Shown here one piece after another: positions 1 through 64,000 of a DNA stretch of 64,000 nt. The first letter of the stretch is position 1. Each line of letters begins with the position of its first letter. Source of the DNA: Guillardia theta CCMP2712 (lineage: Eukaryota; Protista; Cryptophyta); NCBI RefSeq assembly GCF_000315625.1, contig NW_005434654.1, positions 4,273 to 68,272 of the forward strand, in the 5' to 3' direction. The translations under genes and the position numbers were made by a program. Below the pieces are notes generated by a model that was not told where the DNA came from, did not search any database, and saw only the letters and a program-made list of their open reading frames with translations.

Positions 1-2465
<2,465 letters not shown>

Positions 2466-5400
2466 TCTGCAAAGTTTTCCTGCGGCACAAGTCACCAACA
2501 CCAAGGCCTGCCCCCAGCATGTGACTCTTTGATCTCGTATAGACACAGGGTTGAATTCTCGTCAATTTGATAATGTTAGCCTCTTGTTTTGTGTGTTTGG
2601 TGCCGTCGAGAAATGATGGTGCCTCGTTGGAGGTGTAGACGGGCGCCAAGGTTTCTCACACAACACGTGAGCTCAGGACAGGATGAAGTCCAAGGATAGG
2701 GGCACAGGGCTTAAGCCAGACAGAAGGGATAACGATTGATAGTAAGTAGTGCGGTATTGGTGATGGCAGTGGGAGGAGGAGGAGAAGGAAATTTAGATTA
2801 CAAGAGGAAAGGAAGGGCAGTAAAGGAGCAAGTGCCCATGATGGTCAGGAGGACGAGGGGCAGAGTGATGAAGAAAACGACGATGAGGAGGAAGAGGAGG
2901 AAGAAGACGAGGAGGAGGAGGAGGAGGTGGACGCTGGTTCCTGTGCCAGGGGATATAAAAGAACAGGTGCTGCATAGGTGCATGCCGTGGCGTTTTAAAA
3001 TTCATGCACGGATTTTATAAAACCTTTTAAACGATTTATGGTACTGAGTAAAACTATTTGTATCCCAACTTCGATTACAGCTTTACCTTTACAGACTTAT
3101 ATATGTTTGTAATATGTACCAAGTGTGGTTGTTCTTGGATCCTTTAAAACTACACAAAACATTTTTATAACCATGACAGATCCTGAGATTTCAGACTTGA
3201 TCCTAATTTTCAATATTGAGAGCATAATTTGAACTTATGAAATTAAATTCTAAACCCTGTGTAGCCGCATCCGTCTCCTCCATGGTCTGGTGAGGGGCGA
3301 CAAAGGAAGGGGCGATGAAAGCGCAGGAGACGAAGGGAGTAAGATCATGGCGATGAAAGCGCAGGAGACGAAGGAAGTAAGAGCATGGCGGTGCATGGCT
3401 CTTCTATTATTCTCCGACATGCCTGAATGATCTGCTTACTCACTTGTCAGAATTGTGCTCATGCTTGTGGGAGCATGTAGTGGAGAATGAGACTTGGAGG
3501 CAGTTGTTTTCCTCTCCCGGCCATGGTTGTTCTAACTGCTGTCCTACACGTGCACATGGGAGATGCTAATGGAGTAAGATTTGATCATGCTTACTCAAGC
3601 TGCATCCAAGACAACAGTGTGTACCTCGAGTCTGCACAAAACATGCAAAAATTGCATCTCAATCATTCGAATTCGCCATCGGGCGAGAGGCAGTATCAAA
3701 TTTACAATGATTCTTGTATCAAATGTCGTAGATCGAAAGCGCAGACAGGAACCTCAAATCGAACTCGTGGATGCACATCTCCTCCGATCCACAAGATGTC
3801 ATGCAGATACTTGTACGGGTGCCTGAAACGTCCATCCTACGGTCGGGAGGTCGGCCAGGAGAGCATGCTCTAACACTGCATTAAGCAGGCTCCTTGAAAG
3901 ACAGATTGGCGTTGTTCTGCGCTGATCATAAGTCGCCGGATCATGTCGACGTGAGGAATCGAGTATGTTTGGAAGCTCTTGGTTGCAGGTAACTCGGCAA
4001 GCAGCATTCATGATAGGTGCTTACTTGTTGCCAGTCGAAGGGCTACTTTCGGAGATCCAGAAACGCGGAGTGCACTAGTCTGCAAAGAGCACAGAAAGGT
4101 AACCAGGAAGGGCCACGGTGCTTACCCTTGATGCTGCGCTCTAGCCATGGCACATTGACCTGACTTCCAAACGGTGCACATTCGGGAACTGCACCAGTAC
4201 GTTGAATCTGATATCAAAGTTATTCCTGTTTGACCGCGCCCCAGGGAGAGCATCGTTTGGCAACAGCTCTCTGCTCTTCTGTTTGAGACACAAGGTATGA
4301 CGTTGGCAGAGGCGTCAGGTTGGGTTGTCTTACATTCTTCACCAGCAAGCTTTGCATCAGAACCTCCGGTATCTGCGCAGGTAGATGCACTGCACCCTTG
4401 GACGGTACTATGAGCTTCTTTGATGGGATCAAGACGGCAATTTGATGAGGTATTCTATCTTCCCATATTCTCATCTCGAACATTATGAATCTCTATGGCC
4501 TGTCTGCTCTGTGAAACCGATTTCTTCTGCTCTTTCTTACTTGTATGTGTCAGCTACCTGGTTCTTTTACTTAGAATCGACATCAAGCAGTGCTGTTTTT
4601 TTATCATCAAGACTACACCAAGAACACTTGACGCCCTTGTACAAGCACGGAAGGATAGTTGCGCTCTGATCTCATTGCACGCGATCGGCAACGAGCACTG
4701 CATGTTCAGATCACCTGCTGCTCCAGGGATCCTGCAGGCACAACTTGCGACGGCAGCAGCTACCAGCAATGAGACTGTCGGGGACTTCGATGGACGAGGA
4801 AGGGGTCCATTTCAGGAAGTACCCCCTTCCCCGACCATTTTTTTCTGAGGGAAACTACGGGTACTTTGACTACCCACCCACGAAGAGTAACACTCCGATC
4901 AGCTGCTCTTCACCCACCCGTTTTTAAGAGGGACATAGGGGGTACTTAGATTGTTTACTACCCCTCCTTTTGAAATGAAAGGACAGGGTGATCTATGACA
5001 AGGCGGGTGGGTGGAAGCTGAGGGTGGTAAATGGAGGCCGGAGGGGTGGGGGTACCTCTTATAAGGAGGGATCCGGAGGCCGAGGGTGGAGGGGTAGAGG
5101 GGTGGGGTGGGTTACCCCGTAGTAAGCGAAATAAATTGATAGTAATTGATGATGAGTAACTCTTGTCAATTATTTATGGGCAAAATTGTACACTAAAAAC
5201 ATACGTGCATTTTTGTAGCATCTTTTAGTTGAGCAAAATAATTGATAGTAAATTGGTACTATAGTACTGGCAATGACGGGGTCAGGAGTGCAACCCCTCG
5301 ATCGACACATGTAAACAAGAATGCCGGGGAAAGGAAGAAGGGCGAGGGGGAAGAAGGCGGGAAACAGGAGGAGCCATGGTGGGCTGATCGGCAGGAATGG

Positions 5401-6035
5401 CAGAATATGTGACAGACAGGAAGGCAGCAGAGCAAGGGTAGCTGAGGAGAAGAAGCAGTGTGGAGGAGAGGAAGGGAGGGTGAGGAGATAAAGCTGTTCG
5501 ACAAGGCTGAGGGGCACGTTGTCGGGTCAGGAAGAGACGGGCAGCGTAGATGCTCTCAAAGAGTCGTCAGTCCCAGAAAAAAAGACGGGGTCAAGGATAG
5601 GCATGGTGTGTTGCGGATTTTAAGCATCGGCGTGTTTCTGAGATAATGAGGAGAAGAGTCTAGTGGAAGTGAGAAGGTGAGGTCCGCTCAGCTCCAGCTC
5701 GTCCTGTTGGCCCCTGGTTGATCTAGGAGGTACCATGAGATGTGTAGAGACGGTGATTTAGCAGATCCGTGCCATGAGCAAGGGAGCAAGGCTCGTTTGC
5801 TGACGGAGAAGGAGTGCGAGGTTTGAACATAGGGGATCAATTCAGCAAAACGAGGCGAGCATGCATCAAGGACAATGGCTCCACCTTTACATCTTCAATG
5901 ACTCTAACTCCACACATCAGCCCACCTACCCCGCCTCCTCCTCCCTTTCCCCCACCATGTCGCATCCTCGTCACTCTCTGAATACTCTAGTCTAAGATCC
6001 GCCGCTGCCCTGGCCTCACATTCTACTGCAGGATC

Positions 6036-6354
6036 ATGCACAAAGCGGCAGCCCTGTTGCTGGTCGCATGCGCCGCAAGCGCCAATGCCTTCTCGCTCTC
6101 CTTTGGAGGTCTTCGTCCAGCGCTCAAGACAACTGCAGTCTCCTCTCGCTGCCCGGCTGTGAGCAGGAGCGGAGTGTTTGGCAGCAGGAAGCAGCGATGC
6201 GCTCTCAGAGGCGCTTCCTCCCTCCAGCTCTCTGCCACCGTCTCCCAGAGCGAGGTCTCCATGCCCGCCCTCTCCTCCACCATGAAGGAGGGAAAGATCG
6301 TCCAGTGGACCAAGTCCGTCGGCGACAAGATCGAGGCCGGTGAGACTTTTCTCG

Positions 6355-6388
<34 letters not shown>

Positions 6389-8731
6389 TCTCCTTCTCCT
6401 CCTCCACCTGCCCCTGCTTGTGCTCCTGTGGCGTGCTGACGGTGGTGGGCAGGTGACATCATCATGGTGGTGGAATCGGACAAGGCAGACATGGACGTTG
6501 AGGCGTTTGAGGAGGGATACTTGGCCAAGATTCTCGTTTCTGATGGACAGTCAGCAGCCGTTGGCTCCCCTGTTGCCATCATCGTCCAGGACAAGTGCGT
6601 TCTAGGCTCTTGATGTCTCCTCCTCCTCTTCCTCCTCCTCCTACTTTTGGTAATATTTTCTTGCTTACTGTATTTTTTAGGTCGGATATCGACAAGGTTG
6701 TCATGCCAGGCGCTGCTCCCGCTGCTGCTCCTGCCGCTGCCCCAGCTGCTGCCCCAGCTGCTGCTGCCCCCGCCTCAGGCGTCCCCACTACTCCCATCTT
6801 CATGCCCGCCCTCTCCTCCACCATGAAGGAGGGAAAGATCGTCCAGTGGACCAAGGGAGAGGGCGACAAGGTCGAAGCCGGTGGGACTTCTTGCCTCCTC
6901 CTGCTGCTGCTCCTCCTCCTCCTCCTCCTGCTTGTGCTCCTGTGGCGTGCTGACGGTGGTGGGCAGGTGACATCATCATGGTGGTGGAGTCGGACAAGGC
7001 AGACATGGACGTTGAGTCTTTTGATGAGGGGTGAGATCATGAAAGCTCCTACTTTCCTCCTGTTAGCTCCTACCATCTTCCTCGTTCTCTTCCTCTTCCT
7101 CTTCCTCCTCCTCCTCTTCTTCTTCCTCCTTCTCCTTCTCCTCCTCTTCTTCCTCCACCTCCACCTCCACTTCTATACTCCCTCTCTCCCCCTTCACCTT
7201 CTTTCCTCTCTCCACTTCTTGTCTCCTCTAAACTTGAATGTTCCAGCTACATCGCAAAGATTCTTGTCCAGGACGGAACCTCCGCCACTGTGGGATCTAC
7301 CGTTGCTCTCCTTGTCGCTAACAAGTAAGTCGGAGGAGCAAGGTGTTTTCAAGTCTCACCCTCTTCCTGCAGGGACGACATCGGCAAGGTCTCTGCTGCT
7401 GACGCTCCCGCTGCCAGCGCTCCAGCTGCCCCTGCCGCGGCTGCTGCCCCAGCTGCTGCTCCAGCTGCTGCTGCAGTTCCCGTCGCCGCACCTGCTCCTG
7501 CTGCTGCTGCCAGGTGCTGTCTCCAGTGCTTCATGCTCTATGCTTGCTGACTGCTTTGTCAAGCAGAGCTGCTGGAGATCGTGTCGTTGCCTCCCCACTT
7601 GCTAAGGTGAGCCAATCCTCCTCCTCCTCCTCCTCCTTATCCTCCTTATTCCCCCCCTCCTCCTTTAGCTTCTGACACTCTGGCCAGTCTCTTGCGGCTG
7701 AGCGCGGCATCAACCTCGCCGACATCGTGGGCACAGGACCCGGAGGACGCATCACGTCCATGGACGTTGAGAACTTCAAGGGAGGATCCAAGAAGAAGGA
7801 GGACAAGGCCAGCGCTCCCAGCGGCCCCACCATCGACAGGACAGGAGGAGGAGTCATTCCTCCAGGCGCCATCATCGCCAGCCCGCAAGCCAAGAAGGCA
7901 GCCAAGCAGAGCGGTTTCGACCTCAAGAAGCTCGCGGGTAAGGGCACCGGCCCCTTCGGTCGCATCACCGAGGAGGACGTCCTGCTCGCGGCCGGCAAGG
8001 CCCCAGCTGCCCCTCCTGCTGCTCCTGTCAAGTCCTCCCGCAAGGTCCCTGAGCTCCCCGACGGGCCTGTCGCCATGACGGGCATGCAAGTAGCGGTGGC
8101 GAACAACATGGACGCTACTCTCAACGTCCCCATCTTCCGCGTGTCGAGGAGCATCACGACCGACAAGTTCGACGAGCTCTACGCGGCCCTCAAGCCCAAG
8201 GGCGTCACCGTCTCTGCCCTCCTCTCCCTCGCCGTCGCCCGCGTGCTCGAGAAGCATCCCATCATGAACGCGCGCTACGACGCCGCGAGCAAGTCCATCG
8301 TCTACCGCAAGGACATCAACATCGCCAACGCCGTCGCCATCGACGGAGGGCTCATCACCCCCGTGCTCAAGAACGCCAACATGATGGACATCGAGACGCT
8401 GAGCGGGCAGTGGAAGGAGCTGGTGGGCAAGGCCAAGTCAGGCAAGCTGAGACCCGACGAGTTCCAGTCCGGCACCTTCACCATCTCCAACCTCGGCATG
8501 TTCGGCGTGAGCCAGTTTGGCGCCATCCTTCCTCCGGGCCAGGGAACCATCCTTGCTGTCGGAGGAGCGAAGGAGGTTGTGGTGATGAAGAATGGCGCGC
8601 CGAGCAGCGTCAAGCAGATGGAGGTGACAGTCACGTGCGATCATCGGCACATCTACGGAGCCGACGCTGCTCTCTTCCTCAAGAGCCTCGCGGAGATGCT
8701 CGAAGAGCACCCGCTCGACATCATCCTGTAA
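6036..8731 (+). CDS. Plastid pyruvate dehydrogenase E2 (dihydrolipoamide acetyltransferase): 2 lipoyl, 2 peripheral subunit-binding and 1 catalytic domain; multi-exon
   Basis: Leader MHKAAALLLVACAASANAF (signal peptide + AxAF); MPALSSTMKEG and VESDKADMDVE twice; GTGPGGRIT and GTGPFGRIT; GTFTISNLGMFG; catalytic DHR motif. Confidence 0.95.
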
Positions 8732-9085
8732 GCTCCTCGCGTGCGTGCGGAATAAACGAAAGATGCACCTGTACCTGCTCTTCTCCCAAAATGTGTGCTG
8801 TGGTGATAGCGAGAGAGGGAGAGCTTCCTGCGCCAGGGCGGACAATGAGCAAGCGAGCAAGCGAGAGAGAGAGGGAGGAATGGAGAGAAGAAGGATGGAC
8901 GGTAAGCACGATGAGGAAGGAAGAGAAACAGGCAAGGGTGTTAGTCGTGAAAGAGGAGGGATTGACATGAGCCGCGGATGAGGAGGAGGAGGTGAAGGGA
9001 AGGTGGATTGAAGGGTGTCTTTACACGCGAAAGAATATTGCAAGAAGCTGTATTGACGAGACAACACAGAGAGAGAACCAGCACT

Positions 9086-10684
9086 CTACTTGGTGGCCTC
9101 CTTGACAAGGTCCTTCTTGAGCAGCCCCATGAACTTGGACTTCTCGTCGGCAGTCTGGAAGCGACCGTGACCGAACTTGGAGGAGGTGTCGATGAACTTG
9201 AGCGAGATCTCCTCGAGAGCGTTACGGGAGGTCTGAGCAAGGAGACTCTTGCGCATGGTGATGACACGCTTCTTGGTTCCCATGCAGCAGCCCTTGATCA
9301 TGACAAAGTCCTCCATGACCGCACCATAGTGGGGGAACCCTCCCATGGGGGTGATGGACTTCTCGGTGAGATCGAACTCGGTGGTGGCGTTCTTGTGCTC
9401 GATGGATCCGTCGGCCTTGCGCGCGGCCTCGCCGATGCGGTAGATCTTCTTGTTGAGCTCGGTACGGTGGAAGTAACCCTTCTGACCAGCACGGGCAACG
9501 GACCATCCGACAGCGGAAGGATGCCAAGAGCCGACGCAACCAACCTTGCGGAGACCTCTGTGGGTCTTGCGGGGGAGCTTGGTAACATGCCAGCGGGAGA
9601 CAACACCCTTGTAACCGTGACCCTTGGTGACACCGATGACGTCGATCATCTCGTTTTGAGAGAACACCGACTTGACAGGGACCTGCTGCTCAAAGAGCTT
9701 GGTAGCAAAGTCGACCTTGTCCTTGGTGGTTCCTCCGTTGACCTGGATCTCCATGACGTGCGCCTTCTTCTGGCCGATGTTGACCTTGGAGAGCTGGGTG
9801 TGGGCGATGACGCGGACGACCTGGCAGTACTTCTTGATGCGCTCGATCTCCTTGTCGGAGTTCTTGGAGCGCTCAGACTCTTCCTTGGTGTACTTGGTGA
9901 AGGCCTTCTTGGACTTGGACTTGTACCAGTTCTTGTACATCCTCCTGCGGAACTCGTCGGAAAGATGCTTGGCCCACACGGTGGTGAGGGAGCGGAGGCC
10001 ACGAGGGGTCTTGACGTAGCCGACGATGCCGACGACGACGATGGGAGGGGCCTCGAGGATGGTGACGGCCTCCACAGACTCCTTCTTGTGCTGCTTTGAG
10101 CCAGGCTTGTCGACGTCACGAACGATGTGGGTCATGCCGGCCTTGTAGCCCATGAAGGCGGTAAGGTGGCAGGGCTTGGAAGCATCATCGCGAGGGAACT
10201 TCCTGACCCTTCCCCTGTGGTGGGCGCACCTCTTGCGAGGGCAGAACCCAAGGGAACCGTGACGGGGGCGCTCTGTAGAGCATGGTCAGTGCCTTGCTGC
10301 AGCATGCGGCTCTAAACAAAAATGCATACAATTGCTCGGTCAACACATCCAACTTCAAAAACCACTAAATCTATCCATGCGCACCCCTTCCCAGACTTGC
10401 AAACATTATGAGAAGCGGCCTTCCAGCAGATCTCACATGATGCATCGATCACTGCTCATAGCTTCTATCATGCGACCACTCCCTACCTCCCTCAGTCCTG
10501 CCCCCTCACATCTCGTGCATCAGCAGGATGCACTTTCAGATGGATTATGAAAGCTTCTTCCTCTCTCCTGAACTCTCCTTGCCCTCTTCAGCGTCCTCCT
10601 CCTCCATCAACATCAACAGCTCTCCTCCACCACCATCGCCATGGCCTCCCCTCGTCTTCTCTTACCGAACTTGCGATGCGACAT
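9086..10684 (-). CDS. RPL3: 60S ribosomal protein L3 (exon 1 10684-10666, exon 2 10272-9086)
   Basis: MSHRKF|[49 protein letters not shown]. Confidence 0.98.
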
Positions 10685-11135
10685 GGCTGGCGCTGCACGA
10701 GGTCTGCACGAGCTTTCTTTCTTTTCTAGCCCCTTTTTTTTTCAACCGTTATCATTTTTCAACCGTTACAAAAAACTTCAAGATCTCCCGGCCTTTTTTA
10801 GTCACCCTCCGGGCTTCAAGCCACCCGGGGCCTGATCGGCCTTCCGGGCCCGATCGGCGGCAGGTGCCCAGGCTATCTGCGTTAAAAACCTGGGTCGTCC
10901 CACAGTAGTACCATTTTTACTGCAAGCCTCAATACCAGTACTAAATTATTGTGCCATAAATACAGCAACGCACTTAATCTGGTACTATGAGCTGAAGTTT
11001 CATACTTTGATCTGTGAAGTAAATATGGTAGTCTTTCATGAATCGCTTCTTATCTGTATAGCGAGAGATACTACATTAACTATTGCTTTTATAGAATACA
11101 GCTCTTTTTAAAATAAGTTTTATCTGGTGCTATGA

Positions 11136-13732
11136 AATTGAACCAACCCTATGGCGCGCGCAACCGTGGATGCCCTAGCATTTAAATCCTTCTTGAGGAG
11201 TTGAGTCATTATTACTACCACACATCAACCCCAACTTTGTACTTGACCCCACCATCTTCACTCAATATTCTGGTACACATTTGTACCAATCCTTCAATCT
11301 AAAACTATTTTAAAACAACAGCTCCGTGGAAAATGGCTAAGTCCTTTGCCAGGAGACAAGCATCCCTTGAGTCAGAGAGTAGCCTGTATCTTTCATCTAC
11401 CCAGCGAAGCAGTTCCAACAAAGAGATCGAGTAGAAACATCGAAGTGCCAAGTACAAAGCAGCCTGAATTTGCCTGAATTTGCTACTCGCACACTGAATT
11501 TGCTACTCGCACACTGGCAGGTAAGAACTCTTCCCTGTAGTTGTCCTGGGTCAAAGCTCTGCTGTTCTTCCCAAAAGAATATTTCGTCGATTGAGTCAGT
11601 TATATTCTGTTTCAAGCATAACTGATCTTTACACCGCACCATGTGGGAGACGTCAAGAAGCAACATTAAATGTTGCTTCTTGATGCACATTTTCATGTCC
11701 AGTTGTAATGATGTTACTAGGCGTTTCTAGGCTAACGTACTTGATTGCGAAGGATTCGAAGTTGCGATGACCCCTTCCAGTGGGTTCACCTGTTCTTCAT
11801 TCATTCTTTCCTCATGTGTCCTTCGCAAAGCTTCTCCACTTCGTTCATCGTGGATACGATCACTGATCATGAGCATTTCATCAGTTTGACCAGTATAACA
11901 TTTATCTCATTCATCTCACCTGCTGTCAATGTCGTTTGCCTCTGCAGGTGGCCGCCGTATATACTTGTAAACTGTAATGTACGACAAGCTTTCATACTTC
12001 TTCTTCTCGTTTTCCTTCTTCCATGAATCATCCCCATAAATTTTTTCTATAAGCTTTTTGTATGCTGTGTCAAAACAATTTTGGTAATTCTCTACAGTGA
12101 CTTTCTCCTGTCCCTCTAGTCCGCCTTTATCTCTTGCCATGTGCTCAAGCTTCTCCATAACTTTCCGTGCCTTGCAAAAGTTTTGCCGCATCCTTTTCTT
12201 GCGGATAAATTCCGGTTTCAACTTCTTCAAAGGGCATATCTTTTTTGCTATTCCATTCTCAACAAATTGTTCCCCACAGTGCCAACGTTGACACAGGTTC
12301 TTACAGTCTACCTTCTGCACAAAATCGTAATTTTGAGGAACCATACAGATTTCACCTGTGTCCCACTTGAACAAATCCCCTTGTATTGATGAGTCCGTGC
12401 CAACACCCCAGGTCATGTCATGCCCACTGCCGCCGCCACCTGACGACTCCGAGGTCATGCCTGCCGATCTGTCACATCCACCCGTACTTCGCCTGTACTG
12501 GAACATTTGTTCAATGCGTCGAGACAATTCTTGAATAGACTCGTTCAGTCGTTGCTCCAATTCCTTTATATCATCTCTCTGTACAGGTACAACACCATTG
12601 ATTTCGATTTTCTTTAGGATTGTTTCTGTCACAGCTTCAGGTATCTTCGTTATTCCAACCTTCAACTCTTCTCGCAGCATGTTGATTTCTTCCCTTTTTG
12701 CATACTTCCAAGTGTCCTTGCACTGTCAACAAATTCTTGCCTTCTTTTATACGCATCTCTCCATTGACTTTTTTCTCAGTGACATGTTTCGCATATGCTT
12801 GGATGATTTTATCCAAGTTCTGGTCTAAAGTCATCCCAGTCATTTCCTTTTACCCCTATCGCTGTGAATTCCTGATTGTGCTCGAAATAAAAGTCCTTCA
12901 ATGCGCACTTTTATCCTTGTAATGCGCCAACAGACAACGTCTGATGTTTGACATTGTTGGCAGTGGAGCTCGATGCTTCCTCTACCATGTGCTCACCGTC
13001 ATCGGAGTCACTCTCGTCGCTACTGTCGTCATCGGCGTCTATGTCGCCATGTTGCCCTCGCCTCCTCTTCCTTCTCTTTGTCAAACCGGTACTTCTTGTC
13101 AAATAGCCGAACAATCCCTTAACTGCCATCCATGAAAGTGGTAAATTCAATTGTCCAGACTCATTCAAAGCGTTTAAGTATATTTCATACTCGTTGGACT
13201 CGCCTGCTCTTTGAGCTCTTTGAGCGCGCTTCGCTTTCTTTCGGAGGATATCGACGAGTTTTAGAATTTTGTAACGATATACCTTCTGAGTGCTCTCAGC
13301 GATTCGTTTGTTCCTCATCGCATCATACGCATGTATATCTCGGTCTGTTCTGTTAGTAGACACATCCCTCGTGAAAGAGGCTACACTACTTGCATTGTCC
13401 GCTGTCTCTGTCCCCAGACGCAATCCATTTTCGGTCAGTGGGGTGGTTTTACGTTCAACTGTTCGCATACACCAACAATACTTTACTTAACTTTTTCCTG
13501 GTACAAATTATTTCAGCGCAATCTTTGACGCACGTATCCTAGGAACGTCATGTTAGATAACTTGTATACTACCGGTCCTTGATTTTGCATGGAAAAGTAC
13601 CCCGTATATTATATACCTATATCGAGTTGCGTGCTCAATCACTACTTTTATGAATTTTATTACTGCGCGCAACCCTATAACCCTAAAAGGACAGCAACAG
13701 ATATATAGGGATTGCGCCATAAAAATTAATTG
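11136..13732 (-). mobile_element. Non-autonomous Crypton-like (tyrosine-recombinase) DNA transposon, copy 1
   Basis: AT-rich 2592-bp unit bounded by AATTG direct repeats with subterminal inverted TATGGCGC; encodes a disrupted CryptonS-like protein. Confidence 0.75.
11916..13468 (-). pseudogene. Disrupted CryptonS-like recombinase: N- and C-terminal parts kept, catalytic core apparently absent
   Basis: ESTQKVYRYKI..LNLPLS..LQG*KCALKDFY (stop), frameshift, AYAKHVTEKKVNGEMRIKEGKNLLTVQG, frameshift, ILKKIEINGVVPV..FKW..MVPQNYDF..ICPLKKL. Resembles oomycete/diatom CryptonS proteins from recall. Confidence 0.65.
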
Positions 13733-16324
13733 AACCAACCCTATGGCGCGCGCAACCGTGGATGCCCTAGCATTTAAATCCTTCTTGAGGAGTTGAGTCA
13801 TTATTACTACCACACATCAACCCCAACTTTGTACTTGACCCCACCATCTTCACTCAATATTCTGGTACACATTTGTACCAATCCTTCAATCTAAAACTAT
13901 TTTAAAACAACAGCTCCGTGGAAAATGGCTAAGTCCTTTGCCAGGAGACAAGCATCCCTTGAGTCAGAGAGTAGCCTGTATCTTTCATCTACCCAGCGAA
14001 GCAGTTCCAACAAAGAGATCGAGTAGAAACATCGAAGTGCCAAGTACAAAGCAGCCTGAATTTGCCTGAATTTGCTACTCGCACACTGAATTTGCTACTC
14101 GCACACTGGCAGGTAAGAACTCTTCCCTGTAGTTGTCCTGGGTCAAAGCTCTGCTGTTCTTCCCAAAAGAATATTTCGTCGATTGAGTCAGTTATATTCT
14201 GTTTCAAGCATAACTGATCTTTACACCGCACCATGTGGGAGACGTCAAGAAGCAACATTAAATGTTGCTTCTTGATGCACATTTTCATGTCCAGTTGTAA
14301 TGATGTTACTAGGCGTTTCTAGGCTAACGTACTTGATTGCGAAGGATTCGAAGTTGCGATGACCCCTTCCAGTGGGTTCACCTGTTCTTCATTCATTCTT
14401 TCCTCATGTGTCCTTCGCAAAGCTTCTCCACTTCGTTCATCGTGGATACGATCACTGATCATGAGCATTTCATCAGTTTGACCAGTATAACATTTATCTC
14501 ATTCATCTCACCTGCTGTCAATGTCGTTTGCCTCTGCAGGTGGCCGCCGTATATACTTGTAAACTGTAATGTACGACAAGCTTTCATACTTCTTCTTCTC
14601 GTTTTCCTTCTTCCATGAATCATCCCCATAAATTTTTTCTATAAGCTTTTTGTATGCTGTGTCAAAACAATTTTGGTAATTCTCTACAGTGACTTTCTCC
14701 TGTCCCTCTAGTCCGCCTTTATCTCTTGCCATGTGCTCAAGCTTCTCCATAACTTTCCGTGCCTTGCAAAAGTTTTGCCGCATCCTTTTCTTGCGGATAA
14801 ATTCCGGTTTCAACTTCTTCAAAGGGCATATCTTTTTTGCTATTCCATTCTCAACAAATTGTTCCCCACAGTGCCAACGTTGACACAGGTTCTTACAGTC
14901 TACCTTCTGCACAAAATCGTAATTTTGAGGAACCATACAGATTTCACCTGTGTCCCACTTGAACAAATCCCCTTGTATTGATGAGTCCGTGCCAACACCC
15001 CAGGTCATGTCATGCCCACTGCCGCCGCCACCTGACGACTCCGAGGTCATGCCTGCCGATCTGTCACATCCACCCGTACTTCGCCTGTACTGGAACATTT
15101 GTTCAATGCGTCGAGACAATTCTTGAATAGACTCGTTCAGTCGTTGCTCCAATTCCTTTATATCATCTCTCTGTACAGGTACAACACCATTGATTTCGAT
15201 TTTCTTTAGGATTGTTTCTGTCACAGCTTCAGGTATCTTCGTTATTCCAACCTTCAACTCTTCTCGCAGCATGTTGATTTCTTCCCTTTTTGCATACTTC
15301 CAAGTGTCCTTGCACTGTCAACAAATTCTTGCCTTCTTTTATACGCATCTCTCCATTGACTTTTTTCTCAGTGACATGTTTCGCATATGCTTGGATGATT
15401 TTATCCAAGTTCTGGTCTAAAGTCATCCCAGTCATTTCCTTTTACCCCTATCGCTGTGAATTCCTGATTGTGCTCGAAATAAAAGTCCTTCAATGCGCAC
15501 TTTTATCCTTGTAATGCGCCAACAGACAACGTCTGATGTTTGACATTGTTGGCAGTGGAGCTCGATGCTTCCTCTACCATGTGCTCACCGTCATCGGAGT
15601 CACTCTCGTCGCTACTGTCGTCATCGGCGTCTATGTCGCCATGTTGCCCTCGCCTCCTCTTCCTTCTCTTTGTCAAACCGGTACTTCTTGTCAAATAGCC
15701 GAACAATCCCTTAACTGCCATCCATGAAAGTGGTAAATTCAATTGTCCAGACTCATTCAAAGCGTTTAAGTATATTTCATACTCGTTGGACTCGCCTGCT
15801 CTTTGAGCTCTTTGAGCGCGCTTCGCTTTCTTTCGGAGGATATCGACGAGTTTTAGAATTTTGTAACGATATACCTTCTGAGTGCTCTCAGCGATTCGTT
15901 TGTTCCTCATCGCATCATACGCATGTATATCTCGGTCTGTTCTGTTAGTAGACACATCCCTCGTGAAAGAGGCTACACTACTTGCATTGTCCGCTGTCTC
16001 TGTCCCCAGACGCAATCCATTTTCGGTCAGTGGGGTGGTTTTACGTTCAACTGTTCGCATACACCAACAATACTTTACTTAACTTTTTCCTGGTACAAAT
16101 TATTTCAGCGCAATCTTTGACGCACGTATCCTAGGAACGTCATGTTAGATAACTTGTATACTACCGGTCCTTGATTTTGCATGGAAAAGTACCCCGTATA
16201 TTATATACCTATATCGAGTTGCGTGCTCAATCACTACTTTTATGAATTTTATTACTGCGCGCAACCCTATAACCCTAAAAGGACAGCAACAGATATATAG
16301 GGATTGCGCCATAAAAATTAATTG
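13728..16324 (-). mobile_element. Crypton-like element, copy 2 (head-to-tail duplicate)
   Basis: All internal ORFs recur unchanged at an offset of exactly 2592; third AATTG at 16320-16324. Confidence 0.75.
14508..16060 (-). pseudogene. Disrupted CryptonS-like recombinase, second copy with the same lesions
   Basis: Same translations as 11916-13468. Confidence 0.65.
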
Positions 16325-17118
16325 TATTGTTTCTAGTATCGCTATGGCATTTCCTTGGACCACTCTGTATCTATGACCAGATGTTCTAGGACCTTCTTAT
16401 TAGGACCCCTAATTTTGATGGTCATAGGATAGATAGGATTAGTGTCCTAGGAACTTCATACTGTAATCACGACTCCTGTTTGTCTGCAGATGAGACTCCC
16501 TGTACATGCTGAACAGGGCGCACTAGGGCGGAGGATAGGCGGGGAGCGTGAAGAATGGCTGAGAGGAGGAGAATGGAAGGAGGGAGAGTAGAATAGACAG
16601 AGACAGAGAGGCAAGGCCTATCAACAATCATGTAGAGATGCAAGCTTGAAGATGCAGGTGTGCAGGCTTGACTGTTGGTAGGCAGAAAGGGTTCGAAGTG
16701 GTGAATGCAGTTAGAATTCTGAGTAGAGGAACAAATGTGCGAGGTAAGCATGTTGTTCGTTGGTGAAAATAAGAGAGAGACCCTGTGTTTACTCTGTTGA
16801 GGGGTTGGAAGCTGAGTATTCAGCCGTTAGGGCGTGATCAGTTGTAACGAATCATTTCATTCGATTCGTGAGTATCTTGGCTTGGTGGCACTAATCCTCT
16901 GATGGCGTGTGAAAGCTCAAGACAGTTTTTGCTGAATTTCCATCTCTCAAAGTTTTTTGGGGGGTTGAAGTACGAAATATTTGCTGAATATGGCACCCAG
17001 GCAGTGAGCGTTTACAAAACACTTGAATTCACGTCAATCTGTTTGTTCCGGTTCATTCTCGCTCAGTGGAATTCGGACATCTCGGTGACATCAAGCGTCA
17101 TCGCTTGGCTCTGCATCG

Positions 17119-18580
17119 ATGATGCACCGTTCTGGCAGTGAGCCCAACATCAAGATCGTTGATGCCAGTGGCGCGCGATCGTCGGGATCCGACGATCGAC
17201 CGACCAAACCCGTTCGGCTGCAGAGGGGAGTGAGGGGAGAGCTTCTTCACTCCGTCTTCGTCAGCCTCTTGGATCGCGACGCGCATGGGCGAGCTGTCAA
17301 GGTCCGACCAGAAACAGCAGTCAGAGCAGGGAAGATTCAGATACAAGACGAAGCTATTCACAAGATTGAGCCGATAGCCAGAGCCAATGGAGCAAGAAGG
17401 GACATTCCAGTTCCCTGCCAGAGGGGAATGCGAGCAGAGCTACTGAAAAGAGCTTTTCAAGCTCATAGGAAGCAGCCTGACATTGGAATATCTCCAGATG
17501 AGCCTCCCTTAAGGGTCGCTAGCAACCCTCCGGATCCAATCAGGAGCAGTCGATCTCGCAGTGAAGAACCTTCAATACCAAAGAAGGTCTGTGAGGCCAT
17601 GCCCAGACCTGCTGCGTTTCGGCATCACAGAGGAGTCCGTGGCTCCCTCTTGTGGGCTGTCTTACAGAACCTCGCCTCAAGGAAGACGGGGCAGGAAAGC
17701 GAAAACCATGTACAGCACGTTCGAATGGGAAGGGAAGACGTCGATATACATTTTGGTTCAAGCTCGACATTCAGTATCGAGATTCCTGCACTGGAGATTG
17801 TCTGTGATGCCAAGATACGCAATGTGATGGACGTTTCATGGTCTGGGCTGAATGGGATCGACAATTCTGATTGGAAGGATCGATTTTGTATGATCGACAA
17901 CGAAAACAACTTGCACATCTATGATAGCATCGAGGCCATTCGCTCCTCCATCGTCATCCCGTAATTGAGATCACATCGTGTGAAACAACTCTTGCTTACT
18001 CCACTTGACAGGCTGGTCATGCTTTCTATGGCGACCATAGATAATGTAAGTTTTTCAAATTGACGTCGATATTGGACTGACAGTCCTGTACCAGCAAATT
18101 CCTATTCTCGAGCTCAGACTGCACGAGTGGGAGCTTCAGACTGGAGGGAAGTACTCTTCGAATGAGGTAGTGAACGAAAGTGCGGCTCTATCTTTCCTCC
18201 CCGTGGTGGAGCATTCCAAGGATATTGTAACAGAACCGCAATCTTTGTTCCGCTCGCTAACTGGAACTGCAGGGGCGGCTTTATCTCCATGCAAAAACTC
18301 TGGAAATGTATATGTCATGGCAAAAAGCCTTACAGCTGGCCATCGACGAGGATGTGATGCTTCTTTTCTGATTTGCCTGCCTTGTTGGACTGACTTTGTA
18401 CTCAGAAATCTAACGACAAGATCTTGGAGAGATCTGGCAGCCCTAGAGCTCTTGAGTGTGAGCGGGTACACCATTACCAATGTGTATTCTCTCTTATGAC
18501 CAAGATTTATCCTGCAGGGTGACTCGGCCATTCTCATGGAGCACATCCTGCCGCTAAATGTCGACCTCAACGACCTGTAG
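17119..18580 (+). CDS. Hypothetical multi-exon protein, possible PH-like segment
   Basis: 281-aa ORF ending WKDRFCMIDNENNLHIYDS, then short GT-AG introns and a last exon ending ..VDLNDL*. Confidence 0.4.
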
Positions 18581-18802
18581 CACACCGGTAGCAATGGATG
18601 CGCGAGTGTGAGGAGGATGGAGGATTTTGTAAACAAATAAGGGTAATGTAGATGTCAATGTAATGTAAATGACAAGGTACATATTGTAACCGGATAGAGT
18701 TTACCATTATCTTGCGCAGACTCCAAAGCGATTCCACCAGAATCTACACGAGTGTTCTCGAACCAAACTCAGGGGCCTGACGAAGTTTGTTACGCGATCT
18801 CA

Positions 18803-19888
18803 TCACTTCACGTCTGGATTCGCACCGTAACCAGCTCCAGGGTGCATGGCAACACCAGGATGTCCGGCATCTTGTCCTGGAACCCCATAGCCATAACCCG
18901 CCCACTGCCCAGCAGCTGGCGCGCCGTAGCCACCATAACCAGCATACGCTCCAGCGCGTGCATAATAGTCATAGCTGTACCCGTGCGCGGGGACGGGTGC
19001 AGGAGGGCGGGGAGTCCTGCACTTGAAGCATTCGTGCCTGGAAGCATAAACCTGGGCCGAGCATTGAGGACAGATCCAGTCTCCAGGCCGACTGGTGTGA
19101 AGAGGTGGGTGGATGTCATACGCACGTCCTCCGAACGAGACTCGACCATCCCCGTAGCCCATCCCTCCCGGCTTTGGGGTGCGGCACTTGTAGCACTCAG
19201 CTCTCGTCGCGAAGACATTGGAGAAGCAGTTAGGACAGGTCCAATCTCCGTCACGACGAGCAAATTTGCCAGTGGAGTCCTCGTAGTAAGCCTGGGAGCT
19301 CGCTCCCTCTGGTTTCGGGGTGCGACACTTGTAGCAGATCATCTTGCTGGCAAACACATTGGAACCGCAGCCCGGGCACTGCCAGTCCCCTGGGCGAGGG
19401 ACTTGAAACGACGCGCCCGGGTGTTCCGGGGGGGGTCCGCCGGCACCTCCACCGCCACTTTCAGCAGGGCGAGGAGTTCTGCACTTGTAGCATTCCCGCT
19501 TCGATGCGAACACAGTGGCAAAACACCTCGGGCAGGCCCAGTCACCAGCAAACTACACGACTCGTCAGCGATTGGAAGAAAATGAGGACAAGGGAGAGAT
19601 GTTTACCTTGCCCGGGGGCAAAGACACCTGGTTTGCTAGGTAGCCTCCTCCTGTGCTCGGCACGTCACTCCTCCGTTCGAGCCTGCGTTCATCCTCGTTG
19701 TTATCACGTTTGCTGGTGTCGTCCTTCCACGAGGCCTGATCCTTCCCCTCTTCGCCATTCCTACCGGAGTCACCTTCGTCTCCACGGGGACTAGCCGGGC
19801 TCCTCGAGCGGCGGGAGAAGCCAGCCGGCACTGTGCTTGTCTCGGGCGAGGAGCGGCCACTATCACGATCTCGGCCCCGATCACTCAT
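18803..19888 (-). CDS. RanBP2-type zinc finger RNA-binding protein (4 fingers, RS-rich N-terminus)
   Basis: Four GDW-x-C-x2-C-x4-F/Y-x5-C-x2-C repeats; SRRSRSP near the N-terminus; G/Y-rich tail. Confidence 0.9.
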
Positions 19889-20657
19889 CTGCATGCAACG
19901 GTTACCGCGGCGCATTATAATGGAAGAAAGTTGTTGTTCACTCGCAGTTCGCACTGTGCAAAATCCGCATGGATTACAGCTGAAATGTTCAATGCTGTTT
20001 CACATGACCACCATACACATAATCCTCATTCTGATCTTCCTCCTCTCTCCACCATCCTCCTTCCCCATATTCTTTCTCGCCCACCTCTTCCACTTCCTAC
20101 GTCTCTGAACTTCAAGCCCTCATTGCATATTTCTCCCTTCTTCCATGACATTCTGCGCCTTTGCTCACAAATATTCATGTATCCTCATCCCGTCTCTTTC
20201 CTCCCTCCCTCCTCCCTCCTCTCTTCTTCTTCTCCTCCTCGGCCCCTCGCCATTTCTACCCCTGCACTCGTAGCTGCTTTAGCAACGGTCTTAGGGCCCT
20301 AAGTACTTCCTAGGCCCCTGCAGTACCACCGGTCCTAGGTACAGATAGGCCCATTGTTTTGTACTGGAGTTAAAAAAATCACTATTGCATGCGTCGTTTT
20401 AAAACTATATAAAGCGCAGAGGGGCGGAATTCAATACAGGCAAAAACAACTTGTACCATTATAATATCAAAAACTGCATCAATATTGTAATTTATTTTAA
20501 TTGTACTGTTTTTCATTCTTCTTTAAAATATCTGGTAGTTTGTCTGTAGTTTATGTTCGAAATTGGGTACAAATGCAGTGGAGCAGACTTTTATAATGTC
20601 TGCGCGGGGAGGTGGGGCATGGAACCTTCCAAACGCGCCTCAGTACTGCGAGTCGCC

Positions 20658-21510
20658 ATGCGGGCAGCCGCTGCACTGCTGGCAGTGACGCTGATGCTCA
20701 TTATGGCGGAAGGAGCGACGGCGGTGAGAACAGCCGACATGCATGCATCTTACTCGCATGCTGCTCGCATGCTTCTTGGCTGCTCATCCTCTCTGTCTTC
20801 ACTTCGCTCCTGCGATCCTCGTGGTTGTAGAGTGAGCAGACTGCTCTGTGGCGATGAACACGTTAGCAATGTTGGAGCTCTTGCTTCTCTTTCAACTTTT
20901 CAGCTCCCCCTCTTAGCTCTCATGCATGCTGCCTCGCCCCTCATCGCTGATAGCTGCTCGTACCATAGAAGGAGATGAGCGAGTCCGAGAAAGAGAAGGC
21001 CCGGGAATCAGCACTGAAAGGCCTCGACAAGCCCCTCGAGAAAATGCGCGCCAAGGAGCTGCTGGTGCTTCTCAAGGAGAGAGGAGTTGACTGCAAGGAG
21101 TGCAGGGGCGCAGAGAAAAGTTTTCTCATCCAGAAGGTGAACACGAGGCCGGGGGAGAAGGGGGGTGGGGGGGTGGGACGGTGCTGGTCAGCTGGGGATG
21201 ATGGGAATGACGATGATAGGATGAGTGATGAGGATGGCTATGAGGAACTGATGCTGAACGATCTGGTTGCATCAGGTGCGAGAGAATCTTCACCTTCCGG
21301 TCAAGAACAAGATCAACCAGGAGAACGCAAAGGGCAAAGACGAATCTGTGAGCACATGTGGTCGTCAAAGTTGCTGGACTGATGTGCTTACAGGTTGACG
21401 ATATCATGGCGAAGCTCAAGGGCATGCCGGGGATGGAGAACATCAAAGTCTATGGCAGAGATGATATCGAGAAGATGGCCAAACAGTTTGGGAACAAGGG
21501 TGATCTTTAA
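20658..21510 (+). CDS. Small secretory-pathway protein with ARMET/MANF C-terminal (SAP-like) domain
   Basis: Signal peptide MRAAAALLAVTLMLIMAEGATA; LEKMRAKELLVLLKERGVDCKECRGAEKSFLIQKV; ends KGDL*. Confidence 0.65.
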
Positions 21511-21581
21511 CAGGGAGAGAGCTGATAGCAAGGATAGGCCATGCTCTGTGAATGCACTTGTCCTGATCGATCTCCTCCTCT

Positions 21582-24500
21582 CTAGACCATCGACTGACAG
21601 CCCTGACTGACTTGCCGCTGCTGGCAAGTGAACTCATCTCCTCCTCCTGTGCTTGTCCTCCCCGCTTGCTCTGGCATCTGTCGGCTTGTCAGTTCCACCA
21701 TGAAACCCCTCGTCCCCTCACCCTCTTGCCCGCTCCCAGCAGCTCCCGCTGCTGTCGCACCCTGACCAGGACCTGCTGGAGTATCAGCAGGAGGAGAGAC
21801 GAAGGGGACGCGACTTGCCCGTAGCTGTCGCCTCTGTGGTCTGCTCGGGCTGAAAGGAAGCAGCGTCGTCAGTGCTCTTCTCCTCATGAGCGCGAATGCA
21901 TACCGGGATGGGAGCGACGAAGATCTGGCGGTACAAGTACCACGCACCAAGGAGCACGATCAAGCTCTGCTCGTGCCGTGAGCGAGGGAGGAAGAGAGGA
22001 GGACGGAGACGGAGAAACGAGGAGAGAGGGATGCGATGAAGGGAGGAGGGGAGACGTGAAAGGTCACCTGATCCAGATACCAGTAGACGAAGAGGACGGC
22101 GGCGAAGAAAAGATACTTGCTAGTGCTCTTCATCTGCTCCCTGATTGCGCTTGTCAGGAAAGGAGGATGGAGAGCAACTCATGGCCGAACCTCCATGGCG
22201 GCATCGCCTGCCAGGCGTCCACGTAGCCAACCCACAGCAACTTGGGGGCGAAGACTAGCGGAGAGTGAGGAGATTATCGAAGAATGGAGAGAAGAGGAAG
22301 GGGAGAGGAGAAGATAAGAGGAGCGGAGGGGAGTGGAGCGGAGCGGAGCGGAGGACAGAGACAAGGGGAAGAAGCTGCGTACCTGCCACACACAACCTGT
22401 CCCAAATGAGGGAACCAAACACTGAGGCTCCGAGCGAAATGAGAACCTGAAGCAGGATTAGCAGGAAGAGGAAGGGGAGGGGGGCGTTGAGACGACGAGG
22501 AGGAGGAGGAGGAGGAGGAGGAGGAGGAGGAGGAGGTAGGAAGGTGCGCACTCACCTGCTGCCTGAACCAGTCCGAGGGCATGGGGACGAGCTTGAGGAG
22601 GTCGTTGAGGGCAGGAAACACCTCGAACGCGCAGACAAAGATCCCCGTGCAAACAGCAGCAAGCGACATGCCCATCGCTGCGTTCTCAGTCGCTGCAAGC
22701 ATGAAGGGCCTCCCCTTGTAGTTGACCGCCATGACGCTCGCCTGCTGAGCCGTCTGCACGAGGAAGACGACGGTGTTGAGGAGGGAAGGCTTGAACTTGA
22801 TGGTCAGCCCAGTGGACTCAGCGTCCACGGGCTTTGCGGCAACCACGGGGACGTCGGGCATGTCGCCGTCAAGGATCGCAGCTTCTTCAGCTGAGACTTG
22901 CGAGCGAGTGAGGGAGATGATGTACATCATGCTCGCAAGATGAATCGCAAGCTGTCCAACGATGGAGACCCAGATGGCTGGGTGAAAGATGGTGGTGATC
23001 GGACGGCAGGGCGACAGCTGGGGCGCAAGGATCAGCCTCCCCCACCATCTCCTCCTCCTCCTCAGAGTTCTCGTCCTTCCCCTCACCTTCCTCTCCTCCT
23101 CCTCCTCCTCCTCCTCCTCCTCCTCCTCCTCCTCAACTTCTTCACCTTGTCGACAGGGCGGGAGTAGGAGAAGGCGAGGGATGCAACCATCAACAGCAGC
23201 CCCGTAGCCAGCAGCTGATTCTCACCCTTCGTGACTCCGTCGAGGTACAAGGCCGACATGGAGTAGGCGGTGATGAGACACTCTAGGGCGAGGACCTGGG
23301 GGACGTCAGCACGACTGCCTCCGTCCTCTCCTCGTGAACCTGCTGCATCTGGATGGTACTCACTAGCGTGCATCGGCCCTGCTGGAGGGTCAGCAGGAGG
23401 AGAGTCAGCGGATCAGTTGAACCTGGCGGATGATGTCGACGGTCGACTTGATGGAAGGAAGTTTGGAAGTGAAAGGAGCAGCCACACTCGCGTCTCCCAG
23501 CTGCCCCGGGCGTCAAGCTTCCTCCTCTATCATCTACTGTCGCACCTTGATCTGAGGGACCTCCCCCGTGTCCATGTCGGAGAGCATGAGAGCTGCCTGG
23601 GCGGTGAAGTTGTTGGTACCTGGAAGAAGGCAGCAGTTAAGAGGAAGGAGACAGCAGCGAAGAGGAAGAAGACAGCAGTTAAGAGTGCCGTCGGCATGGA
23701 GATGTTTGATATGCTGACAGAACCACACACGGATCCACTCAACCATGTTTGGCAATCTCACAACAACAATCTCTCAGCGCAGCAACCGTCCTTGGACAGG
23801 TGCGTCCGAGATCTTGGATATAGGGCGTTCTCGGCAGGGCAAGTGGAAGTCGTTCGATCCACCACCCTTGGTATCACCCGACCGACAAGCTCCAACCCTC
23901 CTCCTCTCTCACCTCCGATGGACTTCTGCCGCTCCTGTGCTCTCCTGTTCAGCTCGTCTCGAGCCTCCACCGCCGCCTGCTTGATCGCCTTGAACGCAGC
24001 CCAGGCGTCTCCCCGCTGCGAGTACTCGTTGACCAGCTCGTTGTAGCGCTGCATCTGCCACTGCTTCATGTACTCGGCGTCCTTCTTCGCCTCAGCCTGA
24101 AGCTTCTTCTGCTTCTCCTGCATCTTCTTGAACTCTTCGCTCAGGCGCGATTTCTTCTCTTCCGCCGTCTCCTTGTCCGTCGTCTTCTCTCCCTCCTTCG
24201 CCGTGTTCGCCGCCCCGAAGCCTGACAGCAGAGCCACCCCGATGTGCGCCTGCTTGAGAGCCCCGACGTCGTTGGCGCCGTCGCCGCACATGAGGGTGTG
24301 ATACCCCTGCTCCTTGAGAGCGCGCAGCACGGCCTCCTTGTCCTCGGGTGACATGCGAGCGAAGATCTTGATATGCTTCACCACCTGCCACATGTAGCTG
24401 TCGCGATCAGCCGCGAGCTGCAGGGAGGAGCCGGTGACGCAGAGGTCGTACCCCTCCTTGACCAGCCTCGGGACCTCCTTGGCCTGGAAGGCCATAGACG

Positions 24501-27162
24501 GGATGTGAAGATCTCCTCTGGCAACCGACCAGACGAGCTGGCCGGAGTCATCCTTCTCGAGCAGCAGCTCCTTCTCCTTGATCCCACTCGTCATCCCGAC
24601 CTCCTCCCCGACGTAGAGGGCCGTCAGAGCTCCGTCTCCCGTCGCCATGGCGACGTGATGGGAGCTTTGCAGCAGATGCTTCACGACCTCTGCCGTGTCT
24701 CGTCGGACTTGACAAGCAAACGCAACGAATCCTACGAAGTTGAGGTCACGCTCGATGTCTTCCCTCGCCGGACCGTGTCCTGTCGCCTGCGCCTGCTTCG
24801 CCTGACTCGCTTCCGCTGCGCTCAAGTCCCTCGAGGCAAGAGCAAGAACTCTCATCCCCCGCTCCGCCATGGCGCGGTAGGCGCGGTCGTAGTCGGCAGG
24901 CTTCTTGACGAGGAGGGTGGCGATGATTTCAGGGGATCCCTTGACGAGCGCGAGAGTGGAAGGAGACGGACGGGCCCGATCCTTCACGGTAGCCAGCACG
25001 CTCATGCGCTGGAGCTTCGAGGCGAAGTGATACCGATGCATTACCTGGACTGCGACATCGCCGGCCTTAACGCTATGGGACTTCTCGGTCGGCACAGACG
25101 TCTGCGTCCTCGGATCGTACTGCCATCCTATCGCGTTGATCGCTGCCATCTCAACAGGGTCCCCCATCACTTTATCGCCCACCTGGACCAGCGCATGGCA
25201 GCCAGCAAGGACGACTGCTGCTTCCCGCTCGGTCCTAGCGGGAGGCAGAGGATCCTCCTGCGCGCGCATGCTGGAGTACCAGGTGCCGACACAGACAAGC
25301 TTGTCAGTTGTCAGGGTGCCAGTCTTGTCGAAGAGGCAGTACTCGACCTTGCCAGCAAAGGGGATCCTGAACGGTTCAGTGCAGAACACGCTCGATCGGA
25401 ACAAGGCGAACACAGCTGCGTTCACCGCAACTGCCGTCTGCATCGGAAGCTCCGGCGGCACGACGCTGGTGAGGATCAAAACACATCGCAAAATCAGCTC
25501 ATACTGGGAGCGCTTTCCCTCCTTCAGCCCCTTGTGCAGCACGTGCCCGCTCGCAATGAGGGCAAAGACGAGGAGGAGGGCAAGGAGGGCAAGGACTTCC
25601 TTGGCATCCGTCAGCACTTGCTCCTGGGAGTACTCGATCATCCTGACGAGCTTTCCCTCGCTCGACGAGAACCCAGTCCTCACGCAATAGCAGATGCACC
25701 CACCGTCAGGAGCGACCAGCTCGTTGGGGTGCGAGGAGGAGGACGGGGAGTTGTGCTGCATCATGGTGGTCCCGCCATACAGCATGTGAACCCGGTGCGA
25801 TTTCTCGACGTCAAGTTGCTCGTTGGCGGCCGCTCCCTCTGCCAGCAGCGCTTCCTTCATCTGGGGAGTACTCTCCCCCGTCAGTGCTGCCTCGTTCACC
25901 ACCACACTCCCGCGGAGGATCAGAGCATCGCAGGGGACCGTCACGTCTTCGGCTCCCCTGGCGAGAGAGAGGATGTCGCCAGGAAGTAGCTCCTCTATGT
26001 TGAGGTCCAACCACTTCCTCTCGCGGTAGACCTTCACTGTTGTGACAGTCTTCTTCATCCCTCGCAGAGCCTGCATGTTCTTGATCTTACCGAAGACAGT
26101 ACTGCTCTCGTACATGCAGATGGAGAACAGCTGGAACAAGGCGTAGTTCCAATACTCGTCCAGAAGCCAGAGGGAAGCGCAGAAGAACTGGAAGACAGGA
26201 ACGGGTCCAAGGATCTGCTTGAAGAAGGCGTCTTTGAAGGAGGGCAACTCGATGTGCAATGAGTTGCTGCCATATCTCTGCTTCGAGGTCGCGATCTCTT
26301 CTGCACTCTGGTAGCCAAGATGCTGCTTGTAGTGCTGCAGGGGCTTCCCGATAGGCATCGAGAGTTCCTTCACTTCCATCCCGGACTCATCGATCTCGAA
26401 CTTCTGCCTCTGGAACATGAAGAATCTCTGCGTCTCCTTGCCCACCTTGACGACTTGAACAGGAACAACATCCGCTGCTCCTTGATGCGGGTGAGGCGTC
26501 ACATACGCCAACGTACCAGACTCGAGGCTGTCCGTCTCGGAGTACTGGACCTTGACTCTGACTCGTAGGGACCACCTCTGGACGAACCACACGAGGGCAT
26601 TCAGGATGACAACGATGGCGAGGAACAGGACAGCCCTGAGGTCAACACAAGTCAGCTCTCGTAGCAGGTGTAGAGATGAAGTCACCAGAAGTCCGGTAGC
26701 AGCGGGTTGGGAACTGCGCGCTCAGCAGCGTGAAGGGCCTCCGCGATTTGAGTAGAGTTCATCTGCGGGGTCGGTTCAGGCGGAGGCTTCACTGGAGCCT
26801 CTGCCATGATCTCTTCCTGCAGACAAGCGTCAGGACAAGGTCGTTGAGAGCACACATCCTACGTCTTCATCGTCTTCGATGCTCACTTCCGCCATGGCGT
26901 ACCCAACGTTTTTGGTGAACTTGGCAGCGCGTTTTGCCGCCTCATGAGCGATGGCGTTGGCATACGGGACTCCAGCTGTTCTGATGCACCACTCGAAGGC
27001 GATGGCATACAGAACGACAAACGGTGCGTACTCAAGGCCGATGCCAAGAAAGTTTGTGGTACGCCTTGAAATGAGGGTCAGAGGAGGAGGGGGGGGATGA
27101 AGAGCATACCTGCGAACAGGCACGACAGAGCGCAGGCACTCAGGGAAAACTATCTTTCCCAT
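21582..27162 (-). CDS. P5A-type ATPase (Spf1/ATP13A1-like), multi-exon; 3' end approximate
   Basis: LTGES, PPELP, DKTGTLT, MCGDGANDVGALKQA, AVNYKGRPF. Confidence 0.95.
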
Positions 27163-27773
27163 CTTGCACAATGGTCCAGAGAAACAGCTTCAAACCTGTG
27201 TCAATCGTACAAAGTCACATCAAATTGAAAAATGTCAACTCTCGGAGGTAAGTTTTCATGCCAATGGCTACGTGCATCATGATATGACAAGGATGAAATT
27301 CAAGGCAATAGAAAACAACCCAAATCATTTCAAGAAACATTCAGCTTCCAACCGACTAAGGTTCAAAGTGTGCAGGTCCAAACACCAGTACAACAAGACC
27401 TACAACAGCATTCTTCACCATCATTGCATCATCGTCAACAACCATTCTTGATGATGTGAACAGATTAAGTCAGATCAAAGTGAGCAATTCGATATCCTCC
27501 TCCAACCTCCTCCTGCTCCTCCTGCTCCTCCTGCTCCTCCTGCTCCTCCTCCTCCCCCCCTTCCTCTTCCTCTTCCTCCTCTACCACCACTACCTCCTCC
27601 TCCTCCTCCTCTACCACCTCCACCTTACCACCATAGCGCAGCCGCGCATGCCTCCTTCCTTTAAAAAGTGGAAGTTTTACAAGAATCGGAAAAACAAATA
27701 GAAGCCAAAATGGACTCTCTAACGGGCCACAGGGGAACCAAAAAGAAATTTTCCAAAGAAAAAATGAGGGGGA

Positions 27774-27777
<4 letters not shown>

Positions 27778-27805
<28 letters not shown>

Positions 27806-27876
27806 GAGAGGGAGAGGGAGAGGGAGAGGGAGAGGGAGAGGGAGAGGGAGAGGGAGAGGGAGAGGGAGAGGGAGAA
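27778..27876. repeat. (GGAGAG)n microsatellite
   Basis: Direct inspection; explains the poly-RE and poly-LS ORFs. Confidence 0.95.
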
Positions 27877-28405
27877 GGAGAGGAGGGAGGAGAACGATAG
27901 AACTGAGTAGAACACTGCGTGTTTACCAGACCAAACTTTCGATCAGCGCTGTTGTTGGTGATTGATGGATATTGCCAAAGCCGGCTTTACCCTGGCTTGT
28001 TCACTACGCTCCTCTCCTCGCCTCTCCCTTCTTGTCCGCTCCTATCTTATCGTGTCATTTTATCGTCTTGTGATCACTTTTCATGCCCTAGGTCTGCACT
28101 CTGGTCCCTTTGCTTTTCACTTCTTACGCTCCTTTCTATCTCCCCTAAATCTTTCACTTCCGTCCTCTTCCTGCATGCTCCCGACCTCTCCTATCCCCTC
28201 CTATCTTCTTGCCCTCTCTATTCTCGATGTATGGCGGATCTCAAAGCTCTCCCCTTGAATGGTTGGGAAGAATCCTGTCGGCTCGACCTTGCGTACTTGA
28301 TCCAGCCGACCAGTTTTCCGCAACTTTGGTTGCTCACCTTGCTGGCAGTGCTGACTTGCAAATGCAGGACTGTGAATTCTTGCTGGGTGTACTCAATGGT
28401 GAGCC

Positions 28406-29047
28406 ATGGGAGCAGACGTGAAGAGTGTGACTGCGATCTATCAGGTCTGGAAGAAGTACCAGGCACTACTGCAGTCCAAGGGCATCGTAGGCATAGGAAC
28501 CAAGGCAGTAACGTCTGCAGCTATCGCGTTTGCGGGAGATGTCTTTTGCCAAACCGTCCTCGAGAGACAGACCGCACAGCAATGGACAGGAGAGCTGTCG
28601 CACATGAACAAGACTGAGAGCAAGATGCAAGTGACCACCATAGATTGGAAGCGACTGTCTAACTTCACTCTCTTGGGAGGGGTACTTGTTGCTCCTACCT
28701 TGCACTACTGGTATGGTTTCCTCGGCAGGGCAGTGCCAGGGACGAACTTTGCTGCTGCCTTCAAGCGCGTCTTCCTCGATCAAGCCTTCTTCGCCCCGAG
28801 CTTCATCGCGGTCTTCATCTCCTCCGTCAACGCCCTCGACGGGAAATCGCAGGAGGAGGTCGTGAAGAGCGTGCAGACGCACTGGGGGCCGAGCGTCATC
28901 AACAACTGGAAGCTGTGGATCCCCGCGCAGTTTGTGAACCTCTGGGTTGTTCCTCCTCACCTCCAGGTCCTCTTCTCTAACGGCGTCGCCGTCATCTGGA
29001 ACATGTACTTGTCTTGGGTCACCCACCGCCCTGCTCAGCAGGACTGA
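28406..29047 (+). CDS. Mpv17/PMP22 family membrane protein
   Basis: TKAVTSAAIAFAGDVFCQ, DWKRL, PTLHYWYGFL, DQAFFAP, NWKLWIPAQFVN, WNMYLS. Confidence 0.95.
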   Translation: MGADVKSVTAIYQVWKKYQALLQSKGIVGIGTKAVTSAAIAFAGDVFCQTVLERQTAQQWTGELSHMNKTESKMQVTTIDWKRLSNFTLLGGVLVAPTLHYWYGFLGRAVPGTNFAAAFKRVFLDQAFFAPSFIAVFISSVNALDGKSQEEVVKSVQTHWGPSVINNWKLWIPAQFVNLWVVPPHLQVLFSNGVAVIWNMYLSWVTHRPAQQD

Positions 29048-29176
29048 GCCGCGTCAGCTGGGGCCGAGCTCGTGTAGATGTACATAAGGAGAGGGACAGG
29101 GGGCCTCTCAGTGATACTTTGATTTATTGTTGCACACAATACAAGACTATTCATAAACAATGGTTCCGTCAGTCAA

Positions 29177-32100
29177 TCAATACCCGGCAGAGAATATATG
29201 TCCTGACGTCAGGCAAGTATTGGGTAGCACACAGATCTCCTGGCCCGTCGTCAGCGCGTACTTGGCGCTTCTACCCGCATCATCTACCCGTCAATGTCAG
29301 CTCACAAGATCGCAAGGGGCGTCTACGTCACCAGCAATGTCGGGGTTCCACCACAGGAGATCGCTAACGCTGACCCCGTACCTATCTCCGATGTGGTACA
29401 CGTCGTCGTTGCAGAAGTGGCCGTTGCCACATTCAACCTTCACTTGAGGTCAGGCAGGGCTCGCAACTTCAGCCTCAACGACTTACCGTCAAGACGGGCC
29501 CCAAAGATATCACGTTCTGCTGCCAAAGCTGGTGATTTCCGCTCCACACATTCAGCCAGGACGTTCTCCACTCTTGCGCAATGTATTCCAGCGACACGTT
29601 ATTTACACACATCTTGCACCTGCAGCAACCCGGTCGATCACGGACTGGAGAGGAGGAGGGGGGGGGGCTGACCTCAGGACTTTCAGGCTCACTGTGATCG
29701 TGTTTTGCAGCGGACCAGAGACCAATGAGACTAGCTTGTTGTCGATGTAACCAATAGCCTCCAAGGTGATGACGTAGGTGTAGCCCTCTTGCTTCCTCTG
29801 GGGGGTCCACTGCGCCGCATCGTCAGCAGGAGAACCAAGGAATGCGACGAGGGATACCTTGAGCCGGTAGCTCACTGGGTTGTTCAAGGCTGAGGTGAGG
29901 CCGTTGGGTAGCAGCGACGCACCAGTGGGTAAGTCCGTGAACGATGCGTTGCGATAGAAAGACTGGATGTATCCTCCACCAGGGATAATCTTGACAGTGT
30001 AGTTCATACCCTTGGCCTCCTGCTCAAGGTATCAGATGGTCTCTCACGTTAGCTGAACAAGATCGCTACCTCGACCGCCAGATTGGCTTCAGTCTTGTCT
30101 TGTGCCTCGAAGACCTCGCTGCGATCCAAGACGTCATCGTACGTGTCGTGACAACCGATAACTTACGCAAACTCGCATCCAACATGAAGCTCCGCGCGGA
30201 GACTTGGAGTGACAAAACTTGGGCTGGATCTGATCGTTTTGAGCACGAAGCACAGCTTAGATCTCGAGTTGGAGTCTCCGATCGCAGTGACGCAAAGCGT
30301 CGGATCTTGAGGGATGTAAAGCAGTTCTGCACCAACAAAAATCAACACCCGATTGTTCAGAGAAGTTATCATCACCTGCACGAAATGAAACATCCACAAT
30401 CAGCTCACTCCAACCATATTCGAACATCCTCCAGTCAGACACGGATTGAGTCGAGCCGAAATACTGATGGCTGTTGTTGTTCAGTTGAGAGCAGCCCACC
30501 GGATCCGAAGAGCTGCCGTTGCAAAAGACATCCCTCCTTGAGACAGAAACAAACTTGCTCCAATCACTCCCCACATATGGCGCCAGAACAGAGTCGAAGT
30601 CTTTCTCATACTCAAATCTGATGTTCTTTGCATAGACAACCTGCGAATTACCATACGTCTTCGAAAGAGTTGACGAATCAGATGTGGTAGGATCCAACCA
30701 TATCGCTTGAACCGTGAATTGGTAAGGCTTGCCAGGAAAGATCTCAACCGCAGGATTCTTGCACAAATGGACACTGCTTCCACACTCTTCAACGGGATTG
30801 AAGTTTGCCGTGATGTTGGGGGTCCAAGACGATGGGCATGCGATTTGAGAATCCACGCCACATCCATTGCAAGGAGTGCAGTAGTCTGATATCCCTCTGG
30901 CATTGGGCGGACTCACAAAGATTATCTGGTTCTTGCTTTCATTCGCACACGTCGGGGCGCATGGCAGGAAGTAGCCAAGTCTCATTGGGAACGGCAGGGG
31001 ATAGCTCTTCTGCAATGTCGCAGATTTGCCTACAAGAAAAGTGAGTAGAAATAACCTCAAAGATCAAGAAGCAACCGTATGCTGAGTAGTATCCAAGCTG
31101 GTCGTCTTGATAATTCTGGGCAGTCAAAAACGTGTTCTGCAGTTTCGAGACAAGACTGCAACAAGTTAGCCTTGCAAAAACAAATCAGTATCTATCAACC
31201 TGTTTGCAGAAAAAATAACATCAAAAGTCTTCGTTGCACCATCCAAAATCACTGCAGGTTCCCCAGAGAGCGAGAGGGAAAAATTGACAATGTGAATGGG
31301 GTACTCATAACACGGTGAGTATGATGCCGAAAGGCAAGGGTGTCCCAACCCTTTGTCAATAGGATCTTTCCATGACAAGACAGCAAACATGTTTCCTGCA
31401 AGGGCGGTAGTTAGCTCCACACCCACATGATGAACCAAACAAGACCTGAGACGTTTGTGAGATTGTTGGGATTCAAGGCCGCCTGAAACAAATCGGGGAC
31501 TCCAGGATTTGTTGCAGGTCGGAGATACCTAGACGTGACGGGAGAAAATCCAATTTCATTTTCCACTTGAAGACTGATATTGTACAAGATTCCGATTTGT
31601 AAACTAGACTCGGTTAAATTGACTTCTGCTGAGAAGTTCAGCCATGTGCTGTTAAGATTGAGAATGGTGCTGTTTGCTGTTCTGTTCACCTCAGTTAACT
31701 CTAGATAATATCGGACAGGAACACTTCTATTGTTATCCGCAGGCAGCGCATTCCCGGTGTCAGTTGGGAGCGGCCAGGACACCAAGACTGTCTTACTTTG
31801 GTCCAGCAAGACAACTTGGATCGAGTTGACAGGCGACGGGAGCCCATACACCACCTTGCTGAAGGGTGAAGTCAGAACATCCTCGGGATAGTACTTCTGC
31901 CATGCCCATGAAGGATACATGCAATCATCTCTGACACGATAGTTCCGGAAGTAGTAAGTCCGACCTGGCCTCAACCTGCGATTCACAGGGAATATGAACG
32001 ACTGTTCAGGCCATTGCGTCTTGCTGTAAATGTATCTCCCCCCCAGGGTGTAGCCGTCTGAATCCTTCAGAGCAACACCCAGATCTTCACCCTCTGGGGT

Positions 32101-32539
32101 GAGATAATACCGGAAGTAGTATTGGTCAGGGATCGCACTTTCGCTGATGTTGAGGTTGGCGAAAGTTGAATCCACTGAATAGTCCATTACAAACTTGACA
32201 GAAGGATCCTGCCACATTTCTTTCAATGATACATGGAGATAAAAGAATCAGAGAGAAACACAATATACCGGTGAGTTGTAGTTTTGGGTTTCAAATTTAT
32301 CAGGAAATCCTGGCCTGGAAACAACAGTCATTAGCAAGAAAAAGAGTGATTGCATGGATGAAGGCAAAATTTGACAAAGAAACAGAACGAGGAAGTGGCA
32401 CAAAACGTCCACGAGCAGAAACTTACTTCCTGTTAACAGTTGCACTATCAACCAGCCCAAGCGTGTAGCATGCAGGGTTTGCTGAAACCTGGGCAAGCAC
32501 GACAAGCACTGCAAGTCCAACTGTCGAGAAGTGTATCAT
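29177..32539 (-). CDS. Secreted multi-exon protein with FN3-like region and C-terminal LysM repeats
   Basis: Signal-like MIHFSTVGLAVLVVLAQ; FN3-like LPSPV..VSWPLPTDTG..YNISLQVENEIGFS; LysM-like YIAQEWRTSWLNVWSGN and VYHIGDRYGVSVSDLLWWNPDI..LTTGQEICVLP. Confidence 0.7.
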
Positions 32540-33723
32540 CGCAACACTTGCTGCTGAGCTGTCACGAAGCGCTTGGGCTTAGGAGGAGGAGGACGTCCCT
32601 GTTGGTTGAGTCCTCGGTCTCCTCGCTCCTTCCGCTACGTCCCTCCCCAACCCCGCGCCACCTCTCGCCATGCCATGCCCCGCGCGTCTCTTGGCCAAGA
32701 AGGGGAGTTGACTGATTCAGATTTTCATAACGTATCATAACGACCAGCGGCCGGGCTGCCGGGCCGGGGGCCGGCCGCGCCCCGGCCGCCCGGGCCGCCG
32801 GGCGCCGCCGCCCCCCGCACCGTGTCACCGCCGGCGGCACCGTGTGAGTGGCCACTGAGTGGCCACTGGCATCGGGCGCCCGATCGGCCCATCGGAAAGT
32901 AAAAGTTGAAAAGTTAAGAGGGGCCGTCCGTGTGCTGCCAGCCGGGAGTCGGCCCGGACCGCTCGGACTCCCGAGGCTCAGCGGCTGCCAGTCGGACTCC
33001 GTCGGGGGGCCCCCGGTTACGCCCGGCCGGTACGCACTGCCAGTCCGGGATCGGATCGTGACGGCCGCTGAGTGGGTTTCACTGGCAACCGTTCAACGGT
33101 TCTCGGCCGGGGCGGGCGACTCGCCCGGCGCGCCCCGTCGGTCGCTCAGTGTCTTCGAGTACGGTCTCTTCTCCGAGGCTCGCCGCTTTTGGCCAGTGCG
33201 ACCGTGACTCAGTGTCAGGGTCGCTGATTCGGAAGCTTCCTCGACTCTCCTGCCAGCCATGATTGTCCTCGTACTGCCATTTTTAACTTAACTTTGATTC
33301 CGGTCCCGCCGGTAACTTCACTCCACTAACTTCCGTGGGCGGGCCCCGCGCCGGCCCGGCTCACGGTGCAACCCGGTCAGAACAGGCACGCCGGTTTCAG
33401 CGGCTGCCAGTGGTTTCACTTGAAGCTTGTAAGAGAGTTGAAGTTCCGGTAAGACTCTGAGCGGCGCCGCCGCGCCGTGACGGTGTGTGCGCGCAAGATA
33501 CGGCGACGGTAACCAGTCAGCTGACTGCGTCAAGTCCCAAGTTTACACTGGCAGGGAACAGCTTGAAATGAAACAGATCAGTGCCAATCAAGAGGTCCAG
33601 GCAGTGTTGCAGGGTGCCCGAGATTCGCACGAGTCACTAGAATATCTATAATGAATAGTACAAGTAGAGCAAACCACTGCCCAAATTCTATATTACTAAG
33701 GCTTACGAGAGGCCGAGCCTGAG

Positions 33724-35106
33724 CTAACTGAGCTTCAGGTCTCGCGTCCTCCTTCTCACTACCTCTGTAAGAAACGATAGCTTCTCCGCCCCTGCTGTCT
33801 GCGATTTCCTCATGTACACGATCGCCTCCCTCCCCACAGCCTCTTCCACGTTCTTCTCCGGTGCGCTCATCCGCATGCTCGGCGGCAGGTAGCCGTTCTT
33901 GTACCTCTGAAACGCCTCTGCTGTCGCCATGTCCATGGTGATGACGTAGCCTTTCTGCCTCCCCGCGTGGTCGAAGGCCTTGTGCTGCGTGCATCTCAGG
34001 TACAGCACGCTCTGGGTCGCCCCCTTCTGCGCCTCGTCCGGGCCTCGCTGCGGCCGCGTGACCCTCGAGTACCACGTCACCTCTCGATCCAGCGAGTGGA
34101 ACAGCGACTCGATGGCAGCGACTAGCATCTCATACTCGCTCACTTGCAGCAGCATCTCATGGTTGGAGTGCCGAGAGAGCATCTCCCCGGCGTCATACCC
34201 CAGCAGCTCCGCAACCTCGTCTCCCAGTCTCAGGCGCCTGCAGTGTGCGAGGTCCTCGCTGTCAAACTCCATCGACACCCACCGCCCATGCCCCCATCGA
34301 GCGTTGGACGCCGCGTCGTCGAACCACTCCCCCACTCCCCCCCACCCCCTCGACGACGACCCCTCGCTGTCCTCGTCCAGCCGCAGGTCATGGCTCAGCC
34401 TCCCGCAATCCTGCATCCTGCGCACTGCGTCCAAGTCTCCGGGCAAGACCCTGGGGCTGCCCAGCACTGCGGACTTGACCGTGTCGATGGCTTCGTCGAT
34501 GGCCAGCTTGAGATCTAGCGGCAAGATCTTGAACGCCTTGAACACTCTCGACGCGTTCAGCCCCAGCTCCCACTGCCCGCGCACCATCGCGATGTTGACT
34601 CCTACTTGCAGGCACGCCTGCCTCAGCGAGTCCAGCGCGATCTCCTGGTCCCGCGCATCTTGGAACAGCGCCTCGTGGGTCCCGCGGATGATGGTGTAGA
34701 AAGGAGCCGTCTCAGACTCTGATTGACACACAGCGCCCGTCCCGGTCACGATGCACATGGCGCAGGGCCGCACGTTGCTGCACTTGCGCTTCTTCAGGCG
34801 GCACTCGGAGCACGAGTTGGTGATGTACTTGGATCGCTTGCGACGAGGCCCCAGCTGTATCTGTATGTCGTGCATGGGGGACGGGCTTGGCAGAGCATGG
34901 GACCCGTACACCTCAGAGGCCTCGGACATGCCCGGGCTCAGGGATCTGTACGCGTCGGGTGCCTCGGACATGCCCGGGCTCAGGGATCTGTACGCGTCAG
35001 GGGCCTCGGACATGCCCGGGCTCAGACATGTGCTTGACATGGCAACAAGCGACTCGGCGAGGAAGTCTGCTGCCTTGCTGTTGAGCATGGACAGCCTCTG
35101 GGACAT
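33724..35106 (-). CDS. Zn(II)2Cys6 transcription factor, intronless, copy A
   Basis: CSECRLKKRKCSNVRPCAMCIVTGTGAVC (C-x2-C-x6-C-x5-C-x2-C-x8-C) in a ~460-aa ORF. Confidence 0.9.
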   Translation of the reverse strand: MSQRLSMLNSKAADFLAESLVAMSSTCLSPGMSEAPDAYRSLSPGMSEAPDAYRSLSPGMSEASEVYGSHALPSPSPMHDIQIQLGPRRKRSKYITNSCSECRLKKRKCSNVRPCAMCIVTGTGAVCQSESETAPFYTIIRGTHEALFQDARDQEIALDSLRQACLQVGVNIAMVRGQWELGLNASRVFKAFKILPLDLKLAIDEAIDTVKSAVLGSPRVLPGDLDAVRRMQDCGRLSHDLRLDEDSEGSSSRGWGGVGEWFDDAASNARWGHGRWVSMEFDSEDLAHCRRLRLGDEVAELLGYDAGEMLSRHSNHEMLLQVSEYEMLVAAIESLFHSLDREVTWYSRVTRPQRGPDEAQKGATQSVLYLRCTQHKAFDHAGRQKGYVITMDMATAEAFQRYKNGYLPPSMRMSAPEKNVEEAVGREAIVYMRKSQTAGAEKLSFLTEVVRRRTRDLKLS

Positions 35107-36620
35107 CACCAGGCACCAGTCGTCGTGATCTGTCGAGATCCCTCAGGTCAGGCAGGTCGCACAGCAGCATGGCACATCTACCTGTCATGGCTCGCTTAGC
35201 AGCCAGCTTGGATACAAGCTGCCACTGGCTGAGCGTTGCTTGTCAAGGCGGAGAGGACTTCAGGTGGAGCCGGGATACAGCTTTTCAGGACGAACTGGCT
35301 CTATCAAGTGTATCATATGACAGCAGGGATGAATGTTTCCGGAGGACAGATAGGTAACAGCATGCACAAGTATGCAGTGCGGTAGAGTTGAAAGCTCCCA
35401 GGAACGGACATGTAAAAGTCCGGTTTGAACATGGGTGGGGTAACACAGGTGGGGTATCACGGGATACATTATCTTTGTGAACTTAGGGGGTGGAGGTACA
35501 TTATTGGGTATGGGGGTGGGTGGGTGGACGTTATGGCCACACCTAGTTATCCCGTAACCCCACACCCCCTTGTGAGACTGGGGGGGGTGAGGGGTCTGTT
35601 CGGAGAGGGTTCGGCGGACCGCCGCCGTATCAATGGTCTAGCCGGGAGTAACGTGACTTTAGTCTAATCAACTTTTAAAAAACAATTTAGTCCTCGTACT
35701 AACTTTTAACTTAACTTTGAGTAAACATTAGTACCTTTATGTCACATGTCGCCCGGCAAGGGCCGCCAGCGTAGATACTCCGAGTGCCTCGTCACTGAGA
35801 CACGCTCTATCAAATCCGCACTCACGGGCTGGCCTCAGGGTAAAGCTGCTGGCTAGCCGGAAGTAACGTGACAAGGCGCTCGCGGTCACGTTACCTTCGG
35901 TGAGTTCGGAGCGGCGTTGATACAGTAGTACCGCCACGTATGGTATGCTATGTTTACTTAACATGCTTTTGTACCCACCATCTTCAGTACCCATGATAGT
36001 AGGGGGAACGGGGTGGTCATCACTCGACTTGTCGCTGTGGGGTGACCATATCAGATGACCGTACCCACCAATTATTTCCTGACAGATACAACTACCCCCA
36101 TTGACTCCTTGTGACTACCCCACCTTTGTCCATCAACACTACCCCCATAACACAACTGTATCCACCCTGCAGGAAGTATAGTACCCTCGCCTACAATCCC
36201 TGACTCAGGGAAATCAAACGCCGTACCCATCAATAGTCCTTGGAAATCACCCGTAGTCAGTATACCGAAAAGACCCCCACCCCCAATTTTTGACTAGCGA
36301 TGTGCCATTCGGAAGTGAAGTACGAGAAAAAGATAAAGCTGAATTCTCAACCACCCCACCACCCCTGGAGTAGTAATAACCATACATCTACCCGTACAAA
36401 CAGGGGAAAGAACCCCAGTAGTGATGACAGACAAAATTGCTCATCGCACACACACCCATCAACATCCGTCCCCTCCAACTCCATACACAGTGGAAGCTTG
36501 TATCCATGCTGAAAGCCAAGCTGGCTGCTAAGCGAGCCATGACAGGTAGATGTGCCATGCTGCTGTGCGACCTGCCTGACCTGAGGGATCTCGACAGATC
36601 ACGACGACTGGTGCCTGGTG

Positions 36621-38003
36621 ATGTCCCAGAGGCTGTCCATGCTCAACAGCAAGGCAGCAGACTTCCTCGCCGAGTCGCTTGTTGCCATGTCAAGCACATG
36701 TCTGAGCCCGGGCTTGTCCGAGGCCCCTGACGCGTACAGATCCCTGAGCCCGGGCATGTCCGAGGCCTCTGACGCGTACAGATCCCTGAGCCCGGGCATG
36801 TCCGAGGCCTCTGAGGTGTACGGGTCCCATGCTCTGCCAAGCCCGTCCCCCATGCACGACATACAGATACAGCTGGGGCCTCGTCGCAAGCGATCCAAGT
36901 ACATCACCAACTCGTGCTCCGAGTGCCGCCTGAAGAAGCGCAAGTGCAGCAACGTGCGGCCCTGCGCCATGTGCATCGTGACCGGCACGGGCGCTGTGTG
37001 TCAATCAGAGTCTGAGACGGCTCCTTTCTACACCATCATCCGCGGGACCCACGAGGCGCTGTTCCAAGATGCGCGGGACCAGGAGATCGCGCTGGACTCG
37101 CTGAGGCAGGCGTGCCTGCAAGTAGGAGTCAACATCGCGATGGTGCGCGGGCAGTGGGAGCTGGGGCTGAACGCGTCGAGAGTGTTCAAGGCGTTCAAGA
37201 TCTTGCCGCTAGATCTCAAGCTGGCCATCGACGAAGCCATCGACACGGTCAAGTCCGCAGTGCTGGGCAGCTCCAGGGTCTTGCCCGGAGACTTGGACGC
37301 AGTGCGCAGGATGCAGGATTGCGGGAGGCTGAGCCATGACCTGCGGCTGGACGAGGACAGCGAGGGGTCGTCGTCGAGGGGGTGGGGGGGAGTGGGGGAG
37401 TGGTTCGACGACGCGGCGTCCAACGCTCGATGGGGGCATGGGCGGTGGGTGTCGATGGAGTTTGACAGCGAGGACCTCGCACACTGCAGGCGCCTGAGAC
37501 TGGGAGACGAGGTTGCGGAGCTGCTGGGGTATGACGCCGGGGAGATGCTCTCTCGGCACTCCAACCATGAGATGCTGCTGCAAGTGAGCGAGTATGAGAT
37601 GCTAGTCGCTGCCATCGAGTCGCTGTTCCACTCGCTGGATCGAGAGGTGACGTGGTACTCGAGGGTCACGCGGCCGCAGCGAGGCCCGGACGAGGCGCAG
37701 AAGGGGGCGACTCAGAGCGTGCTGTACCTGAGATGCACGCAGCACAAGGCCTTCGACCACGCGGGGAGGCAGAAAGGCTACGTCATCACCATGGACATGG
37801 CGACAGCAGAGGCGTTTCAGAGGTACAAGAACGGCTACCTGCCGCCGAGCATGCGGATGAGCGCACCGGAGAAGAACGTGGAAGAGGCTGTGGGGAGGGA
37901 GGCGATCGTGTACATGAGGAAATCACAGACAGCAGGGGCGGAGAAGCTATCGTTTCTTACAGAGGTAGTGAGAAGGAGGACGCGAGACCTGAAGCTCAGT
38001 TAG
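36621..38003 (+). CDS. Zn(II)2Cys6 transcription factor, intronless, copy B
   Basis: Same protein with 3 amino-acid differences in the ORF track. Confidence 0.9.
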   Translation: MSQRLSMLNSKAADFLAESLVAMSSTCLSPGLSEAPDAYRSLSPGMSEASDAYRSLSPGMSEASEVYGSHALPSPSPMHDIQIQLGPRRKRSKYITNSCSECRLKKRKCSNVRPCAMCIVTGTGAVCQSESETAPFYTIIRGTHEALFQDARDQEIALDSLRQACLQVGVNIAMVRGQWELGLNASRVFKAFKILPLDLKLAIDEAIDTVKSAVLGSSRVLPGDLDAVRRMQDCGRLSHDLRLDEDSEGSSSRGWGGVGEWFDDAASNARWGHGRWVSMEFDSEDLAHCRRLRLGDEVAELLGYDAGEMLSRHSNHEMLLQVSEYEMLVAAIESLFHSLDREVTWYSRVTRPQRGPDEAQKGATQSVLYLRCTQHKAFDHAGRQKGYVITMDMATAEAFQRYKNGYLPPSMRMSAPEKNVEEAVGREAIVYMRKSQTAGAEKLSFLTEVVRRRTRDLKLS

Positions 38004-39521
38004 CTCACAGAGTCAGGTTTGACCGTCGGATTGGCACTGATCCTTTGGTCATTGTTGCCGGCCGCATTTTTAGTAACTGTAAACTTAATCTGAGTATGAT
38101 GGCATGCCGCATATTGTTTTGTACTACGTTATTGAATGAAGGCTGTACTTTATGCGGTGGCCGCGGGGTCAAGTTGGGCCTCTTCACGGTCCGTCGGACC
38201 GAAGTTTCGCCTGCCTGCCAGAGACCGTCGAACAGTGAGTGCTGGCGGCGCCCACCGCCGCACATCATGGAGTCGGGCGCGGGCGGCCGATGCCCGGCCA
38301 CGGTGGCCAGACTCAGGTGCGGACAGAGGTGGCTGAGAGTCCGGCGCCGAATCGGAGTAGGCCGGGCCACACTGACAGGCGCGGGGGCGGCCGCCAACTC
38401 AGCTGGGTCTGATGGAACGTATGCCAGCCGTGCCAGTCAGATAGCGCCGAGTTAACAAAAACTCTCCTGTAAACCAAGACGACTTACGTGTTTCAGTGCG
38501 AGACGGCCAATCACGGTAGCGTGTGGGACGCCGGAAGAGGGGGCCTTTCCTAGCCCGGAGTCTTGCTAAGACGGTCCTCTCATGTCTGGATGCTTGGGTT
38601 TCACATCCTAGCATACAGTCTATCTCTCATGTGCTCCTCAATTCTGGTTTTGTGTGCATTAAACTCGGTCTTGAGCAAAAACTGTCTTGTTACAACTAAG
38701 GTCGATGTGATGTCTGCGTGACTTTGGACTAGTACAAGTCTAACAAACTTGTATTCCGTCAGGGTCTCGAGTTAGTACTAAGTTACCGTGCCCGTCACCC
38801 GCCGATCACGGGTATTATCGCCCGTACTGTATTACCGTCGGAACGGTTCAAGCCAGCAGTTGAACCGTTGAACCGTTTGACTCGAAGTTGTACCGGACTC
38901 CGGGAAAGTGCCGAGGCGGACCGAGTAAAGAACTTGAGTCGGCTGAGTCCGAGTCCCGGCGAGGGCACTGACGGTCGGACCGTACAGTACTCCTGAGCCC
39001 GGCCCGGGCCTCCGGCGGGACGGTCCCGCCGGCTCACCGGACCGTGACTGATCGGACTTGAACCCGGTCGGACCGTATGGTGAGACGGTCAGCCGCTCTG
39101 CAGTGACGGTGGGCCCGGCCGAAAACTTTATTAGTCAATCCATGTCACGATAGCGGCATTTACTACGTTAGGAAGCCGTTCAAATGACACCACCGGTACC
39201 TTTTCCAGGATACAGTACCCGTCCTACTAGCCTCGAAACAGAACACGCCTGTTCGTTTCTTTGGTTGGAGGATGGTGGGGGGTAGCAGAGGAGGAGAGCC
39301 GCAGAGGAGGAGCCGAGGGAGGCAGGAGGGATAGAGACTCTCATTCCTTGAAGGCGCGAAGCAGCAAGCACGAGCTTTCAGGCCCACATCGAGACACTGA
39401 TCGGAGGATGCGCTGCTATTGGGGAGTGTACTGAATCCAACTCAAGGGAGGAGGCTGAATTGAGAGACTTCTTGTGATCCCCCGAGCTCATCCTCTCAGA
39501 CATCTGTAGCCTCCACCTAGC

Positions 39522-42500
39522 ATGACCAGCGTTCAATTCCACATCGATCCTCGAGCGCGAGGAGGACCATCGATGCGGGTCCTGCATGGCAGGAATGCAG
39601 ATGACTACGAGCGGCAGCGAGAGCGGAGCCGGCGAAGCGATCAGAATGAAGCAGGAGCCGAAGGAAGGGGCGCAGCCTTTGCCATGGAGCTGATGGACAG
39701 GAATGCTCCTCAACAGATAGGGCAGAGGGGCGCAGCAAGGCCAGGAGGAAGCTCGGCAGCAGCGAGGTTCGTTGCAATGGGAGGAAGACAGTTAGACCTG
39801 GATAGCATGGACTACGAGGAGCTGCATGCGATGTTCCCGTCGCATGCTCGTCAGGGAGTCACACCTTCTGTGCTGGAGCAATGCAGCAACGTGTTCAAGT
39901 TTCACCCAACAACGTGAGCAGCTCTTGCTCTGCCCTGCTGTGCTGAATAACATGCGAACAGATGTGGCGAGAGTTTGACATCGTGCTCCATATGCCTGGT
40001 CGACTATGAGGTGTTTTCTCCTCCTCTTTCTCCTCTTCTTTCTCTTTCTTTCTCCCTTTTCTCCCTTTTCTCCCTTTTCTCCCTTTTCTCCTTTATCTTG
40101 TTTGTCCTCCTTCGTCCTGCTCAAACCCTTCGTCGTCCTCGTCCTCCTACCTCCTGCTGGTCCTCTTCCTTCCATCCTCATCTCCTACCACTCGCTCCCT
40201 CTTGTCGCAGCTGCAGTAACAGCTCTCCAACAGGTTGGTGACGACGTTCGCATGCTGCCCTGCCTGCATGCCTATCACAAGGCATGTGCGGACGAGTGGC
40301 TCAAGTGCAGTCACTCCTGTCCTGTCTGCAAGACCAACATCCGAACCCTCGTAGCAGACACTCCAAGGATCACGGGCAAGGAGAACCGGGCTCCTCTTCA
40401 GCAGGAGCGACCGGCCCCGCCAGGAAGAGTCATGGTGAGTGTAGAGGCGCCCAGACTGCTGCTGAGGGAGGAGCAGGCGGCTGTGGAGAGGTTCGGAGCA
40501 GCAGCAGAGCGAGCGATAAACTCGTTGAGAGGAAGCTCGTCGAGCCCTAGGAGGGGACCGGCAGGAGGGAGGCAGCGGGAGGGAGGGAGGAGGGAGGAGG
40601 AGTTCCCTTCGAACCGCGATCCCAGGTTGGGGCTGAACAACCAGGTTGGGAGGAGGAGGAGGTGGTTGTATGCAGAAGGCGAGTGAGGATGAAGCAGGAG
40701 TGGAGGAGGCTGCGGCTGGAAGACCTGGAGAGAGCTCGACAACGCCAGCGGGAGGTAGGCAGAGGATGAAGGGGATCAGGACGGGGGCAAGGGAGAGGAA
40801 GGATGAGAGGGAGAAGAGGGGTAACGAGGTGTACGAGGAGCGGAGGGACAAGGGGGCTGAAGCATATTGCAGCTGGCAGAGGAGCAGGAGGCAGCAGCTG
40901 CTCTCACCGATGAAGTTGACGTTTACCGTCAAGTGCTTGAGCAGCATCGGCGAGCCGTCTACATGGGCAGAGCAGACGAGGCAGGCGCTGCCAGCCCTCG
41001 CACAACGAGGATGGAAACGATCCCAGAACGTCCTGCCCGCTCATCCTTGATGGAGGCTGGGTAGCGAACATGGATATGCAGGGAACAGGAGCAGGAGCAG
41101 GAGCAGGAGCAGGGCAGGCAGCACGGGCAGGAGTCCAGGCAGGAGCAGGATTGGCGACACAAGGGGCAGGGGCAGTGGCAGGGGCAGCACGAAGCTCCTC
41201 GCAGCCTTCAGCCGGAGCGACATCCAACCCTCCCACCCTCTCTGTAGGTCGGCAAGATGTGCAGCGAAATGCTGCTGCTTCATCTGCAGCCCAGGAGATG
41301 GTGACGGCGAGATCGAGTGTACAACAACCTCGACCAAACCAGAGCAGGTGATGTGGAAGCACGAGCGCTTATTTTCCGCTCTCCTGTCCTCCTGTCCTCC
41401 TGTCCTCTCCTCCTCTCCTCCTCTCCTCCTCTCCTCCTCTCCTCCTCGCCCCTTGTCCCTCTAGCTCCCTCCTTATCCTATCTTCAACCAGATCGGCACT
41501 TGAACGAGCGGCAGCTGCCATGGCAGCAGCTCGCACCCCAGAGAATCGTCGCAGGTATGACAGACTTCTCCCTCCTCCTCCTCCACCACTTCTCGCCCCC
41601 TTCCCTTCTCTGCTCCTCTTTCCCAGTCCATTCGTTCCTACCTCCTCCTCCTCCTCTCTCCCCACTCCTTCCTCCTTCCTCCCCACCTTCTCGTTTCTCA
41701 CACGACAGTCTTGAATTTCTTGCAGAAGCGACGAGACTCTCCACGAGCCCTCCAGGCCTGTTCGTCGCGCTCAGGCGCAGGACAGAGAGCAAGGAGCCGC
41801 CTCGTTTGCTCCTCCTCCTTCTATCGCCCTAGGTACCTCTTGTTCACTCAAATTCCTCCTGTCCCCTGCCCTCGTCCTCCTCACCAGCTTTGCAGACGTC
41901 AGTCAGGATCACGAGCTCCAGCGGGCCATCGAGGAGTCGATGCGGGAGCAGGGAGGGGGAGTCGCTCGGGTTATGGCAGGAGGAGCAGGACGAGTCGTTC
42001 ACACCCCCCGGAGAGCGCAGGAGGAGAGGAGGAGCGAGGCGAGGGCGTCGGTTCGAGGAGCAAGCAGGCAGCAGGAGGGTCATGAAGTACGAGCTGGGGT
42101 GGCACAAGGGATGGACTTCGACTTGCAGCGAGCGATCCAGGAGTCCATGGAAGATCACGCCTTCCTCTTCGAAGGAAGGATGGGGGCTGCAAGAGCAGGA
42201 GCAGGAGCAGGGAGAGGAAGGGATCAGCAGGATCTCAGCAGACAATCACGCTCCTCTCGCGCTCAGCCTGACGTTCAGTCCTCCACGGATCACGTTAGGA
42301 GCAACAATCCACCTGCTCAACCTGCTACTTCGTCAGCAGTAGCAGCCGCAGGAGTGGCAGCTGCGGCCATGGCTGCGGCTCCCGCTCCTCCTGCTCCAGC
42401 TCCAAGTCTACCCCCCGCTCCTCCCGACGGCAGGATCAGTGCCGTCCTCAACCAGCTGACTCGCCCGGCCTCCTCTGATGCTCCTCGCAGAGCCTCCTCC

Positions 42501-42965
42501 CCCGAAGCCCTTCAAGCCCTCGCAGCGTTCCAGCCTCGTCCTCCTCCTCCTGCTCGCCGGCAGGGCTCAAGGGGCGGCCGTCCTCTTCCTGGCGTGAGAG
42601 CATCGCACCCAGAGCCGCTGCAGAGAGGAGGAGGAGGAGGAGGAGTGCAGGAGGAGCAGGGGCAGACTCCTCCTGCTGCTGCTCATACACCAGAAGCGAT
42701 GAATCGGCAGGAAAGCAGCGGGGAACAGCAAGGCTTTGCTGGAGGAGGGAGAGGATACGTGCTTGGGCGAGCCAACTCTGCTGCCGAGAGGATGTATGGA
42801 GGAGGGGAAGGAGTTGGGGAAGGGCAGCAGGAGGGAGGAGGGAGGAGCGGGACGCCACCGCTGCTTAGAAGGGGACTGAGCGAGCGCGAGAAGCGCGCGA
42901 TAGCGGCAGAGAGGAGGTTGGCAATGATGCATGTGGGGGATGCCAGCGGGAGAGGACAGAGGTGA
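39522..42965 (+). CDS. RING-H2 E3 ubiquitin ligase with long low-complexity tail, multi-exon; start uncertain
   Basis: CSICLVDYE|VGDDVRMLPCLHAYHKACADEWLKCSHSCPVC; UIM-like DLQRAIQESM. Confidence 0.85.
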
Positions 42966-43010
42966 AGGGAAGCGTTGATGACGGATGCGGCATGAAAAGT
43001 GAAGTGATGA

Positions 43011-43078
43011 TGGAGGAGGAGGAGGAGGAGGAGGAGGAGGAGGAGGAGGAGGAGGAGGAGGAGGAGGAGGAGGAGGAT
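43011..43078. repeat. (GGA)n microsatellite between convergent genes
   Basis: Direct inspection. Confidence 0.95.
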
Positions 43079-43131
43079 GTGGTAGTGTTTAAAGAGAATT
43101 CTTGAATGTCTATTAAAATGTAAATCATGTT

Positions 43132-44750
43132 CTATCCTTGTTCTTCTTTTCCTCCTTCCTCTGGGGAACCATCAGCAGTCAGAGGAGCAGGGATGGTATG
43201 ACCACTCACCTGCTTCTTCCTCTTCCTCTTCTCCTCCTTCTTCGCTTTCCTCTCTGCAAGAATCTTCGACGATGTGAGCACAGCACAACTTGGAATGTCC
43301 TCACCATCTCGAGATGTTGCTCCGCCGTTAGTCTCCCATCCCCCTCTCCTGCTAACTTCTGTGCGATCTGACAGCAAGCAACATTTCAACTCTCACTCCC
43401 CCCTTCCTCTCACTCATTCTCCCCCCCCCTCCTTCCTCCCTCCCGGTCTTCCAGGTCCATTTCTCCTCCCTCCTCCTCACCCCTGTCCCCACTGCCTCCT
43501 CCACTCTCCCCTCTTTCCAGCTTCTCCTCCTGTTCACCTCATAGAGGTCAGGCCGGACCGTTCGCAGCTCCCGCAGCCACCGACGGGACAGCTGAAAATA
43601 TTTCAGCTGCTCAGCTTGACCTCCTCCTCCTCCTCCTCCGCCACCACCTTCGTCCTTGAAGTCGTCGAGTCCAGCCAGACAGCAGGGAAGGACGTTGTGC
43701 TCACAAAGTTCTGAGGAAAATCTTGAGAGGAGGGGAGAGGGGGGAGGGAGGAGGGGAATGACAATGAGAGAGAAGGAGGACGGCGAGGGGAACGATGGAG
43801 TGGAAGGAAAGGAGATGGAGAGGGGAGGGGAGGATGAGAGGAGAGGGCAGCAGAGGGCAAGAGAGCTTCATCTTAGTGAAGAGAAGGAACCGAGAGGAGA
43901 AGGACGGGGAGGACAAGAGGAGTGTTGCCTGTGTAACTGCGATGGTGTCGTCGAGGTTGAGAACAGTATGCCACCAGCCCCCAGGGACGAAGATTGTGTC
44001 GCCAGGTCCTGCAGGAAGAGGATGAGAGAAATTGAGGGCAGGGGAACATGAAGCCACGGGAAGGGCGGAGAGCAGTATGAGGAAGGCAGGGAAAGCAAAC
44101 AAGAGCAGAAGGAGGGGACAAGGCAGAGGAGAGGCAGGGGAGGAGGAGGCTGAGAGAAGGCGCAGCAGCAGCGAGGGGAGGAGGAGGGAGGTAGTTCCTG
44201 TGATAAGCTCAATCGGCTTCTGATGCTCGGGGACCGAGGCCTTGACCTGCTTGTAGTGGTAGAGAAACCTGCGATGTCGCACAGAGCTTAGAGACAGCAG
44301 GAAGCAGAGAAGATGTAGGTAGGGATTGATGTGAGAGAATAGGTCGGGACATAGAGCAAATAGGAGGAAAGGTATGAGGAAACCCAACAGCGAGACTATG
44401 GTAACCTCCACCTCCTCCTCCTCTTCCTCCTCCTCCTCGTATTTCTCTCTCTCTTCCTCGTGCTCACCAGTCGATCGCTTCTCTGTCCTTCTTCGCCATC
44501 CATCTCTCAGGCTTCACCAGCGACTGCAGCATGTCAGTCGTCCTGCACCACCTCCGCTTGCTCAGACCTTGGCTGTACCAGGAGGGAACAGAACCCACCT
44601 ACCCATCGTTGTCACCTCCTGTCTTCCTCCTCCCTCCCCTACCTCTTCCTCCCCGACAAGACCGCATTCCAAGCACTCGTCGCTAGAGGATCGATGTGCA
44701 TGGAGCTCCCACTGTACTTCATGTCAGCTCATTCTCCTTCCTCTTCCCTT

Positions 44751-44828
<78 letters not shown>

Positions 44829-46396
44829 CTCTGTCCCTGTCCCTGTCGTGGTCCCTCACCCTCCTTCTCTTCCTCCTCGCACCTTCTTTTTGGTCCGAGC
44901 AAAACCCATCGGTACGGAGGTCTTTTCTCTTCCCCAGCGTACTTTGAACAATCACGATCAAGACGAATACACAAGTGACTCGTGCAGGAATGATGGAGGA
45001 GGAGCCAGAGGAAAACGAGCATACGACACGGACGAAGAGAGGGAGATGAAGGATGCGTACCTGGTACAGATCTTCACGGAAGTATATTGGGATGGTGAAG
45101 TCGTCAAGCATCGGTTTGGTGATCTAAGAGGAAGCAACGAGTCACCAAGACATCCTAGTCCCTCCCTCCCTCCCAACCTTCCCGTCATCACCGAAATCAG
45201 CGTCGAACACATAGAGAGGAGAGTCGTCCTGGAAGGGATAGCGACTCAGTGAAAGAGTAGGCGGAGTGAGAGGGATAGCATTCATTTCTCACCAATTTTG
45301 CACCATTCTTCAGGTAATGAACGAAGTAGTCTAATCTCAGTTTGACCTTGTACCCGTCGTCGTCCTCCCCGCACTGAACATACACTTGTCACATGTGAAA
45401 AGGGCTACACAGGGGACAAGAACCTTGAATCTCGCTGCTCCATACTTCTCTGCAAAGTACTGAAAGCTCCACTTGTGCTTCGCAGGCCATCTGTAAGAGA
45501 GCAATCGTTCATATCGCATCATCGTACGAGTGCAATTCGAAGGCAAACCTATCTAGAAGACCCGTAATGACGCAAGGTTTGCACGGGATCTCAAACCTCT
45601 CGATGAAATCCTGCCACCTCCAACTGAGCCTCCTCCTATCGTCACGTTCTTCACCTGCGTGCTCAGCTCATGGCAAGAGACTCTCTCAATGTTGTCTTCC
45701 ACTGGACCAAGAACTGCAATGATGTCACCTCCCAACAAGCCTCTACACATTGCAGGAACCTTGGTCAAGATCGAGGGACGCGAAGTTGTACTGTACAACA
45801 TCACATCACTCCTTCTCATCGCTCTCAACATCTGACACCACCTGATTCCACTGAGAGAGTTTGATCTCGGATCGAGCCAGTCGTTTCGCCTTTCGCAGCT
45901 TCTCCATGTAATCTTCCAACAAGAATATCAGCAGGAACTTCACAACGCCGACACCAGACATACCGTCCTCGTCGAACGAGTCCTCTACCATCTCCTCATC
46001 TTTCTCAGCTTCACTGCAGCAAGACCGTGAGCAGCCATCTGCTTCACGTGCTCTTCTCCCCCATCTCGGACCAACCTCGGTGACGGGGGCGATGCCGTCT
46101 TGTCTCTAGACAGCGCCGTTTCCAAAGATCCTTCCACATGCTCCATCCTCTGTTGGACTGCTTCTTGAAGAACAAGAGTCAGCTTCACAATGCATCACGG
46201 ATGCGTGAGGGAAAGGGAAGCGGATTCCAAACCCAACTGAGCAGAAAAGGAAGGATCCGAAACATCTGAGCAGGATGTACGGCTCTCTGTAGTTGCTATT
46301 CCTTGCCCTGCTTCTTCCCACTCTCCTGCTACTCATCTGATGCTTCCCCTGGCTTTCTCCCGCTCCTGCTCCTGCTCCTGTGCTGCTGACTGCCAT
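43132..46396 (-). CDS. JMJD6: JmjC protein, JMJD6/PSR-like, multi-exon; ends approximate
   Basis: [66 protein letters not shown]. Confidence 0.88.
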
Positions 46397-48155
46397 GAAA
46401 GTGAATCGTGACTAGACCACCCCACCTTTCTAGCTCAAAAATGGGGGTACCCAGAGGGGTAGCGGCTCGTTGAGTGTAAACTGGCCCGGAGAGGCCCGGC
46501 AGCGGCCCGGAGCCCGGGGCCCGGAGACTGAGAGAGGCCGAAATCCGGGCCTGATGTCCGTCTGATGCCTTCGTTTACTCAAAGATAAGTTAAAGACCTT
46601 CCTGCAGTGGGGTCATTCGAAGGCTAGAAGAAGGGGTGGGGGTTATTGACCCATCCTGGGTTGTCCGACATTGGGACTGTTACAACAGGGGGTACTTCAA
46701 GCTATTTGAGTAGGTAGGGGTAGTCACAAAGAGGTGAGGCACTCAAAGTTAAGTTAAAAATCAGTACGGGAAAACCGTTTCGCGAGGGTGGTTTTGGTAA
46801 GGTATGAAAGGTGGGGGTATTTCAATTGAGAAGAGGGGGTTATGGTGGAGGGGGTGGTGTGAGGCTGTGTAAAACTGAGTTGTTAAGAGGTTTTAAATGT
46901 AAAACCGTTATTATGGGTAAAAGTTTTTGCAGACAGGACCGGTTATTTTGAAGTAAAACGAGTGGGTTCAAGGCTGACCATGCGTTTTTTCCAGTACAAC
47001 TCTGGGTAAGATGGGTTATAAGAAGGTCAGGTTCCAGTTGTAATATAGGGAAAGGTTGGGTTTCAATACAACGACGAGGCTGAGATTCTCAAATAATAGC
47101 TTTTATACTTCACTCTCTGGGGTATAGTACAGATTCTAAATTAGTTATTGACAGATCCCCCTGCAGACACGGGAGATGAATTTGATAAGTATAGTTTTTG
47201 TGACTATGAATATTCTTTTAGAGATCGGATGACTGTTTCTGTGATATCACCCCACCCTCCCTTTCTCCCAATCTCCTACCCTTTTTGTGCGTATCTCACT
47301 TAAAAACCCTTTTCGACTTTTGTACTTAAAACACCCTTTTAATATCCGAATTAGAAACCCGCCCCCATTTCCCCTTTCTACCCTCCACCCTCTCCCTTAC
47401 CACCCCCCCCTTACAAAGTCGTACCCACACCCCGTGCTTACCTACCCCTCAAAATCAAAGCCCACCATATCTTTTGATGACATCTGTAAAAATACCCGTT
47501 CTTTGATGAGACAAGACCCGGTCATTTCACCTTATTCAACTTCATTTGCAACCTGTACCCTCGAACTCATGCCATCTACCCACCCTCCACTTTCATCCAC
47601 CCCTTGGATGTAATACACACAAGCTCCACCCCCCTTTTTCCAGGTGGCACCCCCTACCATCTCTCAATCTGCGATGTACCCACCCCCTCGGTACACCCCA
47701 CCCAGAACTGACTACCCCCTCTAGCATCTGCATTTCACCCCTACCCCATCCGCCCCCCATCCTGTCTCCCCTAAAAGTTCTTTTCCCCTGGCCGCTCCTA
47801 CAACACACCAGCCCCCCCCACCCCCCCTTCCTTGACCCGCGCTCCTCTCGGCCCTCCTTTAAGACCTGACCACTTCGAACTCGTGCTATCTCTCTCCCCT
47901 TCTCCCCTCCACCCAATCTCGCCCCTCAATCAATCGTCGACACCCATCCTTCAGCGACTCTGAAGAGCAACGAAGTTTCTCGTGCCTGCAATAGACTCTC
48001 TACTCTGCAGATACTCGCATCTATCATCGAAATTCAGTTACCTTTCGAGCGAGCACACTAGGAGATTCATATTCAAAAGTATCTTGATTCAGTTCTGCGA
48101 GCTTGATATTCCAATCGAACTTTCGTAACACCGACCCTTCGTCTACTAGCAACCG

Positions 48156-49277
48156 ATGAACTGGTCTACCAAGCACTCCCATTCATCGAGCACGCAGGCT
48201 CAGTTGATAGGATGGTGCTTGTTGTCTTCTCTTGCCCTCTCAGGGGGATTCTTGCCGACTACCATCAGCAACACGAAACAGGCGGAAGCGGAGGTTTCTA
48301 AAACCTCAACTATCAAGGCAGCAGAATTCAGGCGGGTGATCAAGTACCCGTTCGAGATCGTCAACGAGGCCTGGGAGAATGGGCCGGAAGACCCAAACTT
48401 CATCAGGGAGGAAGTGAAGACGTTGAGGAAAGGAGCCGACGTCGTCCTGAAGAAGACGATCTACACCAAGAATCCTCTCCCTTCTTGATCAAGAAGACTG
48501 TGAGTTTGTGTTGACGACTTTGTGCGAGTTTGCTGACGATGGAGATCAGATCGTCCGAGATGAGTTCTTTGTATTCGACGAGGAGCAAACCATCAACCAC
48601 AAGCAGCGCAGCTCCTCCTCATGGTCAGTAGCCTCCGTTTCTCGTCTTGCCGCACATCCCTGACGGCCTCTCTCAGGACTGTGAACCGAGTGCTCGAGAG
48701 CATCTGCAAGGCTCATCGCACCTTCTCCCTCCGAGCTGATCCCTCCAACCCCAACTGGACCCTCATGGAGCAGTCAATCACCGTCACTGTGACCGACGCG
48801 TTCGGAGGAGCCATCAAGTCCCAGCTGGAGAAGTTTGCGGAGGGCGCGTTTCTTTCCAGCTGCGAGAGAGGAACGGACATCCTTGAGAAGTCGCTGGCCG
48901 CTAAGATGCCCTCTTTCGATGCCAAGCCCCTCAACAAGCTCCCTGCTCGCCCCCAGCAGCAGCGGCAGCAGCCCATGGCCTCTCAAACCCCCGAGGACGT
49001 TCGCATGCTTGTCGGGGAGTTCGTGCGGTTTCTTGTCAAACCAGCAGTCATCATCCTCGGCCTCGCATCCAAGGTGATCGCTCCCTCCCCCGACCATCTC
49101 GCTCCTCCTCCTGTCAAGGCAGAGCCGATGGGCTGGAAGGTTCCGCCCTTGCCGCAGGACTTCCACCTCCACCTCCATGGGAAGGACACTCGTCCTCATG
49201 GGAAGAAGGAGAAATTCGGATTCCACTCGTTTGCTGGCGCTGCTGCAGCGTTTGTGACGAGTGTAGACGTGTACTAG
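48156..49277 (+). CDS. PRELI/MSF1-like lipid-transfer domain protein with an apparent 1-bp frameshift near 48480
   Basis: RVIKYPFEIVNEAW..KKTIYTKNPLP/FLIKK..FVFDEEQTIN..PSNPNWTLMEQ. Confidence 0.65.
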
Positions 49278-49591
49278 AGCCTGTGTTCTCTGTACACACC
49301 TCCTGTTAACCTCTGTAGTGTATTGTTTTTGATTGTTTCCTTTGTTCCCCTCTCTCCTCCCTTTGGTGAATTGTACAATAAACTTCTGGTTTGATCTGCC
49401 GGTTGAAAATATTTTCTACGATCATGGCAAAGATAGAAAACGTAACATGGCTAAGATAGACATGAAGGCACACACGCACACATAAACAACAAGACAACAG
49501 CTACATCATTCTTGTCCTTCCCCCTCATAGTTTCCCATCCTTCTGCCCTAGTCGAGCTCGAATGTTTGCGATCATCCTATACAGGACCATG

Positions 49592-52500
49592 TCAGTCAGA
49601 TGTTGACAAGTTTTCCTCTCCTCCTCGCTCCCTCTCCTCCTCGCTCCCTCTCTCCCTCGCTCGCTCGCTCCCTCGCTCGCTCCCTCCTTCCTTTCGGTCT
49701 TCCTTCTTTTCCCACCTGCTTGCAGTAGTCGCGATCTCCTCATCCTCAGTGATCTTCATGCTCTTGGGTTTCTTGCCATCATGTGCACCTTGCGGTCGTG
49801 CTCCTCTTGCTGACAGCCTAAGCGCTGGAGCATCTGAATCGTTGGGCTGGGAGACACCGGCAAGAATTCGCGTCCTCCTACTCCCCTCCTCCACTTCTGA
49901 TGACGAGGAGGAAGGGATTCTGCCGACAGGTTTCGTAGCGGATAAAACATGTTCGTCGTCATCGTCGTCCTCCTCCTCGTCCTCGTCGTCGTCCTCGCTG
50001 CTTGATGTACCGCCTCTTGCTACCTGCTCATACTCCTCCTCCAGCGCTTGCCGGACGAGCTTCGAGACAAACCAAGGGTTCGCCTTTAGTGCAGTATTCT
50101 TCCTCCCTTCAGCGCGGGCAGGAGGGTAGGCAGTCTTTGCGGCGGAAGAACGAAGAGGCTCCGGAGGTACTTTGCCTGCCGCTGCCTCCACCTCCTCCTC
50201 CGCATTCTCCTCCTCCTCGTTATCTTTCCTGTGGTCGTCGTTGGAGAAGCGGGAGGCGTCAAACTGCTTTATCAGCGCTGCTGTCATCCCGCTCTTGTAG
50301 GATCTTCTTCCCTTCATGTCTCTCATCGTCCCTTCTTCCATCTGCTGCTGCTGCTGCTGCTGCTGCTGCTTCCTCCCTGCTCTTCCTTCCAGCTTGCTGT
50401 CAGCATGGGCGATCTCTCCCTTGGCATTTGAGAGATGTTTTCTTTCTGCTTCCGGCTTTTCCATCCCCAGCACAGTACCTGCTTCATCTCTGCTGTTCTT
50501 GTCTGAAGAATCAAACCTTGCTCGCTCCTCGTCCTGCTCGTTCACTGCTGTGACAGTTTCCTGCTTCCCAATCGTCGTGGAAAGATGAGGGGCAGTAGGA
50601 GAATTGGTCTGAGGAGGAGGAGGGAACGTCTTTGCTTTTTGCTGCGCAGGTTCTTCTGGGACTTGAGAACCTTTTGCTCCATAAAGTTGCAGTTTGGGGA
50701 CGGGAAACAGCGGTGCTGAAGGATGCTGAAGAGAGGACGCGGCGGCAAGGGAGGACGAGAGGAGGGCCTTTGGGGACACTCTGCTTTCTTGCTCCTGCAG
50801 CTCCACTGGGGAAAAGACATTCTCGACTTCAACGGGACTGGCGGCGGCGGCAGCTTGCTTGCTGATGCTGGGGGAGGCGAACGAGTCGTCGGCGGGCCGG
50901 GTGGAGAGGTCGATGACGATGCTCGCCATGGTTTCTTCATTCTCTCCTCCTCCTCCTTCTCGTGTCAATCTGCTGCCGTCCGGTCTCAGCAGGGGAACCA
51001 CAATCTGCCTCCTTCTCATCTCCTCGTTGCTCAGACTCACACTCCCCGTCCCGATCACCTCATCCTTGAACAACGAGTTCCAGTCCATCACAGTCAGCAC
51101 AAGCTGCTCTTGGGCCTCGTACAACCAGAACTCGAACGATTCACGAAAGATGGGATCATGACAGTCCTTGACAGTCTTTGTCTTCCTTACTTCCTTCCCC
51201 ATCGTTATCGTCACGTAGGGATCACACTTGCCCAACCTGCCCAGCCATGTCAGCCACAAGCTCTCTTCACGTCAAATCGTCTCGCACTTGTCCATTGATG
51301 GGAGATTTTCGGCGTATGAGATGAGAACGTTAAGTTTCCTGGGAGTTTGTTTCTGCAAACGACAACATCAGCATCAGCACGTTCAAACATCCACAGCGTA
51401 CCCGAGCAACAGCATGCTTGACGGATGGAGGACCTTTTTTATCGACGACACTCCTTTCAGCCTCGTCGGCAGCATGAGAGGTCGGAAAATCCTCCACTTC
51501 CTTTGGAGCGTCATCAACTTGTAACGGCCCTGGGCGTTTCCCGAAAGGCTCAACCATCTGAGCTGTGCAGGTCTCCGGCATCAGAACGTCTTTGTCCTGC
51601 TCCTGTTCCTGTGGACTTTCTCCTCCAGCAGGAGGCGACAGCGATAGAGCATCGTTGCCCTGGCTGCTGGACTCTTTGGATTCAGCAGGAGATGAATGCT
51701 GTTGCGCAAGGTCCAAGGCAAGCCACCTCTCCTCCGCATCGTTTCCATCAACTCTGCTCACGGACCAGCCTGTGTTAAGATCAGCCGTTGTAAGGGCACA
51801 TAAGGGGAATAGGAGGAGCAGGAGGAGAGGGAGGGAGGAAGAGAAAGAGGATAAGGATGAAGAGGAGAAGGAGGAGGAGGAGGAGGAGGAGGAGGAGGAG
51901 GAGGAGGAGGAGGAGAACACGCGAGAAAAGAGGAGCAAAGGAGTGTGAGAGAAGGTAGGTGGTTAGAGCAAGACCTTGCATTTGATCAAGGTCCACTATT
52001 TTAGCTGGAGAATCAATCAAGTCAGTTTGAACAGGACAGCAACACAGTTCCGTCACTACAAGTAAGGTGAGAAGTGAAATTCACCTGTGAAGTGTTCGAG
52101 GTCGAAGGCAGCCGGAAAGTTTACGGAGCTCTCGTCGCAAGAGCCGCTACAACTCAATCGAGTCACAATCTACTCGCGGTGCATTGCAATGGAGGAAAAT
52201 CCAACAAAGTGAAGCAGACAACAAACAGACAAGCAACAAGGGTCGAGCGAGAGGATCGGTATGAAAGCACAAGTGCAAGAGCAAGCACCCTCACCTCATT
52301 CCCAGCTGTGAGGTCCCTGAGTCGCCGAGTGCGCCTGTATCCTCCAACTTGACCTTCAAGGTTGCATCCTTGAGATGATTGACGGAGTTAGCAACCAGAC
52401 CGTCCTCGGTGAGACGAATCTGCCGTGTCACGCTGCCCCCAACAACGTCCTTGACCTCGACAGTTGCAGAGGCGAGAGCGACAAAGTCATCCACGTCTCC

Positions 52501-54047
52501 TCCCTCCTCTCCGTACTGATAGACAAACAGAGTGAGAAAGTTGCTGCTGTCCGCGACTGAGACTTCGATCGCATCCCCCCACACCATTCGTCTGCTCGCT
52601 CTCATTCTTCTCGTTGTCCTTGCGAAGCTGTTTGAGGCACTGACTCTGATCAAGAACCAAACATCCTCTGCTACTTCACTGGCCAGGTCAAGTTGCATCT
52701 CGGAGATCTTCATCTCCCAGCTTTCCTGCAAAGACAACTTGGCTCGCAGCCTTCGGCTGTCCGTTCCAAAACAAGGAAAGTCAAACCAAGGATGAAGAAG
52801 CGAGGTTGGAGAAAGGAAAGAGGACATGACAGGGAGAGGAAGAAAAGAAGACAAAGGAAAGTCAACGATGACACGAATTACAGGATACAACAACACCTGA
52901 ATTCAGTCTTGGGTGTCACTGGCCTCCCTTGGGAGTTCATTGGGGAGTTGACAGGAGGAGCTGGAACAGCAGTATCTTCCGTTGAACTCTGGAAAGCCTT
53001 CCTCCCACCCCGTTCAGGAGAGGTGAAGGGAACTGTCTTCGTCTGCTCCTGGACAACTCTCTGGTATGAAACATTCTCATCCGATCGAGACTTTGGAATC
53101 TTGAACTCTATCTCCTTGAGTCCGTCTGCGACCAACCAAAGTCAAAGCTTGACAAGGGGGAGACTGTGCAGTCAGTGGGAAACCTTGCAGATAATTCTTG
53201 TTGAGAATCATAGCTAGTAAGCTCGAGCTAGAGATCGTTGGAATAGCTGTGTCGTCTGGATGCTTCGTCTTTGAGACAAGATCTGTTGCCATTCTCCGCC
53301 TGCATGCAAACAAGCAACACAAATGTTAACACCCCTTCCCGAAACGTCTTGTTAGCAACCTCTTCTCTCGCTCCAACGCTCGATTCACCAGAATCTTCTT
53401 GTTGTCTGAGTTCTCGTTGATTTGTCGCTCCCTCTCATCCAGGTACGACTGAACCGACGCTAGGTGATCTTTCTCTTGCTCCATAAGAGACTCTCTCGCT
53501 GCATTCTCCCTCTGCTGTATACGCCTGGCAACAGCGTCATCTCCATCTCCATCTCCATCTTCCTCTCCATCTCCATCTCCATCTCCAGGCAAGAGATTTG
53601 TACTTCTTCACCTTTGGCGTTCTTGCTCTTCCATCTCTATCGCAAGGGAGTGCGCTGCAAGACGTTCCTTGCGCTCCCTCATTTGAAGGAACGATATCTA
53701 CCACAGGGCATCAAGTAAGAGCTATTGTTCGATCGAGAGAGTACAAGCCACGTTACCTCATGCATTCTTCTCTTCTGCTCCTGATCTTCCGCAAGACGAG
53801 CAACCTCCTGCCTTGCCCACCTCTCCTTCTCTTCCTCTCGGTACGTCAAACTTTCCAGCGCCACTTCCTCTGCCCACCATGGAGCTTTGGAGTTCATGTT
53901 GGAATGATCAGGGCGACCGCGCCCTCTACTCGCAGCTGTCATGCTCATCCCCCCCTTCCCTTCTCCGCCTCCTCTCCTCGTCCCTCCCTTCCCTCCTCCT
54001 CCCACCAGCCCCTGAAGCGCCCATGCCGATAGCGGCACTGTAGCCAT
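49592..54047 (-). CDS. Large C2-domain protein, multi-exon; start uncertain
   Basis: AENLPSMDK|LGKCDPYVTI..KTKTVK..PIFRESFEF..LTVMDWN..DEVIG; second degenerate C2-like segment at ~52300-52700. Confidence 0.7.
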
Positions 54048-55130
54048 GATCCCGATTGGTCGCTGTTCGAATGGGTAGTAGTGGGGATGGGGTCACTGGG
54101 ATGACCGATTTGGGTATGAGGAGGGATGAGGGGTCAAGGGGCCTCGTGAAAGCTAGCTGATAAGGGGGTGGGAGGGTGACCTATAATTTTCACTCAAAAC
54201 AACAAATTCATAAAGTACCTACAAAATTAGTATCGATATATATGACTTATACTTATCATGGTAGTTTTTAGAAGGAAAGAGGGGGGTGGTACTGGAACTC
54301 GGATGGTAGGAGGGAAGTGGTGGCAGAGGATTAGGACGGGCAGGAGCGATGGCGGGCCAGCTCCTGGCTGCGAGGAGGAGGAGGAGGAGGATGAGGCGAG
54401 AACGGGACAGGCTGGCAGGATGACAGGGAAGGGATGAACAGTGTCCATGAGTAGCAGGAGGTGGAGAACAAGGAGAACGCTGAACCCTTGAAGTGGGATA
54501 TTGCCGAGCAGGCACTGCTGTGTGTCCTACCAGTTGGTGGATGAAGGAGCACGTCGTACAGCAGCTGGAGCTGACAGAGGAGAGGAGCCTGTAGTGGAGG
54601 GCAAGAGTTCTGCTCCTCGGAGGACAGGATGTCTGCCTCTCCTGCAGGTCTGACGGATGCTCCCGTGCGCTGCTGGGCGAGCTAACATGCGCGGAGCAGG
54701 TGCAAGCATGCTCTCCATCGCACCTTTCAAGATCTCGAAAGGCCTCAAGCGCTCATGTCGTCGAGAACGAGTCCACAACAGCTCGTGGTCGTACCTGAGC
54801 TCCTCCTCGCGTGAGAATCGTTGCTCTTCTCCTCCCCACTGTCCCTCACGCTGTTTCCAGCTTGGGTTCGAGCCAACCCCAGCTCGTCGCAGCATTCCTC
54901 GGCAAACCTGCTAAACAGAAACATCAGGAGCTACGAGACATCGCAAGCTGGGGATGGAGGCAGCAATCAACATAGAGGGTGCTCTGAAGCGAACGAGGCG
55001 AGCAAGAGGAAAGAGCCCGAAGACAGCTTCTCAGAGACGAGATCGCTGCAGCTTGACAAGTGAGGTGTTGTTGTGACACTGTTGTTCGCTCAAGCTCGTG
55101 CTCCGCAGGTGGTTGCGGCATATCATCACA

Positions 55131-58100
55131 ATGAGGAAGAAGAAAATGAGCATGAGAGAGAAATCAGGTGCTAACGTGAACGAGCCCTCAATGTCGCTGG
55201 ATGAGAAGCTGCTCAACATCTCGATGAACAAACACTCCGAGGATGAGATGAGAAGCAAGAAGGAAGAGATTGAGAGATCTATCGTGGATCATTACAACGG
55301 CCGCTCTCCGTTCAGCAATCACCTCACCAGCTATGACACTGAGACCCTGCACGCTATCGACGAAGTGAATGGCCACGTCTCCTTTGTCTTGAACTTGTAC
55401 CCGGGGGGTTTCTCCCTCCATAGCCCGACTGACAATGAGATGCTGGCGGCTCCTCGAGCGTATGATCCCTCTTCCAAGAAGTTTCTGCAAAGTTTGGATC
55501 GAGGTATGCTTCCACTGGACCTTTTGAAGGATCTGCAAGGCAACGTGGACTTCAAGTATGAACAGGGTTGTATCGTGGTGGAGGTGAGAGATTATCGCCA
55601 GCCTCGTCAGTATGACCTCCGTCCGAGCACTCATCGAATGATTCTGCGACCCGATGCAAGCTCACTCCAACAAGACTTGAACCAGATCTGGCAGATTCAT
55701 GCGAACCTGTCGATGGAAGACATCCTAATCCTGGAGAAGCTCTTGCTAGTCACAACGAAACCAACTCTCTGCTTGGACCCCAGCCCATCAGTTCAAGTGG
55801 TAGCAAATTACATGAATAGAAAATCCAGCAGGCTCCAAGTTTGGCACCAGAGGCCGCCAAGACCGGTACGATCCGAGTTCCGACAGGAGTTCGACGCTGC
55901 TGTGCTCAAACGAGCCCATGCTTCTGCACATCTCTTCAATCGAGACACTCAGTCGATGGAGAGGTCAACTCTTTGTGATTTTAACCGTGCGGAACCTGAA
56001 GCATGTTGCTCCAGGTTAGAAAAGTATGCTCACCGTCGAATAGTCCGAGACAGGGAGAAGTTTCTTCTTGCTCCTGCCTCGCGGTATGAAGGTGTTGCTC
56101 GTTGGAGGTGTCGACTGACTGTGAGTTGTGAAGGGATAGTTTGTTTGCATCTCAAGCGATGAAAGAGCCTCTTGACGAGCCAGACGACAAGATCGTCGGG
56201 GGTGTTGTCCAGGAAACGTTACATGGAATGGCGAAGATCCTGCGGCATTTGAAACCGCGAGCAGCTCAGGAAGATAACGAAGCGCATAGGGAGAAGGCGA
56301 TCCTATCAAGGTGGTCGAGGAGCCTTGTCGCAGTGTCTTAGACTGACAATCATCACTTCAGGATCAAAGCTTCTTTGGCATCGTCGTCCAACGAAGTTGA
56401 TTCGAACGGAGGTGATGGAGGCGTGTGGGACATGGAAACTGTGTGACGTGTCTTGCACAGATGATTCGTCAGCCGACAACTCTCAAGACAGCGCGGCAGC
56501 AAACAGACTCATCATTCCCTCTCAGCCCCGAGGAGGATTGCCGCCTGAGCGACAGGTGCGGGAAAAGCAGAGGCAGTTTCTGGAAGCGCTCATAATGTAT
56601 CTTCAGATGCGCTTCAAGAAGAATCGACAACTCGCTACCATCTGGATCCAACTACGTGCTGCATCTTCTTACCATGGTTATCACTTGAAGCGATGATGTG
56701 TGCGATGCCTGAATCACTTGCAGTGATGATGAGGATCGATGATATTGGACCGGATGGCAAGGCCGTAGAAGGATCTCAAGCTGTCGTACACCCTCTCATA
56801 ATCGGGAATGGTCGATTGGCGCAGCTGTATGGATCTCAACAAGTGAGGAAAAGGCTTGAGATAGGACGACCATGACAGTGATGGTGCAGGTCATGATCAT
56901 GCAGCGAGAGGGTTGGACTTGCACGTTCGATTCTCACCAGGTCAGTTTCTGTTGTGCTCACTGCTCAAGGTTAAAACGAGCTGTCAAGATTCTAGCCAAG
57001 AGAGGAGCAGCTCAAGCCAACGGCACCGGCAACAGCGCGTCATCGAGGTTCCGCTTTACCCCTTCGTGATGGAGACGGCGTCTGAACTCTCTGCTCAGCT
57101 CGCACAAGGACGGGGACGTCAAAGTCGACCCTTCCTCGCTTGTCAGGCAGTCGCTCTCGCAGCCAGCCAGCAGCCAGCAACCGAGCACTGTCAAGACTGT
57201 TCAGCCTACGAGCTCCTCAGCTCCTCCCCCTGGAGGCTCAGCAGGAGCACAGCATCGACCGGTGAGATCGTTCCCCCTCGCACTCCAGAGCTCATGAAGC
57301 TGTCCCAGCAGACAGTTCCAGCACAGTCTCCAGCTCCAGCGCAGTCGGCTCCCATGCAGGCGATGCGAAAGGTTTGCCTGCTGCTTGAGACTCGCAGGGT
57401 CGGGTGATGGCAGTCGCAGACCGGAGGCCCAACCTCCTACTCCGTTGGACGTGGACACATGATGGGGATGGGAAATGTGCAGGTGAGGAGAGTCGGTTCT
57501 GGCTTTCCAGTGAAAGGGAAGGGGGAGGGTAGTTGAGGAGGAGCAGGAGCAGGAGGACGCTGGAAGATTCTGACTATGACGAAGGCTGGACAAGGCGGCA
57601 TGCTTCATCAACATCCACAACCTGTTCCGAGCTCGCAGGCAGTGGCGCATCGAGGATACGGAGTCCCTCAGGTGACTGACTGACGACTCGAGGTCGAACT
57701 CTCCTCACTCCTCTTGCTCGCAGCATTCGATGCATCCGCATCCTCACTCTCATCAGCCTCCTCAGGTGATGCTTGCACTCCCTTCCCCTCCCTCACTCCC
57801 TCCTCTCCCTCTCCACTCTCACTCTTCCCTCACCTACTCNNNNNNNNNNNNNNNNNNNNNNNNNNNNNNNNNNNNNNNNNNNNNNNNNNNNNNNNNNNNN
57901 NNNNNNNNNNNNNNNNNNNNNNNNNNNNNNNNNNNNNNNCCCTCCCTCCCTCCCTCCCTCCCTCTCCCTCCCTCCCTCCCTCCCTCCCTCCCTCCCTCCC
58001 TCCCTCCCTCCCTCCCTCCCTCCATTACCCTCCCTCCCTCTTTCCCTCTCCCTCCCTCCCTCCCTCCCTCCCTCCCTCTCCCTCCTTTTCTCTCCTCCTT

Positions 58101-58766
58101 CCCTCCCTCCTCACTTCTCCTTGCAGGGCATGCCTGCCGGTCATCCGCAACCAGCTCGGAGCTACGGGCAAGCAGGTGAGCTCGTCGAGGCATCAGCTAC
58201 TGGGTTGACTCCTACTGTGCAGGACAACTTGGACGAGGAAACGTGCCTGTCCCAGGGAGACAAACTGGACCCCACGGCGTTCCTGGTGCTTGCTGCTGGC
58301 ACCTGAGCGCGATGTCCTGACTCTGCTAGCAGGCGCCACCATGGTTGCTGTGTCGGGAGGCTGTCTGCCTCATCAGATCTACCAGCAGCAGCACATGATG
58401 GCCCGGCCTCCTCCACAGCAGGTGCATGACGAATGGAGGAGAATGAAAGAGCTGCTGGAGGGGAGAGGGCAAGGGAGGATGAGCGAGGAGGATGAACGAG
58501 CAGGACAAGAGAAGGGGACACGAGAGGGGACCAAGGATGGGAGCGGATAGGAGCGAGAAGGATAGGAGCGAGACGAGGAAGAGGAGGATGAAGAGGAGGG
58601 TGGAAAGGTGCGTGTCTTGTTTGACATGATGTGGCAGATGGGGGGGATGGGAAGTTATGCTGGGATGGCATGCGCTCCTCCTCAGAACAAGGTTGTGCCT
58701 TCCAAGTCAGCTCCTCCTCAGCTCCCTCATCACATGCCCAACAACCAGCAGAATCCCAACGGATGA
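55131..58766 (+). CDS. SPT20: SAGA subunit SPT20-domain protein with Q/P-rich tail, multi-exon
   Basis: SFVLNLYPGGF..YD..FLQSLDRGMLP..YEQGCIVVEVRDYR..ILRP..LCLDPSPSV. Confidence 0.88.
57840..57939. other. Assembly gap (100 N) next to a (CCCT)n tract in an SPT20 intron
   Basis: Run of N. Confidence 0.99.
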
Positions 58767-61700
58767 GCAGATGCTGGGCTGAAGGGCATCGGGTGGAGAT
58801 GCAGCTCGAAAAGGGCACCACACACATCAAACTCTAGTCTACTTGTTATTTTTTCAATTTTTTCTCTTTGGTGGTGGAAGATCGAGATCGGACTGATCTC
58901 GTTGCTGGATGGGGTTCGAGTTGGTTGTATTGTTTTTCTTCCCATACTTCTCCCCACAAAAGGAAATTTTATTGTGCTGGGAGATACGCTTTGCAAGTGA
59001 AATGACGTAAATTTGGATAACAGTAAATCAACATCTTACGATCTCTGATATCCACAACCTTTCCTCCATTGCTCTCAACATCTCTACAGCCAATTATCCT
59101 TCATGCCTTTTCTTCACTGCTGATACTGAGACCCTCACTTGTAGAAAGGCGAGTTAGAAAAGCTTCCTGCGTTCTGGTTCTCCGTGCTACAGGGGTCCAG
59201 AGTTACCTGCGGCCTGATCAGTGTGTGAGGAGAGCTTTGGATCACGTACAAGGGAAGGGGTTGGGTTGTAGCAGAGCTGAGCAAACTGCTCGATGTGCTC
59301 CCAGTTCTGACACACGTCGTTATCATCACATCTGCCTGTCCTCCAACCGTCTCACCTCCTCCGGGCCGATGTAAGGGCCATCAAGAAGCTTCGTGGTCTG
59401 CAGACGGGCGAGTAGCTGCAACAGAAGAAGCGCAGCAGAGCAAACACAACAAACACAGACGTCAGCAGCGAAACGTGCAAGAACTTCGAGGAAAGACCTG
59501 AAACTGAACGACAAGTCAGTCACTATGAAAGTGCTTGTTCATGAAAAGCACATTCCACATCTTAGGAATGTTATCATGGGTAATATAAACTTCTGAGATG
59601 CAACAGTCGCATACTAGCCAGGCCCATGAGATGCACAATGACAGAACAAGGAATGAAAATGTTGCTGATGACTGGGTATCTGACAGCCAAATGTTTTCAC
59701 AATGCAAACAAACAGCATTGTTTTGATCTCAACACAAGCTCTTTTATCCGAGGCGTCTATCCCTTCTACCACACCCTACCCTTCTACCACACCCATCGCT
59801 CTCGAATCATGCCATCTGCTCTACCTTGCCTCCTCCCCATTCCAACGTTTCACATCGCTTCAACTCCTTTCGACCATAATCTCGGTCTTGCGATGGCTTC
59901 CCGATCTAGGTTTCTCCTATCCCATCTTTCCTGCCCCCCTCTCCCTCTGTACGCCATCCCTGTCGATGTTCGTAATCGATGGTGAATCATGATGATTATC
60001 AGAAATTCAGACTACAACATCATCAACACATCATTCAACGTCAAACTGTCTGACTGCATAACAACAGGACACATGTGGCAGGATCAGGCTCAAGAGGCGA
60101 GCAAGTTTGTGATCGTACCATAACTTCCGTATTTCCCCCCCCCCCTTTCTCCTCTCTTCCCGGTCCTTTGCTCATGGCCTCTCCGCGCTCGTTCTTTCCC
60201 TCCCTCTCTCACAGTCTCGCCATTTTCTCCTTCTTCGCTAGCGGTTCGGGCAACGAGGCTCACCATGTGACGGCGGTAGGGTCTGAGTCTATTTCCGGTT
60301 GCCAGCCTGGATCGGAAGATTATAATACCGTTACATCCGTTATTATATTGAAGCTTCCCCCGGGCCCGGCCGGCACTCGCTCCGAGTGGCACTCCAGTGA
60401 TTGTGTGACTGAGTTTCGAGATGATGTCGCGATGAGACCGTAGGATACAGCAATGGAAGGCGGGAGAAAGCGAAGATGGAAAGCGCTCGGAAAGAAGCAT
60501 GAAACAGTGAAGACATGATCTCCTGAGCAAGAGCAGATGGATGGACGAGGCACAGCGAACGCTAATGCAGCCGATTGATCAAAGCAATTGGATCAAGAAA
60601 GACCATCGATATATGAATTGAGTAATGCCGCAATGACGCGAACCTACGGAGGGTATGCTACTATATTCGGCATGAATCATCTCTCCATAACAATGCGAAC
60701 ACTTCCTCTGCTCATGGTGGGTTGTTGTTGTCTGGGAGAGAGAAGCTCTATCTCTGTTCGCAAGTACCTGCAGGAGGTTACTTGCAAGACGTTCCTCGTT
60801 GACCATGTGCGGGGTGGTGCTGATAATCCAACCGTACATGCAACAAGACAAGGGAGAGAGAAACGGAATGCTGAGAAACTGAACAAGAAAAGAAGGAAGA
60901 CCATCCTGCAGAAGGTATCAGATGTAACAGCGAGAAACAGTGTATTGAAGCAACATGTAGCGAAAACTCCAATCGCAACTCACACAAGAAAAGCAGGTAA
61001 CCCGATTGTGCAGAATTTGCAGATGATATGTGCATAAGCTTCTATTTGTTTGCCGTTGCAGCACGAGCATCATTCCAGGCATCCGTTGGAGACTCTGTTC
61101 GAAATGTTTGTGAGAGAACAAGTTCTGCTTTTGCGCGGTGTTGAAAGGATCTATTGCAGAAGGAAGATCCAAGATTCGGAGAGCCGATGCCAAGAAACAT
61201 TGACAGTATCCTCACTGAAATCTGTTTTCGGGCAGAATGACTTTATTTCAAATCAACAGTGTTGGAGGAACAGCAAGAACTGCTCGAATTGAGAGACAAC
61301 ATCTGTTGTCCACTTGCTGTTGGAGAAATCTTGAACGACCTGTTGTGGTATCATGCAACAGAATTGAGATGGAATCTCAAGCTCAGAGTTTCTCAGCACC
61401 ATCGAGGACTGTTCAACTTATCCCATATTCAAGCGCGGAGCTCGAGTGGTGAAAGCTTATACTCGGCTTGTTCGTTGTCTCAAATTTTCTCAGGTGATGG
61501 GCTTGATGGGCTCTAAGCAACTGGACCTTGTTGTGTATGAAGTTTAGACGCAACTGTATGTGCTTGCATATTGACTGGCATCTCACAGAGCCGCCAAAGA
61601 TGTTGGAGAAAAAGGCGCGAAAACGGTCAGATACTCTCACACTCTCGTCCTTGTTGTTTGGGTGGCTCATGTCGGATTCAGATTCTGAATGAGCTGCCAA

Positions 61701-62060
61701 AACAATGTAAGACACACAACGTTCCTCTCGTTTGGGTTGAAAAGTCCGAGGTTGATGCTGCAAGTCAAAGATCCAAAAGCTGATGATGATGATGAAGGAC
61801 ATTGCGAAAGCTTGCGGTTCCAAGAAGCCTGTGGCTTGCATCGGGGTTTGATGTCTCTGTCAAGCGGAATGAGCAATGATTGGTTCACAGTTAGTCGGCT
61901 CTGAAGGAACACAGTTTCTTGGAGCAATCCGGTCCATCGTCTCGAGAGTGTTCAACGGTGAAACAACACTACGCGAGTTTACTTCAACTGTTAAAAGATT
62001 AAACCCAGCTAAGCAATAGATACAACACAGCTGTAAGCTCAGTTCTCTCTACTGTAGTCG

Positions 62061-63209
62061 TCAACTCCCCGATGTCCGAATCGGCTTTGCACTGAGAATT
62101 GAGGGATCCCTTACGCTATGAGTGTCTTGGCAGCATTCATACACCAGCGCTGAAAAAAGCATCCTTATCTTGTGTTTCTGATCCTTCCTTCCATGGATCT
62201 CATGGATGGCCGATTCGAGACTCTCACAAACATCTTTCTCCAGCTGCTGACTGGGCACGTCGTTGTCACCCATCATCACACCATACTGGTATACAAGAGC
62301 CCCGTTCTCTTTCTTCTTCTGCTCTGCTGCCGCAGCATACAACAGAAGTTCTTCCCCCTCGTTGATACTCCTCTTGGACACGACGACAAGAGCGTCTCCA
62401 TCATCCACCAGCTTCAGCTCTACATTCGCTGCTTCTTTTGATCCACAGAAATTGATCATGTCGATGATCGGCACCAGCGCAATCGTTTCTTCGCTGGTGC
62501 CACCTTTCTCAGCAGGCAGAACAATCCTCATTCTCCTAGAAAGCTGAAGGATGAAAGCATGCAAGAATTCGGGCCAATCAAAATCTCCCTCCCAGTCGAA
62601 CGAAGATGATGCAGAATCTCCATTCTTGTGCTTGAGCCATGCGTCTCGCAGAACCGTCCTCTTCTTCCTTATGGCACTCACGTACGGTATGTCACTGAAC
62701 AACACCAAGTCCTCGTTCGAGGCATAGAAAGGATGCAGACCATCAAGTTCTTCTCTTCCGGGAAGTGCCTGCAAGTATCTCTCATACTGACCGTCACTGC
62801 CTAGTTGGAACTGCTTCGCAATCTCTGCAGCAAGGGTTACCTCCTGCTGTTCAAGACCTGCCTTCTTGCCCGGCGCTAGGAACAAGCTTCTTGGAACCCG
62901 CAGAAGCTCTTGTCCCCTGCGGATCGAGCTAGACGCCCCGACCCCTCTCACTTTCTCTCCTCCGTGATCGAACTGCCGGATTGCGATGGACTCGGCTTGT
63001 CCTCCGTTCCTCTGCAGCCATTCCAAGAGTTGATCGGATTCCAGTCGAATCTCTTCCTTCTTATCCATCCTTCTTCTGATGATCCTTTGCCGCACTTTGC
63101 CAGAAAACAGTACAAGAAGAGTAAGGAGGATGAGGAGGAGAAGAACGGCCGTTCTCCTCCTCCTGTGCCCCCTCAACGCGTCCTCTACCACCTCCTTTAC
63201 ACAGTTCAT
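62061..63209 (-). CDS. SET-domain protein (Rubisco-LSMT/SETD3-like) with N-terminal transmembrane anchor, intronless
   Basis: LLEWLQRNGG, RGVGASSSIRRGQELLRVP, YLQALP, ALVPIIDMINF, INEGEELLLY, QYG. Confidence 0.8.
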   Translation of the reverse strand: MNCVKEVVEDALRGHRRRRTAVLLLLILLTLLVLFSGKVRQRIIRRRMDKKEEIRLESDQLLEWLQRNGGQAESIAIRQFDHGGEKVRGVGASSSIRRGQELLRVPRSLFLAPGKKAGLEQQEVTLAAEIAKQFQLGSDGQYERYLQALPGREELDGLHPFYASNEDLVLFSDIPYVSAIRKKRTVLRDAWLKHKNGDSASSSFDWEGDFDWPEFLHAFILQLSRRMRIVLPAEKGGTSEETIALVPIIDMINFCGSKEAANVELKLVDDGDALVVVSKRSINEGEELLLYAAAAEQKKKENGALVYQYGVMMGDNDVPSQQLEKDVCESLESAIHEIHGRKDQKHKIRMLFSALVYECCQDTHSVRDPSILSAKPIRTSGS

Positions 63210-64000
63210 CGCTCCATTCCGCCGCTGCAAATCTACCCCTACCCCTACCCCTACCCCTACCCTTTTCCTACCCCCTTCTTCTACTCGATGTTGTACCAGA
63301 AATACCCCACCTCTCTCCCCAACTGCACTGTCGGAAGTTTGTTAGGCCGGCCAAGTAAAACATGTCGGACGCGGCCCGGGCCGGCCGGGCCCGGCGGGCC
63401 GGCACACTGTCGCTATATCCGATGATCGCCGCCCGCGGCCGTACTACGGTACGGTCGGACTGAGGCCGCCGGGCCGGCCAGGCCGCCGCCCGGCCCGGCC
63501 CGACCCGGTGACCGGGCCTCTGGCCAGTCCCGGACGCCGGGTCCAGCCTCAGTGGCAGCCGCCGGTAGGCTACCGTAGTACTACGGTACCAGCTGAGCGT
63601 CACCGGAGTCCAGGCTCCTGATCAAGTTGTCCTGGAATTTTCAACTTGACTTAACTTTGAGAAGATCACTCCGTCACTGAGCTTAGTACGGTCGGACTCC
63701 GCCCCGCCGTTCCGACTCAGTCACGCCGCGGCGCCATCACTGTGCCACGCCGTGACGTTGGTGGCATAGCCCGGCCCGGCCGGGCCCGGAATGCCATTCG
63801 GCGATGATCAGCCTGCCACACTATAAGTAGGCTGGCCGGCCGGTACCGGCCTTATGTGTGTTAGAAGGATAAGCCTACCCCTGTTTTCTAGGTTCTTTTC
63901 AACGGCAGTTGGAAGGTAGGGTCATTACAAGTGATTTCGAAGCTTGAGATTCAAAATCTTGAATGTAAAACAAAGTTTTAAGATCATCCTGATAAAAAGG

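What the first reader, a model, noticed from the sequence alone, without database searches (positions are those of the whole stretch)
11136..16324. Head-to-tail dimer of a Crypton-like tyrosine-recombinase transposon with three 5-bp crossover repeats
Seen: flank-AATTG(11136)-unit-AATTG(13728)-unit-AATTG(16320)-flank, with a period of exactly 2592 bp, identity ending exactly at the 5-mer, and no long TIRs. Established: Cryptons are tyrosine-recombinase DNA transposons bounded by short direct repeats and are thought to move through excised circles. Inference: a circle recombined into a resident copy's att site, or a dimeric circle integrated. I know CryptonS from oomycetes and diatoms, not from cryptophyte-type genomes, so this may be an undescribed and recently mobile family.
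Basis: partly seen in the sequence, partly recalled or inferred. Interest (0 to 1): 0.88.

Follow-up and report, generated by a model that had tools for sequence, protein, structure and literature searches.

The report
Tandem dimer of defective Crypton transposon
Two perfectly identical copies of a 2.6-kb defective 'Crypton' jumping gene sit head to tail in the alga Guillardia theta, at a spot that looks empty in a closely related strain, so this is a real and recently mobile element of a known but poorly understood transposon class.

Summary
Window 11136-13727 and 13728-16319 are 100% identical (2592 bp, 0 mismatches). AATTG occurs at 11136, 13728 and 16320, and identity stops exactly at the 5-mer. 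The genome is Guillardia theta CCMP2712.

The unit is mobile. At least six other copies or fragments (95-99%) lie elsewhere, and five of six other right ends stop at the same AATTG. One metagenome contig from a close relative joins the two flanks with a single AACTG, which is an empty site.

The minus strand carries a broken relic of a gene family found in G. theta, oomycetes and diatom-labelled clusters. That family's middle domain folds as a Flp/Cre-type tyrosine recombinase and keeps R-K-H-R-W-Y. Intact G. theta relatives are about 3.5 kb with 5-bp terminal direct repeats. This is Crypton-type, closest in layout to CryptonS.

The unit itself has lost about 320 codons, the whole catalytic domain, and has a stop and a frameshift. 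It is non-autonomous, and no master with the same ends is in the assembly.

One 108-nt contig from another run reads across the head-to-tail junction, so the junction is not an assembly invention. The number of units (two or more) and the existence of free circles remain open.

Verdict: a new member of a known kind, of moderate interest. The scan had already noted Crypton pieces in tandem arrays elsewhere in this genome.

The parts
11136..13727 (-). Unit 1 of the non-autonomous Crypton-type element (2592-bp period; the gene relic reads on the minus strand)
   Evidence: 100% identical to 13728-16319; other copies in the genome share its ends.
13728..16319 (-). Unit 2, identical to unit 1
   Evidence: 0 mismatches over 2592 bp.
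11136..11140 (+). Left AATTG core (junction of flank and element)
   Evidence: The only other assembled left end (C41) reads GATTG.
13728..13732 (+). Central AATTG core at the head-to-tail junction
   Evidence: contig record 4 of run X1 (13703-13810, no differences) reads across it.
16320..16324 (+). Right AATTG core (junction of element and flank)
   Evidence: five of six other right ends stop at the same AATTG.
12914..13468 (-). Relic ORF of 185 aa, the N-terminal SAM-like/core-binding part of the Crypton protein. It ends at an in-frame stop (12911-12913) inside the conserved GY-K-S-A-L motif. The same ORF lies in unit 2 at 15506-16060.
   Evidence: ORF; weak Phage_int_SAM_4, E 0.007; aligns to residues 15-161 of G. 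theta protein P0001.
12694..12846 (-). Frame-shifted piece with the E-G-K motif region (residues 161-210 of P0001). The deletion point lies at its 3' end, at 12694/12695.
   Evidence: residues 161-210 and 531-775 of P0001 abut at 12694/12695, and residues 211-530 (the catalytic domain) are missing.
11919..12680 (-). Intact 254-aa ORF holding the coiled-coil linker and the conserved C-terminal domain of the family. The same ORF lies in unit 2 at 14511-15272.
   Evidence: many paralogs; 44% identity to P0001 residues 531-775; nearest Atlas clusters are oomycete proteins, with GCR1_C-labelled clusters only as weak leads.
13712..13757 (.). Junction architecture. TTGCGCCATA (13712-13721) and its near mirror TATGGCGC..GCAA (13742-13757) flank the AATTG core 5 and 9 nt away. 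GCGCGCAACC also recurs as a direct repeat at 13665 and 13748. These are candidate recombinase-binding arms (inference).
   Evidence: Searches give the coordinates. Binding was not tested. The spacing is wider than in loxP or FRT-type sites.
11653..11683 (.). Internal 31-nt palindrome downstream of the 254-aa ORF (also at 14245-14275). It is not a terminal repeat.
   Evidence: pair I1.

Best explanation
The feature is a head-to-tail array of at least two units of a 2.6-kb non-autonomous Crypton-type DNA transposon of Guillardia theta. It is inserted in the intergenic region upstream of the ribosomal protein uL3 gene. Each unit is an internally deleted copy of a Crypton gene: the N-terminal core-binding part and the C-terminal domain remain, and the tyrosine-recombinase catalytic domain is gone. 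It must therefore be moved by a recombinase supplied in trans. Inferred mechanism, following the Goodwin model and the behaviour of the active Chlamydomonas Crypton: the recombinase pairs the element's AATTG core with a near-identical target (here AAYTG) and exchanges strands. The element is then bounded by the core on both sides with no other duplication. The dimer is the product of the same reaction acting on element ends instead of a fresh target. Three routes give the identical product: a monomer circle integrating into the core at one end of a resident copy, a dimeric circle integrating, or left-end by right-end exchange between sister chromatids. Shown: the perfect dimer, ends shared with other copies, the empty site, the junction in independent reads, the recombinase nature of the parent family, and the deletion. 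Inferred: the recombinase-driven origin of the dimer, the circles, and the source of the enzyme.
For: Dimer and 5-mers. Mobile unit with defined ends: searches find copies on C90, C5, C230, C41, C168 and C2 at 95-99%, and five of six other right ends stop at AATTG before unrelated flanks. Empty site: record 17 of run X6 (605 nt) joins 11137 to 16323 with one letter between, giving a single AACTG between the two flanks. Junction: record 4 of run X1 (13703-13810, 108 nt, no differences) starts exactly 25 nt before the core, as the flank contigs do at 16295. Parent family is a tyrosine recombinase. Paralogs keep R, K, HxxR, W and Y. In an alignment of 73 homologs these residues are invariant or nearly so. 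The AlphaFold model (pLDDT 92.8) has Flp, Cre, Ndc10, lambda Int and Xer as its top Foldseek hits. The nearest Atlas clusters carry NDC10_II/GCR1_C or Phage_integrase, or are oomycete and diatom proteins. Crypton-type layout of intact relatives: about 3.5 kb, a single gene, and a 5-bp terminal direct repeat TTCTA/TTCTA. Deletion. Literature: CryptonS elements are about 3 kb with 5-6-bp terminal direct repeats and have a known non-autonomous member (PMC3212892). The active CryptonF-1_cRei ends in CACCG, targets CAYCG, and excision leaves the target (PMC9977147). Related intact elements assemble as more than one unit head to tail in two independent metagenomes.
Against: No autonomous element with the same ends exists in the assembly. 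The closest full-length paralogs (C64, C76; 37-51% identity) have other ends and altered catalytic residues, so the enzyme source is unknown. All read evidence is from contigs, not raw reads. The junction contig has only 25 (30 with the core) letters on its left side, below the tool's 31-letter rule for bridging, and the kind of run X1 is not on record. The empty-site contig has depth 3.6, comes from a metagenome, and reads AACTG where both flanking cores read AATTG. One copy (C90) ends differently. Pfam, PDB sequence search and HMMs for GCR1_C and DUF3504 find nothing, so the Crypton assignment rests on motifs, fold and layout rather than a curated family model. Unit number cannot be fixed.
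Confidence: 0.7

Rival explanations
1. Assembly artefact in copy number. The locus holds one integrated unit, and the second unit was built by the assembler from reads of free circles or of other copies.
For: The two units are 100% identical, which is what a consensus built from pooled repeat reads would give. Junction reads would also come from circles. The family is under-represented in the assembly: about 8-10 copies by contig depth in run X3 against 5-7 assembled.
Against: Assemblers usually collapse perfect repeats rather than expand them. The junction sequence exists in reads of run X1. No gap or contig end lies near. Depth ratios point to more junctions than assembled, not fewer: in X1 the junction is at 12.9 against flanks at 2.8 and 4.6.
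Confidence: 0.12
2. Ordinary tandem duplication of a resident single copy by replication slippage or unequal crossover at 5-bp microhomology, with no recombinase involved.
For: Any duplication bounded by a short repeat gives the same layout. Earlier follow-ups of this scan judged two other Crypton-containing tandem arrays of this genome to be ordinary duplications. The C31 array is an older tandem duplication that includes non-element DNA.
Against: The duplication boundaries coincide to the base with the element's own ends, as defined independently by other copies and by the empty site. A random microhomology event would rarely pick exactly these 5 bp out of 2.6 kb plus flanks.
Confidence: 0.12
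3. A cut-and-paste (DDE-type) element with a 5-bp target-site duplication and strong preference for AATTG. The second copy inserted into the duplicated target of the first.
For: The 5-mer is present once in the empty site and on both sides of the insert, as for a target-site duplication. A site-specific element re-inserting at its own duplicated target would give the same three 5-mers.
Against: There are no terminal inverted repeats. No transposase-like coding was found; the only coding relic is of a tyrosine-recombinase gene family. The empty site reads AACTG while both flanking 5-mers read AATTG. The right-end 5-mer is constant across copies while the one other left-end 5-mer differs, which fits an element-borne core.
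Confidence: 0.03

Closest known systems
CryptonS elements of oomycetes and a diatom (Kojima and Jurka 2011, PMC3212892)
   Same: About 3-kb elements with a single tyrosine-recombinase gene. They have no Pfam GCR1_C domain but a conserved C-terminal region, and 5- or 6-bp terminal direct repeats without inverted repeats. A non-autonomous member is known (CryptonS-N1_PS). Homologs of the G. theta family occur in an oomycete (Lagenidium) and in Atlas clusters labelled oomycete and diatom.
   Different: The host is a cryptophyte. The terminal core is AATTG (TTCTA in the intact G. theta family), not the TATGG shared by most CryptonS. Placement inside the CryptonS clade was not tested. This unit lacks the recombinase domain and stands as a perfect tandem dimer, an arrangement that paper does not mention.
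CryptonF-1_cRei, the active Crypton of Chlamydomonas reinhardtii (PMC9977147)
   Same: The element ends in a 5-bp motif (CACCG) and inserts at a near-identical target (CAYCG). Excision leaves only the target. Insertions favour gene-proximal intergenic DNA. Here the element core is AATTG, the empty site reads AACTG, and the site lies between two genes.
   Different: CryptonF carries a GCR1_C domain that Pfam recognises. Here neither the proteins nor the whole genome match it. Activity here is inferred from polymorphism, not observed. No tandem dimers were reported there in the passages read.
Non-autonomous Cryptons (CryptonI-1N1_RPro, CryptonA-1N1/N2_OL; PMC3212892)
   Same: Internally deleted derivatives that keep the ends and outnumber their masters.
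   Different: Those derivatives share ends with an identified autonomous master. Here no master with the same ends is in the assembly.
Tandem integrated multimers made by other tyrosine recombinases (tandem lambda polylysogens, Flp-driven 2-micron multimers). This comparison is from my own knowledge and was not checked here.
   Same: Recombination between an incoming circle and the hybrid att site of a resident copy, or between copies, gives head-to-tail arrays separated by one core sequence.
   Different: Those are a phage and a plasmid with long, well-defined att or FRT sites, whereas this is a eukaryotic nuclear transposon with a 5-bp core.

Membership tests
Crypton (tyrosine-recombinase DNA transposons) | Encodes a tyrosine recombinase with the catalytic R-(K)-H-R-(H/W)-Y residues | tested here: not met
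   For the window's unit itself, residues 211-530 of the closest G. theta protein are deleted, which removes the whole catalytic domain. For the parent family the feature is met. Motifs are kept in paralogs. R124, K151, R242 and Y276 are invariant, and H239 and R264 nearly invariant, in 73 homologs. The top fold hits are Flp and Cre. The unit is therefore a non-autonomous derivative, not an autonomous Crypton.
Crypton (tyrosine-recombinase DNA transposons) | No reverse transcriptase, no long terminal or inverted repeats (this separates Cryptons from DIRS, Ngaro and PAT) | tested here: met
   No terminal inverted or long direct repeats within a unit. No Pfam domain other than a weak SAM-like hit. 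Intact relatives are about 3.5 kb, with room for the one gene only.
Crypton (tyrosine-recombinase DNA transposons) | Short (4-6 bp) direct repeat at both ends that matches a near-identical target present once in the empty site | tested here: met
   AATTG lies at both ends and at the junction and is shared by five of six other right ends. The empty-site contig has a single AACTG (one contig, depth 3.6). The intact C342 family has TTCTA at both ends.
Crypton (tyrosine-recombinase DNA transposons) | Moves through an excised circular intermediate | not testable with these tools
   A contig across the head-to-tail junction exists, but it fits a tandem array and a circle equally well. Raw or long reads and exonuclease-treated DNA are needed.
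CryptonS group | No GCR1_C domain but a conserved C-terminal region | tested here: met
   Pfam finds no GCR1_C in the unit's ORFs, paralogs or distant homologs, nor in the genome (although the control genomes also gave nothing). The C-terminal W-G/VP/W-W-G region is conserved across 73 homologs. Atlas features put GCR1_C-labelled clusters nearby, so a distant GCR1_C relationship is not excluded.
CryptonS group | Recombinase falls inside the CryptonS clade in a phylogeny with reference Cryptons | not tested
   No reference CryptonS protein sequences are available in these tools, since Repbase is not on hand. The only indirect support is oomycete and diatom homologs.
CryptonS group | TATGG termini (most members) | tested here: not met
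   The termini are AATTG here and TTCTA in the intact G. theta family. A TATGG lies 14 nt inside the left end, but it is not the boundary.
Non-autonomous derivative of an identified autonomous element | Shares terminal sequences with an autonomous master in the same genome | tested here: not met
   The DNA search of the genome returns only copies with the same deletion, or fragments. The ends do not match the C64 or C76 loci.

The most novel reading that the evidence does not exclude
Tandem end-to-end multimers are a working intermediate of Crypton multiplication, not an accident. Recombinase-driven exchange between the left core of one sister chromatid and the right core of the other makes a dimer (and an empty site). 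Later resolution of a dimer releases a circle while leaving a copy behind. That would explain how Cryptons both excise cleanly and rise in copy number, the puzzle noted for the active Chlamydomonas element. The depth figures fit this: there are about 3.5 junctions per flank in run X1, and 3-4 more unit copies in run X3 than in the assembly. These would then mean either a longer array (4-5 units) or free circles at this locus.
Probability: 0.2. Interest if true: 0.75.

Novelty: new member of a known kind. Interest (0 to 1): 0.45.

Why it matters
Cryptons are the least understood class of eukaryotic DNA transposons, and activity has been observed only once, in Chlamydomonas. This locus offers a clean natural product of the reaction: a defined 5-bp core, a matching empty site in a near relative, and an exact end-to-end dimer of a recombinase-less derivative. 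It extends the class to a cryptophyte. It shows that a non-autonomous Crypton can spread without a recognisable master in the assembly. It also gives a concrete, testable substrate (the AATTG junction with flanking mirror motifs) for asking how Crypton recombinases choose sites and how copy number rises. It is not a new kind of element.

Tried and rejected
- Pfam gave only a weak SAM-like hit (E 0.007) on the unit's ORFs. It gave nothing usable on full-length paralogs or distant homologs.
- A profile of 73 homologs against PDB sequences found no recombinase. Only the fold search did.
- HMM searches of the genome for GCR1_C and DUF3504 found nothing, but the controls were also silent, so these are weak negatives.
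- No autonomous master with the same ends was found. The 1.5 kb held upstream of the 31-nt solo right end on C89 has no Crypton coding.
- Exact-product look-ups of the junction-spanning ORF and of the 185-aa ORF in other assemblies found nothing. The 254-aa ORF was found only on a 2.1-kb JGI contig colinear with the unit.
- The search for homologous proteins returned unnamed metagenome proteins only and gave no taxonomy.
- Literature searches for Crypton with Guillardia or with head-to-tail gave nothing relevant.
- A test for selection on the relic ORFs was inconclusive. The 254-aa ORF is no better conserved than non-coding parts, and only the 185-aa ORF shows fewer changes.
All searches used the separate pieces by reference.
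Full report
**Observation**

Window 11136-13727 and 13728-16319 are each 2592 bp and differ at no position. Identity stops at once to the left of 11136. It runs exactly 5 bases, AATTG, beyond 16319 (junctions read).

- AATTG occurs at about 5e-4 per position in this window, so the third copy in register is not chance.
- Repeat search finds no terminal inverted repeats. The only long palindrome is internal, at 11653-11683.
- The window's N run is 40 kb away.

**Host and copies**

The assembly has 87.1 Mb in 669 contigs, and the window is C20:4273-68272. The best distant homolog of the family carries the name of a Guillardia theta CCMP2712 hypothetical protein, so the cryptophyte guess is right.

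A DNA search of the genome finds further copies at 95-99% identity on C90, C5, C230, C41 and C168. It also finds a 279-bp right-end fragment on C2 and a 31-nt right-end fragment on C89.

- Five of the six other right ends stop at the same AATTG and then run into unrelated DNA. C90 ends three bases earlier.
- The only other assembled left end (C41) begins GATTG.
- The unit is therefore a dispersed repeat whose ends coincide with the 5-mer. The right-hand 5-mer behaves as part of the element, and the left-hand one varies at its first base.

**Read evidence (contigs only, one call allowed)**

1. Run X6 is a freshwater metagenome that holds a near relative, with 3 differences and 1 indel in 238 nt of left flank. 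It has a 605-nt contig that joins 11137 to 16323 with one letter C between.
   - That is the empty site: left flank, a single AACTG, right flank.
   - The same run holds the element at other sites, shown by loose ends with other flanks at 11136 and 16324.
   - The contig has depth 3.6, so the C may be an error or a strain difference.
2. Run X1 (2011, kind not on record) has a 108-nt contig, 13703-13810, without any difference, that reads from the right end through the central AATTG into the left end.
   - It starts exactly 25 nt before the core. The flank contigs do the same at 16295 in X1 and X3, which is what a 31-mer graph gives at the first word unique to a junction.
   - By the tool's own 31-letter rule it is borderline, with 25 letters on the left, or 30 with the core.
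3. Run X3 shares the assembly's breakpoints, and its loose ends match the C41, C5, C168 and C7 copies.
   - Flanks lie at depth 57-68 and unit contigs at 450-640, which is roughly 8-10 copies against 5-7 assembled.
   - In X1 the junction contig (12.9) is about 3.5 times the flanks (2.8 and 4.6).
   - These figures fit a longer array, free circles or unassembled copies. They cannot be told apart here.
4. Run X7 is a guessed RNA run. It and a JGI contig hold a 2.1-kb piece colinear with the unit. The relic is probably transcribed and its frame breaks are not introns.

**Coding content**

The minus strand carries three pieces.

- A 185-aa ORF (12914-13468) aligns to residues 15-161 of the G. theta protein P0001. 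It ends at an in-frame stop inside a conserved motif.
- A frame-shifted piece (12694-12846) matches residues 161-210.
- Directly abutting it is a 254-aa ORF (11919-12680) matching residues 531-775.

Residues 211-530 are absent with no DNA in between. All copies that cover the point share this deletion. I searched the pieces separately and did not join them.

**The parent family**

Six-frame searches of the genome find dozens of paralogs.

- An 851-aa open frame on C76.
- A two-exon gene on C64.
- A multicopy family (C342, C43, C1, C4, C53) at 99.3-99.9% identity.

The alignment of paralogs shows the missing region to hold the motifs of a tyrosine recombinase. There is an Arg in a W-N-C-C-C-R-S box and a Lys in T-K-x-D-Q-G. 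There is also H-S-F-R-K-G and R-A-S-W-S-L-G-x-x-x-D-R-Y.

- The C342 family keeps all of these.
- C64 has Gln for the His.
- C76 has Leu, Ser and Cys at the Arg, His and Tyr positions.

A full HMMER scan of 1.84 billion representatives finds 2025 relatives, 1041 of them below 1e-10. One is from the oomycete Lagenidium.

- In 73 aligned homologs R124, K151, S240, R242, K243 and Y276 are invariant. H239, R264 and the LPPHF motif are nearly so.
- Pfam and PDB sequence searches see nothing.
- The AlphaFold model of the middle region is confident (pLDDT 92.8, pTM 0.90).
- Its best Foldseek matches are Flp, Cre/Tre, Ndc10, lambda integrase and Xer recombinases. Ndc10 is a yeast protein that Kojima and Jurka derive from CryptonF.
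- The nearest ESM Atlas clusters are fungal NDC10_II/GCR1_C proteins, then oomycete and diatom hypothetical proteins. The structure rows hit Phage_integrase.

**Layout of intact relatives**

The C342 family spans about 3.5 kb. Its C342 copy has TTCTA directly outside both ends, and its C43 copy has TTTTA and TTATA. This is the Crypton pattern:

- one recombinase gene;
- no reverse transcriptase;
- no inverted repeats;
- a 4-6-bp terminal direct repeat.

The literature read here matches.

- CryptonS elements are about 3 kb, lack GCR1_C but share a conserved C-terminal region, and have 5-6-bp terminal repeats, mostly TATGG. They include a non-autonomous member (PMC3212892).
- The active Chlamydomonas CryptonF ends in CACCG and targets CAYCG. 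Its excision leaves the target, yet copy number rises (PMC9977147).

**What it is**

The unit is a non-autonomous, internally deleted Crypton-type element, closest in layout to CryptonS, standing as an exact end-to-end dimer. It lies between the uL3 gene (exon at 9086-10153, minus strand) and a transcribed gene to the right. This is gene-proximal intergenic DNA, as for the Chlamydomonas element.

**How the dimer arose (inference)**

The duplication boundaries coincide to the base with the element's ends, which are defined independently by other copies and by the empty site. A transposition-type event is therefore far more likely than random microhomology. Three routes give the same product:

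- a monomer circle entering the core of a resident copy;
- integration of a dimeric circle;
- recombinase-driven exchange between the left core and the right core of sister chromatids.

The junction shows a near-mirror pair. TTGCGCCATA lies 5 nt left of the core and TATGGCGC..GCAA lies 9 nt right of it, and there is also a GCGCGCAACC direct repeat. A similar pair appears in the virtual junction of the C342 family. These are candidate binding arms only.

**Support from elsewhere**

An intact homolog (P0003) sits on two independent metagenome contigs that are longer than one unit.

- One contig holds a 2665-bp unit plus 852 identical bases of the next.
- The other holds an internally deleted unit, a full unit and 855 bases of a third.

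Head-to-tail concatemers or circles therefore recur in this family. Within G. theta, C31 holds an older 3.5-kb tandem array with degenerate Crypton coding and a Myb-type ORF. Earlier follow-ups of this scan judged two Crypton-containing arrays to be ordinary duplications.

**Open points**

- The enzyme source is unknown, since no master shares these ends.
- The number of units and the existence of circles are undecided.
- Placement among Crypton groups and prior deposition in Repbase were not testable.

**Verdict**

The feature is real. It is a new member of a known kind, with a mechanistically suggestive arrangement. Interest is moderate.

Noticed in passing
L077 (ENA ERZ1896579, 4640 nt) and L078 (ENA ERZ23488571, 3517 nt): An intact 761-aa homolog with all catalytic residues lies on metagenome contigs longer than its 2665-bp unit. 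L078 repeats its first 852 nt at the end. L077 holds an internally deleted unit (1120 bp), a full unit and part of a third, at coverage 86.7. These could be tandem arrays or small circular replicons of a Crypton-like family.
   Followed up: partly
G000 C31:173400-181200 (L026 1400-9230): About 2.2 tandem units of roughly 3.5 kb (95% identical). Each holds degenerate Crypton-like coding with frame breaks and an intact 189-244-aa SHAQKYF-type Myb ORF.
   Followed up: partly
G000 C342:10936-14413, with copies on C43, C1, C4 and C53 (L038-L040, L055-L058): An apparently autonomous, recently active Crypton family. It is about 3.5 kb with two exons, keeps all catalytic motifs, and its copies are 99.3-99.9% identical. 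It has a 5-bp terminal direct repeat (TTCTA/TTCTA, TTTTA/TTATA).
   Followed up: partly
G000 C76:97664-100216, minus strand (L035, L054): A single-copy, uninterrupted 851-aa open frame of the same family in which the catalytic Arg, His and Tyr positions read Leu, Ser and Cys. It may be a domesticated or dead Crypton gene. C64 (named GUITHDRAFT_113076) has Gln for the His.
   Followed up: no
G000 C89:342987-343017 (L018 1501-1531): A solo 31-nt copy of the element's right terminus ending in AATTG. Unrelated DNA lies on both sides, with no Crypton coding in the 1.5 kb upstream.
   Followed up: partly
window 12914-13468 compared with the copies on C90, C5 and C230: The 185-aa relic ORF has about 0.4% substitutions between copies, against about 2% in the non-coding parts and 1.25% in the 254-aa ORF. 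This could be selection, conversion or chance; the numbers are small.
   Followed up: partly
window 10900-16600, run X3: Contig depth of the unit is 8-10 times that of the flanks, while the assembly holds 5-7 copies of the same parts. About 3-4 near-identical units are missing from the assembly.
   Followed up: no
window 7727-8731 (+) and 9086-10153 (-): The neighbours on the left are an exon of a 2-oxoacid dehydrogenase E2 acyltransferase and an exon of ribosomal protein uL3. This is read from the translations only.
   Followed up: no
window 11474-11516 (and 14066-14108): A 23-nt motif repeated twice with 20-nt spacing lies inside the 3' non-coding part of each unit. Its function is unknown.
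   Followed up: no
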